From the NCBI GenBank assembly GCA_038087875.1, contig CM075996.1, forward strand, positions 6,698,001 to 6,762,000: DNA of 64,000 bases, written 5' to 3'. A model generated the notes under the pieces. The model was not told the origin of the DNA and did not search any database. It saw nothing but the letters and a program-made list of their open reading frames with translations. Shown here one piece after another: positions 1-64,000 of this stretch. The stretch's first letter is position 1; each line of letters opens with the position of its first letter. The stretch is from Malacoraja senta (lineage: Eukaryota). A program made the position numbers and the translations under genes.

Positions 1-348
1 TCATTCGATAAAAAACAAGTACTGACAAGTTAACTTTTAATGTTACTGCCACTTGAATTGTCCACAGAAAAATAGAACGTAAAAATAGAATGGTGTTTTC
101 GTACAACTGAGATAATGTTCTGGAAGATATCTATCTTCAGGGCTTGAAGTCTGTTATTCTCTGAAGTGTCGTTTTAAAATGTGCTTAGATATTGGTTTGA
201 GTCTGCAGGGAGCGTTTTGATTTGGACAAGGCTTAGAGTGAAATAGTTAGATGTTTATTTGTCAGTGCGGGTGATCATTCACTAGGAGCAGATGGCAGGT
301 GAAAGCTGGTGAATTCACTGACTCCATGAGCATTGCTAAAAGATCAAA

Positions 349-646
349 GTGGGCTCTGTAGCGGTAGAGTTGCTGCCTTACAGCGCCAGAGACCCAGGTT
401 TGATCCTGACTACGGGTGCTGTCTGTACGAAGTGTGTACATTCTCCCTGTGACTGTGTGGGTTTCCTCCGGGTGCTCCGGTTTCCTCCCACAATCCAAAG
501 ACGTGCAGGTTTGTAGGTTAATTGACTTTGGTAAAGATTGGAAATTGTCCCTAGTGTGTTGGATAGTGTTAGTGTATAGAAATCACGAGTCGGCGTGGAC
601 TCGGTGGGCCGAAGGGCCTGTTCCGCATTGTAAATCTAAACTAAAC
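349..646 (+). mobile_element. HE1/V-SINE-like SINE
   Basis: Colinear with 56575-56883. Confidence 0.85.
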
Positions 647-1803
647 TATTTAAATTGGCTCTGTTTTCTGTCAGTCCTCCTCTGGTTCCAACGCACTGGA
701 TAAAGCAATGAAGTTGAAAAAGAGCCATCTCTTGAGAGAGCGTGACATTTCAGGCTAATGCTTCAAGAGTCAAGAGCGTTTTATTCAGTCTGGAGAAGGG
801 TCTCGACCTGAAACGTCACCCATTCCTTCTCTCCAGAGATGCTGCCTGTCCCGCTGAGTTACTCCAGCATTTTGTGCCTATCTTCGGTTTAAACCAGCCT
901 CTGCAGTTCCTTCCTACACAATGAAATTCTGACTTGCAGCCTCAGTGCAGTTCAAATGGAGCACTGCACCATTGGAGGTCACACCTTTCAGCAGAGACAT
1001 TAAACTGAACTCCTACCTGCTCTTTTAGGTGGAAATAAGAAGAAGAATTTGCTAAAATGTGGAAACAAAGAACTGCAAGTGCTGGTTTATACCAAAGATG
1101 GATACAAAGTGCTGGAGTAACTCAGCGGGTCAGGCAGTGTCGCTGGAGAAAATGGATGGGTGACGTTTCAGGTCGGTAGAAAGGTCCCAACCCGGAATGT
1201 CACCCATCCTTTTTTCTCCAGAGATGAGAGTGGGTCATACAGCTCACTCCCTCCATGACATACCAGTCAACCCGAGGAGTACCTTCAGCACAGACTGGTT
1301 CCACCAAGATGCAGGACAGAACGCCACAGCTTCTTCCCTGTGGCTATCAAACTGTACAACTCCTCCCCCTTCTGTTGATACAGAGTCGCTATATTATAAT
1401 AAATACTTTAATTAGAATACATACGGAGACCATCGAAATGAGTACTGTAGGCTCCGAGTCGTAGACTGACTCCTCTCCCCGGCCCCCCCCCCCCCCTCGC
1501 TCACCAAAGCTTTGCACACTTTAATTTCATGTATCTTGTGTTTTATGACAGTTGGCAGATCAATTTTCTTCCTGGAATAAATAAAGTTGTATTGTATCGT
1601 AGATGCTGCCTGATCTGCTGAGTTGCTCCAGAACTTTGCATCTCTCATTGGATGGTGTGTTATTGTTTCACAATGGAATCCATGCTGCCCATGTGAGGCC
1701 AACATTTATCCCCCTTGCAACGTTACTTAAACCAGACTTGCCTAGATATTAAGACATTGAAATTTCAAAATCCTTGCTGTGTGCAAATTGAATGGATTGT
1801 TAA

Positions 1804-2121
1804 AGGGCCTGTCCCACTGTACGAGGTAATTCAAGAGCTCTCCCGAGTAAATAAAAAAAATCAAACTCGTGGTAAGCACGTAGAATGTACGTAGCGGGTA
1901 CGTTGGAGCTCGGGGTGTCTCTTAGTGGCTCGTAACGCTAATGGCAGGTACTCGGGAAACGCGGTAAGCTCGTGAAGACTCGTGAAGATTTTTCAACATG
2001 TTGAAAAATGTCCACGAGAGCCTCGGGTACCTACGAGCGGCTATTACTGTAATTCTCCGAGTTCGAATCAGGGGAAACTCGGGAGAACTCTTGAATTAGC
2101 TCGTACAGTGGGACAGGCCCT
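1804..2121. mobile_element. Non-autonomous DNA transposon (MITE), PIF/Harbinger-like
   Basis: TIRs agggcctgtcccactgtacgag / ctcgtacagtgggacaggccct, flanked by TAA on both sides. Confidence 0.85.
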
Positions 2122-2339
2122 TAAGTCAAGAGTGTTTTATTGTCATATGTCCCAGAGAGAACAATGCAGCAGCACAACAGAATACATAGTATACTGTGAG
2201 CAATATAATAAATGAGAGAGAGAGAAACAAGTTTTGGGTGTGTACTTTTATAGGTGTAAACACATACTCACAAATACACACACATATAGATTATACACAC
2301 GCGCACGCACATACACACACCGGCACACACACACATACA

Positions 2340-2708
2340 TCAGAAGGTGCAGATCCAGAGCTAGCAACATTATGGGGGACCCCTACAACCCCAGTAATGG
2401 ACTGTTACAGCTGCTACGGTCAGGCAACTGCCTCCGCTGTCACGCTGTGAAAACAGAGAGGATGAGACGGAGTTTCTTCCCACAGGCCATTAGGACTGTA
2501 AACTCTGATCTCACCAGGGACTAACTTACTGTACTCATTTACTGTTGTGTTGTGTCTTTTTAAAATTGCTGGTGGGTTTTTCAAATATGTAAATACTGAT
2601 TCTTTTCTATTCTGTTCTGTATTTTTTTGTACAATCCACAGGAATTGCCACTTTCATTTCACTGCACATCTTGTATGTGTATGTGACAAATAAACTTGAC
2701 TTGACTTA
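2340..2708 (+). mobile_element. Rex1/Babar-like retrotransposon 3' end
   Basis: RCRSRASNIMGDPYNPSNGLLQLLRSG...RMRRSFFPQAIRTVN, then aataaa and a (GACTT)n tail. Confidence 0.65.
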
Positions 2709-2930
2709 ACTCACGTGCGCACACGCACACACGTACATGTACACGTACACACATAAAAGAAACAATAGTACAACAAACCCTAATAGTGCATGATACTGCG
2801 GTGACCACATTTTAAAAGTACTTAATCGTCAGGAAAAAAAACCTCTTTGGGGACCTTTTAAGAAGTGAATGAAATGCTTGTCTTATCACTTGCCGCCTCT
2901 TCAATGATGAACTCTGCTTTTGTCTGGCAG

Positions 2931-3059
2931 GTTGTCCCCAAACACCTTGGTGACGCCGCACAAGAAGAGCATGCTGGGAACCGGGAACTATGATGTCAAC
3001 GTGATCATGGCCGCTCTTCAGACGAAAGGTTACGAAGCTGTTTGGTGGGACAAACGAAG
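2931..3059 (+). CDS. JOSD1: Josephin-1 deubiquitinase, internal coding exon (129 bp, phase 2-2)
   Basis: tggcag|G...AG|gtagat splice sites. Translates (R)[42 protein letters not shown](R), near-identical to vertebrate JOSD1. The upstream exon lies outside the window. Confidence 0.96.
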
Positions 3060-3334
3060 GTAGATCTTTTATCTACATTTCACTCTGCGGTTTGAGCATG
3101 CAACCGTGGTTCTCTGCAAAACTCAATTGGATAACCCAGTCTTTGATAAACCAGTGATAGACACAAAGTGCTGGAGCAGATCAAGCAGCACCTCTGGAGA
3201 AAGAGGATGGGTGATGTTTCGGGTCGGGACCCTACTTCGGACTGTCAGTAGGGGGTGGAGTGGGAGTAAAGGCAAAGTCATTGGATATTTTTAAGGTGGG
3301 CGGGGGGGGGTTTGACTCATTCTTGATTCGTAAT

Positions 3335-3664
3335 AGCCCTGTCCCACGGTACGAGTTCATTCCAAGAGCTCTCCCGAGTTTTTAAAAAATCAAACTCATG
3401 GTAAGCACGGAGAATGAACGTGGCGGGTACGTCGGAGCTCGGGGACGTCTCTTAGCGGCTCGTAACACTAACGGCAGGTACTCGGGAAGACTCGCTAACG
3501 GCAGGTAAGCACGGGAAGACTCGTGAAGATTTTTCAACATGTTGAAAAATGTCCACGAGATCCCCGAGTACCGACGAGTGGCCATTACCGTAAATCTCCG
3601 AGTTCGAATCAGGGCAAACTGGGGAGAGAGCTCTTGGAATGAACTCGTACCGTGGGACAGGGCT
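3335..3664. mobile_element. MITE of the same family, inserted into a CR1 3' fragment
   Basis: TIRs agccctgtcccacggtacgag / ctcgtaccgtgggacagggct; internal sequence similar to 1804-2121. Confidence 0.83.
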
Positions 3665-6336
3665 TTAAGGGGGTTAGGGTTTATGGGGAGGAGGCAGGAG
3701 AATGGGGTTGAGAGGGAATGACAGATCACCCATGATTGATGGAGTAGACTTGATGGGCTGAATGGCCTACTTCTGCTCCTAGAACTTATGAAGAGCTCGA
3801 GGCGAAATAAGACCAGGACCAACCAGTACAGTGATAAACCAGTCTAGACTCAATGGAGAAGAAACATCTTCACTGAGGGAGGCATATTGTAACGTCATAA
3901 GGCAATGGAATTTCAATAAAAATATATTCTGCTTTGAGATTGATAATTTTCTTGCGCACAAAGGAAATTGAAGGGATTTAGACAAGGAAACGAAGGTAAA
4001 CTAGAAAATTGGTTATGATCATAGAGCCATATAGCGTGGAAAAAGGTCTTTCGGCCCAACTTGCCAACATCGACCAACATGTCCCATCTACACTAGTCCC
4101 TCCTCCTGTGCTTGGACCATATCTCTCTAAACTGTACAACTCATCCCCCTTCTGTGGTGGGGTAGACTGAGACTGACTCCTGACTCCTCTCCCCCACCCC
4201 AATCTTTGCACATCCCCAATCCTTTCCACTCGTCACTTTAATTCCATGTTTCGTGTATCTTGTGTTATATGTTGGCAGATCAATTTCCCTCCTGGGATAA
4301 ATAAATGTTGTATCGTAAACCTGTCCTGTCCATGTACCTGTCTAAATGTTTCTTAAACATTGCGACAGTACCTGCCTCAACGACCTCCTCCGGCAGCTCA
4401 TTCCGTGCACCCACCATCACGTTTATGTGAAAAAGTTCCTATTAAATCTTTCCCCCCCCCCCCCCTCACCTTAAACCTATGTCCTCGATTCCCCAACTCT
4501 AGGCAAGAGATTCTCTGCATTTACCCAGTCTATTCCGCCCATGATTTTGTACACCTCTATAAGATCACCCCTCATTCTCCTGCGCTGCAAAGAATAGTCC
4601 CAGCTTGCTCAACTTCTCCCTATAACAACAACCTCGTAAATCTTCTCTGCACTCTTTCCAGCTTTACAACGTATTTCTTATCACATGATGCCCAGAACTG
4701 AACACAATACTCGAAATGTGACCTCACCAACGTCTTATATCATTGCACCATGGCCTCCCAACTCCTATACTGATCTTATTCAATGTAGCAGCCTAACGGT
4801 AGTGTTCTATAACCATCTGAGGTGTTCAACTCCCACTGAAGTCAATAGGATTGCTTTTAAAGACAAAAAACACAAAATGCAGAAGTAACTCAGCGGGTCA
4901 GGCAGCATCTCTAGAGAAATGGATTGGGTGACGTTTCGGGTCGGGACCCTTCTTTAGACTCGGTCTGAAATCTTGTGTTTGGGTCGGGGCCCTGAAGAAG
5001 GGTCGCGACCCAAAATGTCACCTGTCCATGTTCTCCAGAGATGCTGCCAGACCCAGTGATTTACTCCTGCACTTTGTTTTTATTTGTAGTTCCTTGTTTC
5101 TACAGTAAGATTGCTTATTTGGCCACCTCTTTCGTTGCATTATGCGTCACTGTGCTGTGTGTAAAGCAGGTGCTTCATTTAACTACGATACAACAATGGA
5201 TCATTTTCATAAATACTTCAATGGTTTTCTGGATGTCTTTTCGCAAAGATGTGAAAAATATCATGCACATATTCCATTCCTACTTAAAACAATTCTGGTG
5301 CCGTTCCTCATTATTGAAGTGCCTTTTTCTATTATAGAAGAAAAGTGTTTGATTCTTTTGAGAATCACTTTTTGAACAGAGCTGGACATTGCCTCCGCTG
5401 TTTCATCCAGTGAGTTGGAACCAGAGAGACCTGACAGAAAACAGAATCTAGTTAAATAATTTGGGACAGCACAGTGGAGCGGCAGTAGAGTTTGCTGCCT
5501 TGCAACGCCAGAGACCCTGGTTCGATCCTGACTGCGGATGCTGTCTGTACGGAGTTTGTACGTTCTCCCTGTGATTGTGTGGGTTTTCGCTGGGCGTTCT
5601 GGTTTCCTCCCACGTTCCAATGTCGTACGGGTTTGTAGGTTAATTCGCTTCTGTAAATTGTCCCTAGTGAGTAGGATAGAACTTGGTGGGCTGAAGGTCC
5701 TGTTTCCACCCTGTATCTCTAAACTAAACTCAACTAGTGTTCATGAAAGATGGAAGACTGCACAAAGCTATAATAACATTTTGGCACGAGGAACTGCAGA
5801 TGCTGGTTCACAAAAACAGATTAAAAAGTGCTGAAGTAACTCAGCTGGTCAGACAGCATCTCAGGAACACATAAATAGGTGACGTTTTGGATCGGAGACA
5901 CATTGCTCAACCAATGTAAAGCACTTTGGCCAACGAGAGTTGTTTTTTAAATGTGCTATATAAATAAAAGTGACTTGACTTGACTTGACTTCTTCAGACT
6001 GATGGTAGACAAAAATGCTGGAGAAACTCAGCGGGTGAGGCAGTATCTATGGAGAGAAGGAATAGGCGCCATTTCGGGTCAAGACCCTTCTTCAGGTCTC
6101 GACCGGAAACGTCGCCTATTCCTTCTCTCCATAGATGCTGCCCCACCCGCTGAGTTACTCCACCATTTTTGTCTACCTTCGATTTTTCCAGCATCTGCAG
6201 TTCTTTCTTAAACATTTCTTCAGACTGATTGTCTTTTAGTTTTAGTTTAGAGATACAGCGTGGATACAGACCTTTCGGCAACCGAGTCCACGCCAACCAG
6301 CGGTTACTCGTACACTCGGAGTGGGACAGGTATGTT

Positions 6337-6991
6337 GCCTGTCCCACTTGGCCGTCATTCGCGCGCCATTTACGCGATCTGCTATGCTAGCGTGTGGGTA
6401 GTGCGTGGGTAGCGCGGGTCGGGCGCATGGAGTGGTGTGGAGGAGTGTGGAGTGGCGTTGAGGAGTGTGGACTTCGTCCTGCACAAAATCTTTGCGCGCC
6501 ACTGGCCTGTCGCGTAACTGACGGCCAAAGTGGGACAGGCCCAAGACCCTGGCGCGGCGCAACGTCCCACCTCCAACAGCGGCAGAAGCAGGCAAACGAT
6601 CGCCGAGCTCGGCCTGGGGCTCACGGCCGTTGCGGATCCGGATCCGCCCCCGCTCCTACTCCCAGAGCGGGGCCAAGACGATTGGAGATAGACACAAAAT
6701 GCTGGAGTAACTCAGCGGGACCGGCAGCATCTCTGTAGAGAAGCAATGGGTGACATTTCTGGTCGAGACCCTTCTTCAGACTGAAGAAGAGTCTCGACCC
6801 GAAACATCATCCATTCCTTCTCTCCAGAGATGCTGCCGGTCCTGCTGAGTTACTCCTGCATTTTGTGTCCATCTTCAAATGACGTCACGCGCTCCAGACG
6901 GCTGTGCGGACGCATGATGACACGCGCGACTGTCGTGCGTCAGTCGCTACCGGCCTGTCGCATAAATGACGGCCAAGTGGGACAGGCCCTT
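6337..6991. mobile_element. GC-rich MITE with related TIRs, containing a nested Penelope-derived palindrome
   Basis: gcctgtcccacttggccgtcatt ... aatgacggccaagtgggacaggc. Confidence 0.72.
6686..6875. repeat. Palindromic (fold-back) Penelope-derived short element
   Basis: gacacaaaatgctggagtaactcagc...cttcttcagactgaagaag...gctgagttactcctgcattttgtgtc: two arms of about 90 bp inverted around cagactg. Confidence 0.85.
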
Positions 6992-9900
6992 GACACTCAT
7001 ATAGTCCCTGGTGGACTCTTCGGAAGGTACAAGGTGCTAACACTATCCTACACACCAAGGGTAATTTATCAGTTTACTGAAGCTAATTAACTTGCAAACC
7101 TGTTCGTCTTTGGAGTGTGGACACCTGAGCACCAATAGAAAATCCACACGGTCGCAGGGAGAACATATAAACTCCATACAGGCAGCAACCGTGGTCAGGA
7201 TCAAACCCGGGTTTCTGGCGCTGTACTCCAGCACAGCAACTCTATCGCTGTGCCACCTTTTTGTAGGCGGGGAGAAAGCTGGAAGAGAGGTGGATTTAAG
7301 GGAAGGTTATTCAAGCAAACAAGGAGCAAGGAAATAAAAGGTCACACTAGCAGATTTAGACAAGGAAAAACAGGAGGAGATTAGAATGAAGCAGAAAAAC
7401 CAGTTTGGTGGAATGGTTGAATTCTTGGCCATTATCTGTGGTTGACTAATAAAAGAGCTAAAGATAATGGCAGGTCAGAAGGTTGAATGGAATATAATAG
7501 GCAAATAATTAAAAGATTAATAAGGAAGATTTTATTAACAGTGCAAGACAAAACTAGCCAGAAATGGGGGAAAAAAGAGGCATTAAAAGCTGCCTCACAG
7601 CATCAGAGACCCGGGTTCGATCCTGACCTTGGGTGCTGTCTGAGTGGAGTTTGCACGTTCACCCAGCGACCGTGTGGGTTTCGTCCATGTGCTCTGATCT
7701 GCACCCACATCCCAAAGACGTGTGAGTTTGTAGATTAATTGGGCTCAGTACATTGCCCACTAGTGTGTCGGTCGGGGTGGATAGAAAAATGGGATGACGT
7801 TGAACCAGTGTGAGCAGGTGATTGAAGGTCAGCATGGACTCGGTGGGCCAAAGGGCCTGTTTCCATGCTGTATCCTAAACTAAACTAATGCCTTTATAAA
7901 CATTTAAAAATAAAAATAGTTAACTAACTGGGCATTAGTCTTCTAGAAATAACAATGAAACCAATGATGTCTGATGAATTTGAGGCCGTTTATATCAATC
8001 TTTGCAATATGAGATATAAAATGACAGAAATAGCTACAATTTGAGAATTGGAAAGGAGAAAGAAACTCAGAAAAGATGCAATCATCAGGGAAGTGGTTCT
8101 GAGCAAATTTGTCGAGCTACAGGCTTCATGTCCCAGCTTCTGAAGTGGATAATGAGACCATGTGTTGATTTTCAAAAGTCCCCTAGATTTGAGGAAGATT
8201 CTGAAGAATTTGATTAGTACGGGTGTCGGGGATTATGGGGAAAAGGCAGAAAAGTGGGGTTAAGAGGGAAAGATGGATCAGCTATGATTGAATGGGGCAG
8301 TAGAGTTGATGGGCCAAACGGCCTAATTCTACTCCCATCACAAATGAACATTGTGAACATACGAAGAACGAAAAATAACAAAAAGAAGCCTTTACTCTAG
8401 TTGGTGTGGGTAGTCTTACAGTGATGTGTAGTCAAAATGCAGAAAGTGTAGTCAAAACATTAAAAAGACACAAAGCGCTGGAGTTACCCAGCGAACCATG
8501 CAGCATCTCTGGAGTACATAGACATAAACGTTGCAGGTCGGGACCCTTCTTCAGATTGATTGTGGCGGGAGAGGGGGGGGGGGGTGAAGAAAGCTGGAAG
8601 AGGAAGGACAGGACATATTGTGGGCAGGTTGTAGGTAAATACAGGTGAGGGGGGAGTGGGGCAGACAGATGGATGGACAAAGGCCAGAGATGAGAAGAAA
8701 ACATAAGGTGTGGGACAAAAGGATTGAAGAGTTGTGATTGTGAAGCCGGAGGAAGGAATGGAGGTTGACAGAAAATATAGCTTTAGTTTAGGGATACAGC
8801 ACGGAAAAATACCCTTTCCGCCCACTGTGTCCGCACCGACTAACGATCCCCGCATATTAACACTATTCTACACACACACACGAGGGACAATTTCCAATTA
8901 TCCCAAGCCAATTAGCCCACGCAGGTCATGGGGAGAGCGTACAAACTCCGTACAGGCAAGCACCTGTAGTCAGGATGGAACCCGGGTCTCTGGCGCTGTG
9001 AGGCAGCAACTCTACCGCTGCGCCACCGTTGATCCCCATTTGATGACGCTGGCAATGTTATATTTAAACAAATAAAACAATCACTTGTCATCGAAGGAAA
9101 CCGGCTGATTGGAAGTGATTTCTCGAATTTAGCTCTAATGTTGACAGTGTGACACTGGAATGTAAAAATTTCCCGACCCAAATAAACAGGACTGCGTTTG
9201 TTTGCAAAAAACAGTGAGTCATTGTGTGTTGAAGTGCACAGCGGAAATGCTGCAAGGTTGGATGGTCGTTTGCGTCTTCATGAAAACACGAGCAATCTCT
9301 TCTGCTTCTCTGCTTTTTATTTTCCTCTGCAGAATGGGTTTATGCCTGGAAGAAAAAAGTCTAAATGTTTTGAGTTCCGGCAATGATAGCTGACGTGATT
9401 TGTTTAACTTCGGGCTCCTGGTGCGCTCTCATTAAGATGACAGTCAGCTGCAGCATCTCAGTGGGGCTCATCTGGAAACTATGCAAGCGTATGTAATGTG
9501 CTCGGCACGTTAGCTCTGCGTCAGAGGCCTGCGAACCTACATGTGAGCTTTGAAAGTTGCTTTACGCTGATCTCACGATGATTCACAGGGACAAGTCGCC
9601 TCCAGCTTCCAAGTGGCCGGTGTTGTCCGTAGTTGGAGGCTTCAGTCGCGAACCGATTTTCTTATCTATCCTTCTGCAGCCATTGAGTCACGGCTAGAAT
9701 GTCTTCCCTGTGGCTGTTCAATAAAGCATGAGACTTTGGGAAAGAAACTGGCCATACAGTCCTGAAACGCGCTCAGCCAATTCTGTCGATAGACTGAAAA
9801 AGCTGAAGTGACTCAGCGGGTCAAGCAGCATCCCTGGAGAAAAGGAATAGGTTACGTTTCGTGTCGAGACCCTTCTTTGCTCCGCTGCCAATTCTCTAGT

Positions 9901-11339
9901 TTTGTTTAGTTCTTTAGTTTAGAGATACGGCGTCCTTTGCTGGTGAAACAGGCCCTTCGGCCCACCTGGTCCGCGCCATCCTGCACGCTAACACTATCCT
10001 ACACACGGCGGGACAATTTACAATTTTACCAAGCCAATCGGCCTACAAACCTATACATCTTTGGAGTGCGGGAGGAAAACCCATGCAGGTCAGGGGGAGA
10101 ACGTACAAACTCGGCACAGACAGCACCCGTAGTCAGAATCGAACCCAGGCGCTGTGAAGCGGCAACTCTACCGCTGTGCCATTGTGCTGCCATTTCTTCT
10201 CTTGGTCCGATGTGAGGGATTGGGATGCAACAGGTTGTACTTTTGTTCATTCACCCATCAGTGGTCATTGCAAATGTATATTCCTGACGGGTCATACAGT
10301 AAGTTTGTGTTGCCTTTAAGTCCATTCTGTTGTAGACCTCAGTCACTGCGCCTGTGAAATAAATAATACTTTCTGTTCCGTTTTAACCCAGGTTACATTT
10401 TACAAGCAAAATGTTCATTTTTCTTTCCAACATTATGTGAAATAATGAGGGGAATGGCTGGGATAAATTCACAGAATCTTTTACCCAAAGTAGGGGAGTC
10501 AAGAACCAGAGGACATGGGTTTAAGGTGAGAGGAGAAACATTTAATAGGAACCTGAGGAGCAACCTTTTCACTCTGACGGGGTTGGGCATATGGGACGAG
10601 CTACCAGAGCAGGTAGTTGAGGGAGGTACAATAGCATTTCATAGACACTCAGACGGGTGTATGGATAGGAAAGGTTCAGAGAGATATGGACCAAATACAG
10701 GCAAATGGGACTCGCATAGATGGGGCAATAGATCAGAAAAGGCAAGTTGGGTTTGTTTGCATGCTGTATGTCATAGAGTCATAGTTTGGAAAAAGGCTCT
10801 TCGGCCCAACTTGCCCACACTGATCAACATGCCCCATCTACACTAGTCCCACCTGCCTGGCCCATATCTCTCTAAACCTATCCTATCATGTACCTGTCTA
10901 AATGTTTCTTAAACGTTATGGTAGTACCTGCCTCAACTACCTCCTCCGGCAGCTCGTTTCATATACCCACCACCCTTTGTATAAGAAAAGTTGCCCCTCA
11001 GATTCCTATTAAATCTTCCCTCCCCCCCCCCTCATCTTAATCCTATGTGCTCTGGTTCTCGATTCCCCTATTCTGGGCAAAAGACTCTGCATTTACCCAG
11101 TCTATTCCTCTCATGATTTTGCACACCTCTATAAGATCACCCCTCATCCTCCTGCCCACCAAGGACTAAAGCCCTAGCATGCTCAACCACTGCCTAGAGC
11201 ACAGGCCATCGAGTCCTGGCAACATCCTCGTAAATCTTCACAGCATTTTCCCATAACATGGTGATCGAAACTGAACACAATATTCAATAGACAATAGGTG
11301 TAGGAGTATGCCATTCGGCCCTTCAAGCCAGCACCACCA

Positions 11340-11800
11340 TTTTATGTCATATGAGGAAAGATTGAAAAGACTAGGCTTGTCTTCACTGGAGTTTAGAAGG
11401 ATGAGGGGGAATCTTATAGAAACATATAAAATTATAAAAGGACTGGACAAGCTAGATGCAGGAAAATTTTTCCCAATGTTGGGCGAGTCCAGAACCAGGG
11501 GCCACAGTCTTAGAATAAAGGGGAGGCCATTTAAGACTGAGGCGAGAAAAAACTTTTTCACCCAGAGAGTTGTGAATTTGTGGAATTCCCTGCCACAGAG
11601 GGCAGTGGAGGCCAAATCACTAGATGGATTTAAGAGAGAGTTAGATCGAGCTCTAGGGGCTAGTGGAGTCAAGGGATATGGGGAGAAGGCAGGCACGGGT
11701 TATTGATAGGGGACGATCAGCCATGATCACAATGAATGGCGGTGCTGGCTCGAAGGGCCGAATGGCCTCCTCCTGCACCTATTTTCTATGTTTCTATGTT
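11340..11800 (+). mobile_element. CR1-clade LINE 3' fragment
   Basis: ORF 11308-11706 C-terminal CR1 motifs; (TTTCTATG)n tail. Confidence 0.88.
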
Positions 11801-12155
11801 TATGTGATCATGGCTGATCATCCCCAATCAGGACCCCGTTCCTGCCTCCTCCCCATATCCCCTGACTCCGCTATCTTGATCTATTGTAAGTATGGTATCA
11901 CCTATGTCTCGTCCAACTGTAACATGGCCTCCCAACGTCTGCACTCAATACTCTGACTGAAGAAGGTCAATGAGCTGAAAGCCATCTTCCAACTTCTACA
12001 CTCAGTACTCTTGACTGAAGAAGACCAATGTGCTGAAAGGCACCATGACCACGATGTCTACTTGTGAATGGTTGACTCTATGGACAAGGTTCTTGGCGTT
12101 TGTAGAGCACCTCCTGACATTTCTGCATTTTGTTTTTGTTTTTTGCTTCCCCCAG

Positions 12156-12350
12156 AGATGTTGACACCATCGCCCTCTCTAACGTGATGGGCTTCATCAT
12201 GAACATCCCCTCCAGCCTGTGCTGGGGCCCGGTGAAACTTCCGCTCAAACGGCAGCATTGGGTCGGTGTACGCGAGGTGGCGGGGATCTACTACAACCTC
12301 GACTCCAAGCTGAAGTTGCCCGATCAGATCGGCAACGAGGACGAGCTCCG
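12156..12350 (+). CDS. JOSD1: Josephin-1 internal coding exon (195 bp) carrying the catalytic His (RQHW) and Asp (NLDS) motifs
   Basis: Polypyrimidine tract + cccag acceptor and gtgagt donor. Translates [64 protein letters not shown](R), in phase with the previous exon. Confidence 0.97.
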
Positions 12351-13613
12351 GTGAGTGATCTGGCACCGTGCGGTTCAAGAGAGAGTTTATTGTCATGTGT
12401 CCCATTTAGGACAATGAAATTCTTGCTTTGCTTTAACACACCAGGACATAGTAGGCATGAATACAGAACAGATCGTGTGTCCATATACCATTGTATAAAA
12501 ATATACACACATGAATAAATAAACTGATAAAGTGCAAATAATAGATAATGGGCTTTAATGTTCAGAGTTTTGTCCGTGCCGAGTTGAATAGCCTGATGGC
12601 TGTGGGGGAGTAGCTATTCCTGAACCAGGTCGTTGCAGTCTTCAGGCTCCTGTACCTTCTACATGAAGGTTGTGGTGAGATGAGTGAGTGGCCAGGATGG
12701 TGTGGGTCCTTGATGATACTGCCAGCCTTTTTGAGGCAGCGACTGTGATAGATCCCCTCGATGGATGGGGGAGGTCAGAGCCGGTGATGCGTCGGAAGGG
12801 GAGTGGAAATGGTTGGTACCAGGAGATCCAGTAGGCCTCGGCGGACCGAGTGCGAGTGTTCACAAGTTCGAATCCCACCACGGCAGCTGGGGAATGAAAT
12901 TCAGTTCAATAAATAAATCTGGAATTCAGTCACTTCAATCTGGCATGATTGGGAAGGACTATATACTGCATGAAGGCTTTGCCAGTGATAGCCACACAAA
13001 CACAAAGTTTCTCACAATTTTTTCTAATTCACCAACACGGTTAGAATGGGCTGACTGGCTGCTCCGGTTTCCTCCCATATCCCAAAGATGTGCGGGTTTG
13101 TAGGGTTATTGACCCCTGTAAACAGTCCCCAGTGTGTCGGGAGTTAATGAGAAATTGGGAATAACATAGAACCAGAGCGATCGAGTGATCAATAATCACC
13201 ATGGACTCGGGTGGGCCAAAGGGCCTGTTTCCATGCTGTATCTCCAGACTATAGCCACATCTTATTTTAGTGATGTTTGGGAAGGAACTGCAGATACTGG
13301 TTTATACCGACCCAGATAGACACAAAATGCGAGAGTAACTCAGAGGGACAGGCAGCATCTCTGGGTGGCGTTTCTGGTCGTGGCCTTTCTTCAGAATGAG
13401 AGTCGGGGGAGAGGGAGACACAGAGAAATGGAAGGGTAAGGTGTGAAAAGGAAACTTTGAAGGGGATGAAGGTCATGGAAAATCCTTGGTGCAGTGATGG
13501 TTGCGATCATCAGGAGGCGCGTCTAACATAACATGATCTCCCTCGTCTACACGCATGTGATTGTGTGTGGTCTAATCCATGACCCCCTCCTCAAACTACT
13601 GGCCGAACCTTAA

Positions 13614-14045
13614 AGGGCCTGTCCCACGGGCATGCGACTCCATGCGGCAAGCGCAAGCGGGGGCCGCGCGGAGGTCGAGTGATCCCCGTACAGGGCCGGT
13701 CCCACCAGCATGCGGCAAGCGCTACCAAATCGGAAGCGGGGGCCGCGCGGAGGTCGAGTGACGTCAAGACGGTGCGTACGGCGGCGAGGCGGTGCGGACG
13801 GCCTCGCTGCGGCTGCGTCCGGCGTCGAGGCGGTGCGCACTGCCGTCGAAGGCGGCTGCGGGCCGGCAGGCCGTTGCCGCACGGACTTTTTGAACACTGT
13901 CCGTTTTTCAGAGCCCCGCGCGATGTCGGGACCAGCTCCGCACAGCTCCATACGGCTCCAGCGATCGAAGTGGGACCGGCCCCGTGACCTCCGCGCGGCC
14001 CCCGCTGCGGTTAGGTCGCGCTTGCTGCATGGAGTCACAGGCCCT
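13614..14045. mobile_element. GC-rich MITE with related TIRs
   Basis: taa|agggcctgtcccac...gactccatgcggcaagcgc / gcgcttgctgcatggagtcacaggccct|taa. Confidence 0.78.
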
Positions 14046-15398
14046 TAAGGCTAATGTACCTAAAGTAATAACCTTACTAGATTAAGTTGTAAAATTCTCC
14101 CTAATGTGTAGAATTAGCTTAGTTTAGGGACACAGCACGGAAACAACCCCCTTCGGCCCACCAAGTCCGCACCGACCAGTGATCCCTCGCACATTAACAC
14201 TGACCTACACACTAGGGATAATTTACATGGTCTCGACCCGAAATGTCACCCATTCCTTCTCTCCAGCGTTGCTGCCTGCCCCGCTGAGTTGATCCAGCAT
14301 TTTGTGTCTATCTTTGGTTTCAACCAGCATCTGCAGTTCCTTCATACACAGGGATAATTTACATTTACACCAAGCCAATTAACCAACAAACCTGCGCGTC
14401 TTTGGAGTGTGGGAGGAAAGCGAAGATCTCGGAGAAAACTCACGCAAAGGTCACAGGGCGAATGTACAAACCCCGTACAGACAGCACCCGCAGTCAGGAT
14501 CGAACCCGGGTCTCTGGCGCTGTGAGGCAGTAACTCTACCACTATGCCACTGTATAGCAGTTGTAATATTTCACAGTACCGCAGCAGTAAAGTTGCTGCC
14601 TCACGGCGCCAGAAACCCAGGTTCAATCCCAACAATGGGTGCTGTCTGTACGGAATTTGGCTTCAGTAAGTCCTTAGTGTATAGGATAGTGTTAGTATAC
14701 GAGGTGATCACCGGTCGGCACGGACTCAGTGGGCCGAAGAGCCTGTGTTTCGCGCTGTATCTCTAAACTAAACAAAGCTAAAGAACATTACAAGATTAAG
14801 TTGTAAAATTGTCTCTAGTGCGTAGGATAGTGTTGGTGTAACGGGGTGATCGCTGGTCAGTGCGGACTTGGTGTATCCACCTGTATTCCACGCTGCATCT
14901 CAAGTTTTCATTACAATGAAATTCTTCATTGGGAATCGCACTAAAGTCATCATGAATGAAATTCATAGCGGTTGTGAATGGAGATGAGAACGGAGATGAG
15001 GAAACACTTTTTCTAGAACGGAGATGAGGAAACACTTTTTCTCACAGAGAGTGTGAGTCTGTGGAATTCTCCGCCTCAGAGGGCGGTTGGAGGCCAGTTC
15101 TCTGGATGCTTTCAAGAGGGAGCTAGATAGGGCTCTTAAAGATAGCGGAGTCAGGGGATATGGGGAGAAGGCAGGAACGGGGTACTGATTGCGGATGATC
15201 AGCCATGATCACATTGAATGGTGGTGCTGGCTCGAAGGGCCGAATGGCCTACTCCTGCACCTATTGTCTATTGTCTATTGTCAGTTGTAATAATTCTATT
15301 GTGTCACAGCTTCGTTCTTCTGTCTCAGTTCCAACCTGATTGCATTTTTCTTTTTGTTACCACAAATGCCCAATTCTCCACGTTTATTCCTTCCGCAG

Positions 15399-15497
15399 AA
15401 AGTTCCTGAAGCACCAGCTGAGGGGAAGAACTGCGAGCTCCTCTTAGTTGTAAGCGAGGAGGTGGAGATTCATCAGAGCTGGAGAATGGACGGCTGA
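15399..15497 (+). CDS. JOSD1: Josephin-1 last coding exon, with an apparent 1-bp frameshift at 15422-15425
   Basis: ttccgcag acceptor. KFLKHQLRG in one frame, then [23 protein letters not shown] in a shifted frame, matching the known JOSD1 C-terminus. Confidence 0.9.
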
Positions 15498-16734
15498 CAC
15501 GTGAAGTCGCGATCAAACCGAACCTTTGCAGCCGCTACAGCTCCGCCTTCCGTGGACAGAACCAGAACTCCAACCCAGAACAGTGAACGCAGAAGACTTT
15601 ATCAGAGGAATTGCTCATTTTATTTCAGGTCTGCATATCTTAACACGAACACGGAGGCCTAAGTATCCTACACAAGAATTGTGCTTTTTTTTAGAACAAA
15701 AATATATATATATATATATCTCCTCTCTATATATATATATATAAACTACTCGAAGTGTGGAAAACTTGATGAGTTTTGTTTTTGGCTTGTTGCTTTAGTA
15801 AAGAAAGTGTAAAAATATAAATATAAAAATAAGAAAAAAGATTAAGAAGGGGCCGGGTGATCCTTGATCTCTGGGCCAAGGCTAAAATTAAAGGAAAATG
15901 TTTATTACTGAACAGCATGCTCCTCTCCACGTCAGTGTCTCACTAGATTTTTTTTGCTCAAGCATACTTTTTCAAGAAACACAGAAGACACTGCAAACAC
16001 TCTGCTTTTTTGGACAGCGTCTCCAGAAAGACAGCGAGAGAGATAGAGAGAGAGAGAGAGCGACACAGCTCACGTGAAAATTCTTCTTTTAAAATTGATG
16101 CATGTCTTCATATTTTCCTGTCCTAGCTCAAGACACATCAATAAGCTGACTTACGTTTTTTCTAATTGAGAGTTAAGAAAAGATTAGATTTCTAAACATT
16201 AAATATTAGGGAACCAAAACGGAAAAGCGATTGCTGCCAATTGTGTTGTGAATGTATCAATATCTGGGAGAGCGCTTGTGATGGCCAAAATGATTTTATT
16301 TTTGTCCATTCAGACTTTGCACACAGACGTAACGTGACAAATCAAGTTTGAAAATTGTTTTGGCTCCTTGGCTCTTGACGTGGACACTAAACTCAGTGAC
16401 TGCATTGACAATCTGGTCAAGAGTAGATGGAATGATTGGGGTCCTGATGGGATTGGGTTTCTATTTGTTTTGTGGCTTGTTTTAAAAAGTATCGTACCAC
16501 TGCTTTTGATTTTTCCTGCACAATTCAGTAGCCCCTTTACTTGTCGTACTTGCCACCAATGGCATGCCGATAGATGCTCCTGGGGTTGGTGCGTTGCCTG
16601 CCCTGCACCCACTAGGTGTCATGTAGAGGATAAATGTGTGGGAAGGAACTGCAGATGCTGGTTAAGCCGAAGATAGACACAAAAAGCTGGAGTAACTCGG
16701 CGGGTCAGGCAGCATCTCTGGAGAAAAAGGAATA

Positions 16735-16768
16735 GGTGACGTTTCGGGTCGAGACCCTTCTTCAGACT
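16735..16768 (-). ncRNA. Minimal hammerhead-ribozyme-like motif in a Penelope terminal repeat (representative copy)
   Basis: Minus strand reads agt-CUGAAGA-a-GGGUC-uc-GACCC-GAAAC-GUC-acc: CUGANGA core, stem II, GAAA, palindromic ACGU, GUC triplet. Confidence 0.7.
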
Positions 16769-18211
16769 GAGAATCAGTGGAAAGGGAAACGTGGGATATA
16801 GAAGGTGGTATAGAGAGATATAGAACAAGTGAATGGAAGATATGGAAAAAGTAACGATGGTCAAGGAAGGTGCGCCCACAATGGTCCATTGTTGGCTGTG
16901 GGCTAGGTGATAACGGGTTATGGAGGCAGAGAAACTCAACTTTACGTGGAGTATGAAGTAAGCTAATCCTCTCTGTTTTCTGATGGAGGGCTAGATTCCA
17001 CACTTCCAAACCCCAATCCAGAGGACAGTCAACGAAACTCAAATCCAAACTTGGCCAAACCAGGGGCAGCAACCAAGGTAGAGTGGGTGGATGAGGTAAT
17101 GTCTCGCACCAAACAATTCGGCACGGTGGCGCAGCGGTAATGTTGCTGCCTTACAGCGCAAGAGACCCGGGTTGGATCCCGACTAGGGGTGCTGTCTGTA
17201 CGGAGTTTGTACGTCCTCCCTGTGACCACGTGGGTTTTCTCCGGGAGCTCTGGTTTCCTCCCACACTCCAAAGACGTACAGGTTTGTAGGTTTAAGAAAG
17301 AACTGCAGATGCTGGTTAAATCGAAGGTAGACACAAAATGCTGGAGAAACTCGGCGGGTGAGGCAGCATCTATGGAGAGAAGGAATTGGCGATGTTCGGG
17401 TCGCGACCCTTCTTCAGACTGATGTCAGGGGAAGGGGCGGGACTAAATTCCTTCTCTCCATAGATGCTGCCTCACCCGCTGAGTTACTCCAGCATTTTGT
17501 GTCTACCTCAGGTTTGTAGGTTAATTGGCTTTGTAAAACTGTAAATTGTCCCCTGTGTGTGTAGGATAGTGTTAGTGTGCGGGGATCACTGGTCGGCGCG
17601 GTGGGCCGGAGGGCCTGTTTCCGCGTTGTATCTCTAAAAACTAAACTAAACTGCATTCGGCACTCTTTTGGCACCTTAACAATTGTTTTGACAATCCATT
17701 TAAAGACCTAGATTCACAGAAGTTAAGGATTTTATCTGTATTAGGTGAGATTTATATCCAACTCATCTTGTAGCTGTGCTACTGTGGCTGCAGATGCTAA
17801 TGCAAGAACTGCAGAATGAATGCTTGTTCTGGAGGTTTGGGGTGACACTGGAGGCTTTGCTGATCTGATGTGCTCTTGTGTGTCTGTCCTCCGCCGCTAT
17901 TAATGCACGGGGTCACGTTCAATTGAAAGATCATACATTGAGGAAAGGAATTGTCATTGCCGTGCCTTACTTTGCCTTTGTCTTATGGACACTGGGAATT
18001 GAGGTCACGGCGAGTTTTCTTTCAACGTTATTTTTAAATGGCGCAATTAAAGACTTGCGCATTTCCGGAAATAATGGCTCTCCGAGAGTCTTGAGGCCAT
18101 ACACCCGGGAGCAAATCTCTTCAGATGTTCATCAGCTACAGCTGAGTAAGAGAGTTACAGCTACCGTGATCGGAGAAATCAGGACGTATTGAGGAACCTA
18201 AGGTCACACTA

Positions 18212-18520
18212 GGGCAGCACAGTGGTCGTGGCGCAGCGGTAGAGTTGCTGCCTCACAGCGCCAGAGACCCAGCTTCCATCCTGACTACGGGTGCTGTCTG
18301 CACCTTCTCCCCGTGACCTGCGTGGGTTTTCTCCTGGTGCTCCGGTTTCCTCCCACACTCCAAAGACGAACAGGTTTGTCGGTTAATTGGCTTGGTTAAA
18401 TTGTGAGAATTGTTCCAAAGTGGGTGCAGGATAGCGTTGGTGTGCGGGGATCTCCGGTCGTCACGGACCCGGTGGGCCGTAAGGGCCTGTTTCCGTGCTG
18501 TGTCTCTGGACTAAACTAAC
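18212..18520 (+). mobile_element. HE1/V-SINE-like SINE
   Basis: Colinear with 56575-56883. Confidence 0.85.
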
Positions 18521-19794
18521 CTTGCGCTTCACAGAGGTCTGCGTAGACGGCTAAATAAAAATCCTCACAAATATGCAAGCGGAGGTCAGAATCTTGTGGA
18601 TTCCAAGAAAGAACAAGAGACCATGAAAGGGATGTTGCCTCGATCTCCGATCTTTCATCCAGACCTGACCCCATGGACAAGAAGTGATAAGAGCTGAGCA
18701 CTAAGTGGACGGATACGCACATGGAGGGGACATTCGGACTACCATACGCTTCAAAGATGACTACTTATTTAGTTAATTACAATCATAAGTTCTGGGAGCT
18801 GAATGAGGCCATTCGGCCCATCAAGTCCGCCAATCAACCATGGCTGACCTATCCCTCTCAACCCTATTCGTCTGCCTTCTCCCCATAACCCCTGACACCC
18901 GTACTAATCAAGAATCTGTCAATCTCTGCCTTAAAAACATCCATTGACTTGGCCTCCACAGCCGTCTGTGGCAATGAATTCCACAGATTCACCACCCTCT
19001 GGCCCTCCAAAGATCGTCTCCTCTCAATGTCCACGTTGCAGGCAGGCAAGATGGATATTTTTTGTATCTCCTTTCATAACATCAGGGTTTCCTAAAATGT
19101 TACATAGTCAACTGGATTTTTATGACGTTTAGAAAGAATGAGAATCAAGGAACCTAATGCATTCTCCCGCCTACACCTTGTGAACTTGCCTCTGTTATTG
19201 CAAGCTAACGAGAGTTTAAGTCGAAACAAGGAAGTGCAGTTTACCAAAATAAAAGACGCGATGCTGGAGTAACTGAGCGGGGTCAGGCAGCATCTCTGGA
19301 GAACATGGGGAGGTGACGTTTGGGGTCGGGACCCTCCTTTGGATCTGTTCTCCAAAGATGCTGCCTGACCCACTGAGTTATTCCAACTTTTTCTGTCCGT
19401 CTTCCGTTTAAACCAGAGTCTGCAGTGCCTCCCTACACATGGAGATGTGACATTTTGGGTTGGCACCCTACTTTAAACTGATAGTGAGTGTGAATGAATT
19501 CACCAATCTATTTAAGGTAGACAAAAACGCTGGAGAAACTCAGCGGGTGAGGCAGCATCTATGGAGCGAAGGAATAGGTGATGTTTCGGGTCGAGTCCCG
19601 ACCGGAAACGTCACCTATTCCTTCGCTCCATAGATGCTGCCTGACCCGCTGAGTTTCTCCAGCATTTTTGTCTACCTTCGATTTTTCCAGCATCTGCAGT
19701 TCTTTCTTAACCAACATATTTAACTTGATTTGGTTAAATAATGAATGTCGGAACTTTAATCCATGAAGAAGCAGCAGAGTTCCCTTGATTCCCT

Positions 19795-20015
19795 GTGTTG
19801 GAAGGAACTGCAGATGCTGGTTTACACCGAAAAGTAGACACAAAGTGCTGGAGTAACTCAGCGGGTCAGGCTGCATCTCTGGAGTGAAGGAATGGGTGAC
19901 ATTTCGGGTCGAGACCCTTCTTCAGACCGATGAAGGGTCTCGACCCGAAACGTCACCCATTCCTTCTCTCCAGAGATGCTGCCTGTCCCACTGAGTTACT
20001 CCAGCGTTTTGTGTC
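19795..20015. repeat. Palindromic Penelope-derived short element
   Basis: Same fold-back organisation centred near 19925. Confidence 0.8.
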
Positions 20016-20556
20016 ATCCCTTGACCCAAGTTTCTGCCCCAGCCTCTGAAAGAATAAGTCCAGCTCCTTCTTCTTACGTATGGCGTGCACAGCCTAAAGT
20101 TGTAGGACAACTTGTTCTATTTGATCTTATTTGATTGTGCACGCCGGGTTGATTGCATTCGTCGAAACAGGGCAGACCACGTGAAGGTTGCAATCTCCCA
20201 CCCCAAGTTCAGCAATGATTGAGAGGATTTTGCAAGAGAAACTAGGTAGAAAGCGATAGCTCTGTCAGCCACTGCTCCACTAGGCAGGTTGTTACTTGAC
20301 CGTGGGATTGCAGGTTCAGTTCCAGCATTCGCCTGCCGCTAAGACATGACTACATAACGTTCTCCAAGTTTCTGTGTCGCCCTTCAATAGTGTAACTGAT
20401 CCTTGGTCCATAGAGACGTTGTCATGATGTTTCTTTTGCAAGGATTTGAGCATTGTCACTTGAGGTTGAGGAACATAGAGAGCAGCCAGCCATGGGAAGG
20501 TCCTTTATTGAAACATGTTTGGGAAGCAGTGATCCAGGGCAAACAGGTTCTGGGTG

Positions 20557-20850
20557 ACACGGTGACTCAAGCGGTGGAGTTGCTGCCTTACAGTGCCAGA
20601 GACCCAGGTGCGATCCTGGCCACGGGTGCTTGTCTATACGTTCTCCCCGTGACCTGCGTGGGATTTCTTCGAGAGCTTCGGTTTCCTCCCACACTCCAAG
20701 GACGTACAGGTTTGTAGGTTGATTGGCTTGGTGTAAATGTGACAATTGTTCCTAGTGTAAGAGAGTGTTAGTGTGCGGGGATCGCTGGTCGGCGCGGGCC
20801 CGGTGGGCCGAAGGGCCTGTTTCCGCGCTGTATGGCTAAACTAAACTAAA
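20557..20850 (+). mobile_element. HE1/V-SINE-like SINE
   Basis: Colinear with 56575-56883; ctaaactaaactaaa tail. Confidence 0.85.
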
Positions 20851-23413
20851 GGATCAATGTGCCGTCGACACTTCAACAAAGAGCAGTAAATGAATCTAAA
20901 TCTCTCGGGACTCTGAGCCAAAGGGGAAGTCGGTGTTAGATGTCCATTGCTGGCCAAAACCAAGTTTTATTTAGAGGAATAAAACAGGTAAAGGCCATTA
21001 CCACCTTGACGCTTTTCCCCCTTTAACAGAGTTGATGTTGACAAATCTAGCATTGAAACTCGGTGTAGCAGGAGGCCATTCGGCCCTTTGAGCCATTCAA
21101 TATGGTCATGGCCGATCGTCCAAAATCAGTTCCCTGTTCCTGCTTTCCCCCCCCCCTAATCCCTTGCTTCCGTTAGCCCTAAGAGCCCAACCCTAACCCA
21201 TGGCTTGCTTCAAAAACTGAAGCCTTCTGCATGTCAGATAGACAATAGGTGCAGGAGCAGGCCATTCGGCCCCTCGAGCCAGCAGCGCCATTCAATATGA
21301 TCATGGCTGATCATCCCCAATCAGTAACCCGTTCCTGCCTTCTCCCCATATCCCCTGACATGTTTAAGAGCCCTATCTAGGTCTCTCTTGAAAGCATCCA
21401 GAGAACCAGCCTCCACCGCCCTCTGAGGCAGAGAATTCCACAGACTCACAACTCTCTGTGTGATCTTGTTATACTGGAGGAGGACTCCTTACTTAGTCTT
21501 TAAATCAACTCATGCTACTCACTCTGGCCCTGAGAGGTGTTTTTGTTCGAGCTGACCAAAGATGAATAGAGAAAGGGGAAGTGTAACTGGATATTCTATT
21601 CAATTGCAATGCAGTCGTTACTGTCGTGCATATGGGAAGGTTCCTTCTGCTTGACCAGACTAATGCTGTCCGTCTTGGAATGATCCGCGGTGAAGTTCTC
21701 CTTTTCGACGAGTCAGGGTGTGTAAACAGTTCCTAAAATAGGCACAAAAAGCTGGAGTAACTCAGTGGGACAGGCAGCATCTCTGGAGAGAAGGATTGGG
21801 TGACGTTTCAGGTCGAGCCCCCTCTTCAGACTGGTTAGGGATAAGAGAAACCAGAGATATAGACGATGATGTGGAGAGACAAAGAACAGTGAATATGCAA
21901 AAAAAAGTGACGATGATAAAGGAGATATTTGATAAAGGAAACGTCACCCATTCCTTCTCTCCAGAGATGCTGCCTGTCCTGCTGAGTTACTCCAGCTTTT
22001 TGTGTCTATCTTTGGTTTAAACCAGCATCTGCAGTTCTTTCCCACACAAGCAGTTCCTAAAGTTGGGCATCCAGAGATGGTATGGTCTAGATAAACGGAG
22101 CAGAGTTTTGAGAAGGGGGATCGGAGTGTGTAAGCAGTTCCTAACGTTGGGAATCCAAAGGTGGTATCGTCCTGATAAACGGGGCAGCATTTTAGAGACA
22201 GCATTTACAGGTTGCATACTGTGCGGGGAGCGGGTAGGAATGGAAGCGGGGGTCGTGAGATGGTCTCCTGGGATCGCAGAGATGGTGTTTGTGGATCACC
22301 CGGATATGGGAAATTGGTCTTGTGGATTGTGTTGGGGGCGAGAAGTGTCTGTGGACAGTGTAAGATTTTATGAGGGTCTGTCTTATGAGGGAATTTGTTG
22401 CAGGTAGTTTGCGGTGCATGGGTCTGGGCCTAAAGCAGCGTCTTCATTTTACATGCCTGAAGCGCAGTGCCTGTAAATCTCTGCAGAACTTTGTTGCAGA
22501 AACCCATGCATCTGCTGCTGCTGCTGCTGCATTTCTGGATGCGATCGAAGTAGATGCGGGCTCAGCCCACGACACAGGGAATCTGCACGGGCTTTGCAGC
22601 CGCTCATTTGGGCGGCGGTTAGTTTTGATTCTCTCGTTTTGAGTGCGGGACGTCGTTGAGGTAGCATGTTCCAAAGGTGCACAAAGACGGGTGTCTCTGC
22701 AGTTCACAAGGCCATCGATGCTGCTCCATCCCCGTTTAACTGGAGTCAAGAGAAAAAAACACACTCTCTGAGCATCACCCATCCTTTGGCCTTTGTCCAA
22801 CAGGGGTTTGACATACACATATCTCTACTGCCTCTGCGCTTCAGCAATCACAACTAACACAGAACTTGGCATGATTACAAGCCGGAGGTCAGTCGATATG
22901 TATTTCTATTACCTTATCCCTTGTATTTGAGAGAGGGCAACAATTTGCTCAGCTATGTAATAAACACTATATGTTTTTTCAGGGGGTAATTGTGAGGATT
23001 GTTTCTGCTTTAGACTCCTCAGGCCGCAGAAATAAATGCTAAGTTTCCGACTGGATAGATTACAGTCATCTACTTTGTGTTGTGGTACTCGACAATTCGT
23101 ACCGAGTTCGGAACTGGGACCAGGACCTTACTCCCGCTCCTGATTCCCAAGTTTCAACAACATTTTCCATCAGTTTGTTTAAATACGATACTGACAGTGT
23201 TGGGTTTTTTTTGTGGCCTTCATGTGTAAGATGAAAATGTTTTGAGAAAAGTTGCTATTAAACTTGGCAATTGACTTCTGTTTGAATGACTTTCTTCCTA
23301 GACTTTTTTTTATCTGTGGAGAATCTTTAGTTCTGAGTTTGGAGACGCACTGTCACCTTCGGCCCACCGAGTCCGCGCCGACCAGCGATCACCCGCACGC
23401 CAGAACTATCCTA

Positions 23414-23448
<35 letters not shown>

Positions 23449-24074
23449 GGGACAATTTACGGAAACCAATTAACCCACAAACCGGTTTAAAGGAGTCTTT
23501 GGAGTGTGGGAGGAACGCGGAGCACCCGGAGATAATACCCAGGGGGCAACGGGAACATACAAACTCCGTACAGACAGCACCCGTAGCCAGGATTGAACCC
23601 GGGTCTCTGGCCCTACAAGGCAGCAAACCTACCACCTCGCCACTGTGCTGTCCACAATTCTCACAGTATTTAAGAATATATTAGATACAGGTAAGAGTTT
23701 GAGGGAAGGTTTGTAATTATAATTGCTGATGACAGATAGGCAGAGATTTGTTTATATAACTTACCACTAATATAAATAAAACTGTCTCATAAATAAGACA
23801 GTGTCTTAGACACATAACTATTCAACATTTATCTCGCCAGCTATTTGTACGTATGCATGGTATTATTTGACCAGTTGGTGGCACAGTGGTAGAGTTGCTG
23901 CCTCGGCGCCAGAGACCTGGGTTCTATCCTGACCTCGGGCGATGTCTGCGTGGAGTTTGCATGTTCTCCAGGTAGCTGCGCGGGTTTTCTCCGGGTGCTC
24001 CGGTTTCCTCGCACACTCAAAAAGCGTGCAGGCTTGTAGCTTCTGTAAAAAGGTCCCTCATGTGTAAGATAGAC

Positions 24075-24765
24075 TCCCTGGTCAACTTGTCCCTTCCCAC
24101 CCTTACCACCCCCTCCCCAGGCACTTTCCCCTGCAACCGCAGGAGAATCAAAACACCTGTCCCTTTACCTCCCCCCTCGACTCCATCCAAGGACCCAATC
24201 AGTCTTTCCAGGTGAGGCAGAGGTTCACTTGCACCTCCTCCAACCTCATCTACTGTATCCGCTGTTCCAGGTGGCAACTGCTCTACATTCGGCGAGACCA
24301 AGCGCAGGCTTGGAGATCGTTTCGCTGAACACCTCCGTACAGTCCGTCTTAACTTAGCTGTTCTCCCGGTGGCCCAGCACTTCAACTCCCCCTCCCATTC
24401 CCAATCTGACCTTTCTGTCCTGGGCCTCCTCCATTGTCAGAGTGAGGCCCAGCGCAAATTGGAGGAACAGCACCTTATATTTTGCTTGGGTAGTTTGCAC
24501 CCCAGCGGTATGAACATTGACCTCTCTAACTTCAGATAGCCTTTGCTTTCCCTCTCCATTCCCTTCTCCTTCCCAGTTCTCCAACTAATCTTACCGTCTC
24601 CGCCTATAGTCTTTGTTCCTCCCCTCCCCTGACATCGGTCTAAAGAAGGGTCTCGACCTGAAACGCCGCCCATTCCTTCTCTCCAGAGATGCTGCCTCAC
24701 CCGCTGAGTTACTCCAGCATTTTGTGTCTACCTTTGACTTTACCAGCATCTGCAGTTCTTTCTTA
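24075..24765 (+). mobile_element. Penelope-like element 3' fragment (GIY-YIG endonuclease remnant plus terminal repeat module)
   Basis: NLIYCIRCSR..LLYI/GETKRRLGDRFAEHLR (frameshifted) at ~24240-24340, followed by the same terminal module found in many copies across the window. Confidence 0.85.
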
Positions 24766-26944
24766 CACAATAAATAAAGGACATGGGTTTAAGGTGAGAG
24801 AGGGAAAAATGTAATAGGAACCCGAGAGGCAACTTTTCCCCCACAGAGGCTGGTGGGTAGATGGAAGGAGCTTCTGGGGGTAGTTGAGGCAGGTATCACA
24901 ATACTTAAAAGATATTTTGACAGGTACATGGATTGGAAAGGTTTAGAGGGATATGGGCCAAACACAGGCAGATGGGACTAGTCGATGGAGTATCTTGGGC
25001 AAGTTGGGCCGAAGGGCCTGTTCTACTCTGTGTGACTCTGAGTATGGAATGCGCATGCAAAACATCAACCTCTTCTCCGCTGTTATCAGATTCTTGAACG
25101 GACTTCCCATATGCTAAGGACGAATTCCTAATCTTCCAATCAACCTTGTTACAGCCCCTTGCACTTTTTTCCCCCATCTGCACTTTCTCTGTACCTGTAA
25201 CATTATATTCTGCCCTCTGTTTATTGCCACAAAATATTGTTGGCTGATACTTTTAAGGAAAAATCCAAAGCTTTTTTCTGTAAGTCTGTGAAGCAGGAAA
25301 GCAAAGAAAGACTAGGAACGATGGTGGCAAAATGCTGTGGGTGAGGTCCAAGACAAATATTTCTCACCTAGTCCAGAGGAATAAAGATAGTGTTGTTACT
25401 GATTTCAGGGAAGGAACTTGGATATTCTATGTTTAAATAGTAGGATGTTTCAGATATAACACACGATGAGCGTTTGTCGGCAATGGGCCTGTACTCGCTG
25501 GAGTTTAGAAGGATGAATGGGTACCTCATTGAAACTTACCGAATAGTGAAAGGCTTGGATAGAGGGGATGTAGAGAGGATGTTTCCACTGGTGGGAGAGT
25601 CTAGGACTAGAGGTCACAGCCTCAGAATTAAAGGACGTTCTTTTAGGAAGGAGATGAGGAATTTCTTTGGTAGACAAAAGTGCTGGAGAAACTCAGCGGG
25701 TGCAGCAGCATCTATGGAGCAAAGGAAATAGGCAACGTTTAGGGCCGAAACCCTTCTTCAGAAGGGTTTTCTTTAGGAAATTTGAGGAATTTCTTTAGTC
25801 AGAGGGTGGTGAATCTGTGGAATTCTTTGCCACAGATGGCTGTGGAGGTCAAGTCAGTGGATATATTTAAGGCAGAGATAGATAGATTCTTCATTAGTAC
25901 GGGTGTCAGAGGTTATGGGGAGAAGGCAAGAGAATGGGGTTAGGAGGGAGAGATAGATCGGCCATGATTGAATGGCGGAGTAGACTTGATGGGCCGAATG
26001 GCCTAATTCTCCTCCTATCACATGGTCGTATGATCTTAACCTTGGCAGGCATAAAGGGGGATAAATCGCCAGGGTCGGGTGTGGTGTTTCCAAGACTGTT
26101 GTGGGAGGTGAGGGACAATGATGTGGGGCAGGAACAAAGCTTTGTAAACCTTTGCCGACCACAGGCGAGGTGTCAAATGACTGGGGAACACCAAATGTGG
26201 CACCGCAATCCGCAGGGATAATAAGCCAGGTCATTATGGAATAGTGAAAGGCCTGGATCGAGTAGATGCAGAGAGGATGCTTCCACTAGTGGGAGAGTCT
26301 GGAACCAGAGGCCGTAGCTCAAAATAAAAGGACGTACCTGTAGAAAGGAGATGAAGAGGAATTTCTTTCGTCAGAGGGTGGTGAAGCCACAGAATATATT
26401 ACCACAAACGGCTGTGCAGGCCAAGTCATTGGGTATTTTAGACAGGATTAGAAAGGGTGTCAAGGGTTATGGGGAGAGGGCAGGAGAATGGGGTTGAGAG
26501 GGATAGATCGATCGGCCATGACTGAATGGCAGAGTAGAATTGATGGGCTGAATGGCCTAATTCTGCTCCTAGAACCTAAGAACTTACAATTACAGGGTCT
26601 AATATCAGAGGGGCAGCATGGTGGCGCGGCGGTAGAGTTGCTGCCTCAGCCCCAGAGACCCGTGTTCGATCCTAATTACGGGCGCTGTCTGTACGGAGCT
26701 TGTACCTTCTGCCTGTGACCTCGTTGGTTTTCTCCAGGTGCTCCGGTTTCCCCACACATTCCAAAGACGTGTAGGTTTGTAGGTTAATTGGCTTCGGTAA
26801 ATTGTCCCTAATGTGTGTGTGTGTGTGTAGGATAGAACGGGTGCACGGGTGCTCGCTGGTGGGCGTGGACGTGGTGGGCCGAAGTGGCTGTTTCCACGCT
26901 GTATCTCTAAAGTCTAAATCTCAATACGGATCGGGTTTCAAAAG

Positions 26945-27412
26945 ACAATAGACAATAGGTGCAGGAGTAGGCCATTCGGCCCTTCGAGCCAGCACCGCCA
27001 TTCAATGTGATCATGGCTGATCATCCCCAATCAGTACCCCATTCCTGCCTTCTCCCCCATATCCCCTGACTCCGCTATCTTTAAGAGCCCTATCTAGCTC
27101 TCTCTTGAAAGCATCCAGAGAACCTGCCTCCACTGCCCTCTGAGGCAGAGAATTCCACAACACTCTGTGAGAAAAAGTGTTTCCTCGTCTCCGTTCTAAA
27201 TGGCTTACCCCTTATTTTTAAACTGTGTGGCCCCTGGTTCTGGACTCCCCCAACATCGGGAACATGTTTCCTGCCTCTAGCGTGTCCAAACCCTTAACAA
27301 TCTTATATGTTTCAATGAGATACCCTCTCATCCTTCTAAACTCCAGAGTGTACAAGCCCAGCTGCTTCATTCTCTCAGCATATGACAGTCCCGCCATCCC
27401 GGGAATTAACCT
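26945..27412 (-). mobile_element. CR1-clade LINE 3' fragment
   Basis: Same 3' sequence and tail as the other CR1 copies; ORF 27218-27487. Confidence 0.85.
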
Positions 27413-27799
27413 GGTAAAAGAGCCAGCACGAGCCATATAAACCGAATGGCCTCCAACCCAGTGCTGTCGAGCTTCGAAGGCCCACACGTTAGCCAGGTAT
27501 GACCCCGGTCAGGGTTCAGCCGAAGTTCACAACCAGCTCGAGTGGTGATTTACAGCAATGGCACATGAAGTCCTCGCTAAGCTCTTTACAAAAGCCGCAT
27601 TGTGCTGTCCTTGCTCTCGTAATACCTTGCACTGCGATTTGCATATCTCCATGGAGCTACCATGGAATGCCATGACACCTCTTTGTTACGTCGCTGTATA
27701 ATATAGTTTAGTTTAGTTTAGAGATACAGCGCGGAAACAGGCCCTTCGGCCCACCGAATCCACGCCGACCGGCCCACTGAATCCCCGCACACTAGTGTG

Positions 27800-28113
27800 G
27801 ATGTCCCACTGCACGAGCTAATTCAAGAGTTCTCCCGAGTTTCCCCTGATTCGAACTCGAAAAATTTCGGTAATGGCCGCTCGTAGGTACTCGGGGCTCT
27901 CGTGGACATTTTTCAACATGTTGAAAAATCTTCACGAGTCTTCACGAGCTTACCCCGTTTCCCGAGTACCTGCTGTTAGCGTTACGAGCCGCAAAGAGAC
28001 GTCCCCGAGCTCCGACGTACCCGCTACGTACATTCTACGTGCTTACCACGAGTTAGATTTTTTTTAAAACTCGGGAGAGCTCTTGTATTAGCTCGTACAG
28101 TGGGACAGGCCCC
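27800..28113. mobile_element. MITE (family of 1804-2121) nested in a SINE
   Basis: tgtcccactgcacgagcta ... tagctcgtacagtgggacaggccc interrupts the minus-strand SINE at 27705-28345. Confidence 0.8.
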
Positions 28114-29661
28114 TTTACACTAACCTACACACACTGGGGACAATTTACACTTACACCAAGCCAATTAACCTACAAACCTGTACTGTACATCTTTGGAGTG
28201 TGGGAGGAAACCGAAGATCTTGGAGAAAACCCACGCAGGTCACGGGGAGAACGTACAGAGTCCGTACAGACAGCACCCGCAGTCGGGATCGAACCCGGGT
28301 CCCTGGCGCTGTGCGGCGGCAACTCAACCGCTGCGCCACCCTGCCGCCCACGGTACCAATTGGTGCGAGGTGCCTTGGCACTCACCGCAGGCAGCAGAGG
28401 CAAAGCCAAACTCGTACCCTGTCAGTCGACACAAAAAGCTGGGGTAACTCAGCGGGTCAGACAGCACCTCTGGGGAAAAGGAATAGGTGACGTTTCGGGT
28501 CCGGACTCTTTTTCAGATCCTGTCATTTTAAAAGCGTTATTCGTTCAGTTTGGTTTATGGTCACGTGTACAGTGAAAAGCTCGGCCCATCAGGAATAATA
28601 ATACTGGAGTAATAAATAAGACCCTTGAATGCACTTGACCCAAAACGTCACCGATCCATGTTCTCCAGAGATTTTTACATTTTACAGAGATAGATAGATT
28701 CTTGATTAGTACGGGTGTCAGAGGTTATGGGGAGAAGGCAAGAGAATGTGGTTAGGAGGGAGAGATAAATCAGCCTTGATTGAATGGCGGAGTAGACTTG
28801 ATGGGCCGAATGGCCTAATTCTTCTCATATTCCGGATAACCTTATGACATTATGATGTTATAGAGTCCTACCCCCCACCCCTACCCCCAATCAGTTCCAC
28901 TTATCCTTCAGAGACACAAGTGCCGGAGTAACTCAGTGGGTCCGACAGCATCTCTGGAGAAAAGGAATAGTTGACGTTTCGGGACGAGACCCTTCTTCAG
29001 ACACTCAACCTTTATGCTCTGCTCGGATAAGCAGCCAACAAAATCAAGGACCCACTCATCTCATCTCCCCACTCCTGTTCAGCAGAAGATACAAGATATT
29101 GGACGCATTCTGCACCAGAGTCAAGACCAGCTTCTTCTCCGCAGTTGTCAGGTTCGCCAACGGACTTCCTACATGCTAAGATTTCCCAGTCTTCTTGGTA
29201 GAATCGGCGAGAGTGTATGGGGAGAATTAAAAAGTTGATTTAATGTAGCATTAGTGCACTCAGCAAGTGCTTTAGTCTAATCTGAAGAAGGGTCTTGACC
29301 TGAAACGTCACCTCTCCACGTCCTCCAGAGATGCTGTCTGACCCGCTGAGTTACTCCAGCACTTGGTGTCCTTTTTTAGTTTTAGCTTGGAGATACAGCA
29401 CGGAAACAGGCCTTCCGGCCCACCGAGTCCGCGCCGACCAGCGATCACCCCGTACACACCGTGTTGTCCCACTTTCTCACCCGTTCCCTACACACTAGGA
29501 GCAATTTACAGTGGGGCAATTAACCTACGAACCTGCGCGCCTTTGGGATGTGGGAGGAAACCAGAGCACCCAGAGGAAACCCACGCGGTCACGGGGAGAA
29601 CGTGCAAACTCCACACTGACAGAGCCTGAGGTCGGGATCGAAACGGGGTCTCTGGCACTGT

Positions 29662-30200
29662 GAGAAACATAGAAACATAGAAAATAGGTGCAGGAGTAGG
29701 CCATTCGGCCCTTCGAGCCTGCACCGCCATTCAATATGATCATGGCTGATCATCCAACTCAGTATCCCGTACCTGCCTTCTCTCCATACCCCCTGATCCC
29801 CTTAGCCACAAGGGCCACATCTAACTGCCTCTTAAATATAGCCAATGAACTAGCCTCAACTACCCTCTGTGGCAGAGAGTTCCAGAGATTCACCACTCTC
29901 TGTGTGAAAAAGTTTTTCCTCATCTCGGTCTTAAAGGATTTCCCCCTTATCCTTAAGCTGTGACCCCTTGTCCTGGACTTCCCCAACATCGGGAACAATC
30001 TTCCTGCATCTAGCCTGCCCAACCCCATAAGAATTTTGTACGTTTCTATAAGATCCCCTCTCAATCTCCTAAATTCTAGCGAGTATAAGCCAAGTCCATC
30101 CAGTCTTTCTTCATATGAAAGTCCTGACATCCCAGGAATCAGTCTGGTGAACCTTCTCTGCACTCCCTCTATGGCTATAATGTCCTTCCTCAGATTTGGA
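29662..30200 (-). mobile_element. CR1-clade LINE 3' fragment
   Basis: ORF 29759-30163; agaaacatagaaacatag tail. Confidence 0.88.
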
Positions 30201-31406
30201 GAGGCAGCATCTCAATAAATACCTCCTGCATCAGTGTGCTACCTTGATGGGCCGAAGAGCCAGTGTGTGTGTGTGTGTGTGTGTGTGTCTCTCTCTATAA
30301 ATATAAACATCAGGCAGACCTGTCCCTCTGTTTGGGCGAAAGCTGCTCAGTGCTGCCCCCCGGTGGCGCGGCACCCCTTCCAGAGGCTCCTTTGTGAATT
30401 GCAGCACCTTGTCCCTGACAGTTCACAGTACTCGCCCTACTGACTGCACTACCCCTAGTCTGGGGCTGTCAGCCTGCTTCCCCTGCCCCACTCCCTTGAG
30501 GGAAGTCCTACCGATTTAAATGCAAGAGGGCTGCCCACCAAATGATTTTCAAACCCTGCTTGAAATCTGATACAGCAAAGATAGATGGTGGGAGGAGTGG
30601 GGTGGAAATAGTCAACAGGCCAAGCAGCTTCTGTTTGGAGGAAGCCAGAATATGTTACTTAGCACAGCAATGTACCATGTGCAAAATGCTGAAGGTAGAC
30701 ACAATCTGCTGGAGTAACTCAGCAGGACGGGCAGCATCTCTGGAGAGAAGGAATGGGTGACACTTCGGGTCGAGACCCTTGCTCAGACTGAGATGAGAGT
30801 CAGGGGAGAGGGAGACAGAGATATGGAAGGGTAAGGTGTGAAAACGACAGATCAAAGCAGACTTATAGAGTCATACAGCGTGGAAACATGCCCTTCAGCC
30901 CAACTTGCCCACACCGACCAACATGCCCCATCTACACTAGTCCCACCTGCCTGCATATGGCCCATATCCCTCTAAACCTGTCCTATCCATGTACCTGTCT
31001 AAATGGTTCTTAAACATTGTGATAGTCCCTACCTTAATTACCTCCTCTGGCAGCTCGTTCCATACACGCACCACACTCTGTGTGAAAAAGTTACCCCTCA
31101 TGTTCCCCCCCCTCACCTTAAACCTCTGTTCTCTGGTTCTCGATACCCCTATTCTGGGCCAGAGACTCCGAGCGTCTTCCCGATCTATTCCTAACAATTT
31201 CCCAGTTCTATCCCACGCTATCCTTTTTCTCCGGAGATGCTGCCTGACCCGCTGAGTTACTCCAGCATTTTGGGTCTACCTTCAGTGTAAACCAGCACCT
31301 GCAGTTCCTCCCTATGCAAAATGCTGCAGTTGCTATTATTTAATTTGTGCACAAAAATATAGGCCTTTTAAAAAAAAAAGTGCAACATTTTATGACTGTT
31401 GTAGCA

Positions 31407-31409
<3 letters not shown>

Positions 31410-31445
<36 letters not shown>

Positions 31446-31549
31446 TCTGTGTCTCTTCTTTCTCTCTCTGTCTCCTCGCTCTGTCTCTCTCTCTCTCTCT
31501 CTCTGTCTCCTCTCTCTCTCTGTCTCTTCTCTGTCTCTCTCTCTGTCTC

Positions 31550-31580
<31 letters not shown>

Positions 31581-31611
31581 TCTCTCTCTCTCTCTCTCTC
31601 ATCTCTCTCCG

Positions 31612-31643
<32 letters not shown>

Positions 31644-31710
31644 TGTCTCTCTCTCTCTCTCTCTGTCTCTTCTATCTCTCTCTGGCTCTTCTCTCTCTCT
31701 CTCTCTCTCT

Positions 31711-31761
<51 letters not shown>

Positions 31762-31812
31762 GTCTCTCTCTCTGTCTGTCTCTCTCTCTCTCTCTCTTTC
31801 GCTCTCTCTCTA
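31410..31812 (+). repeat. Long imperfect (CT)n microsatellite
   Basis: About 400 bp of CT/CTGT repeats. Confidence 0.97.
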
Positions 31813-32829
31813 CCTCTCCAAAATAGGTTTACAAGAATGATCCCAGGAATGAGTAGGTTAACCTATGATGAGCTCAGCGGTGCAGCAGCATCTATGGAGC
31901 GAAGGAAATAGGCAACGTTTCGGCCCGAAACGTTGCCTATTTCCTTCGCTCCATAGATGCTGCTGCACCCGCTGAGTTTCTCCAGCATTTTTGTGTACCT
32001 TCGATTTTCCAGCATCTGCAGTTCCTTCTTTAACCTATGATGAGCGTTTGACTGCACTGGGTCTGTACTCGCTGGAGTCTAGAAGGATGAGGGGGTACCT
32101 CATTGAAACATACAGAATAATGAAAGGCCTGGATAGAGTGGATGTGGAGAGGATGTTTCCACTAGTGGGAGAGTCTAGGACTGGAGGTCACAGCCTCAGA
32201 ATTAAAGGACGTTCTTTTAGGAAGAAGATGAGGAGCGATTTATTTAGTCAGAGGGTGGTGAATCTGTGGAATTATTTGCATCTGTGGAATTATTTGCCAC
32301 TGAAGGCTGTGGAGGCCAAGTCAGTGGCTATATTTAAGACAGAGATAGATAAGATTCTTGATTAGTACGGGTGTCAGAGGTTACGGGGAGAAGGCAGGAG
32401 AATGGGGTTGGGAGGGAAAGATACATAGCTCGGGCATAGGTACACAAAAATGCTGGAGAAACTCAGCGGGTGCAGCAGCATGTAACTGCATTTCGTTGTC
32501 TCTGTACTGTACACTGCACAATGACAATAAAGTTGAAATCTGAAGCATCTATGGAGTGAAGGAAATAGGTAACGTTTCATAGATCGGGCATGATTGAATG
32601 GTGAAGTAGACTTGATGGGCCGAATGGCCTAATTCTGCTCCTATATCTCTTATGATCGTATGATCAAAAGCAGTTGCTTTTATTTTTTGATTTTTTTTTT
32701 TGCATTAATATTTTAATTTTAAAAAATTTTGTTTAAAAAAAAAAAGATAAAAATAACTCGCATTTACACTTTATTGCAACAGGGTGGAAGCAACGATTGC
32801 ATTGCATGGTGTCCTCTTTAATTCCCCTG

Positions 32830-32994
32830 CTCTCTCACGGTCACGAGCACGAGCCTGTTTTTTTTGCGCGTGCACGACGGGACTGGCAGCGTGCGCGTGC
32901 CCGGTGCACAGAGAGAGAGAGGGAGAGAGAGAGAGGGGATCGAGGGCGCGCATGAGAAAATGTTGCGCAGGAGGAAAGCAGCGAGCCGGGCTGT
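32830..32994 (+). promoter_or_regulatory. CpG-rich putative promoter/5' UTR of the CBX7-like gene
   Basis: Local CpG/GC enrichment (gcgcgtgcacgacgg, gcgtgcgcgtgcccgg, gcgcgcatg) in non-repeat sequence directly upstream of the ATG. Confidence 0.5.
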
Positions 32995-33063
32995 ATGGAG
33001 CTATCTGCAATAGGTGAGCAGGTATTCGCGGTGGAGGATATCAGGAAGAAGCGCATCCGAAAG
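32995..33063 (+). CDS. CBX7: Polycomb chromobox protein (CBX7-like), first coding exon (start of chromodomain)
   Basis: ATG-initiated MELSAIGEQVFAVEDIRKKRIRK followed by an AAG|gtaatc donor. Closer to CBX7 (MELSAIGEQVFAVESIRKKRVRK) than to CBX6/CBX8 (MELSAVGERVFAAE). Confidence 0.88.
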
Positions 33064-33941
33064 GTAATCCAGCAGCGAATGCAAACCACACCAGCGTGCA
33101 AGAGTTTCAATGCACCGCAGGCAATTAAAAGAAATAAAATGCAGCGGGGTTGCATTAAGAACTGCGCCAGCGGCAGCTGTCTTGTTCGGAGGCTTCAGGA
33201 AGGGGAACAGAGAGGAGGGAGGAAGGGTTGTCTTCTTCTTCGTCTGATCTATAAACCAAATAACAAACAATCAATGCGGGGAGGGGGGGAAATCAATAAT
33301 GCAAGATCAAGCTGGCGATGGATTAACACCAGTGGCATTGCAATGGTTACTGGGCTCAAATGTTGCAGAGTTTAAACAAGCATATTCAGTGTGGGAGGGG
33401 GAGATTGCAACTTGCAAATTGTATTTACTTGTTAGCAAGCGGCGGCGGCCGCCGTCGCAGCTTATTGGGACTTTGGGCTGTTTTTTTTAAAAAATAAATT
33501 AACAGGTCAATTAAATCCCACAAATTGTTACATGCATGTGTAATCTATATCTTTAAAAAAAAAAAATTAAAAAAAAAAAAGCAGTGAGAGCAACTATCAA
33601 CAACGCAGCATATATTCTCAGCAGCCTGTATAATGATCTAACAGGTTAATTATTGAGTCATTAAGAACATAACAAGTGCACTGGTTGGCTTTTGGAGTTG
33701 AGACAGTTAATGCAGAGTGAGAGTGAGAGAGAGAGATGGAGTTATCAAGTAACGTTTATATCTATTGTTTTGGAGTCCAATATTGTTCTAACCCTGTGTG
33801 AAGAAAGGTCTCGACCCCGAAACGTCACCCATTCCTTCTCTCCAGAGATGCTGCTGCCTGCCTGTCTGTCCCACTGAGTTACTCCAGCACTTTGTGTCTT
33901 GTCTTCAGGTGTTCTCATCCAAGCAGGATCTCCAGCATCTT

Positions 33942-33979
<38 letters not shown>

Positions 33980-35193
33980 CCGCTCGGTCCATTGCATTTG
34001 GACATCCTGCCAGTTCTATCCCATTTCCCTGTCTCATTATAACACGCAATGTTTTGATGGTAGGTACACAAAAATGCTGGAGAAACTCAGCGGGTGCAGC
34101 AGCATCTATGGAGCGGAGGAATGGTGATGGTGTATGTGTTCATGACCAACAGTGACTTATATTTATAACTTATTTTTTAAATTCTGATTATTCTGATTAT
34201 ATGTTAACCATAAATCTCTGTAAGGTGTCCTTGAGACCTCGGTATAAGGCGCCCATAAATAAAATTCATTATTATTATTATTATTCAGGCAAGAGAGGGC
34301 AATGGAATAGACAGACATTCTGTGACCTCATGGAGTCTGTTGGTGTTCCTAACTGGCCCTTCGGCCCATCCAGTCAATGCCAACCTGTTCACACTAGTTA
34401 TAGAGTCATACAGCACTGAAACAGGCCCTTCGGCCCAACTCGTCCGTGCTATACAGACCAAGATACCCCATCGACGCTAGTCCCATTTGCCTGCATTTGG
34501 TCCATATCCCTCTAAAGCTTTTCACATTATTCCCTTTATCATGTATCTATAAGCTGTAAATGGCTCAATTGTAATCATGTATTGTCTTTCCGCTGGCTGG
34601 TTAGCACGCAACAAAAGCTTTTCACTGTACCTCGGTACACGTGACAATAAACTCAACTCAAACAAACCTTTCCTATCCAAGTACTTCTCCAAGTGTCTTG
34701 TAAGACAGTGTTGGGCAGCGGTGGCGTTGCTGCCCTACAGCACTGGAGACCTGGGTTCGATCCTGACTGCGGGTGCTGTCTGTATGGAGTTTGTGTGTTC
34801 TCCCTGTGACCGTGTGGGTTTTCTCTGGGTGCTCCGGTTTCCTCCCACACTCCAAAGACGTGCAGGTTTGTAGGTTGTCTGACTTTGGTAATGTTGTAAA
34901 ATTGCCCTTGGTATGTGGAGGATAGAACTCGTGTGCGGGGATCGTTGGTCCGCGAGAACTCGGCGGACGAAGGGCCTGTTACCATGCTGTATGTCTAAAT
35001 GTCAAAATGTTGTATAGCACCTGCTTCAACTACCTCCTCTGGCAGCTCGTTCCATATGCCCACCACCCTCTGAGTTCCATACGCCCAGCACCCTCTTTAG
35101 TGTAGAGATGCAGCATGGAAAGAGGCCCTTCGGCCCACCAAGTCCACGCTAGTTCTATGTTATTCCACTTTTCATGGTACATAGTTATAGTAA

Positions 35194-35606
35194 AGGGCCT
35201 GTCCCACTTTCAGTAGGTAATTCACAAATTCTCCCGAGTTTTCCCCTTGATTCAAACTCGCAGAATGTTCGTAACGAGTCCGTAGGAGGTCGTGAATATA
35301 TCGTAGCGGCTCGTTATGCCAGCCGTAGGTACTCGGGGCATCAGGTAAGTCGGGACGTTTTTTCCAGACCGATAGAAAATGTCCACGAGTAAAAAAAATG
35401 GTCGGGATGAAAGAAATTGCAACTTTTTACTCGTAAGGAGGGCATCGAAATAGTCGTGGGAATTGGTAGACATACTCGTAGGAGTTCGTGAACATATTCG
35501 TGGAAAGTCGAAGGAGTACGTAGATTACCGCGATCTTGATTTTTTTTCTAGGTCCTTTAAACTCAGCAGAGGTTTTGAATTAAGTCTTGAAAGTGGGACA
35601 GGCCCT
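35194..35606. mobile_element. MITE with agggcctgtcccac TIRs
   Basis: agggcctgtcccactttca ... tgaaagtgggacaggccct. Confidence 0.82.
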
Positions 35607-37853
35607 TTAGAAATGTTGCTGCAGGAGCAGAGATTTAAGTGTGTGGAGCGATTGCAATGTGTGTTTGTGGATCTGCTTCTGTGGCCAGCACGCTGGGCTG
35701 GACGCCATCTTGTGCAGTGGGTACAAATGGCCTGTTTATATATTGTATGCCTCTGATTCTCTCTCTGACCTATCTACATGGACAGGACAGGTTTGGAGGG
35801 ATATGGACCAAACACGTGCAGGTGGGACGAGTGCAGCCGGGACATGTTGGCCGGTGTGGGCAAGTTGGGCCGAAGGGCCTGTTTCCACACCGTATCACTC
35901 TATAACTCCAATTATTGGTGGCAGTGATGGGTTAGTCAGGGATCCTTCGGCTAGGGTAGACACAAAAAGCTGGAGTAACTCAGCGAGATAGGCAACTTCT
36001 CTGGAGGGAAGGAATGGGTGACGTTTCGAGTCGGGGCCCTTCTTCAGATCCTTTGGCCAGGACTGGGTCTCCCAAGTCAGACTCCAGGGAATGTTCTGGA
36101 TTGGAACATTTCCCTCAGTGAGGTCCAGGTTTGTGATTGGGAGATCCTCGATGGATTTGAAATGGCGGAGAAGGAGTTGTGGGTGGGGATGTGCCTCGGC
36201 CTCCTGCCTGACTCTTTACACACTTGGACGCAGCTTGCCAACCCTTCTGCTGGGCTCAGAGGAGCTCTGGAGAACATGAATAGCTGAACCATCCCATAGG
36301 GCACATAGAGTCGTACAGTGCGGAAACAGGCCCTTCGGCCCAACCTGCCAATGCCAACCAATCCACTGGTCCCACCTGCCTGCATTATTAAATTATAGTA
36401 GCAGAATTAGGCCATTCGGCCCATCAAGTCTACTCCGCCATTCAATCATGGCTGATCTATATTTCCCTCTCAACCCCATTCTCCTGCCTCCTCCCCATAA
36501 CCCCTGACAACCGTACTAATCAAGAATCTGTCAATCTCCGCCTTAAAAACACCCATTGACGACCTCTGCCGCCGTCTGTGGCAATGAATTCCACAGATTC
36601 ACCACCCTCTGGCTAAAGAAATTCCTCCTCATCTCCTTCCTAAAAGAATGTTCTTTAACTCTGAGGCTATGACCTCTAATCCTAGACTCTCCCACTAGTG
36701 GAAACATCCTCTCCACATCCACTCTATCCAGGCCTTTCACTATTTCAATGAGGTCCCCCCTCATTCTTCTAAACTCCAGCGAGTACAGGCCCAGTGCCGA
36801 CAAGCGCTCACCATAGGTTAACCCACTCATTCCTGGGATTGTTCTTGTGAACAAGATTTCTATCGGTACGTCCTTTTATTCTGAGGCTATGGCCTCTGAT
36901 CCGAGATTCTCCCACTCTATCCAGTTACCTGTCCAATTGTTTCTTTACCGTTTCGACAGTACCTGTCTCAACTCCCTCCTCCGGCAGCTCGTTCCATACA
37001 CCCACCACCCTTTGTGTAAACAGGAAAGTTGCCCCTCGTGTTCCTATTACCCGATAAAGGGATGCAGCCTGGAAACAGGCCTTTCGGCCCACCGAAGCCA
37101 CACTGGTCATCAACCACCCATTTACGCTAATCCTACACTAATCTAATTCTCCAAGATAGACACAAAATGCTGGAGTAACTCGGCGGGACAGGCAGCATCT
37201 CTGGAGAGAAGGAATGGGTGACGTTTCGGGTCGAGACCCTTCTTCAGACTGAAGATGCTGCCTGTCCCGCTGAGTTACTCCAGCTTTTAGTGTCTATCTT
37301 CGGTTTAAACCAGCATCTGCAGTTTTTTCCGACTGATCTAACCCAACTTTATTCTCATCTTATTGTAATCAGCTCCCCCCTGGATTCTACCCCTCATCCT
37401 CGCACCGGGGGGTAATTTACAGAGGGCCAATTAATCTGCAAACCCGCACGTCTTTGGGAGACGGGCGCACCTGGAGGAAACAGGGAGAGCGTGCAAACTC
37501 CACGCCGACAGCACTTGAGGTCAGGATCGAACCCGGGTCTCTGGCGCTGTGAGGCAGCAACTCTACCGCTGCGCCCATCTGACGAGGTGTGGAAGGAAGT
37601 GGGTGGAAGGAGTCCATTCGAGAAGGCCCATGCACAGTGTGCAGAGATCCAGTGGTCAGGCGGAAGGGTGGAGTCATCAGAGCGAGAAAGGAGACCATTT
37701 GGCCCATCGAATACCTGCTGGGTCACTGTAAGAGCAATCGGGATCCGCCCCGTTTCTCAGCTACTTGTCAACCTTTCTCAAGAAGGGCGGCGCGGTGGAG
37801 TTGCTGCCTCACAGCGTAAAAGACCCGGGTTTGTTCCTGACTGTGGGTGCTGT

Positions 37854-38053
37854 NNNNNNNNNNNNNNNNNNNNNNNNNNNNNNNNNNNNNNNNNNNNNNN
37901 NNNNNNNNNNNNNNNNNNNNNNNNNNNNNNNNNNNNNNNNNNNNNNNNNNNNNNNNNNNNNNNNNNNNNNNNNNNNNNNNNNNNNNNNNNNNNNNNNNNN
38001 NNNNNNNNNNNNNNNNNNNNNNNNNNNNNNNNNNNNNNNNNNNNNNNNNNNNN
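37854..38053. other. Assembly gap (exactly 200 N)
   Basis: Run of N. It cuts a SINE on the left and abuts a GAA microsatellite on the right. Confidence 1.
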
Positions 38054-38241
38054 AGAAGAAGAAGAAGAAGAAGAAGAAAAAGAAAAGAAGAAGAAGAAAG
38101 AAGAAAGAAGAGAAGAAGAAGAAGAAAGAAGAAGAAGAAGAAGAAGAAGAAGAAGAAGAAGAAGAAGAAGAAGAAGAAGAAGAGAAGAAGAAGAAGAAGA
38201 AGAAGAAGAAGAAGAGAAGGAAGAAGAAGAAGAAGTAGAAG

Positions 38242-38303
<62 letters not shown>

Positions 38304-38395
38304 GAAGAAGAAGAAGAAGAAGAAGAAGAAGAAGAAGAAGAAAGAAGAAGAAGAAGAAGAGAAGAAGAAGAAGAAGAAGAAGAAGAAGAAAGAAG
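38054..38395 (+). repeat. (GAA)n purine microsatellite
   Basis: Direct inspection; nearly pure GAA with occasional GTA/AAA interruptions. Confidence 0.98.
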
Positions 38396-38429
38396 ATCCC
38401 TTCTTATCCCTCCATCTCCCTCATCTCCC

Positions 38430-38760
38430 GTATTCTATACGGCCATCGTAGAGTCTGTTCTCACCTTCTCCATCATGGTCTGGTTTGGCTCAGCCACCAA
38501 GCACGACACCTGGAGGCTGCAGCGAATCGTCCGATCATCAGAGAAGGTTATTGGCTGCAACCTTCCCTCCATTGACGAACTGTACACTGCAAGGGCCAAG
38601 AAGCGAGCGGGCAAGATCATCTCTGACCCTCTCACCCTGGCCACAAACTCTTTGAATCACTTCCCTCTGGAAGGCGACTCCGGATGTCAAAGCTGCCACA
38701 GCCAGACATAAATTCACGAGTAGTAGCTCTACTCAATAACCAAAAATCTGTTGCTTCCTT
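38430..38760 (+). mobile_element. Rex1/Babar-like non-LTR retrotransposon C-terminal fragment
   Basis: FYTAIVESVLTFSIMVWFGSATKHDTWRLQRIVRSSEKVIGCNLPSIDELY... resembles Rex1-type post-RT sequence. Confidence 0.72.
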
Positions 38761-38764
38761 TTAA

Positions 38765-41700
38765 CCATATAACCATATAACCATTACAGCACGGAAACAG
38801 GCCATCTCGGCCCTTCAAGTCCGCGCTGAACACTTTTTTATTTTTTATTTTTACTTTCCCCTAGTCCCATCTACCTGCACTCAGACCATAACCCTCCATT
38901 CCTTTCCCGTCCATATACCCATCCAATCTATTTTTAAAGGATAAAATTGAACCTGCCTCCACCACTTCCACTGGAAGCTCATTCCACACAGCTACCACTC
39001 TCTGAGTAAAGAAGTTCCCCCTAATGTTCCCCCTAAACTTCTGTCCCTTAATTCTCAAGTCATGTCCCCTTGTTTGAATCTTCCCTACTCTCAATGGGAA
39101 AAGCTTATCCACGTCAACTCTGTCTAACCCGCTCATAATTTTAAAGACCTCTATCAAGTCCCTCTTAACCTTCTGCGCTCCAAAGAATAAAGACCTAACT
39201 TGTTCAACCTTTCTCTGTAACTTAGTTGCTGAAACCCAGGCAACATTCTAGTAAATCTCCTCTGTACTCTCTCTATTTTGTTGACATCCTTCCTATAATT
39301 AGGCGACCAAAAATTGTACTCCATACTCCAGAATTGGCCTCACCAATGCCTTGTACAATTTTAACATTACATCCCAACTTCTATATTCACTGCTCTGATT
39401 TATAAAGGCCAGCACACCAAAAGCTTTCTTTACCACCCTATCTACATGAGATTCCACCTTCAGGGAACTATGCACAGTTATTCCTAGATCCCTCTGTTCA
39501 ACTGCATTCCTCAATTCGCTACCATTTACCATGTATGTCCTATTTTGATTTGTCCTGCCGAGATGTAGCACCTCACATTTATCAGCATTAAACTTCCATC
39601 TGCCATCTTTCAGCCCACTCTTCCAAATGGCCTAAATCTCTCTGTAGACTTTGAAAAATCTACTTCATTATCCACAACACCACCTATCTTAGTATCATCT
39701 GCATACTTACTAATCCCAATTTTTCCACACCATCATCCAGATCATTGATGACATGACAAACAACAGTGGACCCAACACAGACCCCTGAGGCACCCCACTA
39801 GTCACCGGCCTCTAACCTGACAAACAGCCCACCCACCATTACTCTCTGGCATCCATTCAGCCACTGTTGAATCCATCTTGCTACTCACCATTAATACCCA
39901 ACAATTGAATCTTCTTAACCAACCTTCCATGAGGAACCTTGTCAAAGGCCTTACTGAAGTCCATATAGACAACATCCACTGCTTTACCCTCATCAATTTC
40001 CCTAGTAACCTCTTCAAAAAATTCCAAGAAGATTAGTCAAACATGACCTTCCAGGCACAAATCCATGTTGACTGTTCCTAATCAGACCCCTGCTTATCCA
40101 GATGCTTATATATATTAACTCTAAGTATCCTTTCCATTAATTTGCCCACCACTGACGTCAAACCAACAGGTCTATAATTGCTAGGTTTACTCTTAGAACC
40201 CCTTTTAAACAACGGAACAACATGCGCAGTACGCCAATCCTCCGGCACTATTCCCGTTTCTAATGACATTTGAAATATTTCTGTCATAGCCCCTGCTATT
40301 TCTACACTAACTCCCCTCAATGTCCTAGGGAATATCCTGTCAGGACCTAGAGACTTATCCGTTTTCATATTTTTTAAAAGTGTCTGCACCTCCTCTTCTT
40401 TGAATCTCATAGTTTCCATTGCTACTCTGCTTGTTTCCCTTACCTCACATAATTCCATATCCTTCTCCTTGGTGAATAGCGAAGAAAAGAAATTGTTCAA
40501 TATCTCCCCCATCTCTTTGGCTCTGCAGATAGCTGTCCACTCTGACTTTCTAATGGACCAATTTTATTCCTTGTTATCCTTTTGCTATTAATATAGCTGT
40601 AGAAACCCTTTGGATTTACTTTCACCTTACTTGCCCAAAGCAACCTCATATCTTCTTTTAGCTTTTCTAATTTCTTTCTTAATATTCTTTTTACATTCTT
40701 TATACTCCTCAAGCACCTCATTTACTCCATGCTGCCTATAATTATTGTAGATCTCTCTCTTTTTCCGAACCAAGTGTCCATTTCCCGTGAAAACCATGGC
40801 TCTTTCCAATTTTTACTATTTCCTTTCAACCGAACAGGTACATAAAGATTCTGTACTCTTAAAATGTCACCTTAAAAGTCCTCCATTTCTCTTCTACATC
40901 CTTCCCATAAAACAACATGTCCCAATTCACTCCTTTTAAATCCTTTCGCAACCCCTCAAAGTTAGCCTTTCTCCAATCAAAAATCTCAACCCTAGGTCCA
41001 GTCTGACCCTCTCCATAATTATATTGAAACTAATGGTATTGTGATCACTGGACCCGAAGTGCTCCCCGACGCTTACCTCCGCCACCTGCCCTGTCTCATT
41101 TCCTAACAGGAGGTCCAGCACTGCCCCTTCTCTAGTAGGTACCTCTATGTATTGCTGCAAAGAACTATCCTGCACACATTTTACAAACTCCAAACCATCC
41201 AGCCCTTTTACAGAATGTGTTTCCCAGTCCATGTGTGGAAAATTGAAATCTCCCACAATCACTACCTTGTGCTTACTACTAATATCTGCTATCTCCTTAC
41301 ATATTTGCTCTTCCAATTCTCGCTCTCCATTTGGCGGTCTATATACACCCCTATAAGTGTTGCTACACCTTTCCCATTTCTCAGTTCTACCCAAATAGCC
41401 TCCCTAGAACGAGCCCTCTAATCTATCCTGCCAAAGCACTGCTGTAATATCTTCCTTGACAAGCAATGCAACACCCCCACCTCTTGCCCCTCCAATTCTA
41501 TCACCCCTGAAGCAACGAAATCCTGGAATATTTAGTTTCCAATCACAGCCCTCCTGCAACCATGTCTCACTGATCCCCACAACATCATACTTCCAGGTGT
41601 CAATCCAGGCTCTAAGCTCATCCACCTTTCTTACAATGCTCCTAGCATTAAAATATACACATTTTAAGAAACCCACCACCACTTATTCTCTGTTTATTTT

Positions 41701-41980
41701 CTTTTTCTTCTTTTCTCCCCTACATTTTGGGTCCGAGTGCTTCCCTTCTCTGCCTCTGCCTCACACACTGTCTACTAGCTTTCTCTGTTTGAGTCCCTCC
41801 CACAACCGTTCTAGTTTAAATCTCCCCAGTAGCCTTTGCAAATCTCCCCGCCAGGATATTGGTCCCCCTCGGGTTCAAGTGCAACCCGTCCTTTCTGTAC
41901 AGGTCGCACCTTCCCCAAAAGAGGTCCCAATGATCCAGAAATTTGAATCCCTGCCCGCTGCACCAGTTCCTTCAGCCACG
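38765..41980 (-). mobile_element. Long, decayed CR1-clade LINE: ORF1 esterase remnant, ORF2 APE endonuclease and RT, microsatellite tail
   Basis: Minus-strand fragments: FLDHWDLFWGRCDLYRKDGLHLN (ORF1 esterase-like), LKCVYFNARSI...VVGISETWL and IVGDFN (endonuclease), NYRPVGLTSVVGKLME (RT), FFTQRVVAVWNELP (CR1 C-terminus); (GGTTATAT)n tail; multiple frameshifts. Confidence 0.92.
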
Positions 41981-42904
41981 CATTTATCCTTTTGCTCTAG
42001 TATTTTATTTAATTCACATGTTTAATCAATAATGTTTTATTATTAATGTTTAATGTTTTATGTGTCATTCTTAACTGTCACTGTTTGCCATGTTGTCACT
42101 TGTGGGCGGAGCACCAAGGCAAATTCCTTGTATGTGAATACTTGGCCAATAAACTTCATTCATCCATCTCCCTCCATCTTCCCCATCTCCCTCCTCCATA
42201 CATCTCTTCCATCTCTCCTTATCTCCTCACCTCGTACCATCTCTCCGTCCATCTCGTTCCCTCTCTCCACCTCTCCCGTCTCCTCAATCTTGCTCCAGTT
42301 TTTTTCCACCCCTTCCATCTCCCCTCCCCCCCATCTCTCTGCTTCTTCTCTCGCTTTCCCCATTCCCGTCTTTCCTCCCTCCACTCTCTCTCTCTCTCTC
42401 TCGCTCTCCCATCCCTTCCTCTCACTCACTCACTCTGATTGGGGGATGATCAGCCATGATCGCAATGAATGGCGGTGCTGGCTGGAAGGGCCAAATGGCC
42501 TCCTCCTGCACCTATTTTCTATGTTTCTATGTTTCTATGTTTTCCCCGCCTCTCCCCTCTCTCCACTTCCTCTCTGCTTCCCGGTGGTGCGGTCTGAAAG
42601 GAGGGTCTCGACCCGAAACGTCACCCATCCCTCCTCTCCAGAGATGCTGCCTGTCCCGCTGAGTTAACTCCAGTATTTAGTGTCCGTCTCCCTGTGGTGG
42701 AGGCGGATTATGACCCTCTGCTGCCCCCTCCTGGCCCTGCTCAGTCAGTCGAGCCGAAACACCTTGGACCTTCAGTGGAGGTGGAAGGGACTTGCAGGTG
42801 CTGGTTTACACCGAAGACAGGCACAAAATGCAGGAGCAACGCAGCGGGTCAGGCAGCATCTCCGGAGAAAAGGAATAGGTGACGTTTTGGGTCGAGACCC
42901 TTGA

Positions 42905-43893
42905 GAGTCAGAGTTGACTAATCTTCTGAATTTTTTTGAGGATGTAACAAGTAGAATGGATAAGGGAGAGCCAGTGGATGTGGTGTATCTGGACTTTCAA
43001 AAAGCCTTTGACAAGGTCCCACACAAGGGATTACTGTGCAAAATTAGAGCACATGGTATTGGGGGTAGGGTATTGACATGGATAGAGAACTGGTTGGCAG
43101 ACAGGAAGCAAAGAGTAGGAATTAACGGGTCCTTTTCAGAATGGCAGGCAGGGACTAGTGAGGTACTGCAAGGCTCGTTGCTGGGACCCCAGTTATTTAC
43201 AATATATATTAACGATTTAGACGAGGGAATTAAATGTGACAACTCCAAGTTTGCGGATGACACAAAGCTGGGTGGCAGTGTGAGCTGCAATGAAGATGCT
43301 ATGAGGCTGCAGGGTGACTTGGATAGGTTGGGTGAGTGGGCAGATGCAGGGCAGATGCCGTGTAATGTGGATAAATGTGAGGTTATCCACTTTGGTGGCA
43401 AGAACAGGAAGGCAGATTATTATCTGAATGGTGTCAGATTAGGAGAAGGGGAGGTGCAACGAGACCTGGGTGTGCTTGTACATCAGTCACTGAAAGTAAG
43501 CATGCAGGTACAGCAGGCAGTGAAGAAAGCCAATGGCATGTTGGCCTTCATTGCAAGAGGTTTTGAGTTTAGGAGCAAGGAGGCCCACTGCAGTTTTACA
43601 GGCCCTGGTGAGACCACACCTGGAGTAATGTGTGCAATTTTGGTCTCCTAATTTGAGGAAGGACATTCTTGCTATTGAGGGAGTGCAGCGTAGGTTCACC
43701 AGGTTAATTTCCGGGATGCGGGACTAACATATGACAAAGGAATGGGTTGATGGGGCTTGCTATCGCAGGAATTTAGAAAGATGAGAGGGGATCTTATAGA
43801 TACATTAAAAATTCTCAAAGGATTGGACAGGATAAAAGTAGGAAAAATGTTCCCGATGATGGGGGAGTCCAGAACCAGGGGTCACAGTTTGAG
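42905..43893 (+). mobile_element. CR1-clade LINE reverse transcriptase fragment
   Basis: ORF 42914-43651 with YLDFQKAFDKVPH, LQGSLLGPQLFTIYINDL and KFADDTK motifs. Confidence 0.93.
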
Positions 43894-44690
43894 AACAGAA
43901 AGGTCAGTGTGGGAATTGGAGGGGGAGTTGAAGCTTTTGGGCAACCGGGAGATCAGGTAGGTCCAGGCGGACTGAGCGGAGGTGTTCAGCGAAACGATCT
44001 GCCAGTCTACATTTGGTCTCACCGATGTATAAGAGTCCACACCTTGAACGGTTGCCAAACACTTCAACTTCCCCTCCCAGTCCCAATCTGACCTTTCTGT
44101 CCTGGGCCTCCTCCACTGTCCGAGTGAGGCCCAGCGCAAATTGGAGGAACGGCATCTCATATTTCGCTTGGGCAGCTTACACCCCAGCGGTATGAACATT
44201 GGCTTCTCTAACTTCAAGTAACCCTTGCATCCCCTCTCTCTCCGTCCCTCCCCCCACCCTAGTCATTGCACTAGTTTTACTGTCGCCCTGGTGAGTCTCG
44301 TTGTCTCTAACTCGTTTTCACCTAGCCCACAGTTACCTTTCTGCTTATTCTTTCAAACATTTGTTCTGTACCTCTCTACATCACCATCTATATCTCTCGT
44401 TTTCCCCTCCCTCCCCCCTCCCCTGACTCTCAGTCTGAAGAAGGGTCTCGACCCGAAATGTCACCCATTCCTTTTAAGGAATCTCAGACTCTCAGTCTGA
44501 AGAAGGGTCTCGGCCCGAAACGTTGCCTATTTCCTTCGCTCCATAGATGCTGCTGCACCCGCTGAGTTTCTCCAGCACTTTTGTCTACCTTCGATTTTCC
44601 AGCATCTGCAGTTCCTTCTTAAACCCATTCCTTTTAGTCCAGAGATGCTGCCTGTCCCGCTGAGTTACTCCAGCGTTTTGTGTGTCTGCA
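43893..44690. mobile_element. Rearranged Penelope-like element (inverted 5' part, tandem terminal modules)
   Basis: ORF 43904-44155(-) contains CGLLYIGETKCRLADRFAEHLR. The + strand part matches 24370-24760. Two hammerhead-like cores at 44435 and 44497. Confidence 0.82.
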
Positions 44691-46669
44691 AAACCCAAAC
44701 GAGAATATGCGCAACTGGAACAAGGCACCAAGTTTTCAAGAGAGAGTTAGATTTAACTCTTAGGGCCAACAGAATCAAGGGATATGGGGGAAAAGCATGG
44801 TGATTTTAGATGATCAGCCATGATCATATTGAATGGCGGTGCTGGCTTGAAGGGTCTACTCCTGCACCTATTTTTCTATGTTTCTATGTTTCTAAGCCCT
44901 TCCCACCGCCCCCTCCGACCCTCACTATTGGAGATAACCAGCGTGAAGGAGATGTCCCCTCAACCCTCCTCCATCGTGGTGGAGAACCGACAGGAAAGGA
45001 TATGTTTATTATTTAGCTTATTAATATTATTATTATTATTTATTATCACGTGCCCCGAGGTACAGCTCCTCCGCTGGGCGATGAGAGAAGGACACAGAGG
45101 GTGGCGCGGCTGGCAGAGATTCTGCCTCAGAGCGCCAGAGACCCCCGTTCGATCCTGACCTCGGGTGCTGTCTGTACGGAGTTTGCACGTTCCCCCCCCC
45201 CCCCCGTGACCTGCGTGGATTTTCTACGGGTTTTCTCCGGTTTCCTCCCACACTCCAAATACGTGCAGGTTTGTAGGTTAATTTGGCTTCGGTAATAGTG
45301 TAAATTGTCCCTAGTGTGCGGGGATCGCTGGTCGGTGCAGACTCAGTGGGCACAAGGGCCTGTATCCGCGCCGTATCTCTGAACTAAACTAAATTAAAAC
45401 GCTGCCTCACCTGCAGAAAAAAAAACCTTCAGGAGTTTGTCTGTTGCTCAAGATTGCCCAGAGTAGGGGAATCGAGGACCAGAGGACATAGGTTTAAGGC
45501 CAACATGCCATTCGCTTCCTTCACTGCCTGCTGTACCTGCATGCTTACTTTCATAGACTGATGTACAAGGACCCCCAGATCCCGTTGTACTTCCCCTTTT
45601 CCCAACTTGACGCCATTTAGATAGTAATCTGCCTCCCTGTTTTTGCTACCAAAGTGGATAGTGGTCGGATAGTGGCTAGATCTGCAGGGACTCTTATAGA
45701 GGTGTGTAAAATCAGGAGAGGAATAGATCGGGTAGATGCACAGAGTCTCTTGCCCAGAGTTGGGGAATCTAGGGCCAGAAGACATAGGCTCAAGGTGAAG
45801 GGGAAAAGATTTAATAGGAATCTGAGGGGTAACTTTTTCACACAAAGGGTGGTGGATGAATGGAACAAGCTGCCAGAGGAGGAAGTTGAGGCTGGGACTA
45901 TCCCAATGTTTAAGAAACAGGTACATGGATGTAACAGGTTTTGAGGGATATGGACCAAGCGCAGACAGGTGGGACTAGTGGAGCTGGGACATGTTGGCTG
46001 GAGGGCCTGTTTGTCACTGTCTATCTTGCAGCAACTGCAGCCACCAGTGAGATCCAAAGTTTGCCACGTTCATCACAGTAATGACCACCAGGGGGCAGTC
46101 CCGGATCACCAACTCCCACAGATGAGCCGTAGAAAGCATTTTATCAGGATTCTCCATCCAAGACCGCAAGCAATCGCAGAGAATTGTGGTCACAGCCCAG
46201 ACCATCACACAAACCCACCTCCCTTCCGTTGAGAGGGTCTCGACCCGGAACGTTGGTCTGAAGAGGGAACATCACCCATCCCTTCTCTCCGGAGATGTTG
46301 CCCGTCACACTGAGTTGCTCCAGCATTTTGTGTCTCCCTTCCATTGACTCCATCTACACCTCACGCTGCCTCGGCAAGGCCAGCAGCATAAATCAAGGAT
46401 CAGTCTCACCCCCAGTCACTCCCTCTTCTCCCCTCTCCCATCGGGCAAGAGGTACAGAAGCGTGAAAACGCACACCTCCACATTCAGGGACAGTTTCTTC
46501 CCAGCTGTTATCAGGCAACTGAACCATCCTACCATCAGCTAGAGAGTGGTCCTGACCCCCCATCTACCTCATTGGAGAGCTGCTTCACCCAACACTCCAG
46601 ACATACAGGTTTGTAGGTTCATTGGCTTCGCTAAGATTGCAAATTGTCCTTTGTGTGTCAATAGACAAT

Positions 46670-47445
46670 AGACAATAGACAATAGACAATAGGTGCAGGA
46701 GTAGGCCATTCGCCCCTTCGAGCCAGCACCGTCATTCAATGTGATCATGGTTGATCATCCCCAATCAGTACCCCGTTCCTGCCTTCTCCCCATATCCCCT
46801 GACTCCGCTATTTTTAAGAACCTGATCTAGCTCTCTCTTGAAAGCATCCAGAGAACCGGCCTCCACCGCCCTCTGAAGCAGAGAATTCCACAGACTCACC
46901 ACTCTCTGTGAGAAAAAGTGTTTCCTCGTCTCCGTTCTAAGTGGCTTACCCCTTATTCTTAAACTGTGGCCCCTGGTTCTGGACTCCCCCAACATCGGGA
47001 ACATGTTTCCTGCCTCTAGCGTGTCCAAGCCCTTAACAATCTTATATGTTTCAATGAGATGCCCTCTCATCCTTCTAAACTCCAGAGTATACAAGCCCAG
47101 CTGCTCCATTCTCTCAGCATATGACAGTCCCGCCATCCCGGGAATTAACCTTGTAAACCTACGCTGTACTCCCTCAATAGCAAGAATGTCCTTCCTCAAA
47201 TTAGGGGACCAAAACTGCACACAACACTCCAGGTGTGGTCTCACTAGGGCTCTGTTCAACTGCAGAAGGACCTCTTTGCTCCTATATTCGACTCTTGTTA
47301 TAAAGGCCAACATGCCATTCACTTTCTTCACTGCCTGCTGTACCTGCATGCTGACTGGTGTACAAGGACCCCCAGATCCCGTTGTACTTCCCCTTTTCCC
47401 AACTTGACGCCATTTAGATAGTAATCTGCCTTCCTGTTTTTGCTA
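46670..47445 (-). mobile_element. CR1-clade LINE 3' fragment with (CTATTGT)n tail
   Basis: ORF 46765-47349 (LVRPHLECCVQFWSP...FFSQRVVSLWNSL...GYGEKAGTGY). Confidence 0.9.
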
Positions 47446-48199
47446 CCAAAGTGGATAGTGGTCGGATAGTGGCTAGATCTGCAGGGACTCTTATAGAGGT
47501 GTGTAAAATCAGGAGAGGAATAGATCGGGTAGATGCACAGAGTCTCTTGCCCAGAGTTGGGGAATCGAGGGCCAGAGGACATAGGCTCAAGGTGAAGGGG
47601 AAAAGATTTAATAGGAATCTGAGGGGTAACTTTTTCACGGAGAGGGTGGTGGGTGTATGGAATGAGCTGCCAGAGGAGGTAGTTGAGGCTGGGACTATCC
47701 CAACGTTTAAGAAACAGTTAGACAGGTACATGGATAGGACAGGTTTGGAGGGATATGGACCAAGCGCAGGCAGGTGGGACTAGTGTAGCTGGGACATTGT
47801 TGGCCGGTGTGGGCAAGTTGGGCCGAAGGGCCTGTTTCCACACTGTATCACTCAATGACTCGGTGGGCTGAAGGGCCTGTTTATGAGCTGTATCTGTATC
47901 TCTAAAGTATTTCTAAAGATGCTGGTATCAAACGAACTGCTGGACTTTGGACAATAATCGTTTTTTATCTTTCTCTAACTGTAGCATCCTTTATCCTTCA
48001 TCTGTGTACTGTGGGCGGGTTGATTGTGATCATGTATTGGGGTTTTTACTGGATAGCACGCAATAACCTTTCACTGTACACGGTACATTGGACAATAATG
48101 ATACACTAAGCTGAACTAAATCATTGTATGTATTGGTGTGGAGGGAGAGGAGACTGCAGATGCTGGAATCTTGAGTAAGATACAAACTGCAGGAGGAAC

Positions 48200-48690
48200 T
48201 CAATAGACAATAGGGTGCAGGAGTAGGCCATTCGGCCCTTCGAGCCAGCACCGCCATTCAATGTGATCCTGGCTGATCATCCCCAATCAGTACCCCATTC
48301 CTGCCTTCTCCCCATATCCCTGACTCCGCTATCTTTAAGAGCCCTATCTAGCTCTCTCTTGAAAGCATCAAGAGAACCGGCCTCCACCGCCCTCTGAGGC
48401 AGAGAATTCCACAGACTCACAACTCTCTGTGAGAAAAAGTGTTTCCTCGTCTCCGTTCTAAATGGCCTACTCCTTATTCTTAAACTGTGGCCCCTGGTTC
48501 TGGACTCCCCCAACATCGGGAACATATTTCCTGCCTCTAGCGTGTCCAAACCCTTAACAATCTTATATGTTTCAATAAGATGCCCTCTCATCCTTCTAAA
48601 CTCCAGAGTGTACAAGCCCAGCCGCTCCATTCTCTCCGCATATGACAGTCCCGCCATCCCGGGAATTAACCTTGTGAACCTACGCTGCAG
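48200..48690 (-). mobile_element. CR1-clade LINE 3' fragment
   Basis: ORF 48277-48702. Confidence 0.85.
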
Positions 48691-49549
48691 GTCAGGCAGC
48701 ATCGGTGGAGGGACAGAGAGAGATGACGTTTGGGATCGCGACCCCTCTGTGTGTAATTATTGCGGAAACCAGCAGGGGGCAGAGTCTGGGACTCCACCAC
48801 TAAATCCCTCGCACACCACTTATTCCACTGCTCAAGACCAGTCATTTGTTTGAGAGGACACCAGGGGGCAGCACTGAGCATCTGTGTAAGGGCAGCATAA
48901 ATGCAGAAAGAAAAAGACACAAAGTGCTGGAGTAACTCAGCGGGTCTGGAGAACATGGATAGGCGACGTTTCGGGTCGGGACCCATGAACTACTCCAGCA
49001 CTTTTTTTTTGTTGTAAGCCAGCGTCTGCAGTTCCTTGTGTGTCCACATTAATCCAGCATCAGTTCTTGTCATAGTTGGGCCTTCCGTCAGTGCACTTGC
49101 CCTGGGGATTGTGTGTGTGTGTGTGTGAAGTGCTGTCATCCTTCCTTGAACGACAGAGGCGCAGCGGCAGAGTTGCTGCCTCACAGCGCCAGCCAGTGAC
49201 CCCTGGGTTCGATCCCGCCTTCGGGTGGCACCTGTGTGGAGTTTGCACGTTCTCCCTGTGACCGCGTGGGTTTCCTCCGGGTGCTCCGGTTTCCTCTCAC
49301 ACTCGGTAAAATCACCCTTAATGTGTAGGGAATGGATGTTGGTGGGCATACGCTTGGTGGGCTGAAGGGCCTGTTGCCATGCTATAAAATATTTTTCTCC
49401 AAACTACAAACTAAACGATATTTAGCACATTAGTATCTGAACTGATGTACAGCACTTTGGTCAGCGTGAGTTGTATTTAAAAGTGCTATACAAATAAAAT
49501 TGATTCATTGATTGATCTGTGTAAGCGCAGCATCAATGCAGGAAGAAAA

Positions 49550-49828
49550 AGACAGGCCCTTCGGCCCACCGAGTCCCTGCCGACCAGCGATCCCCACACA
49601 CTAACACCATCCTACACGCACTAGGGACAATTTACAATCTTGCCAAGCCAATTCACCTGCAAACCTGCACGTCTTTGGAGTGTGGCAGGAAACCGGAGCA
49701 CCCGGAGAAAACCCACGCGGGTCACGGGAAGAATGTACAAACTCCGTACAGACAAGCACCCAGTAGTCAGGATCGAACCCGGTTCTCTGGCGCTGTGAGG
49801 CAGCAACTCTACCGCTGCGCCACCGTGC
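49550..49828 (-). mobile_element. HE1/V-SINE-like SINE
   Basis: Reverse-complement match to the SINE consensus seen elsewhere in the window. Confidence 0.85.
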
Positions 49829-51829
49829 AGCCCCAATGTTCAGCAATCTGTATCTTTCCCTTTGCTCCATCTATTGCACTTGAGTTTAGCTTGATTGTAT
49901 TTGTAGATGGTATATCTGATCAGTTTGGATAGATCATAGAACATAGACCAGTGCACGAACCTCACACTTGCCCTGATCTTGAATTAAGAATATTTAGAAT
50001 AATACACCTCTCCCATTGCCGTGGGATAGCACAGAACTAGTGTGAATTGGTGATCGATGTTCAGCATAGACTATATGGGCCGAAGGGCCTGCTTCCATGC
50101 TGCATCTCTAAACAAAACTCTTTTCCACACAGAGAGTTGCGAGTCTGTGGAATTCTCTGCCTCAGAGGGCGGTGGAGGCCGGTTCTCTGGATACTTTCAA
50201 GAGAGAGCTAGATAGGGCTCTTAAAGATAGCGGAGTCAGGGGATAAGGCAGGAACGGGGTACTGATTGGGGATGATCAGCCATGATCACATTGAATGGCG
50301 GTGCTGGCTTGAAGGGCCGAATGGCCTACCCCTGCACCTATTGTCTATTGTCTATTGTCTACTGTCTGTAAACTTATGAGAGTTTATGAGAGTGTATAAA
50401 ATCATCAGAGGAATAGATCGGGTAGACGCACAGAGTCTCTTGCCCAGAGTACGGGATTTAAGGACCAGAGGACATAGGTTTAAGGTGAAGGGGTAAAGAT
50501 TTAATGGGAATCTGAGGGGTAACTTTTTCATACAAAGGGTGGCGGGTGTATGGAACGAGCTGCCGGAGGAGGTAGTTGAGGCAGGGACTATGACAGCGTT
50601 TAAGAAACAGTTAGACAGGTACATAGATAGGACGGTTTGGAGGGATATGGGGCAAACGCGGGTAGGTGGGACTAGTGCAGATGGGACATGTTGTCGGGTG
50701 CGGGCAAGTTGGGCCGAAGGGCCTGTTTCCACGTTGTATGACTCTGTGACTATGATACCAGCCCATCCCACCCCGGTCATTCCTTCTTCTCCCCGCTCCC
50801 GTCCGGCAGAAGGTGCAGAAGCTTTAAAGCCCGCACCACCAGACTCAGGAACAGCTTCTTCCCCTCAGTTATCAGGCTTCTCAATGGTCCTTCCATAAGC
50901 TAGGGTACTGTCCGATTCACATCTAACCCCATTGCGGACATTGGACTCAGTCTATGGAACTGACGCGTTACAATGCAGAGACCACGTGGGTTTTCTCCGG
51001 GTGCTCCGGTTTCCTTTCACATCCCAAAGACGTGCGGGTTTGCCTGTTAATCGGCCTCTGTATATTGCCCCCAGTGTGGACGGAGTGGGATAAGTGGGAT
51101 AACTAGTGTGAATGTGTTTGCTCCCACACTCCAAAGACGTACAGGTTTGTAGGTGAATTGGCTTCGGTAAAATCTAACTGTCCCTAGTGTGTAGGATAGG
51201 GCCAGTATACGGGTTGAACAATGGTCAGCGCAGACACGGTGGGCCGAAGGGCTTTTCTCCGCGCTGTACCAGAATGCACAGCCTTTAGAAAGGAGATGGG
51301 GAGGAATTTCTTTAATCAGAAGGTGGTGAATCTGCGGAATTCATTGCCACAGACGGCTGTGGAGGCCAAGTCAATGGGTATTTTTAAAGCGGAGATTGAC
51401 AAGATTCTTGATTGGTACGGAGGTCAAAGGTTACGGGGAGAGGGCAGGAGAATGGGGTTGAGAGGGAAAGATAGATCAGCCATGATTAAATGGCGGAGTA
51501 GACTCGATGGGCCGAATGGCCTAATTCTGCTCCTATCACTTATGAACCATCTCTAAGCTAAACTAACCAATGCATGCAAAATAAAGTATTTCACTGTACC
51601 TCGGTACACGTGACAATACGTCTTAACCTAGTGGAGCAGGGGTAGAGTTGCTGCCTCACAGCATCAGAGACCCGGATTCGATCCTGACCTCGGGTGCTGT
51701 CTGTATGGAGTTTGCACGTTCCCCCCGTGACTGCGTGGGTTTTCTCCCACACTCCAACGACGTGCGGATGTGTAGGTTTAATTGACTTCGGTAAAAATGG
51801 TGAATAAATTGAACCCTAGTGTGTGTAGG

Positions 51830-52390
51830 ATAGACAATAGACAATAGACAATAGGTGCAGGAGGAGGCCATTCGGCCCTTCGAGCCAGCACCGCCATTCA
51901 ATGTGATCATGGCTGATCATCCCCAATCAGTACCCCGTTCCTGCCTTCTCCCCATATCCCCTGACTCCGTTATTTTTAAGAGCCCTATCTAGCTCTCTCT
52001 TGAAAGCATCCAGAGAACCGGCCTCCACCGCCCTCTGAGGCAGAGAATTCCACAGACTCACAACTCTCTGGGAGAAAAAGTGTTTCCTCGTCTCTGTTCT
52101 AAATGGCTTACTCCTTATTCTTAAACTGTGGCCCCTGGTTCTAGACTCCCCCAACATCGGGAACATGTTTCCTGCCTCTAGCGTGTCCAAACCCTTAGCA
52201 ATCTTATATGTTTCAATAAGATACCCTCTCATCCTTCTAAACTCCAGAGTATACAAGCCCAGCTGCTCCATTCTCTCAGCATATGACAGTCCTGCCATCC
52301 CGGGAATTAACCTTGTAAACCTACGCTGCACTCCCTCAATAGCAAGAATGTCCTTCTACAAATTAGGGGACCAAAACTGCACACAATACA
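51830..52390 (-). mobile_element. CR1-clade LINE 3' fragment
   Basis: ORF 51927-52331; (CAATAGA)n tail on +. Confidence 0.87.
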
Positions 52391-52731
52391 CCAGAGAGCG
52401 CTAGTGTGCAGGGTGATCGCTGGTCGGCACGGACCCGTTGGGCCGAAGGGCTGTATCTTTAGAGTCTAGAGACGCCCTCTCGATTAGTGAGGGCTTCAAA
52501 GGTGCCGGGGGAGAGAGAAGGCAGGAGAATGGGGTTGAGAGGGAACGAGAGATCAGCTGTGAGTGAGTGGTCGGCACGGACTCGTTGGGGCGAAGGGCCT
52601 GTTTCCGCTCTGTTTGACTCTACGACGCGATGACTCTTGACCGGGGATTGGGGAGACAAGCGACGGCAGAGTCTCCCCCGGACGTAAATCTCTATAAGTC
52701 TAAAAGGACCAGACGGCTCACAGAACATTGC

Positions 52732-52737
52732 TTTATT
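52732..52737 (-). terminator. Polyadenylation signal AATAAA of the DSPP-like gene
   Basis: tttatt on + about 170 nt downstream of the exon D stop, followed on the minus strand by GU/U-containing sequence (gcaatgttctgtgagccgtctggtcctttt). Confidence 0.6.
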
Positions 52738-52903
52738 GCGTTTGACACAGATTGAAGAACCACACTGTCGCCAGCTCCCTGCTCGGACAGACATGAAGCG
52801 GGGATGAAGGCTTCTAAGTCGACACGATGATTGACGACTGATGACTATTGACAATTGCACACGGGAGCTGTGGAGGCCCCCACCCCGACAGGCCTCTGTC
52901 CCC

Positions 52904-52944
52904 TCAATTCTTGCCGCCCGACTGTTTGCCCTTTGTCTCTTTAC
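52904..52944 (-). CDS. Acidic DSPP-like protein, putative terminal coding exon D (GKETKGKQSGGKN*)
   Basis: Strong acceptor ttttccttcttttccag|, phase compatible with exon C, TGA at 52906-52904, followed by non-repeat sequence and AATAAA. Confidence 0.68.
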
Positions 52945-53579
52945 CTGGAAAAGAAGGAAAACCGGACGTTAGATCCCCGCTGAAGATTCACGTTCGCAAG
53001 TACATGAGAAGGGAGGGAGACGGAGCAAGAAGCAACAATAGACAATAGGTGCAGGAGTAGGCCATTCGGCCCTTCGAGCCAGCACCGCCATTCAACGTGA
53101 TCATGGCTGATCATCCCCAATCAGTACCCCGTTCCTGCCTTCTCCCCATATCCCCTGACTCCACTATCTTTAAGAGCCCTATCTAGCTCTCTCTTGAAAG
53201 TATCCAGAGAACCGGCCTCCACCGCCCTCTGAGGCAGAGAATTCCACAGACTCACCACTCTCTGTGAGAAAAAGTGTTTCCTCGTCTCCGTTCTAAATGG
53301 CTTACCCCTTATTCTTAAACTGTGACCCCTGGTTCTGGACTCCCCCAACATCAGCCTCAATGTCACCTTTCCCCCAGCTAACAATGATCTGTTCTGCATT
53401 TTACTTGATCTCATCCCCTTTGATGTCTCAGTCTCACACCTTTCCCTTCCTTATCTCTGTGCCTCCCTCTTCGATATGGATCACGAGCAGGCAGAGATTA
53501 GTTTAACTTGGCATCATGTTTAGCAGAGACATAGTGGGCTGAAGGGCCTGTTTCTGTGCTTACCACCTTAGTGCAGTTG

Positions 53580-53885
53580 AGTTTAGTTTGGAGAAACAGC
53601 ATGTAAACAGGCCCTTCGGCCCACCGTGTCCGTGCCGACCAGCGATCCCCGTACACTTGCACTATCCTACACACACTACGGACAATTTACAATTTACCAA
53701 GCCAATTCACCTGCAAACCTGCACGTCTTTGGAGTGTGGGAGGAAACCGGAGCACCTTGAGAAAACCCACGGGGTCACGGGGAGAACGTACAAACTCCGT
53801 TCAGACAAGCACCCGTAGTCAGGATCAAACCCGGGCCTCTGGTGCTGTAAGGCAGCAACTCTACCGCTGCGCCACCGTGCCGTCC
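53580..53885 (-). mobile_element. HE1/V-SINE-like SINE
   Basis: Reverse-complement match including head and tail. Confidence 0.85.
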
Positions 53886-54476
53886 ACCGCCTGTTTCCAT
53901 TATGTATTCGGTGTGTTTGGTGCGTGATTGGGTAAGAAAGGCAGCTGTTGTGTCTCTGAGTCCACAAAGTATTGAGTCCACAGTGTCATAGAGCACGGAT
54001 ACAGGCCCTTCGGCCCAACTTGCCCATGCTGACCAAGGGGCCCCATCTACACTAGTCCCACCTGCCCGCATTTGGCCCATATCCCTCTAAACCTATCCTA
54101 TCCGTGAATGCCTAGAGTCTTGTGGCCAGCGTAGGGGAATCAAGAACAAGAGGACATAGGTTTAAGGTGAGTGGAGAAATGGGAACTTGAAGGGCAACTT
54201 TTCCCACACAGAGGGTGGTGGATGTATGGAATGAGCTTCCAGAGGAGGTAGTTGGGGCAGGTGCTAGAACAATATTTAAAAGACATTTGGACAGGTACAC
54301 TGATAGGAAAGGTTTAGAGGGATATGGGTCAAACGCAGACAGCTGGGACTAGTGTAGATGGGGCATCTTGATCGGCATGGGCCGAAGGGCCTGTTTCTGT
54401 GCTAGATGGCTCCTGCATTGCTTTAAATTTATGCAATTATAAAATCAATGTTAAAAAACAGAAAATAGTACTCAAC

Positions 54477-55694
54477 CTGAATTACTACTGCCACTGGATC
54501 CACTGGAGTCACTGGAATCACTGGAGTCACTGGAATCACTGGAACCACTGGAGTCACTGGAATCACTGGAATCACTGGATCCACTGGAGTCACTGGAGCC
54601 ACTGGAGTCACTAGAGTCATTTGATTCGCTGCTTTCACTGGAGTCACTCGAATCATTTGAGTTACTGGAATCATTAGATTCACTGCTTTCACTTGAATCA
54701 CCAGAATCACTTGAATCTTTGCTATCACTGGAATCACTGCTGTCATCGGAACCACTGGAGTCACTGGAACTACTGGAGTCTTTGCTGTCACTGGAACTAC
54801 TGGAGTCACTAGAATCACTGGAGTCACTAGAATCACTGGAGTCTTTGCTGTCACTGGAGTCACTGGAACTACTGGAGTCTTTGCTGTCACTGGAATCGCT
54901 GGAGTCACTAGAATCACTGGAGTCACTAGAATCACTGGAGTCGCTAGAATCACTGGAGTCACTAGAATCACTGGAGTCACTAGAATCACTGGAGTCACTA
55001 GAATCACTGGAGTCACTAGAATCACTGGAGTCACTAGAATCACTGGAGTCTTTGCTGTCACTGGAGTCACTGGAACTACTAGAGTCTTTGCTGTCACTGG
55101 AATCACTAGAGTCACTGGAATCACTAGAGTCACTACTATCACTAGAGTCACTACTATCACTAGAGTCTCCTGAATCGCTAGAATCACTGGAATCACTGCT
55201 ATCACTGGAGTCGCTGCTATCACTAGAGTCTCCTGAATCACTGGAATCACTGCTATCACTGGAGTCACTGCTGTCACTAGAGTCTCCTGAATCACTGGAA
55301 TCACTAGAGTCACTGGAATCACTGGAGTCACTGCTATCACTAGAGTCACTGCTATCACTGGAGTCACTGCTATCACTAGAGTCTCCTGAATCACTGGAGT
55401 CACTGGAATCGCTGCTGTCACTGGAAACACTGGAATCACTTGAACTGCTGGAGTCACTGCTGTCGCTCGAATCGCTGGAGTCGCTCGAATCGCTGGAGTC
55501 ACTGGAATCGCTGGAGTCACTGGAATCGCTGGAGTCACTGGAATCGCTGGAGTCACTGGAATCGCTGGAGTCACTGGAATCGCTAGACCCACTGCTGTCA
55601 CTGGAATCACTGGAGTCACTGGAATCACTGGAGTCACTGGAGTCACTGGAATCACTGGAGTCACTGGAATCGCTGGAATCTGCCTGTGCTGTAC
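54477..55694 (-). CDS. Acidic DSPP-like protein, exon C (1218 bp, phase 1-1), phosphophoryn-like (Asp-Ser-Ser)n tract
   Basis: Acceptor ttctttaatattccag|, open frame [14 protein letters not shown]...SGSSGSSNS, putative donor CAG|gttgag. Repeat variants (GAC/GAT, TCC/TCT, AGT/AGC) are mostly synonymous in this frame. Confidence 0.85.
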
Positions 55695-56574
55695 CTGGAA
55701 TATTAAAGAACACAATTCAGATTTGGTTTGTGGACCATGAGTCTTGCACGGCCAGTGTAGATCTGCTGTGAGATGGGCCTGTGCTGATGGAACGTACACT
55801 CGATAGTGTGTGAGCTTCCGGAGCTGAGTCCCCGGCTAGTGTACCGGGGGGGTCGCTGGGCGGCGCAGAAACAACGGGCCAAAGGGCCTGTTACCGCGCT
55901 GTATCTCTAAACTAAACTATCATCACCTTTGTCGGAGAATCCCTCATGTCGAGAACCTTTCCTGAATGTCTTCCTGAGTATTCAATACAATACGACACGA
56001 CCCAATAGAACATTATTTATCCCAGGAGGGAAATTGATCTGCCAACATTCAGCTCATTGATACTGTCGGCAGAGTTGCTGCCTCCCAGCGCCAGAGACCC
56101 CGGTTCGATCCTGACTACGGGTGCTGTCTGTGTGGAGTTTGCACCTTCTCCCCCGTGACCTGCGTGGGTTTACTCCGGGTGCTCCGGTTTCCTCCCACAC
56201 TCCAAAGGCGTGCCGGTTGGTAGGTTAATTGGCCCTCTGTAAATTGGCCCTCGTGTGCAGTTGAATGGTTGCATCTTATAGGTGTTGACTTATAGATGGG
56301 GAGCAGAAATGGTTGAGAGTTGGATGAGTGTAAAAATGGGTGTTTGGATGGTCAGCATAGACTCGGTGGGACGGCCTGATTCCATGCTGTAATCTCTCTG
56401 TTATTCTAAGGAATCATTATCTCTTGTAAATCTCCCCTCCATTGGATCTCCATCCCTTCTCTCAGACCCCCGGGTGGCCTCTCTCTCGAGCGGTCCTATC
56501 CACGTTAAGACCTCGGTTGTGACCCATTTAGTTCATTACTTCTCGGGGCAGAATTAGGCCATTCCACCCATCAA

Positions 56575-56883
56575 GGGCGGCACGGTGGCGCAGCGGTAGA
56601 GTCGCTGCCTCACACCGCCAGAGACCTGGGTTCGATCCTGACTACGGGTGCTGTCTGTATGGAGTTTGTACGTTCTCCCCGTGACCTGCGTGGGTTTTCT
56701 CCGGGTGCTCCGGTTTCCTCCCACACTCCAAAGGCGTGCGGGTTTGTAGGTTAATTGGCTCGGGTTAAATTGTAAATTGTCCCCAATGTGCAGGGTAGGG
56801 TTAGTGTGCGGGGGTCGGTGGTCAGTGCGGACTTGGTGGGCCGAAGGGCCTCTTTCGGCGCTGTATCTCTAAACTAAACTAAA
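56575..56883 (+). mobile_element. Full-length tRNA-derived SINE (HE1/V-SINE-like), representative of more than 20 copies in the window
   Basis: tRNA-like head (A box gtggcgcagcgg, B box ggttcgatcc), V-domain-like core (ggagtttgtacgttctccccgtgacctgcgtgggttttctccgggtgctccggtttcctccc), CR1-like 3' end and (ACTAA)n tail. It splits a CR1 fragment at ccatcaag|tctactcc. Confidence 0.9.
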
Positions 56884-57149
56884 GTCTACTCCGCCATTCA
56901 ATCATGGCTGATCTATCTTTCTCTCTCAACCCCACTTTCCTGCCTTCTCCCCGTAACCCCTGACAACCATACTATTCAAGAATCTGTCAATGTCCGCCTT
57001 AAAAATATCCATTGACTAGGCCTCTACTGCTGTCTGTGGCAATGAGTTCCGAGATGGTGCACCAGACCTCCTCACTCGGGACTGGACTACTAGAGAGTCT
57101 TACAGAGTTTGGATTTGTTCATGATTGGAGCTTTAAAGAATCTAATTAG

Positions 57150-57940
57150 AGACAACTAGAATACAAAAACAGGGATGTAATGCTGAGGCTCTATAAGTTG
57201 TTTAAGAAAGAACTGCAGATGCTGGAAAATCGAAGGTAGACAAAAGTGCTGGAGAAACTCAGCGGGTGCAGCAGCATCTATGGAGCGAAGGAAATAGGCA
57301 ACGTTTCAGGCCATAACCCTTCTTCAGACTCTTCAAACCCTTCTTCAGACTCTATAAGGTGCTGGTCAGACCACATTTGGAGTATTGTGAGCTGTTTTGA
57401 TCCCCGGATCTGAGGAAGGATGTGCTGGCATTGGAGAGGGTCCAGAGGAGGTTTACGAGAATGATCCCGGAGATGAGTGGGTAAACACATGATGAGCGTT
57501 TGACGGCACTGGGCCTGTACTCGCTGGAGTTTAGAAGGATGAGGGGGGGGGGACCTCATTGAAACTTACGGAATAGTGAAAGGCCTGGATAGAGTGGATG
57601 TGGAGAGGATGTTTCCACTAGTGGGAGAGTCTAGGACCAGAGGTCACAGCCTCAGAATTAAAGGAGGTTCCTTTAGGAAAGAGATGAGGAGAAATTTATT
57701 TAGTCAAAGGGCGGTGAATCTGTGGAATTCATTGCCACAGTCGGTGGTGGAGGCCAAGTTAATGGATATATTTTACGGCAGAGATAGATAGATTCTTGAA
57801 TAGTATTGGTGTCAGCGGATGTGGGGAGAAGGCAGGAGAATGGGGTTGGGAGGGAAAGATAGATCAGCCATGTTTGAATGGCAGATTGGACTTGATGGGC
57901 CGAATGGTCTAATTCTGCTCCGAGAACATATGAACTTATA
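57150..57940 (+). mobile_element. CR1-clade LINE 3' fragment interrupted by a Penelope-derived repeat
   Basis: ORF 57576-57791 with CR1 motifs; the gaactgcagatgctgg...cccttcttcagac module is inserted at ~57200-57350. Confidence 0.82.
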
Positions 57941-57972
57941 AAGACGGGAACAAAGGGATCAAAATCACGTAC

Positions 57973-58443
57973 CTCCATTCCCATTGCCATTCCCGTCGCC
58001 ATTCCCGTCTCCATCGCCGGCACCATTGTCGATCCCGTTTCCATGCCCATTCCCATCTCCATTGTCCTGTCCGTTCCCATTGTCCTGCCCAAGGCCGTTG
58101 CCGTTCCCGTCTCCGTTCCCATTCCCATTGCCGTTCCAGTCTCCGTTCCCATTCCCATTGTCGATCCCGTTTCCATGCCCATTCCCATCTCCGTTGTCCT
58201 GTCCATTCCCATTGTCCTGCCCATGGCCGTTGCCATTCCAGTCTCCGTTCCCATTCCCATTGTCGATCCCGTTGGCGTTGCCGTTGCCGTTCCAGTCTCC
58301 GTTCCCATGGCCGGTCACAATGGCGTTCCCGTTCCCATTCCCATTCCCGTTGTGGTCTCCGTCGCCGCGTCCGTTCCCACTAGGCTCTGAAATAGAAGAG
58401 CGCGTGATGTTGAGATGGGAGCCGCCAGCGCGTTCCCCGTGGA
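57973..58443 (-). CDS. Acidic DSPP-like protein, exon B (471 bp, or 414 bp from the alternative acceptor at 58386; phase 1-1), Gly-Asn/Asp repeats with RGD
   Basis: Acceptors gtgtcttttccccag| (58443) and tcttctatttcag| (58386) are both in frame; donor G|gtacgt. Encodes ...EPSGNGRGDGDHNGNGNGN...GQDNGNGQDNGDGNGHGNGIDNG... Confidence 0.78.
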
Positions 58444-59941
58444 CTGGGGAAAAGACACGGAGCGCCGGAGTAACATGGCGGGCCCGGCAGCTTGGAAACA
58501 TAGACAAAAAAAAATAGACGCAGGAGTAGGCCTTTCGGCCCTTCGAGCCAGCACCGCCATTCAATATGATTATGGCTGATCATCCAGAATCAGTACCCCG
58601 TTCCTGCCTTCTCCCCATATCCCTTGATTCCGTTAGCCCCAAGAGCTAAATCTAACTCTCTCTTGAATACATCCGGTGAATTAGCCTCCATTGCCTTCTG
58701 TGGCAGAGAATTCCACAGATTCACAACTCTCTGGGTGAAAAGGTTTTTCCTCATCTCAATCCTTATTCTTAAACTGTGACCCCTGGTTCTGGACTCCCCC
58801 CAACATCGGGAACATTTTTCCTCCATCTAGCCTGTCCAATCCCTTAAGAATTTTATATGTTTCTACAAGATTACCCTCTCATCCTTCTAAATTCCAGTGA
58901 ATACAAGCCCAGTCGACCCGTTCTTTCATCTCCGGAGAAATTCCAAGATGGCGCACCAGACTTCCTGACTGGCGTCTGGTCTAATGGAGGGGGCTGAGAA
59001 TTGTCTTCTTCCAGGTTTGGGTTTGTGGGCGATTGGTGCTTTAAAAGAGCCAGCATTGATTTGAGCGGACGAGAATGCAAAAATGTAATGTAAATGGGAT
59101 GCAATGCTGAGGCTCTGTCAGGCGTTGGCCAGGCTGCATTTGGGACAATGCGGGCAGTTTTGGGCCCCGTATCTGCGGAAGGATGTCACTGCCGCTGGAG
59201 GGGGTCCAGGGGAGGTTTACGAGAACGATCCCAGGGATTTCTTCGAAAGTCGGGGACCGTTCAATCAGGCAGCCCAGAGAGGTGAAAGGTCGTCGGGACA
59301 GGAGCGCGGGGAAGGGGGAAGGTTTAGAGGGGTACGCGCCAAAGGTGGGCAAAGGTGGGGACACCTTCAGGGACGGTGTCTCGGTGGCACAGCGGTAGAG
59401 TTGCTGCCTCACAGCGCCAGAGTCCCGGGTTCGATCCTGACTACGGGTCCTGTCTGTACATTCTCCCTGTGACCGTGTAGGTTTTCTCCAAAGACATGCA
59501 GATTTGCAGGTTTAGTTGGCTCCTACAGAGTGTAACCTGTCCCCAGTGTGTGTAGGGTACGTGCTAGTGAACGGGGTGATCGCTGGTCGACGCGGCCTCG
59601 GTGGGCCGAAGGCACTGTTCCCGCGCTGTATCTCCGAAGTCTAAAGTCTAAAGTCTAAAGCTGGGGCACCTTGATAAGTCCATAAGTGATCGGGGCAGAA
59701 TTAGGCCATTCGGCCCATCAAGTCTACTCCGCCATTCAATCATGGCTGATCTATATTTCCCTCTCATCCCCATTCTCCTGCCTTCTCCCGTAACCCCTGA
59801 CACCCGTACTAATCAAGAATTTGTCAATCTCCGCCTTAACAATACCCACTGACTTGGCCTCCACAGCCGTCTGTGGCAATGAGTTCCACAGATTCACCGC
59901 CCTCTGGCGAAAGAAGATGAGGAGAGATTGCGGGCACTCAC

Positions 59942-60181
59942 CGTGGCTGTGACTATCGTCACTGTCGTCACTGTTGGTGTCACCGCTGTCGCTGCTGGCA
60001 TCACCGTATCCGTTTCCGTAGCCGTTGCCCTGGCCGTTGCCGTTGCCGTGGCCGTAACCGTTGCCGTATCTGTTGATGTAGCCGCGCCCGTGGCTGTCGC
60101 CGCTGTCACTGCCGTGCCCGTTCCACTCACCGCTGTCGCTGTCGCTGCCCGCACTGCGCCGCGCCAGGGCGTGCCCGATGT
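59942..60181 (-). CDS. Acidic DSPP-like protein, exon A (240 bp, phase 1-1), Ser/Asp- and Gly/Asn/Tyr-rich
   Basis: Acceptor ccccccctgtgattgcag| and donor G|gtgagt. Translates xIGHALARRSAGSDSDSGEWNGHGSDSGDSHGRGYINRYGNGYGHGNGNGQGNGYGNGYGDASSDSGDTNSDDSDDSHSH. Confidence 0.8.
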
Positions 60182-61847
60182 CTGCAATCACAGGGGGGGC
60201 AAGCTGGAGTTAGACTGGAGCGGGTGGGGGGCTTGCCACAGCCGGCACCATGAAGGCACGGTGGCGCAGCGGGTGGACCTGCTGTCCCACAGCGCCAGGG
60301 ACCCGGCTTCGATCCTGACCAAGGGGTGCTTGTCTGTGCGGAGTTTGTACGTTCTCCCCCCGTGACCCCCCGATTTCCTCCCTAGCGATCCCCGCACACC
60401 GACACTATCCCACGCACACGCACTAGGGACAATTAACCTACAAACCTGCACGTTTCTGGAGTGTGGGAAGAAACCGGAGCACCCGGAGACAACCCACGGG
60501 ATCACGGGGGAGAACGGGCAAACTCCGCACAGACAGCACCCGTAGTCAGGATTGAACCCGGGTCTCTGGCGCTGTGAGGCAGCAACTCTACCGCTGCACC
60601 ACCGTGCGGCCCCGAACTTTCCGTGCTGTCTGTACGGAGTTTGCACGTCCTCCTTGTGACCGCGTGGGTTTTCTCCGGGTGCTCCGGTTTCCTCCCACAC
60701 CTGTGGGTTTGTAAGTTAATTGGCCCTGTGTAAAATTGCCCCCAAGTGTGTAGGGGGTGGATGGGAAAGTGGGATAGCATAAAACTAGTGTACGGATGAT
60801 CGATGGTTGGCGTGGACCCGGTGGGCCAAGGGGCCTGTTTCCGCACTGTATCTCTAAAGTCTAAAGTCTAACGACTAAAGTAAAGATGTTCGGCACATAC
60901 GTTGTGGGCCGAATAGACAATAGACAATAACAATAGGTGCAGGAGTAGGCCATTCGGCCTTCGAGCCAGCACCGCCATTCAATATGATCATGGCTGATCA
61001 TCCCCAATCAGTACCCCGTTCCTGCCTTCTCCCCATATCCCCTGACTCTGCTATTTTTAAAAGCCCTATCTAGCTCTCTCTTGAAAGCATCCAGAGAACC
61101 TGCCTCCACCGCCCTCTGAGGCAGAGAATTCCACAGACTCACAACTCTCTGTGAGAAACAGTGTTTCCTCGTCTCCGTTCGAAATGGCCTACTCCTTATT
61201 CTTGAACTGTGGCCCCTGGTTCTGGACTCCCCCAACATCGGGAACATGTTTCCTGCCTCTAGCGTGTCCAAACCCTTAATAATCTTATATGTAAGATGGG
61301 CCTGTTGTGCTGTACTGTTCTATGCTTAAGGCTATGGTGAGCCCGCCCTTCCTTGGACTCGGTGAACTGAGTGGGATTAGCTACGTCACGTCTTGTTCCA
61401 TCCAAGAACATCTGGGGAAGTTCAGGCAGGCCTGATGGGAAGCAGATATTTACACTCTGGTTTCCTTCCAGACCCTTTAAACAAACGTCTGTCTGCAGCC
61501 ACAGTGCAGCGCGGGGAAGCTCTGGCCTCAATCACAAGAGGAGCAGAGGTTTAAGGTGAGAGGGCTCAGATACAACGACTAGGTTTAGAGGCAGCAGACG
61601 GGCGATAACAAGTCAAGCCACAAAGGGAGACTGCCCGCACGTTCTCCCCGTGACCGCGCGGGTTTTCTCCGGGCGCTCCGGTTTCCTCCCACACTCCAAA
61701 GATGTGCAGGTTTGTGTAGGTTAGTTGTAAATTGTCTCTAATGTTGCGCGTGGGATAGTGCGGGTGTGTGCGGGGTAATCGCTGGTCGGCGCGGGCCAGG
61801 GTGGGCCTGTTTCCGCTCTGTATCTCTAAAACTAGGACCAAGCCTAA

Positions 61848-62166
61848 TAGCCCTGATCCCCCAGTACGAGTTCATTCCAAGAGCTCTCCCGAGTTTAAAT
61901 AAAAATCAAACTCGTGGCAAGCACGGAGAATGAACGTAGCGGGTACGTCGGAGCTCGGGACGTCTCTTAGCGCTAACGGCAGGTACTCGGGAAGACTCGC
62001 TAACGGCAGGTAAGCGTGGAAGACTCGTGAAGATTTTCAACATGATGAAAAATGTCCACGAGAGCCCCGAGTACCGACGAGTGGCCATTGCCGTAAATCT
62101 CCGAGTTCGAATCAGGGCAAACTCGGGAGAGCTCTTGGAATGAACTCGTACCGTGGGACAGGGGTT
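61848..62166. mobile_element. MITE (close to the 3335-3664 copy)
   Basis: Near-identical internal sequence to 3335-3664; right TIR ctcgtaccgtgggacagggg. Confidence 0.82.
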
Positions 62167-62656
62167 TAAAGGTAACCTGAGCTGAACACAGAAAGACCAG
62201 CATTGGAAGGGGAGTAAACATCGGTGGGGGGGGGGGTGATTTTTTAGAAGGCTGCAGATACAGGGGATGAGGGGGGTGTGGGGGGGAGGGGGTCAGGTGC
62301 CAAGAATAAATCGCCTCGACTGCCCGGCAACTGGTTGCTAGGGAAGGCTAGTGAGGATGTGGAGGTGAGCTTGGAAACTTTCAAAAGGTCTCCACCATCT
62401 GAGCAAATAACTCCAGCTTATTACCGGATAAACAGTGACTCACTAAGTAGACCGGTCGATGATCGTCCCACGCTGATGGCTCAACAACGAAGACCAAATT
62501 GACAATCTTCCTCTCTTCAATGAAGAGTCGTTATTCAGTGCCCAGACCAGACAAAGTGGACCGCAGTGTCCGTTCCAGTCCAGAGTGCTCACAAGACTCA
62601 TGGGGCCAGGAAAAAACAGGCTACCACCCTCCGCCCACCTCTCACCCACCCTCATT

Positions 62657-63170
62657 CATTCTTGCTGTTGAGGGAGTGCAGCGTAGGTTTACAAGGTTAA
62701 TTCCCGGGATGGCGGGACTGTCATAAGCTGAGAGAATGGAGCAGCTAGGCTTGTACACTCTGGAGTTTAGAAGGATGAGAGGGCATCTTATTGAAACATA
62801 CAAGATTGTTAAGGGTTTGGACACGCTAGAGGCAGGAAACATGTTCCCGATGTTGGGGGAGTCCAGAACCAGGGGCCACAGTTTAAGAATAAGGAGTAAG
62901 CCATTTAGAACGGAGACGAGGAAACACTTTTTCTCACAGAGAGTGGTGAGTCTGTGGAATTCTCTGCCTCAAAGGGCGGTGGAGGCCGGTTCTCTGGATG
63001 CTTTCAAGAGAGAGCTAGATAGGGCTCTTAAAGATAGCGGAGTCAGGGGATATGGGGAGAAGGCAGGAACGGGGTACTGATTGGGGATGATCAGCCATGA
63101 TCACATTGAATGGTGGTGCTGGCTCGAAGGGCCAAATGGCCTACTCCTGCACCTATTGTCTATTGTCTAT
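62657..63170 (+). mobile_element. CR1-clade LINE 3' fragment
   Basis: ORF 62736-63080 and (CTATTGT)n tail. Confidence 0.88.
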
Positions 63171-64000
63171 TCCTACAAACATCTACTTCCTCTGGGGACC
63201 TGCAGACGCTGGTTTACACCCAAGACAGACACACAAAATGCCGGAGTGACTCAGCGGGACAGGATAGAAGGATCGGGCGACGTTCCGGGTGGAGACCCCG
63301 TTCTTCGGACCGAGAGTCAGGGGAGAGGGAGGCACGGCGATAAGGAAGGGTAAGGTGTGAAAAGGAGACATCGAAAGGGACGAGGAAAGGGTAGGATAGA
63401 TCGTTGTTAGCTCGGAGAAGCTGACAACGAAGCAGACAGAGATAAAATGTAATCAGGAGGACAGTCAGACTGGTCGGAGAACTCAGAGGGGCGAATATCC
63501 TTCTGGTGAATCTGTGGAATTCAGTGCCATAGAAGGCGATGGAGGCCAATTCAGTGGCTATATTTAAGGCAGAGATAGATAGATTCTTGATTAGTGCGGG
63601 TGTCAGGGGTTATGGGGAGAAGGCAGGAGAATGGGGTTGAGAGGGAAAGATTGATCAGCCATGATTGAATGGCGGAGTAGACCTGATGGGCCGAATGGCC
63701 TAATTCTGCTCCTATCACTTATGACCTTATGAACTCCTCAGATCCTCTCCCTCTAATCCTGTCCATTTCGCTTGTGCCAGTCTGCATCGATTTACCCTCC
63801 TGGCTTCCATCCATCCTCCCTGTCTCCGCGCCTCGGGACGGTGGTGCAGCAGGTAGAGCAGCTGCCTCACAGCGCCAGATTCTGCAGGAAGGAACTGCAG
63901 ATGCTGGTTTACACCCAAGGTGGACACAAAATGCTGGGGTATCTCAGCGGGACAGGCAGCCTCTCTGGAGAGAAGGAATAGGGTGACATTTCGGGTCGAG

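What the first reader, a model, noticed from the sequence alone, without database searches (positions are those of the whole stretch)
52732..60181. Multi-exon gene for a phosphophoryn/DSPP-like acidic matrix protein in an apparent cartilaginous fish
Seen in sequence: four minus-strand exons (60181-59942, 58443/58386-57973, 55694-54477, 52944-52904) have canonical AG/GT sites and all-phase-1 junctions. They splice into one open frame of about 640-655 aa (N-terminus missing), ending in a stop and AATAAA. Domain order: Ser/Asp + GNGYG block, GN/GD repeats with RGD, ~400 aa (DSS)n tract, short Lys-rich tail. Established: long DSS tracts are the hallmark of dentin phosphophoryn (DSPP, SIBLING/SCPP family), and chondrichthyans have been described as lacking, or nearly lacking, the SCPP repertoire of bony vertebrates even though they make dentine, enameloid and tesserae. 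Inference: this is a candidate secreted, heavily phosphorylated mineralization protein of elasmobranch teeth, denticles, tesserae or otoconia. Its low complexity would make it easy for annotation to miss. The taxon itself is inferred from repeats, and I cannot check whether the gene is already described.
Basis: partly seen in the sequence, partly recalled or inferred. Interest (0 to 1): 0.92.

Follow-up and report, generated by a model that had tools for sequence, protein, structure and literature searches.

The report
Phosphophoryn-like secreted protein gene, elasmobranch
A ray- or shark-type genome carries what looks like a complete gene for a secreted, extremely acidic serine/aspartate-repeat protein that resembles the tooth-dentine protein phosphophoryn but seems to have arisen independently; whether it is expressed, and where, is untested.

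Summary
All have AG/GT sites and phase-1 junctions, and they join into one frame ending in a stop and AATAAA.

I found the missing 5' end 6.9 kb upstream, just outside the window. It has a TATAAAAG box and a first exon encoding MKVLLFLALLGLLTVGRCR, with a phase-1 GTGAGT donor. The model is five exons over about 14.6 kb, encoding 675 aa (656 with the alternative acceptor). Composition is Ser 41%, Asp 21.5%, with 104 DSS triplets and net charge -132.

The DSS frame looks constrained: 74 of 106 non-consensus codons still encode Ser, against 13-19 expected. The exons are single-copy, and this is the genome's only long DSS tract.

It does not fit the SCPP/DSPP family. Its introns are phase 1, not phase 0, the signal peptide is in exon 1, the tail-side neighbour is a Josephin (JOSD-type) gene, and no homologue was detected.

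The acetylcholinesterase gene supports an elasmobranch host.

Expression, cross-species conservation and function could not be tested. My best reading is a convergent phosphophoryn analogue.

The parts
59942..60181 (-). Exon 2 (240 nt, phase 1 to phase 1): IGHALARRSAG..., Ser/Asp runs and a GNGYG/His-rich block. The first exon lies outside the window at window-equivalent 67330(approx.)-67105, which is L007 about 3330-3105 on the minus strand. It has TATAAAAG at L007 3362-3355 and ATG at L007 3162. It encodes MKVLLFLALLGLLTVGRCR plus 1 nt, with donor GTGAGT.
   Evidence: splice sites, frame; only one full-length match in the 1.94-Gb genome; upstream exon and its phase
57973..58443 (-). Exon 3 (471 nt; 414 nt if the alternative acceptor at 58386 is used). 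It has a unique N-part (HGERAGGSHLNITRSSISEPS), one RGD, then GN/GD/GDW repeats containing a 132-nt unit about 2.2 times.
   Evidence: single copy in the genome; no relatives in protein libraries
54477..55694 (-). Exon 4 (1218 nt): 405 aa of (DSS)n. It has 257 Ser, 116 Asp and 104 DSS triplets, punctuated by DSG, DSK and SSSSS variants. The repeat period is 9 nt.
   Evidence: 60 of 79 genome-wide matches to a D-[WSN][WSN] x3.67 pattern fall in this exon
52904..52944 (-). Coding part of exon 5: the split Gly codon, then KETKGKQSGGKN and stop TGA.
52710..52903 (-). 3' UTR with AATAAA at 52737-52732, followed by a GT-rich stretch. The cleavage site is inferred at about 52715-52705.
   Evidence: unique DNA block 52627-53030
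58387..58443 (-). 57-nt in-frame segment included only if the upstream acceptor is used. It carries the only N-x-T sequon (NITR) outside the DSS exon. Which acceptor is used is unresolved.

Best explanation
This is a real, probably lineage-restricted elasmobranch gene of five exons spanning about 14.6 kb, driven by a TATA promoter. It encodes a secreted, intrinsically disordered polyanion of about 675 aa.

The predicted protein runs in this order: signal peptide; a short basic/His segment; a Ser/Asp plus Gly-Tyr-His-Asn block; a Gly-Asn/Gly-Asp repeat region; a 405-aa (Asp-Ser-Ser)n tract; and a 12-aa Lys-rich tail.

The most likely mode of action is that of dentin phosphoprotein (phosphophoryn). 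The DSS tract would be multiply phosphorylated in the secretory pathway by Fam20-type or other Golgi kinases. That would give a very high density of carboxylate and phosphate groups that bind Ca2+ and calcium-phosphate or calcium-carbonate surfaces. Such a protein would control nucleation and crystal growth in dentine, enameloid, tesserae or otoconia.

I read it as a convergent analogue of phosphophoryn, not an orthologue or member of the SCPP/SIBLING family.

Shown: the gene structure, secretion signal, composition, uniqueness in the genome, and codon-level constraint on the DSS frame.

Inferred: transcription, phosphorylation, mineral binding and tissue.
For: Gene model
- Four exons have canonical sites and uniform phase 1.
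- The upstream exon lies in unique DNA, with TATAAAAG about 200 nt before the first ATG and no upstream ATG. It has a Kozak A at -3, a classical signal peptide and a GTGAGT donor in phase 1.
- It was the only unmasked phase-1 hit among 20 candidate rows in a control scan of 288 kb, both strands. It was 1 of 3 hits in the 44 kb upstream. One of the other two lies in a repeated element (ORFs) and the third is wholly self-repeated DNA.
- The ATG frame runs through all exons to a single stop.

Coding constraint
- The DSS frame shows the largest codon-to-residue entropy drop: 1.63 bits against 0.21-1.17 in the other five frames.
- Ser uses all six codons.
- 74 of 106 non-consensus codons remain Ser. 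Simulation expects 13-19, with a maximum of 32 in 2000 runs.

Not a transposon or satellite
- Exons 2 and 3 are single-copy in 1.94 Gb.
- The exons sit in DNA that is unrepeated within the 144 kb, while 57% of that 144 kb is self-repeated.

Composition
- Ser 41%, Asp 21.5%, net charge -132, one Cys, one Pro, 119 SxD and 5 SxE.
- The DSS exon has 63% Ser and 29% Asp. Human DPP is given as 60% and 26% with 165 DSS (PMC4707025 passages).

Background for the mechanism
- Synthetic (DSS)n peptides bind calcium phosphate with high affinity (PMC2798077, abstract start in the listing).
- Gly-X-Asn repeats occur in the mollusc shell protein nacrein (PMC4066178, abstract start).
- The genome encodes Fam20-domain kinases on C5 and C20.
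Against: - There is no transcript evidence.
- No orthologue or relative was found in any protein library or in metagenome contigs, so conservation is unknown. The word-index and HMMER bias filters handle such low-complexity queries poorly.
- Open frames are cheap in these repeats.
- The variant repeat units are not independent events, because unit amplification can multiply them. The synonymous excess is therefore overstated by an unknown factor.
- The GN exon shows no clear codon signal: 6 synonymous against 7 non-synonymous codon differences between its two 132-nt copies.
- There are only 5 SxE sites. Phosphorylation of SxD is itself unexplained for DPP.
- Nothing ties the gene to a mineralising tissue.
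- Further small exons in the 6.9-kb first intron cannot be excluded.
Confidence: 0.5

Rival explanations
1. It is a real secreted polyanionic protein with a role unrelated to calcium minerals. Possible roles are a component of skin or oviducal-gland secretions, egg-case or mucus hydration, a metal or cation buffer, or a proteoglycan core using its acidic Ser-Gly sites.
For: The evidence that the gene is real is the same as above. The N-terminal Gly/Tyr/His-rich block gives only a weak, sub-threshold resemblance to keratin-associated matrix proteins (PF11759, E 0.19). Several DSGD and SGS sites are present. No link to any tissue was obtained.
Against: Long DSS tracts of this composition are best known from dentin phosphoprotein, and DSS peptides bind calcium phosphate (listing). 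GN repeats occur in a shell-matrix protein (listing). Both resemblances point the same way, but they are analogies only.
Confidence: 0.25
2. It is not a functional gene. Two coding-like minisatellites (9-nt and 6-nt periods) happen to lie between chance splice-like sites, or it is a very young, untranscribed or decaying locus.
For: Several frames are open across the repeats. The alternative frame of the joined exons has only one stop. There are no relatives anywhere and no RNA evidence. The GN exon shows no excess of synonymous change.
Against: Five separate features agree on one frame: the TATA/ATG/signal-peptide exon, four phase-1 junctions, the terminal stop, AATAAA, and the synonymous excess in the DSS frame. 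The exons are free of the transposon insertions that fill the introns. There is no frameshift or stop in 2028 nt.
Confidence: 0.2
3. It is a true member of the SCPP/SIBLING family: an orthologue or paralogue of DSPP/DMP1, or of the elasmobranch scpp derived from sparc-L.
For: It has a DSS tract, one RGD, acidic composition, a signal peptide and five exons.
Against: All introns are phase 1 and the signal peptide is in exon 1. SCPP genes and the elasmobranch scpp have phase-0 introns after the signal peptide (PMC9122587 section 5). The tail-side neighbour is a JOSD-type Josephin gene, not sparc-L. No SPARC-type domain was found among the 333 ORFs scanned (of 340 listed) over 144 kb. No Pfam family reaches its cut-off, and the DMP1 and osteopontin families are not among the matches listed at E <= 1. 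The Tyr-rich and PDYXXPXX features of the elasmobranch Scpp are absent. By the abstract start of PMC4232355, DSPP arose from DMP1 in toothed bony vertebrates. One RGD is about what chance gives (my estimate).
Confidence: 0.05

Closest known systems
Dentin phosphoprotein (phosphophoryn), the C-terminal part of DSPP, SIBLING/acidic SCPP family of bony vertebrates
   Same: Both are secreted. Both have a several-hundred-residue (Asp-Ser-Ser)n tract encoded by 9-nt repeats in one large exon. Composition is nearly the same: 63% Ser and 29% Asp here, against 60% and 26% in human DPP. Both have few SxE and many SxD sites, an RGD upstream of the tract, and a non-repetitive N-terminal part.
   Different: Intron phases are all 1 here, against 0 in SCPP genes. 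The signal peptide is in the first exon. A small extra 3' coding exon follows the DSS exon. There is no sparc-L or SCPP-cluster neighbourhood within the 144 kb examined. There is no sequence homology. The N-terminal part consists of GN/GY repeats rather than a DSP-like region.
Elasmobranch scpp (Leurs et al. 2022, PMC9122587)
   Same: Both are secreted acidic proteins of sharks and rays with candidate secretory-kinase sites.
   Different: That gene lies tail-to-tail with sparc-L and copies its 5' exon structure, with the first three introns in phase 0. It is Tyr-rich and Asp/Glu-rich, with PDYXXPXX repeats and SxE sites. The present gene has none of these, apart from 5 SxE.
Chondrichthyan spp2 / spp2.Like family (PMC13188829)
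   Same: Both are secreted phosphoprotein candidates of cartilaginous fish with Ser-rich regions. Some spp2.Like members lack a recognisable cystatin domain and are expressed in denticles and dental lamina.
   Different: [quoted passage not shown] The present protein has one Cys, no Spp-24 match and a JOSD-type neighbour.
Nacrein-type Gly-X-Asn repeat domains and teleost Starmaker-type otolith proteins (functional analogues; partly from recall)
   Same: The GN/GD repeats resemble the Gly-X-Asn repeat of nacrein-like shell proteins (abstract start). The disordered Ser/Asp-rich secreted design resembles Starmaker (my recall).
   Different: There is no carbonic-anhydrase domain and no sequence homology. 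These are analogies of composition only.

Membership tests
SCPP / SIBLING (DSPP, DMP1, elasmobranch scpp) | Phase-0 introns in the 5' coding region. By my recall of Kawasaki and Weiss, exon 1 is untranslated and the signal peptide is in exon 2. | tested here: not met
   All four introns are phase 1. The ATG and signal peptide sit in the first exon, about 200 nt after a TATA box. The phase-0 rule is quoted from PMC9122587 section 5.
SCPP / SIBLING (DSPP, DMP1, elasmobranch scpp) | Position beside sparc-L / SPARCL1 (tail-to-tail for the elasmobranch scpp) | tested here: not met
   The tail-side neighbour is a Josephin-domain (JOSD-type) gene. No SPARC-type domain was found in the 333 ORFs scanned (of 340 listed) over 144 kb. 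Caveat: sparc-L itself was not located in this genome. The PF10591 hits look like SPOCK/SMOC exons (by recall), and exons under 55 aa were not scanned.
SCPP / SIBLING (DSPP, DMP1, elasmobranch scpp) | Signal peptide and N-terminus homologous to Sparc/Sparc-L/Scpp | not testable with these tools
Exon-wise library searches found no relatives.
SCPP / SIBLING (DSPP, DMP1, elasmobranch scpp) | SxE Fam20C sites | tested here: inconclusive
   The protein has 5 SxE, 119 SxD and 134 SxS. Human DPP also has only eight primary SxE sites.
SCPP / SIBLING (DSPP, DMP1, elasmobranch scpp) | Integrin-binding RGD (SIBLING) | tested here: inconclusive
   One RGD is present at residue 125. By my estimate about 0.5 is expected by chance in this composition.
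Dentin phosphoprotein domain (as a kind, not a lineage) | Long (DSS)n tract with about 60% Ser and about 26% Asp, secreted | tested here: met
   The exon has 104 DSS, 63% Ser and 29% Asp, and a signal peptide is present. Comparison values are from PMC4707025.
Dentin phosphoprotein domain (as a kind, not a lineage) | Heavy phosphorylation, mineral binding, odontoblast expression | not testable with these tools
   No RNA or protein data were obtained.
spp2 family | [quoted passage not shown] | tested here: not met
   The whole protein has one Cys. There is no PF07448 match at E <= 1.
Nacrein-like proteins | Alpha-carbonic-anhydrase domain interrupted by Gly-X-Asn repeats | tested here: not met
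   Only the repeat is present. Pfam finds no carbonic-anhydrase match.

The most novel reading that the evidence does not exclude
Elasmobranchs invented their own phosphophoryn. This would be a gene unrelated to the sparc-L-derived SCPP family that fuses nacrein-like Gly-Asn repeats to a 400-residue DSS tract. It would supply the missing acidic phosphoprotein of shark and ray dentine, enameloid or tesserae. That would mean the key polyanion of vertebrate dentine mineralisation evolved at least twice.
Probability: 0.3. Interest if true: 0.85.

Novelty: new variant of a known kind. Interest (0 to 1): 0.6.

Why it matters
Cartilaginous fishes make dentine, enameloid and mineralised cartilage. The acidic phosphoproteins that drive mineralisation in bony vertebrates (DSPP, DMP1 and others) have not been found in them. 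The only published candidates I found are one sparc-L-derived scpp and the spp2 expansion.

A secreted protein with a phosphophoryn-type DSS tract, encoded outside the SCPP locus and with a different gene structure, would be a concrete and testable candidate for that missing component. It would also be an example of convergent evolution of a low-complexity biomineralisation domain.

My four literature searches and the exon-wise protein searches found no description or gene model of it.

Tried and rejected
**RNA evidence**
- The look-up of sequencing runs listed no holder on record as RNA. Six runs guessed as RNA held only 0.12-0.18 of the words, and the stretch is over half transposons.

I did not pursue it.

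**Synteny with sparc-L**
- PF10591 hits lie on C1, C14 and C4740. By their sequences they look like SPOCK/SMOC exons, not SPARC or SPARC-L (by recall).
- sparc-L therefore stays unlocated, and my first reading was withdrawn.

**Searches for relatives**
- GN exon against longer proteins: 4 low-complexity hits among 8000 candidates.
- Exon 2 against longer proteins: 0 of 904 candidates.
- DSS exon against proteins of similar length: 3 weak hits.
- HMMER over 1.84 billion representatives: 22 hits, all E >= 1e-6. All are GN-rich and apparently unrelated proteins, and none covers the unique N-part.
- ESM Atlas found nothing.
- Metagenome contigs gave 2 low-complexity hits.
- Earlier scan notes hold nothing on this gene.

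**Other checks**
- Pfam on the exons found nothing above cut-off.
- A genome-wide protein search with the DSS exon failed twice with a machine error.
- Osteopontin, amelogenin and Spp-24 families gave no hits in the genome. There was no positive control, so this is uninformative.
- The candidate signal exon at 62221-62152 was rejected. It lies in a repeated element that also occurs at 3385-3843.
- My first guess that the Josephin neighbour was ATXN3 was rejected. The exon matches only Josephin-2 in the PDB and looks JOSD1-like by recall.
- A RUNX-type site near the promoter is at chance level.
- Supplements of PMC13188829 contain no 'sialophosphoprotein', 'dspp' or 'dentin matrix'.

Full report
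**Observation**

Each acceptor follows a pyrimidine tract and CAG or TAG. The donors are GTGAGT, GTACGT and GTTGAGT, and every junction is phase 1.

Joined, the exons give 655 aa, or 636 aa with the in-frame alternative acceptor at 58386. There is a single terminal stop, followed 165 nt later by AATAAA at 52737-52732.

The domain order is as described. It runs: a Ser/Asp plus GNGYG/His block; GN/GD/GDW repeats with one RGD; a 405-aa DSS exon; and the tail KETKGKQSGGKN.

**Is it more than chance?**

An open frame is weak evidence here. The DSS exon is a 9-nt repeat of 132 copies. Two of its three sense frames and one antisense frame are open. A second frame of the joined exons has only one stop. 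Three other lines carry the weight.

First, I looked for the missing 5' end on the same strand in 44 kb upstream, in fetched flanks. A crude scan for ATG, a hydrophobic core and a phase-1 donor gave three hits.
- One, at 62221-62152, lies in a repeated element also seen at 3385-3843.
- One lies in wholly self-repeated DNA.
- The third is in unique DNA 6.9 kb upstream of exon 2, at L007 3162-3105, window-equivalent 67162-67105.

The third hit reads ATG AAG..., encoding MKVLLFLALLGLLTVGRCR plus one base, followed by GTGAGT. A TATAAAAG box lies 193-200 nt before the ATG. There is no upstream ATG, and A is at -3.

In a control scan of all 288 kb (144 kb, both strands) with a strict GTRAG donor there were 20 candidate rows. 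Four were phase 1, and only this one was both phase 1 and in unrepeated DNA.

Its frame runs through all downstream exons to the same stop. The CDS is 2028 nt, giving 675 aa, or 656 aa with the short acceptor.

Second, the DSS frame is the one that looks constrained.
- It has the largest drop from codon entropy to residue entropy: 1.63 bits, against 0.21-1.17 in the other five frames.
- Ser is written with all six codons: AGT 109, TCC 74, AGC 36, TCT 25, TCA 10, TCG 3.
- Of 106 codons that depart from the four consensus codons, 74 still encode Ser.
- Single-mutation simulations expect 13-19, with a maximum of 32 in 2000 runs.
- Repeat units multiply by amplification, so these are not 106 independent events. 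The direction is clear all the same.
- The GN exon gives no such signal: 6 synonymous against 7 non-synonymous codon differences between its two 132-nt copies.

Third, the exons are single-copy islands.
- Exon 2 and exon 3 have one full match each in the 1.94-Gb genome.
- 57% of the 144-kb neighbourhood is self-repeated, and the introns are full of SINE/LINE pieces. Exon 2, the last exon and the first exon lie in unrepeated blocks.
- A genome-wide pattern for D-[WSN][WSN] repeats matched 79 times, 60 of them in this exon.
- Of the other 19 matches, 17 are tandem 9-mers that do not read DSS. Two overlapping hits on C5 are a short perfect array that would read DSS.

**The predicted product**

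The predicted protein is 675 aa. Composition is Ser 41%, Asp 21.5%, Gly 14% and Asn 8%. It has one Cys and one Pro, and a net charge of -132 before any modification. It carries 104 DSS triplets (longest perfect run 18), 119 SxD, 134 SxS, 5 SxE, one RGD and four N-x-S/T sequons.

The DSS exon alone is 63% Ser and 29% Asp. A paper on the DPP repeat gives human DPP as 60% Ser and 26% Asp with 165 DSS. It notes that DPP has only eight primary SxE sites, so its heavy phosphorylation needs SxD sites or other kinases (PMC4707025, passages).

Peptides made of DSS repeats bind calcium phosphate with high affinity (PMC2798077, abstract start in the listing). Gly-X-Asn repeats are a feature of nacrein-like shell proteins (PMC4066178, abstract start).

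The genome has Fam20-domain exons on C5 and on C20 at 9.02 Mb.

**Host**

The large acetylcholinesterase exon of this genome (L032) scores 962-989 bits against a group of PDB chains (2w6c, 1ea5, 1acj and others). I recall these as Torpedo acetylcholinesterase. It scores 780 bits against 4qww (a snake enzyme, by recall) and about 690 against chains I recall as mouse and human.

The alignment to 2w6c is roughly 83% identical, counted by eye on the printed alignment, and includes the signal peptide.

A LINE ORF maps to chordate clusters in the ESM Atlas. The PDB organism names are my recall, not a tool output.

**Comparison with known families**

SCPP genes, including the elasmobranch scpp of Leurs et al. 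2022, lie beside sparc-L. They copy its 5' structure, with phase-0 introns after the signal peptide. The elasmobranch protein is Tyr-rich and Asp/Glu-rich, with PDYXXPXX repeats and SxE sites (PMC9122587: abstract, and section 5 read in full).

The present gene differs in these respects:
- Its introns are only phase 1, and its signal peptide is in the first exon.
- Its tail-side neighbour is a Josephin-domain gene on the plus strand. Exons lie at L013:7656-7877 and window 12118-12351. The second exon matches only Josephin-2 (6pgv) in the PDB. By recall it looks JOSD1-like.
- I listed 340 ORFs of at least 55 aa with under 30% self-repeat over 144 kb and scanned 333. The 7 that crossed locus borders were dropped. 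The only Pfam matches were two Josephin exons, transposon or retroelement domains (DUF5641, Exo_endo_phos on two ORFs, a sub-threshold Gag_p24_C), and one sub-threshold Glyco_hydro_81 hit that I take as spurious.
- No Pfam family reaches its cut-off on the exons.

I could not locate sparc-L in this genome. The SPARC_Ca_bdg hits are on other contigs and look like SPOCK/SMOC exons. The synteny test is therefore 'no sparc-L within 144 kb and a different neighbour', not a full exclusion.

The spp2 family of cartilaginous fishes is also not a fit: the present protein has one Cys and no Spp-24 match. [quoted passage not shown]

**Is it already known?**

- Exon-wise searches of the 5.8-billion-protein library found no protein containing exon 2 or exon 3. 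That library does hold NCBI vertebrate models, for example a skink protein. An earlier scan note reports shark and ray RefSeq models found through it (e1-7790111, not checked here).
- HMMER over 1.84 billion representatives found only unrelated GN-rich proteins.
- Four full-text searches turned up no DSPP-like or DSS-repeat gene described in chondrichthyans.
- A 2024 review says the identity of chondrichthyan enamel-matrix-like proteins is still to be confirmed (PMC12120383, passages).
- The supplements of PMC13188829 that are held (8 files) do not mention sialophosphoprotein.
- These blanks are limited by the poor behaviour of low-complexity queries and by what the libraries hold.

**What stays open**

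There is no transcript evidence and no cross-species comparison.

The choice between the two exon-3 acceptors is unresolved. So are possible extra exons in intron 1, the true length of the repeat exon, phosphorylation, and the tissue of expression.

**Verdict**

| Reading | Probability |
|---|---|
| Real gene for a secreted DSS-rich polyanion (all three readings below that assume a real gene) | about 0.8 |
| Convergent, mineral-binding phosphophoryn analogue (best explanation as a whole) | 0.5 |
| Real secreted protein with a non-mineral role | 0.25 |
| Not a functional gene | 0.2 |
| True SCPP/DSPP family member | 0.05 |

Noticed in passing
L013:7656-7877 (+) and window 12118-12351 (+): Two exons of a Josephin-domain deubiquitinase gene lie on the plus strand, covering Pfam PF02099 positions 1-36 and 97-137. 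The second matches only Josephin-2 (6pgv) in the PDB and looks JOSD1-like by recall. The gene spans at least 34 kb and is tail-to-tail with the DSS gene.
   Followed up: partly
L007 3445-3451 (-), window-equivalent about 67448: A RUNX-type motif GACCACA lies about 85 nt upstream of the TATA box of the DSS gene. It is one of only 3 matches in the 10-kb locus, where shuffles expect 5.7, so its position is suggestive but within chance.
   Followed up: partly
G000:C20:9018703-9023430 (+): Fam20-domain kinase exons lie on the same 10.8-Mb contig, 2.3 Mb from the DSS gene. A second Fam20 gene is on C5. Which paralogue each one is was not determined.
   Followed up: no
window 31410-31811: A (TC)n microsatellite of about 400 bp keeps several frames open and produces long spurious Leu/Ser and Arg/Glu ORFs.
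   Followed up: no
window 37854-38396: A 200-N assembly gap (37854-38053) abuts an (AGA)n tract of about 340 bp.
   Followed up: no
window 39300-43650: LINE remains are present. Endonuclease-domain ORFs lie on the minus strand at 40939-41682 (Exo_endo_phos). A reverse-transcriptase-like ORF lies on the plus strand at 42905-43648. Many copies of the LINE 3' tail (...NLWNSLPQRAVEA...) and of a tRNA-derived SINE fill the introns of the DSS gene.
   Followed up: partly
L010 6023-6664 (window-equivalent about 100,000): A unique stretch of about 600 bp is open in five of the six frames. I read it as GC-rich from the translations, though composition was not computed. It may be a CpG-island promoter or first exon of the next gene upstream. 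It has no Pfam match.
   Followed up: no
G000:C5:11846251-11846291 (-): A short perfect (GATTCCTCA)n array would read DSS in one frame. It is the only other DSS-reading match to the genome-wide pattern.
   Followed up: no
L032 (G000:C998:247032-251468): The acetylcholinesterase gene has a single large exon of about 500 codons. It is roughly 83% identical (by eye) to PDB chain 2w6c and was used here only to place the host.
   Followed up: partly
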